Positions 1 to 7,256 of a stretch of DNA of 7,256 bases are shown one piece after another. Below the pieces are notes generated by a model that saw only the letters and a program-made list of their open reading frames with translations, was not told where the DNA came from and searched no databases. Location: IMG/VR virus record IMGVR_UViG_2778261657_000007, one strand, 5' to 3'. How positions within the stretch are numbered: position 1 is the stretch's first letter; each line of letters begins with the position of its first letter. This stretch comes from a virus (Duplodnaviria; Heunggongvirae; Uroviricota; Caudoviricetes). The position numbers and the translations under genes are program-made.

Positions 1-594
1 ATGCTTATTGGCTATGTCCGCGTATCAACAAATGACCAGAACACGGAATTGCAGCGTAACGCGCTGGAATGCGCGGGATGTGAGCGGATTTTTGAGGACA
101 AAATCAGCGGCACGAAGTCCGACAGGCCGGGACTGAAAAAACTGCTCAGGACATTATCGGAGGGGGATACACTGGTAGTCTGGAAGCTGGACCGGCTGGG
201 GCGTAGTATGCGGCATCTGGTCATTCTGGTTGAGGAACTGCGCGAACGTGGCATTAATTTTCGCAGCCTGACGGATGCTATTGATACCAGCACGCCGATG
301 GGGCGTTTTTTCTTTCATGTGATGGGTGCCCTGGCTGAAATGGAGCGAGAACTCATTGTCGAGCGGACACGCGCCGGACTGGAAGCGGCCAGAGCCAAAG
401 GTCGTATTGGTGGCAGACGTCCGAAACTCACCGCGAGTGAGTGGGAGCAGGTCGGACGGTTGCTGGCTGCGGGGGAATCTCGTCAACGCGTGGCGCTGAT
501 TTTTGATATTGGCCTGTCCACGCTCTATAAAAAATTCCCCTCATCAGCGACAAAGAATAAATTGTGTCATCCCTTAGCCAACCGGGACAAATAG
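1..594 (+). CDS. Serine DNA invertase (Hin/Gin/Pin/Cin family site-specific recombinase)
   Basis: 197-aa ORF beginning exactly at window position 1. N-terminus MLIGYVRVSTNDQ carries the resolvase/invertase catalytic serine (Ser9, codon 25-27), followed by conserved GDTLVVWKLDRLGRS and SLTDAIDTSTPMGRFFFHVMGALAEMERELIVERT blocks and a C-terminal helix-turn-helix (GESRQRVALIFDIGLSTLYKK). Length is typical of invertases (about 190 aa). Its own RBS, promoter and the flanking recombination site are upstream of the window and unseen. Confidence 0.93.
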   Translation: MLIGYVRVSTNDQNTELQRNALECAGCERIFEDKISGTKSDRPGLKKLLRTLSEGDTLVVWKLDRLGRSMRHLVILVEELRERGINFRSLTDAIDTSTPMGRFFFHVMGALAEMERELIVERTRAGLEAARAKGRIGGRRPKLTASEWEQVGRLLAAGESRQRVALIFDIGLSTLYKKFPSSATKNKLCHPLANRDK

Positions 595-653
595 CCTGAC
601 ATCTCCGGCACAACTGAAAATACCACTCACCCATTAACCACGGAGTTAAACGG
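560..653 (+). promoter_or_regulatory. Putative Ogr-dependent late promoter region for the FI-FII-E-T-U-D operon (position inferred, motif not confirmed)
   Basis: Only 59 bp separate the invertase stop (594) from the FI start (654), so any promoter for the tail operon must overlap the invertase 3' end. An A-rich -10-like stretch (GAAAATA, about 616-622) and an imperfect dyad TTGT(562-565)...ACAA(587-590) are present, but the canonical P2 late-promoter element TGT-N12-ACA is not found with exact spacing. Confidence 0.25.
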
Positions 654-1844
654 ATGAGTGACTATCATCACGGCGTGCAGGTGCTGGAGATTAACGACGG
701 CACCCGCGTCATTTCCACCGTATCCACTGCCATTGTCGGCATGGTCTGCACGGCCAGCGATGCGGATGCGGAAACCTTCCCCCTCAATAAACCGGTGCTG
801 ATTACCAATGTGCAGAGCGCAATTGCAAAGGCCGGTAAAAAAGGCACGCTGGCGGCATCGTTGCAGGCTATCGCCGACCAGTCAAAACCGGTCACCGTTG
901 TTGTGCGCGTGGAGGACGGCACCGGCGACGACGAGGAAACGAAACTCGCGCAGACCGTTTCCAATATCATCGGCACCACCGACGAAAACGGTCAGTACAC
1001 CGGACTGAAAGCCCTGCTGGCGGCGGAGTCGGTAACTGGTGTTAAACCGCGTATTCTCGGCGTGCCGGGACTGGACACCAAAGAGGTGGCTGTTGCACTG
1101 GCATCAGTCTGTCAGAAGCTGCGCGCTTTCGGGTATATCAGCGCATGGGGCTGTAAAACCATTTCCGAGGTGAAAGCTTACCGCCAGAATTTCAGCCAGC
1201 GTGAGCTGATGGTCATCTGGCCGGATTTCCTCGCATGGGATACGGTCACCAGTACCACCGCCACCGCGTATGCCACCGCCCGTGCGCTGGGTCTGCGTGC
1301 CAAAATCGACCAGGAGCAGGGCTGGCATAAAACGCTGTCCAACGTCGGGGTGAACGGTGTTACCGGCATCAGCGCCTCTGTATTCTGGGATTTGCAGGAG
1401 TCCGGCACCGATGCTGACCTGCTTAACGAGTCAGGCGTCACAACACTGATTCGCCGTGACGGTTTCCGCTTCTGGGGTAACCATACCTGCTCTGATGACC
1501 CGCTGTTCCTCTTTGAAAACTACACCCGCACCGCGCAGGTGCTGGCCGACACGATGGCTGAGGCGCACATGTGGGCGGTGGACAAGCCCATCACCGCAAC
1601 GCTGATTCGCGACATCGTTGACGGCATCAATGCCAAATTCCGTGAGCTGAAAACAAACGGCTATATCGTGGATGCGACCTGCTGGTTCAGCGAAGAATCC
1701 AACGATGCGGAAACCCTCAAGGCCGGAAAACTGTATATCGACTACGACTATACCCCGGTGCCTCCTCTCGAAAACCTGACCCTGCGCCAGCGTATTACCG
1801 ATAAATACCTGGCGAATCTGGTCACCTCGGTTAACAGCAATTAA
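654..1844 (+). CDS. FI: Contractile tail sheath protein (P2 gpFI-like)
   Basis: 396-aa ORF, the length of P2 gpFI; N-terminus MSDYHHGVQVLEINDGTRVISTVSTA is sheath-like; GGAG Shine-Dalgarno at 642-645, 8 nt before the ATG; first gene of the conserved FI-FII-E-T-U-D order. Confidence 0.93.
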   Translation: MSDYHHGVQVLEINDGTRVISTVSTAIVGMVCTASDADAETFPLNKPVLITNVQSAIAKAGKKGTLAASLQAIADQSKPVTVVVRVEDGTGDDEETKLAQTVSNIIGTTDENGQYTGLKALLAAESVTGVKPRILGVPGLDTKEVAVALASVCQKLRAFGYISAWGCKTISEVKAYRQNFSQRELMVIWPDFLAWDTVTSTTATAYATARALGLRAKIDQEQGWHKTLSNVGVNGVTGISASVFWDLQESGTDADLLNESGVTTLIRRDGFRFWGNHTCSDDPLFLFENYTRTAQVLADTMAEAHMWAVDKPITATLIRDIVDGINAKFRELKTNGYIVDATCWFSEESNDAETLKAGKLYIDYDYTPVPPLENLTLRQRITDKYLANLVTSVNSN

Positions 1845-1856
1845 GGAGCCTGACCG

Positions 1857-2375
1857 ATGGCAATGCCGCGCAAACTCAAGTTAATGAACGTCTTTCTGAA
1901 CGGCTACAGCTATCAGGGCGTCGCAAAGTCCGTCACGCTGCCAAAACTGACCCGTAAGCTCGAAAACTATCGCGGTGCGGGGATGAACGGCAGCGCCCCG
2001 GTAGACCTCGGCCTTGATGATGATGCGCTGTCAATGGAGTGGTCGCTCGGTGGCTTCCCGGATTCGGTTATCTGGGAACTTTACGCTGCAACTGGTGTGG
2101 ATGCCGTGCCGATTCGTTTTGCAGGCTCTTACCAGCGTGACGATACCGGCGAAACGGTGGCCGTTGAAGTGGTCATGCGTGGACGTCAGAAAGAAATCGA
2201 CACCGGTGAGGGTAAACAGGGAGAAGACACCGAGTCGAAAATCTCCGTGGTCTGCACCTATTTCCGGCTGACGATGGACGGTAAGGAGCTGGTCGAAATT
2301 GACACCATCAACATGATTGAGAAGGTGAACGGCGTCGACCGGCTGGAGCAACACCGCCGCAATATCGGCCTGTGA
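1857..2375 (+). CDS. FII: Tail tube protein (P2 gpFII-like)
   Basis: 172-aa ORF (P2 gpFII length) immediately after the sheath gene; strong SD AAGGAG at 1843-1848 overlapping the FI stop codon; N-terminus MAMPRKLKLMNVFLNGYSYQG typical of myovirus tube proteins. Confidence 0.92.
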   Translation: MAMPRKLKLMNVFLNGYSYQGVAKSVTLPKLTRKLENYRGAGMNGSAPVDLGLDDDALSMEWSLGGFPDSVIWELYAATGVDAVPIRFAGSYQRDDTGETVAVEVVMRGRQKEIDTGEGKQGEDTESKISVVCTYFRLTMDGKELVEIDTINMIEKVNGVDRLEQHRRNIGL

Positions 2376-2382
2376 TTTTCAT

Positions 2383-2403
2383 CCGGTCAGCCTGGCTGAC
2401 CGG
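2383..2403. repeat. Perfect inverted repeat (10-bp arms, 1-nt centre) in the FII-E intergenic region; candidate RNA stem-loop
   Basis: ccggtcagcc-t-ggctgaccgg read directly from the sequence, starting 8 nt after the FII stop. It is not followed by a U-run (next bases ttaaccctgattc), so it is not a canonical intrinsic terminator. Confidence 0.6.
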
Positions 2404-2431
2404 TTAACCCTGATTCAGAAGTGAGAAAACC

Positions 2432-2707
2432 ATGAACAAAGAAAATGTCATTACCCTGGACAATCCGGTCAAACGTGGTGAGCAGGTTATCGAACAGGTC
2501 ACGCTGATGAAACCCAATGCCGGGACGCTACGCGGTGTCAGTCTGGCTGCGGTCGCGAACTCCGAAGTCGATGCACTGATTAAGGTGCTGCCGCGCATGA
2601 CGGCACCGATGCTGACCGAGCAGGAGGTCGCCGCACTGGAACTGCCTGACCTTGTGGCGCTGGCCGGTAAGGTGGTCGGTTTTTTGTCGCCGAACTCGGT
2701 GCAGTGA
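2432..2707 (+). CDS. E: Tail assembly chaperone gpE (zero-frame product)
   Basis: 91-aa ORF (P2 gpE length) located between the tube and tape-measure genes, the conserved position of the tail chaperone; ends ...KVVGFLSPNSVQ with stop at 2705-2707; weak purine-rich SD (gtgagaaaa, 2421-2429). Confidence 0.88.
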   Translation: MNKENVITLDNPVKRGEQVIEQVTLMKPNAGTLRGVSLAAVANSEVDALIKVLPRMTAPMLTEQEVAALELPDLVALAGKVVGFLSPNSVQ

Positions 2708-2859
2708 CGTTTCCGAAAAATCTCTCGGTCGATGACCTGATGGCGGATGTGGCAGTGGTATTTCACTGGCCGCCATCAGAACTGTATCCCATGAGCCTGA
2801 CCGAACTCATCACATGGCGCGAAAAGGCGCTCAGGCGAAGCGGAAACACGAATGAGTAA
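2432..2859 (+). CDS. E+E': Tail assembly chaperone E+E' made by programmed -1 ribosomal frameshift (predicted 142 aa)
   Basis: Slippery heptamer T_TTT_TTG at 2680-2686 in the E frame. Manual translation of the -1 frame from 2686 gives an open frame, VAELGAVTFPKNLSVDDLMADVAVVFHWPPSELYPMSLTELITWREKALRRSGNTNE, stopping at TAA 2857-2859 and overlapping the T start. Predicted fusion is 85 + 57 = 142 aa, the size of P2 E+E'. Confidence 0.8.
2680..2686 (+). promoter_or_regulatory. -1 frameshift slippery site (TTTTTTG) for E/E' recoding
   Basis: Heptamer of the X_XXY_YYZ form in the E reading frame (codons TTT 2681-2683, TTG 2684-2686); the same heptamer is used in the P2 FETUD operon. Confidence 0.75.
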
Positions 2860-5299
2860 CAATGTAAAATTACAGGTATTGCTCAGGGCTGTTGACCAGG
2901 CATCCCGCCCGTTTAAATCCATCCGCACAGCGAGTAAGTCGCTGTCGGGGGATATCCGGGAAACACAAAAATCACTGCGCGAGCTGAACGGTCAGGCATC
3001 CCGTATTGAGGGATTCCGCAAGACCAGTGCACAGCTTGCCGTGACTGGTCATGCACTTGAAAAGGCACGGCAGGAGGCCGAAGCCCTTGCCACACAGTTT
3101 AAAAACACTGAACGTCCGACCCGTGCTCAGGCGAAAGTGCTGGAATCCGCAAAGCGTGCGGCGGAGGACTTACAGGCGAAATATAACCGCCTGACGGATT
3201 CCGTTAAACGCCAGCAGCGGGAACTGGCCGTTGTGGGAATTAATACCCGCAATCTTGCACATGATGAGCAGGGACTGAAAAACCGTATCAGTGAAACCAC
3301 CGCACAGCTTAACCGTCAGCGTGACGCGCTGGCGCGTGTCAGTGCGCAACAGGCAAAACTTAACGCAGTAAAACAGCGTTATCAGGCAGGCAAGGAACTG
3401 GCCGGAAATATGGCCTCAGTGGGTGCTGCCGGTGTGGGGATTGCGGCGGCGGGAACGATGGCCGGAGTTAAGTTGCTGATGCCCGGTTATGAGTTTGCGC
3501 AGAAAAACTCAGAATTGCAGGCCGTGCTCGGAGTGGCAAAAGACTCCGCCGAAATGACCGCACTACGCAAACAGGCGCGCCAGCTCGGCGACAATACCGC
3601 CGCCTCGGCGGATGATGCGGCCGGTGCACAGATAATCATCGCGAAAGCGGGTGGGGATGTTGATGCCATTCAGGCGGCAACGCCGGTCACGCTGAATATG
3701 GCGCTGGCGAACCGCCGCACGATGGAAGAAAACGCCGCCCTGCTGATGGGGATGAAATCCGCCTTTCAGCTTTCAAACGATAAGGTCGCTCATATCGGGG
3801 ATGTTCTCTCCATGACGATGAACAAAACCGCCGCCGATTTTGACGGCATGAGCGATGCGCTGACCTATGCCGCACCTGTGGCAAAAAATGCCGGTGTCAG
3901 CATTGAAGAAACCGCCGCAATGGTCGGGGCGCTGCATGATGCAAAAATCACAGGCTCAATGGCGGGGACGGGAAGCCGTGCCGTGTTAAGCCGCCTGCAG
4001 GCACCGACGGGAAAAGCATGGGATGCACTTAAAGAGCTTGGAGTGAAAACCTCAGACAGCAAGGGAAACACCCGACCAGTATTTACCATTCTGAAAGAAA
4101 TGCAGGCCAGTTTTGAGAAAAACCGGCTCGGTACTGCCCAGCAGGCTGAATACATGAAAACTATTTTCGGGGAGGAGGCCAGCTCAGCCGCCGCCGTGCT
4201 GATGACTGCCGCCTCAACCGGAAAGCTGGACAAACTGACCGCTGCGTTTAAAGCCTCAGACGGAAAGACCGCAGAGCTGGTAAATATCATGCAGGACAAT
4301 CTCGGCGGTGACTTTAAGGAGTTTCAGTCCGCTTATGAGGCGGTGGGGACTGACCTGTTTGACCAGCAGGAAGGCGCGCTGCATAAGCTCACGCAGACGG
4401 CCACAAAGTATGTGCTAAAACTCGACGGCTGGATCAAGAAAAACAAATCACTGGCGTCAACCATCGGCATCATTGCCGGTGGCGCGCTGGCGCTGACTGG
4501 CATCATCGGTGCAATTGGTCTTGTAGCCTGGCCGGTTATCACCGGCATCAATGCCATCATCGCGGCAGCAGGCGCAATGGGGGCAGTCTTCACGACGGTT
4601 GGCAGTGCTGTTATGACCGCCATCGGGGCTATTAGCTGGCCGGTTGTGGCCGTGGTGGCCGCAATTGTCGCCGGGGCGTTGCTTATCCGTAAATACTGGG
4701 AGCCTGTCAGCGCATTCTTTGGCGGTGTGGTTGAAGGGCTGAAAGTGGCATTTGCGCCGGTGGGGGAACTGTTCACGCCACTTAAGCCGGTGTTTGACTG
4801 GCTGGGTGAAAAGTTACAGGCCGCGTGGCAGTGGTTTAAAAACCTGATTGCCCCGGTTAAAGCCACACAGGACACCCTGAACCGTTGCCGTGACACGGGG
4901 GTCATGTTCGGGCAGGCACTGGCTGACGCGCTGATGCTGCCGCTTAATACGTTCAACAAACTGCGCAGCGGTATTGACTGGGTACTGGAAAAACTCGGTG
5001 TTATCAACAAAGAGTCAGACACACTTGACCAGACCGCCGCCAGAACTCATGCCGCCACGTATGGCACCGGTGGTTATATTCCGGCGACCAGCTCTTATGC
5101 AGGTTATCAGGCTTATCAGCCGGTTACGGCACCGGCTGGCCGCTCTTATGTAGACCAGAGTAAAAACGAATATCACATCAGCCTGACGGGTGGTACTGCG
5201 CCGGGGACACAGCTTGACCGCCAGTTACAGGATGCGCTCGAAAAATACGAGCGGGATAAACGTGCGCGCGCCCGTGCCAGCATGATGCATGACGGTTAA
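2852..5299 (+). CDS. T: Tail tape measure protein (P2 gpT-like)
   Basis: 815-aa ORF (P2 gpT length) directly after the chaperone pair; N-terminal roughly 180 aa are rich in Q/R/K/E/A/L (coiled-coil-like); internal Gly/Ala/Ile-rich hydrophobic block (about 4455-4690); start overlaps the E' stop. Confidence 0.93.
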   Translation: MSNNVKLQVLLRAVDQASRPFKSIRTASKSLSGDIRETQKSLRELNGQASRIEGFRKTSAQLAVTGHALEKARQEAEALATQFKNTERPTRAQAKVLESAKRAAEDLQAKYNRLTDSVKRQQRELAVVGINTRNLAHDEQGLKNRISETTAQLNRQRDALARVSAQQAKLNAVKQRYQAGKELAGNMASVGAAGVGIAAAGTMAGVKLLMPGYEFAQKNSELQAVLGVAKDSAEMTALRKQARQLGDNTAASADDAAGAQIIIAKAGGDVDAIQAATPVTLNMALANRRTMEENAALLMGMKSAFQLSNDKVAHIGDVLSMTMNKTAADFDGMSDALTYAAPVAKNAGVSIEETAAMVGALHDAKITGSMAGTGSRAVLSRLQAPTGKAWDALKELGVKTSDSKGNTRPVFTILKEMQASFEKNRLGTAQQAEYMKTIFGEEASSAAAVLMTAASTGKLDKLTAAFKASDGKTAELVNIMQDNLGGDFKEFQSAYEAVGTDLFDQQEGALHKLTQTATKYVLKLDGWIKKNKSLASTIGIIAGGALALTGIIGAIGLVAWPVITGINAIIAAAGAMGAVFTTVGSAVMTAIGAISWPVVAVVAAIVAGALLIRKYWEPVSAFFGGVVEGLKVAFAPVGELFTPLKPVFDWLGEKLQAAWQWFKNLIAPVKATQDTLNRCRDTGVMFGQALADALMLPLNTFNKLRSGIDWVLEKLGVINKESDTLDQTAARTHAATYGTGGYIPATSSYAGYQAYQPVTAPAGRSYVDQSKNEYHISLTGGTAPGTQLDRQLQDALEKYERDKRARARASMMHDG

Positions 5300-5313
5300 G
5301 GAGGTGACGAAAA

Positions 5314-5793
5314 ATGATGCTCGCGTTAGGTATGTTTGTTTTTATGCGCCAGACGCTGCCACACCAGACCATGCAGCGTGAATCAGATTATCGCTGGCCG
5401 TCAAATTCCCGTATCGGTAAACGGGATGCCTACCAGTTTCTCGGTGTTGGCGAGGAAAACATGACGCTTGCCGGTGTGCTTTATCCCGAACTGACCGGCG
5501 GCAAGCTGACGATGACCACGCTCAGGATGATGGCTGAGGAAGGCCGGGCGTGGCCGTTGCTGGATGGCACCGGCATGATTTACGGCATGTATGTCATCAG
5601 CAGGGTGAGTGAAACAGGGAGTATTTTCTTTGCAGACGGCACACCCCGGAAAATTGATTTTACGCTGTCGCTCACCCGCGTTGATGAATCACTGGCCGCG
5701 CTTTATGGCGATATCGGTAAACAGGCGGAATCGCTCATCGGTAAGGCTGGCAGTATGGCGACCAGATTCACGGGTATGACGGGGGCGGGATAA
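5314..5793 (+). CDS. U: Tail protein gpU (P2 GpU family)
   Basis: 159-aa ORF (P2 gpU length) in the conserved position after T; strong SD AAGGAGGTGA at 5298-5307; tandem ATG at 5314 and 5317 (5314 taken). Confidence 0.88.
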   Translation: MMLALGMFVFMRQTLPHQTMQRESDYRWPSNSRIGKRDAYQFLGVGEENMTLAGVLYPELTGGKLTMTTLRMMAEEGRAWPLLDGTGMIYGMYVISRVSETGSIFFADGTPRKIDFTLSLTRVDESLAALYGDIGKQAESLIGKAGSMATRFTGMTGAG

Positions 5794-6956
5794 TGCTGGA
5801 TGCGCTGACATTTGATGCAGGCAGTACGCTGACGCCGGATTACATGCTGATGCTCGACAGCAGGGATATTACCGGCAATATCAGCGACCGTCTGATGAGC
5901 ATGACCCTGACCGATAACCGGGGCTTTGAGGCTGACCAGCTTGATATTGAACTGAACGATGCCGACGGGCAGGTCGAGCTGCCGATTCGTGGCGCTGTCC
6001 TGACGGTGTATATCGGCTGGAAAGGTTTTGCCCTGGTATGCAAAGGGAAATTTACCGTTGATGAGGTTGAACACAGGGGCGCGCCGGATGTGGTCACCAT
6101 CCGCGCCCGGAGTGCAGATTTTCGCGGGACGCTCAATTCCCGCCGGGAAGGCTCATGGCATGACACCACGCTCGGTGCGATTGTTGAGGCGATAGCCTCC
6201 CGTAACAGGCTGGAAGCCAGTGTCGCGCCGTCACTGGCCGGAATTAAAATCCCGCACATCGACCAGTCGCAGGAGTCTGATGCGAAATTCCTGACCCGTC
6301 TTGCAGAACGCAACGGCGGTGAGGTGTCGGTAAAAATGGGAAAACTGTTGTTTCTCAAAGCGGGGCAGGGGGTGACGGCCAGCGGTAAAAAAATCCCGCA
6401 GGTCACCATCACCCGCAGTGACGGCGACCGCCATCATTTTGCGATTGCTGACCGTGGAGCCTATACCGGCGTAACGGCAAAGTGGTTACACACCAAAGAC
6501 CCGAAGCCGCAAAAGCAGAAGGTAAAACTGAAACGCAAAAAGAAAGAGAAACACCTGCGCGCACTGGAGCACCCGAAAGCGAAACCAGTCACGCAGAAGA
6601 AAGCGCCAAAAGTACCGGAAGCGCGCGAAGGTGAATACATGGCCGGTGAGGCTGACAACGTTTTTGCACTGACCACGGTATATGCCACGAAAGCACAGGC
6701 CATGCGCGCCGCTCAGGCGAAGTGGGATAAACTGCAACGGGGTGTGGCGGAGTTCTCCATCAGCCTGGCTACCGGTCGGGCAGATATTTACACGGAAACA
6801 CCGGTTAAAGTGTCAGGCTTTAAGCGCGTCATAGACGAGCAGGACTGGACAATCACTAAGGTGACACATTTTCTGAATAATAGCGGCTTCACGACGTCCT
6901 TGGAGCTTGAGGTCAGGCTTTCTGATGTGGAGTACGAAACAGAAGATGATGAGTGA
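5793..6956 (+). CDS. D: Baseplate hub / late control gene D protein (P2 gpD-like)
   Basis: 387-aa ORF (P2 gpD length); start overlaps the U stop in TAATG (5791-5795), indicating translational coupling; last gene of the FETUD operon; carries an internal Lys-rich segment. Confidence 0.88.
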   Translation: MLDALTFDAGSTLTPDYMLMLDSRDITGNISDRLMSMTLTDNRGFEADQLDIELNDADGQVELPIRGAVLTVYIGWKGFALVCKGKFTVDEVEHRGAPDVVTIRARSADFRGTLNSRREGSWHDTTLGAIVEAIASRNRLEASVAPSLAGIKIPHIDQSQESDAKFLTRLAERNGGEVSVKMGKLLFLKAGQGVTASGKKIPQVTITRSDGDRHHFAIADRGAYTGVTAKWLHTKDPKPQKQKVKLKRKKKEKHLRALEHPKAKPVTQKKAPKVPEAREGEYMAGEADNVFALTTVYATKAQAMRAAQAKWDKLQRGVAEFSISLATGRADIYTETPVKVSGFKRVIDEQDWTITKVTHFLNNSGFTTSLELEVRLSDVEYETEDDE

Positions 6957-6974
6957 TGTTTTTATTTTATCTAT

Positions 6975-7003
6975 TTGTTTTATAAGGATAAATTAACTAA
7001 AAT
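6975..7003 (+). promoter_or_regulatory. Putative sigma-70 promoter for ogr (-35 TTGTTT 6975-6980, 17-bp spacer, -10 TAAAAT 6998-7003)
   Basis: Hexamers read directly from the sequence within an AT-rich island (6957-7010) between the D stop and the ogr start. Spacing is canonical and would give a 5' UTR of roughly 25-30 nt containing the ogr SD. Confidence 0.4.
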
Positions 7004-7037
7004 GGCACCATCAACAAAACCGGAAGAGGTGCTCGCG

Positions 7038-7256
7038 ATGTTTCATTGTCCTTTATGCCAGCATGCCGCACATGCGCGTACAAGCCGCTATATCACTGAC
7101 ACGACAAAAGAGCGTTATCACCAGTGTCAGAACGTGAATTGCAGCGCCACGTTCATCACTTATGAGTCGGTACAGCGATACATCGTGAAGCCGGGAGAAG
7201 TCCACGCCGTAAGACCGCACCCGTTGCCGTCAGGGCAGCAAATTATGTGGATGTAA
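7038..7256 (+). CDS. ogr: Late gene transcriptional activator Ogr (Ogr/Delta zinc-finger family)
   Basis: 72-aa product MFHCPLCQHAAHARTSRYITDTTKERYHQCQNVNC... with Cys4-X2-Cys7-X22-Cys30-X4-Cys35, the Ogr/Delta Cys4 zinc-binding arrangement. SD GGAAGAGGTG at 7022-7031. The six-frame ORF begins at 6975, but that extension lacks an RBS and overlaps the AT-rich promoter region, so the internal ATG at 7038 is taken as the start. Confidence 0.88.
   Translation: MFHCPLCQHAAHARTSRYITDTTKERYHQCQNVNCSATFITYESVQRYIVKPGEVHAVRPHPLPSGQQIMWM

Follow-up and report, generated by a model that had tools for sequence, protein, structure and literature searches.

Tail-fibre switches driven by Pin/Gin-type DNA invertases are already known, including from P2-like prophages, and they are common and ordinary. 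In the e14 prophage of E. coli K-12, the Pin/P segment (stfP-tfaP, tfaE-stfE, pinE) has the order of fibre C-terminus and chaperone, inverted chaperone and C-terminus, and invertase, and this order is shared by the locus studied here. In phage Mu, the 5' end of gin lies beside gixR, and the spacer and the site are collinear with our locus, although the Mu G segment is about 3 kb, its S/U and S'/U' genes are of another type and Mu is a transposable phage. In P1, it is the 3' end of cin and not the 5' end that lies beside cixL, and the C segment is 4.2 kb. The hin gene is situated within its own invertible segment.

Several described loci join such a switch to a P2-like tail operon. In EPEC E2348/69, both orientations co-exist in single-colony cultures at two P2-like prophage loci (Goldberg et al. 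2014, PMC4272514, Table S1). The EPEC locus at 2,977,580-2,979,467 likewise has the cassettes, the invertase and then FI, FII and E. Its right crossover site is identical to that found here and its invertase is 80% identical, but the prophage is truncated and carries another invertase allele. A second P2-like prophage of the same strain (NC_011601 1888500-1896500), with an invertase 79% identical to ours, has a three-repeat, shufflon-like fibre switch (Goldberg et al., PMC4272514); the tail genes after this invertase are on the opposite strand, which makes it another P2-like lineage. Salmonella Fels-2 also has a tail-fibre inversion beside a pin homologue (fin/pin), according to its published description (PMC7953296). 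In the Peduovirus phages pro483, S164 and 'P2' of E. coli O157:H43 T22, the junction between invertase and FI is 95-96% identical in nucleotides to ours, and the gene is annotated as 'DNA invertase'. The order H / tfa / tfa' / fibre fragment / invertase / FI and the sites of pro483 are as here, but all three phages carry other cassette alleles, with partial similarity to the segment described below. The same invertase-FI junction occurs in about 575 of 5426 complete E. coli genomes, the set from which all genome counts below were taken.

We conclude, with a probability of about 0.9, that the invertase gene studied here encodes the recombinase of a Pin/Gin-type tail-fibre phase-variation switch in a P2-like (Peduovirus) prophage. 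The window, that is, the whole stretch of 7,256 nucleotides that was analysed, begins with this gene (Table 1). Ten places with the exact invertase protein were fetched from a public assembly collection, and the region upstream was read from contig L011 (GCA_040340845.1), not from the window's own upstream sequence; L011 and the window are 100% identical over all 6594 shared nucleotides (6.6 kb), which makes L011 the probable source contig or a clonal copy, and window position 1 corresponds to L011 6001.

Table 1. Features of the window and of the adjoining upstream region of contig L011. Positions are those of the window unless stated otherwise.
Feature	Position	Strand or orientation	Basis or remark
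Left crossover site, TTCTCGCATACCTTGGTTTGGGAGAA	1925-1950 nt upstream of window position 1 (L011 4051-4076)		26-mer in tail-fibre gene H
Sv(Collar)-tfa cassette	within 1895-bp segment between the sites	+	Collar-domain C-terminus of H, then 200-aa Caudo_TAP chaperone
tfa'-Sv'(gp53-like) cassette	within 1895-bp segment between the sites	-	150-aa Caudo_TAP chaperone and gp53-like C-terminal fragment
Right crossover site, TTCTCCCAAACCAACGTTTAAGAAAA	56-81 nt upstream of window position 1 (L011 5920-5945)	inverted relative to left site	pix-type 26-mer
DNA invertase gene (Pin/Gin/Cin-type small serine recombinase, 197 aa, nucleophile Ser9)	1-594	+	Pfam, identity, structure match
Probable recombinational enhancer (sis), in invertase coding region	19-90		homology to annotated P1 cin enhancer
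Candidate 15-bp Fis cores (G-N13-C)	22-36 and 71-85		our own reading of the alignment
P2 pF late-promoter activator (Ogr) binding site, by homology	557-585	+	P2 record, site 17555-17583
Tail sheath gene FI, first of F operon	654-1844	+	Phage_sheath_1, Phage_sheath_1C, Gp18_domIII_N; 97% nucleotide identity to P2 FI
Tail tube gene FII	1857-2375	+	Pfam
E	2432-2707	+	Pfam; E' extension 2704-2859
Tape measure gene T	2852-5299	+	Pfam
U	5314-5793	+	Pfam
D	5793-6956	+	Pfam
Ogr/Delta zinc-finger gene (ogr)	window end	+	Pfam

All genes of the window are on one strand. The pF promoter is followed by FI, FII, E/E', T, U, D and ogr in the P2 order, and window 574-7002 is 97.2% identical in nucleotides to phage P2 17572-24000. 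Judged from this sequence comparison, the window is the F-operon half of a P2-like (Peduovirus) prophage. The start of the P2 F operon (17626-17628) corresponds to window 628-630. The E and E+E' pair of P2 is also conserved (2432-2859), and the -1 frameshift site annotated in P2 at 19685 corresponds to about window 2687, with the E' frame at 2704-2859. At the end of the window, a mechanically called ORF (TTG at 6975, 93 aa; 6975-7256) over-extends ogr; RefSeq places ogrK of the near-identical L001 at the equivalent of window 7038-7256 (72 aa, MFHCPLCQH...).

P2 itself has a non-switching H (669 aa), G, a terminator and fun(Z) on the opposite strand, followed by pF and FI, and it lacks an invertase. 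Here the nucleotide homology to P2 is interrupted: it is lost close to the end of gene I (L011 3065) and picks up again at the pF site (window ~574), so the H-G-fun(Z) block has been replaced by another H and an e14-like invertible module. The H protein encoded here is no more than 42-43% identical to P2 H, over its N-terminal and central parts. A preliminary description of the window had placed the invertase directly upstream of the tail sheath gene, and its ORF indeed ends 60 nt before FI. The same description located Z/fun of P2 between G and FI, in agreement with the P2 annotation, and proposed different cargo in this known variable slot. The slot does differ from that of P2, but the replacement is larger than proposed and covers the whole H-G-fun(Z) block. 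The activator site marks where the module meets the P2 backbone on the right; here P2 homology begins at about 562 and is perfect from 574. By our own count, 19 of the 29 positions of the activator site are identical to P2, and its left half differs. The invertase stop codon (592-594) lies inside the P2 pF late promoter region, and the activator site overlaps the last 13 codons. Because these codons are P2 promoter DNA, the invertase is longer than PinE, Cin and Gin (by 13 residues in the case of e14 PinE) and is unrelated to them after residue ~182. There is no terminator between the invertase and FI, and invertase transcripts could therefore read into the tail operon.

Upstream of the invertase, the strongest inverted repeat in 3.7 kb is a 27-nt pair (L011 4051-4077 and 5919-5945). 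It corresponds to two inverted, imperfectly palindromic 26-bp sites with matching cores, which read TTCTCGCATACC-TT-GGTTTGGGAGAA and TTCTCCCAAACC-AA-CGTTTAAGAAAA when the cores are split out. The TT and AA of the cores are complementary, and the inner half-sites match exactly. The left site falls at the H codons for LAYLGLGE. The right site differs by 1 nt from the site before e14 pinE, which is equally far from its gene, and it is collinear with Mu gixR at an equal distance to the start codon. Eleven further loci were inspected, and 10 of them had this pair at the equivalent position, with the right site always 55 nt from the ATG. L008 and L009 carry single-base variants in both sites (4051-4076, 5920-5945; TTCTTGCATACC... 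and TTCTCCTAAACC...), so their inner half-sites are no longer identical to each other. A search for crossover-like sites (WAACCNNSGTTW, 1 mismatch) across the window found none in 1-594 and seven elsewhere, a number near chance, and the switch therefore lies outside the window. The preliminary description had predicted this position, with the crossover site and the switch region directly upstream, and had suggested looking there for inverted 26-bp sites flanking alternative fibre and assembly genes; L011 has both. Its statement that the invertase gene abuts one boundary of the segment applies to Gin and Pin (at the 5' end, as here) and to Cin (at the 3' end), but not to hin.

The two cassettes between the sites are convergent, and each consists of a fibre C-terminus and an assembly chaperone. 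A Pfam search of the constant part and the cassettes found Phage_tail_fib and Collar, Caudo_TAP, Caudo_TAP, and Gp53-like_C. The gp53-like C-terminal fragment on the minus strand lacks a start of its own. As assembled in L011, H is a protein of 445 aa with the Collar domain, followed by the 200-aa Caudo_TAP protein. When L011 4063-5933 was inverted in silico, both sites were unchanged, and H residues 1-279 were joined in frame to ...AAKRNVGTGANQIPDM..., giving an H of 395 aa with Gp53-like_C, followed by the 150-aa Caudo_TAP chaperone. Thus, a constant fibre N-terminus lies outside the segment, and the alternative C-termini are in frame with it and have their own chaperones. Unlike e14, which is a lambdoid remnant, the present element is a P2-type myovirus, its constant part is a P2-family H with a Phage_tail_fib N-terminus, and its second cassette is gp53-like.

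The inverted arrangement is found in nature. L006 encodes an identical invertase protein and has the L011 segment in reverse orientation, at 98.8% identity, with both ends of the alignment falling within the crossover sites. The H protein predicted by in-silico inversion is 96% identical to the actual H of L006 and of equal length. Among the complete E. coli genomes, 6 have the gp53-like cassette fused to the constant part of H and 9 have it silent beside the invertase; for the Collar cassette, fusion to H occurs in 224 and a position beside an invertase in 662, and these 662 junctions probably include e14. Both states are common in nature, since both cassettes are found H-fused and invertase-adjacent in complete genomes. 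The reversed segment with its breakpoints in the sites, together with both types of junction, indicates that the segment actually inverts. The strain-to-strain differences in orientation show past inversion, and not current activity in the source strain. The earlier proposal that the segment switches alternative tail-fibre C-termini is thus supported by in-frame fusions both ways and by both orientations in natural isolates. We also considered a strong orientation bias (224 versus 6) with orientation-dependent expression of the invertase, and rejected it: the gp53-like cassette is about balanced, and the apparent bias results from cassette diversity.

One assembly lacks the segment. In L010 (CP063956.1, GCA_017355085.1), the flanks are 100% identical to those of L011, and 5833-5932 is exactly 100 N between the outer half-sites, ...TTCTCGCATACC[N100]CGTTTAAGAAAA..., which stands in for the whole segment, 69-1937 nt before the first base of the window. 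Since this is an assembly gap of 100 N, loss of the segment by natural deletion was rejected. An assembler or scaffolder would leave such a gap if the orientation of the segment were ambiguous, as in a culture with both orientations; other causes are possible, and the gap is suggestive only. In the public assembly collection, 370 blocks list the exact invertase protein, and contigs of 5-10 kb make up more than their share of them (95 of 370), as would be expected if short-read assemblies often broke at the invertible segment beside the invertase.

It is conceivable that the invertase mainly serves the host: it would recombine, in trans, the pix-type sites of e14 and other prophages and so generate chimeric fibre-like proteins by which other phages are kept from adsorbing. 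Gin, Cin, Pin and Hin complement one another, and besides the near-identity of the crossover site to that of e14, the Collar cassette and its chaperone share 90-95% DNA identity with e14 stfE-tfaE. A precedent is PinQ, which acts in trans to invert the P segment of e14 and prevents adsorption of T2, and a block by a chimeric fibre has been reported for PinQ/StfE2 (PMC12529663). However, the gene has a complete switch of its own next to it, in a P2-type late region that appears intact, and this arrangement gives a full account of it. In addition, H of P2 belongs to the Ogr-dependent late operon V, and H would therefore be expected to be silent in a lysogen. A main role of this kind is highly improbable in our estimation. 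The invertase might instead, in addition to flipping its own segment, recombine in trans the near-identical pix-type sites that e14 or other prophages in the cell carry, leading to a recombinase-triggered adsorption block like that of PinQ/StfE2, and the StfE-like Collar cassette could yield the same kind of receptor-masking protein as StfE2. This idea of defence by trans action, for which the similarity of the sites and of one cassette speaks, we regard as improbable.

The invertase ORF runs from an ATG start to a TAG stop. It is complete, because its first codon lines up with those of Cin, Gin and PinE; the window thus begins at the invertase ATG, as had been described. In the N-terminus MLIGYVRVS, Ser9 is at the nucleophile position, aligned with Gin, Cin and PinE. 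A Pfam search found a Resolvase N-terminal domain at residues 3-135 (E 8e-53) and a resolvase HTH_7 domain at residues 138-181 (E 5e-13), so that the protein has the catalytic domain, serine nucleophile and C-terminal HTH of a small serine recombinase. No NCBIfam model was passed by the protein, and all matches were far under the cut-off. In alignments with the annotated genes, protein identity is 86% to e14 PinE, 78% to P1 Cin and 77% to Mu Gin, and every residue that is invariant among the three is kept. Window 1-594 is an intact Pin/Gin-type invertase gene of a P2-like prophage.

The gene might still be an orphan or a decayed remnant that drives no switch in the prophage. The window alone contains no sites, the C-terminus is unlike those of Pin, Gin and Cin in that the ORF runs into P2 promoter DNA, and no obvious promoter of the invertase was found: a search for a sigma-70-like promoter gave nothing above shuffled controls in L011 (the 55-nt spacer and nearby) or in the flipped L006. 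Yet the identical L011 has the two sites and the two cassettes intact and in frame, the same segment is seen in both orientations and, besides the intact ORF with its conserved residues, the recurrence of the exact protein throughout the collection speaks against decay. The altered tail starts only past the region aligned with the Gin structure. We consider it extremely unlikely that the gene is an orphan.

The top solved-structure match of the invertase is Mu Gin (3UJ3, 4M6F; E 1e-94), with residues 1-182 aligned. Residues K47, K/R48, K/R51, Q151, R154 and L155 of Hin contact Fis and the enhancer, and they are found in Fis/enhancer-dependent invertases but not in resolvases (McLean et al., PMC3798978). 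The alignment revealed that the equivalents are all present in our invertase (K46, K47, R50, Q150, R153 and L154). A resolvase of the Tn3 or gamma-delta type, left by a transposon or plasmid remnant and resolving direct repeats instead of inverting, would suit the name of the Pfam family and the matches to gamma-delta and Tn3 resolvase structures (E 1e-28 to 1e-34, with 1e-34 for gamma-delta), but its likelihood is negligible, as these matches are about 60 orders of magnitude below Gin, the invertase-specific contact residues are present, the sites are inverted and not direct, and no transposase or res-like array is nearby.

The beginning of the invertase gene probably contains an enhancer. 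The P1 record annotates an "enhancer of Cin-mediated C-segment inversion" at cin nt 19-90, which aligns to window 19-90. Window 1-120 was aligned gap-free to cin, gin and pinE, and positions 22-35 were invariant. Among 11 invertase genes, synonymous-codon identity is 0.81 in codons 8-12, 0.545 in codons 7-30 and 0.414 in codons 31-135, and among 8-codon windows conservation is highest in those that start at codons 2-10 and next highest in those that start at codons 23-24 and 34. The centres of the two candidate Fis cores are 49 bp apart, compared with 47 bp in the hin enhancer (PMC3798978). The second core has a G+C-rich centre, and its synonymous conservation (0.58) is modestly over background. 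Fis sites at about 22-36 and 71-85 would constrain the DNA in a way that fits the synonymous conservation, with a constraint on translation at the 5' end as a confounder. An enhancer within the first ~90 nt of the gene is therefore probable, with presumed Fis binding and a weak second site.

In this reading, invertase dimers would bind the two inverted 26-bp sites, one in H and the other upstream of the ATG, and host Fis, on which the reaction presumably depends, would bind the enhancer to form the invertasome. The invertasome would then flip the 1.9-kb segment between the sites. In each orientation, the constant N-terminal 279 residues of H are joined in frame to a Collar-type or a gp53-like receptor-binding C-terminus, with the matching chaperone behind. 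Progeny phage would thus have either of two kinds of fibre and presumably differ in host range.

The switch is of little importance beyond annotation. It accounts for the differences among P2-like E. coli prophages in the H-G-Z/fun region, and for the tendency of short-read assemblies to break or leave gaps at the segment. A fibre gene read from one assembly would represent one of two receptor specificities, which may matter for predicting the host range of P2-like phages and of tailocins derived from them.

What the first reader, a model, noticed from the sequence alone, without database searches (positions are those of the whole stretch)
2432..2859. Programmed -1 frameshift producing tail chaperone E+E' from a TTTTTTG slippery site
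The E ORF stops at 2707, but the -1 frame stays open from the slippery heptamer at 2680-2686 to a TAA at 2857-2859. That gives a 142-aa fusion whose stop overlaps the tape-measure start. This is the conserved chaperone recoding arrangement of long-tailed phages (lambda G/GT, P2 E/E'). I translated the -1 frame by hand from the sequence, and the extension is free of stops for 57 codons, which is unlikely by chance in an unselected frame.
Basis: partly seen in the sequence, partly recalled or inferred. Interest (0 to 1): 0.5.

Follow-up and report, generated by a model that had tools for sequence, protein, structure and literature searches.

The report
Known P2 phage tail-chaperone frameshift

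Summary
Every coordinate in the finding checks out. E is 2432-2707 (91 aa). T_TTT_TTG lies at 2680-2686, in phase with E. The -1 frame is open from 2671 to the TAA at 2857-2859, giving a 142-aa, 15.45-kDa fusion. Its stop overlaps the tape-measure ATG at 2852.

The chance argument is weak: 57 open codons have P of about 0.02-0.09, and TTTTTTG occurs as often as expected. The strong evidence is elsewhere. The region is 98.5% identical to phage P2, whose record annotates E, E+E' and the frameshift site at this spot. The -1 peptide hits Pfam Phage_P2_GpE (79.8 bits) and E hits Phage_TAC_7. In 18 diverged Peduoviridae and 77 of 79 enterobacterial prophages, E' lies in the -1 frame with an in-phase slippery heptamer. 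Substitutions are synonymous-biased only in the E' frame.

Verdict: supported, already known, low interest.

One side lead came up. An anti-Shine-Dalgarno-complementary AGGUG (2670-2674), 5 nt upstream of the heptamer, is under strong synonymous constraint. It may stimulate shifting on a heptamer that is a poor shifter in E. coli reporters.

The parts
1857..2375 (+). FII tail tube gene (upstream neighbour that defines the chaperone position)
   Evidence: Pfam Phage_tube PF04985, 203.6 bits. Same order as P2 FII-E-E'-T.
2432..2707 (+). Gene E, zero-frame tail assembly chaperone, 91 aa, 9.66 kDa
   Evidence: ORF and translation. Pfam Phage_TAC_7 PF10109, 47 bits. 98.8% identical to P2 gpE over the 85 residues up to the shift site.
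2668..2670 (+). TAA stop in the -1 frame that closes it just upstream, so the shift can only be productive between 2671 and 2707
2670..2677 (+). Candidate 5' stimulator. This is an SD-like AGGUG (2670-2674), extendable to AGGUGGUC, which is complementary to the 16S rRNA 3' end GAUCACCU with one G-U pair. It is inferred, not demonstrated.
   Evidence: Codons AAG 2669 and GTG 2672 have synonymous diversity 0.03 and 0.12, against a median of 0.46 over 87 E codon columns in 81 sequences. The amino acid varies (K/Q/E/R) but 'AG' is kept in 80 of 81. AGGKG is one of the SD-like stimulators listed in PMC4066793.
2680..2686 (+). Slippery heptamer T_TTT_TTG, in phase with E
   Evidence: Identical to the P2 site. 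T_TTT_TTN is present in 77 of 79 enterobacterial prophage loci and T_TTT_TTG in 15 of 18 diverged phages. GGT and TTT are invariant.
2686..2859 (+). E' segment: -1 frame extension of 57 codons plus TAA, translated only as the C-terminal part of E+E' (2432-2686 joined to 2686-2859; 142 aa, 15.45 kDa)
   Evidence: Translation. Pfam Phage_P2_GpE PF06528, 79.8 bits. Synonymous-biased substitutions occur only in this frame.
2852..5299 (+). Gene T, tape measure protein. Its ATG overlaps the E' stop (ATGAGTAA) and has only a weak SD.
   Evidence: Pfam PhageMin_Tail, 155.7 bits. SD score -3.5 kcal/mol. Same layout in P2 and 186.

Best explanation
Genes E and E' of a P2-type prophage are decoded by programmed -1 ribosomal frameshifting.

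Most ribosomes read E (2432-2707) to its TGA and make the 91-aa chaperone. A minority slip back one base when tRNA-Phe and tRNA-Leu occupy UUU-UUG of U_UUU_UUG (2680-2686). They re-pair on UUU-UUU, continue with GUC at 2686, and end at UAA 2857-2859. The product is the 142-aa E+E', with junction ...VVGFL|VAELG....

By analogy with lambda G/GT, the shared E part binds the tape measure protein T. The E' domain recruits the tail tube protein, and the fixed ratio set by the shift frequency is needed for tail assembly. Neither protein ends up in the virion.

Shown here: the sequence anatomy, near-identity to P2, family membership of both parts, conservation of the -1 arrangement and heptamer, and purifying selection on the E' frame.

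Taken from the literature on P2: that the shift really occurs, at a rate a few-fold higher than lambda's roughly 1 in 30.

Inferred: the division of labour between E and E' (from lambda), and any role for the upstream AGGUG.
For: Identity to P2 and the P2 annotation:
- Region 2380-2900 is 98.5% identical to P2, with only 7 differences in 451 nt and none in the heptamer or the E/E' overlap.
- The P2 record carries E, the joined E+E' CDS and the frameshift-site feature.

Family membership and gene context:
- E is Phage_TAC_7 and E' is Phage_P2_GpE, at 79.8 bits against a cut-off of 23.
- The neighbouring genes are sheath, tube, tape measure, GpU, GPD and Ogr.

Conservation of the arrangement:
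- A tblastn search with the fusion protein finds 418 phage records. In the 60 sampled rows, 57 match in two pieces.
- In 18 diverged Peduoviridae, with E identity down to 33%, E' is always in the -1 frame. Fifteen have in-phase T_TTT_TTG. Two have other X_XXY_YYZ heptamers at the same alignment column (C_CCT_TTC and A_AAT_TTT). Mannheimia has G_GGA_AAG further downstream, and that record itself notes it as slippery.
- 77 of 79 prophage loci from different Enterobacterales species show the same arrangement. The two exceptions carry indels.
- The codon before the heptamer varies (GGT, ACT, TCT, CCT, GAT, AGT) but always ends in T.

Codon-level evidence:
- TTG makes up 16 of 276 Leu codons elsewhere in E/E' but 16 of 16 at the site.
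- Comparing the window with phage 186, differing codons are 8 synonymous to 9 non-synonymous in the E' frame, against 0 to 18 in the E frame.
- No conserved start codon or usable SD exists for E'.

Literature: PMC3091744 and PMC5009743.
Against: - Nothing here measures translation in this particular prophage.
- U_UUU_UUG alone shifts only 0.12-0.77% in E. coli reporters (PMC4066793 supplement), so the site needs context help that has not been identified with certainty.
- No significant downstream RNA structure was found (z = +0.61; no covariation).
- RefSeq/PGAP annotates E' as a separate GTG-initiated 51-aa ORF.
- The primary P2 paper could not be read.
Confidence: 0.95

Rival explanations
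1. E' is a separate small gene, translated on its own from GTG 2704 (51 aa, as RefSeq/PGAP calls it) or from ATG 2740 (39 aa). No frameshift is involved.
For: PGAP annotates a 'GpE family phage tail protein' CDS at the equivalent of 2704-2859 in E. coli chromosomes. Several phage records also annotate short stand-alone ORFs. The Met at E' residue 19 is fairly well conserved.
Against: - GTG 2704 is found only in the window and in P2; it is absent in 186 and the other relatives.
- Its only SD-like sequence sits 1 nt from the start, and ATG 2740 has none (-2.9 kcal/mol).
- Some relatives have no start-like codon at the Met-19 position (Ralstonia YO161_4; Kp4871-3).
- This model would not explain the invariant in-phase heptamer or the constant -1 relation to E.
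- The P2 literature reports that E' is made as an extension of E.
Confidence: 0.03
2. The fusion arises from transcriptional slippage. RNA polymerase adds one U in the T6 run, so a fraction of mRNAs encode E+E' in a single frame, with junction ...GFFVAELG....
For: A run of six T is present at 2680-2685. Bacterial RNA polymerase slips efficiently on runs of 9 A or T (PMC5009743).
Against: - Six residues is well below the run length at which efficient slippage is reported.
- Relatives with C_CCT_TTC, A_AAT_TTT or G_GGA_AAG in place of the T run have homopolymer runs of only 3-4 nt, yet keep the X_XXY_YYZ phase that matters only to ribosomes.
- Strict conservation of phase, and of the base after the run, fits tRNA re-pairing.
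Confidence: 0.02
3. The open -1 frame is a chance ORF in a non-coding spacer between E and T.
For: By length alone the open frame is only mildly unusual (P 0.02-0.09), and the heptamer count is at expectation.
Against: The peptide scores 79.8 bits against Pfam Phage_P2_GpE. It is conserved across 418 phage records from many host genera. Substitutions show a synonymous bias in that frame only.
Confidence: 0

Closest known systems
Bacteriophage P2 genes E and E+E' (Peduovirus P2, FETUD tail operon; Christie et al. 2002, J Bacteriol 184:6522)
   Same: The gene order is the same (FI-FII-E/E'-T-U-D-ogr). The heptamer, overlap, product sizes (91 and 142 aa) and the stop/start overlap with T are all the same. 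Nucleotide identity is 98.5%, with 1 amino-acid change in E (S29N) and 1 in E' (I to V).
   Different: Only point substitutions within this region. Outside it, the prophage carries a serine recombinase where P2 has the Z/fun gene.
Phage lambda G/GT tail assembly chaperone frameshift (Levin et al. 1993; Xu, Hendrix and Duda 2004, 2013, 2014)
   Same: The position is the same, between the tail tube gene and the tape measure gene. Both use a -1 shift near the end of the first ORF and make two products that share an N-terminus. Both serve as a chaperone for the tape measure and set a fixed product ratio (PMC5009743).
   Different: The Pfam families differ, and I did not test sequence similarity to lambda G/T. 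The heptamer differs (lambda gpG cluster G_GGA_AAG). P2 has a contractile tail. P2 efficiency is reported as 2-3 fold higher than lambda's roughly 1:30.
E. coli dnaX and IS911/IS3 -1 frameshift signals with an upstream Shine-Dalgarno-like stimulator
   Same: A slippery X_XXY_YYZ heptamer is preceded by a sequence complementary to the 16S 3' end. AGGKG is among the SD-like stimulators listed for IS911-type contexts (PMC4066793).
   Different: The spacing here is 5 nt to the heptamer, or 6 nt to its second base. That is the lower edge of the 6-17 nt window used in PMC4066793 and below the 8-14 nt reported for dnaX. There is no supported downstream hairpin or pseudoknot. A stimulatory effect has not been tested.

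Membership tests
P2-type E/E+E' tail chaperone with programmed -1 frameshift (Peduoviridae) | Lies between the tail tube gene (FII) and the tape measure gene (T) in the late tail operon | tested here: met
   FII at 1857-2375 (Phage_tube) and T at 2852-5299 (PhageMin_Tail). Same order as the P2 record.
P2-type E/E+E' tail chaperone with programmed -1 frameshift (Peduoviridae) | The zero-frame product is homologous to gpE (Phage_TAC_7) | tested here: met
   PF10109, 47 bits against a cut-off of 25. 98.8% identical to P2 gpE over its first 85 residues.
P2-type E/E+E' tail chaperone with programmed -1 frameshift (Peduoviridae) | The downstream segment is homologous to the E' domain (Phage_P2_GpE) and lies in the -1 frame relative to E | tested here: met
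   PF06528, 79.8 bits. Frame offset -1 in the window, in 18 of 18 phages and in 77 of 79 prophages.
P2-type E/E+E' tail chaperone with programmed -1 frameshift (Peduoviridae) | In-phase slippery heptamer (T_TTT_TTG in P2) inside the short E/E' overlap | tested here: met
   Heptamer at 2680-2686, in phase. Identical to the P2 site. Conserved at nucleotide level.
P2-type E/E+E' tail chaperone with programmed -1 frameshift (Peduoviridae) | E' has no translation start of its own | tested here: met
   No conserved start codon. No usable SD before GTG 2704 or ATG 2740.
P2-type E/E+E' tail chaperone with programmed -1 frameshift (Peduoviridae) | The fusion protein is actually produced and is essential for tail assembly | not testable with these tools
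   Reported for P2 itself (cited in PMC3091744, and PMC5009743; P2 record note 'essential tail protein'). The primary paper is not held.
Lambda G/GT-type conserved tail chaperone frameshift (Xu et al. 2004) | Two overlapping ORFs between the major tail/tube gene and the tape measure gene, joined by a -1 shift at a slippery site near the end of the first | tested here: met
Lambda G/GT-type conserved tail chaperone frameshift (Xu et al. 2004) | Sequence homology to lambda gpG/gpT | not tested
   The Pfam hits are to P2-specific families only. This is a functional analogue, not a demonstrated sequence relative.
SD-stimulated bacterial -1 frameshift signals (dnaX, IS911 type) | Sequence upstream of the heptamer that is complementary to the anti-SD | tested here: met
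   AGGUGGUC at 2670-2677, -8.4 kcal/mol for TAAGGTGGT. Under synonymous constraint.
SD-stimulated bacterial -1 frameshift signals (dnaX, IS911 type) | Spacing within the experimentally stimulatory range | tested here: inconclusive
   AGGUG ends 5 nt before the heptamer, or 6 nt before its second base. That is the lower edge of the 6-17 nt range and outside 8-14 nt. SD elements placed very close to the site attenuate -1 shifting.
SD-stimulated bacterial -1 frameshift signals (dnaX, IS911 type) | Downstream stimulatory hairpin or pseudoknot | tested here: not met
   Fold z-score +0.61. No covariation above shuffles for the candidate helices.

The most novel reading that the evidence does not exclude
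The conserved AGGUG(G/A)U(C/U) at 2670-2677, 5 nt upstream of U_UUU_UUG, pairs with the 16S rRNA 3' end in elongating ribosomes. This would be the context element that raises shifting on a poor heptamer (0.12-0.77% in E. coli reporters) to the several-percent level reported for P2. It would be an SD-type 5' stimulator acting at an unusually short spacing, and it is shared by most P2-like phages. I could not establish whether this has already been described for P2, because the primary paper is not held.
Probability: 0.4. Interest if true: 0.3.

Novelty: already known. Interest (0 to 1): 0.1.

Why it matters
For this window the result matters mainly for annotation. The 51-aa 'GpE family' ORF that automated pipelines call at 2704-2859 should instead be the joined CDS E+E' (2432-2686 plus 2686-2859). 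The biology itself is textbook recoding.

The only point of wider interest concerns frameshift efficiency. P2's heptamer is a weak shifter in reporter assays, yet the phage is reported to shift at several percent. The strongly constrained SD-like AGGUG just upstream offers a simple, testable explanation for that gap.

Tried and rejected
- **Chance tests.** ORF length (P 0.02-0.09) and motif count (2 observed, 1.8 expected) are too weak to support the claim on their own.
- **Downstream stimulatory RNA structure.** The single-sequence fold is not better than shuffles (z = +0.61). RNAalifold on 76 sequences gives only a weak long-range pairing of AGGUGRUC with GAYGAYCU (-4.6 kcal/mol) with little covariation. 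A 5-bp hairpin just 3' of the heptamer, and a hairpin enclosing the heptamer, show no covariation above column shuffles. All were rejected as unsupported.
- **Independent initiation of E'.** Rejected.
- **Transcriptional slippage.** Rejected as the main route.
- **Two prophages with E' apparently in the +1 frame.** These are loci with indels: a T5 run in L051 and an upstream indel in L075. They are not alternative recoding.
- **NCBIfam.** No hit for E or E'.
- **PDB sequence search.** No relative with a solved structure.
- **Primary P2 paper.** Could not be retrieved by DOI or PMC id.
- **Not run.** Structure prediction and the large protein searches, because they could not change the verdict.

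Full report
**Observation**

- E runs from ATG 2432 to TGA 2705-2707 and encodes 91 aa.
- TTTTTTG occupies 2680-2686. Because E codons start at 2678, 2681 and 2684 (GGT TTT TTG), the heptamer is in the canonical X_XXY_YYZ phase.
- The -1 frame is closed by TAA at 2668-2670. It is then open for 62 codons, 57 of them counted from 2686, until TAA 2857-2859.
- Joining 2432-2686 to 2686-2859 gives 142 aa and 15,450 Da. E alone is 9,664 Da.
- The TAA lies inside ATGAGTAA, so it overlaps the tape-measure start at 2852.

A stop-free run of 57 codons has P = 0.084 by shuffling, 0.09 analytically, and 0.023 in the -1 frames of the window's own genes. TTTTTTG occurs twice in the window against 1.8 expected.

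**What it is**

The window is the late tail operon of a P2-type prophage. Pfam identifies the following:
- a serine recombinase at 1-594;
- tail sheath FI at 654-1844;
- tail tube FII at 1857-2375;
- tape measure T at 2852-5299;
- GpU at 5314-5793;
- GPD at 5793-6956;
- Ogr at 7038-7256.

The whole window matches E. coli chromosomes at up to 98.4% identity, and 1,559 of 5,426 complete genomes hold most of it.

Region 2380-2900 is 98.5% identical to phage P2. The aligned stretch 2420-2870 has 7 substitutions, none between about 2636 and 2757, so the heptamer and the whole E/E' overlap are identical to P2. The P2 record annotates E, the joined CDS E+E' ('shares amino terminus with gpE; -1 frameshift; essential tail protein') and a 'site of -1 translational frameshift'. 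That site maps to the base right after the terminal G of the heptamer.

E matches Pfam Phage_TAC_7 (47 bits). The -1 peptide matches Phage_P2_GpE (79.8 bits, cut-off 23).

**Comparative evidence**

A tblastn search with the conceptual fusion finds 418 phage records from Escherichia, Yersinia, Klebsiella, Salmonella, Burkholderia, Ralstonia, Pseudomonas, Mannheimia and others. Of the 60 sampled rows, 57 match as two pieces.

I fetched 18 diverged Peduoviridae loci, with E identity from 98.8% down to 33%.
- In all 18, the E' homologue is in the -1 frame relative to E.
- Fifteen have in-phase T_TTT_TTG.
- ST16-OXA48phi5.4 has C_CCT_TTC and E. coli phage 520873 has A_AAT_TTT, both at the same alignment column.
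- Mannheimia 587AP1 has G_GGA_AAG further downstream, and its record itself notes this as slippery.
- The codon before the heptamer varies (GGT, ACT, TCT, CCT, GAT, AGT) but always ends in T.
- TTG accounts for 16 of 276 Leu codons elsewhere in E/E' but 16 of 16 at the site.

A scan of one genome per species returned 80 prophage loci from different Enterobacterales.
- 77 of 79 analysable loci have E' in the -1 frame.
- The heptamer is T_TTT_TTG in 62, T_TTT_TTA in 13 and T_TTT_TTC in 2.
- The two exceptions carry indels: a T5 run plus another indel in Enterobacter sp. EA-1, and an upstream indel in a Buttiauxella MAG.

In the stretch covered by neither E nor T, codon differences between the window and phage 186 are 8 synonymous to 9 non-synonymous in the E' frame. 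They are 0 to 18 in the E frame and 5 to 15 in the third frame. The -1 frame is therefore the one under purifying selection.

**Mechanism**

The best explanation is tandem -1 slippage of the P-site and A-site tRNAs on U_UUU_UUG, with decoding resuming at GUC 2686. This gives E and E+E' in a fixed ratio.

Published statements support this:
- P2 shifts at TTTTTTG to give the 91-aa and 142-aa proteins (PMC3091744).
- Lambda G:GT is about 30:1, and P2 and its relatives shift 2-3 fold more often (PMC5009743).
- In lambda, the shared part binds the tape measure and the -1 domain binds the tail tube subunit.

The assignment of these roles to E and E' is by analogy only. From memory, the abstract of Christie et al. 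2002 gives a frequency of about 10% and shows by complementation that E' is essential. I could not read that paper.

**Rivals**

*Independent initiation.* RefSeq/PGAP annotates E' as a separate GTG-initiated 51-aa ORF. GTG 2704 exists only in the window and P2, and its only SD-like sequence is 1 nt away. ATG 2740 has none. Some relatives have no start-like codon at the Met-19 position.

*Transcriptional slippage.* This is unlikely. Efficient slippage is reported for runs of 9. Relatives that replace the T run keep an in-phase X_XXY_YYZ motif whose homopolymer runs are only 3-4 nt long.

*Chance ORF.* Excluded.

**Stimulatory elements**

No downstream structure is supported. The 80 nt after the heptamer fold no better than shuffles (z = +0.61). 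On a 76-sequence ungapped alignment, neither RNAalifold nor two hand-specified helices show covariation above controls. This agrees with the literature statement that P2 lacks such a structure.

One thing stood out. The two codons AAG GTG (2669-2674), just 5' of the site, have synonymous diversity 0.03 and 0.12, against a median of 0.46 over 87 codon columns. They rank just behind the heptamer codons and one dual-coded codon.
- At the first of these codons the amino acid varies, but the codons are AAG 65, CAG 9, GAG 3, AGG 3 and AAA 1. Elsewhere in E, Lys is AAA 201 to AAG 76.
- The conserved AGGUG, extended as AGGUG(G/A)U(C/U), is complementary to the 16S 3' end.
- Here the distance is 6 nt, the lower edge of that range. 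It is shorter than the 8-14 nt reported for dnaX, and very close SD elements can attenuate -1 shifting.
- Most diverged T_TTT_TTG phages also have GAGG, AGGT, GGAG or GGNGG in this position.
- UUUUUUG alone shifts only 0.118% in E. coli reporters, 0.247% in the IS911 context and 0.765% with the IS3 pseudoknot. Some context element seems to be needed, and this is the best candidate.

This is inference. The (K/E)-V dipeptide is itself fairly conserved, and the direction of any effect is untested.

**Comparison, novelty and verdict**

This is a member of the P2 E/E+E' family on every sequence criterion I could test. It is a functional analogue of lambda G/GT. The feature is already known and is annotated in the P2 reference genome. 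Its practical value here is correct annotation of the joined CDS. Interest is low (0.1).

The most novel reading still open is that the constrained AGGUG is a short-spacing SD-type stimulator of this frameshift. I give that a probability of about 0.4, with modest specialist interest if true.

Noticed in passing
window 2669-2677: The SD-like AGGUG(G)UC, 5 nt upstream of the slippery heptamer, is under strong synonymous constraint. Codon column AAG is 65 of 66 Lys, plus CAG, GAG and AGG variants; GTG is 75 of 80 Val. Synonymous diversity is 0.03 and 0.12 against a median of 0.46. It is complementary to the 16S 3' end and may be a stimulator or modulator of the frameshift.
   Followed up: partly
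window 2680-2686 versus PMC4066793 supplement: UUUUUUG gives only 0.12-0.77% -1 shifting in E. coli reporter contexts, yet P2 is reported to shift 2-3 fold more than lambda's roughly 3%. The source of the extra efficiency is not explained by any supported RNA structure.
   Followed up: partly
window 2704-2859; L002 4204-4359: RefSeq/PGAP annotates E' in E. coli chromosomes as a free-standing 51-aa GTG-initiated 'GpE family phage tail protein' rather than as the joined E+E' CDS. Many phage records do likewise or leave it unannotated. This is a systematic annotation gap.
   Followed up: yes
window 2852-2859: The tape-measure ATG has only a weak SD (-3.5 kcal/mol) and overlaps the E' stop (ATGAGTAA), 145 nt after the E stop. 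The overlap is conserved in relatives. Translation of T might be partly coupled to the frameshifted ribosomes, which would tie T dosage to the shift rate. This is speculative.
   Followed up: no
window 1-594 and 557-594; L002 1-2094: A Hin/Gin/Pin-type serine recombinase (Resolvase plus HTH_7) replaces P2's Z/fun gene. In the related E. coli locus it is preceded by oppositely oriented tail fibre assembly genes, which suggests an invertible tail-fibre segment. Homology to P2 resumes at about 562, so the last 11 or so codons of the recombinase overlap the position of the P2 pF late-promoter activator-binding site.
   Followed up: partly
L014 643-649, L018 652-658, L017 682-688: Three diverged Peduoviridae replace T_TTT_TTG with other in-phase heptamers: C_CCT_TTC and A_AAT_TTT at the same alignment column, and G_GGA_AAG further downstream in a Mannheimia phage. 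All three lack the upstream SD-like motif.
   Followed up: partly
L051 (Enterobacter sp. EA-1, CP025776.1) about 700-712; L075: In L051 the T run has five T instead of six and E carries a further indel, so E' is no longer reachable by a -1 shift. L075 has an upstream indel in E. These are either decayed prophages or homopolymer sequencing errors.
   Followed up: partly
window 2671-2675 with 2687-2691; 2670-2677 with 2731-2738: The AGGUG region can pair with UCGCC just after the heptamer (94% of cells paired across 76 sequences) and with GAUGACCU 50 nt downstream. Neither pairing shows compensatory changes, so this is indistinguishable from sequence conservation.
   Followed up: yes
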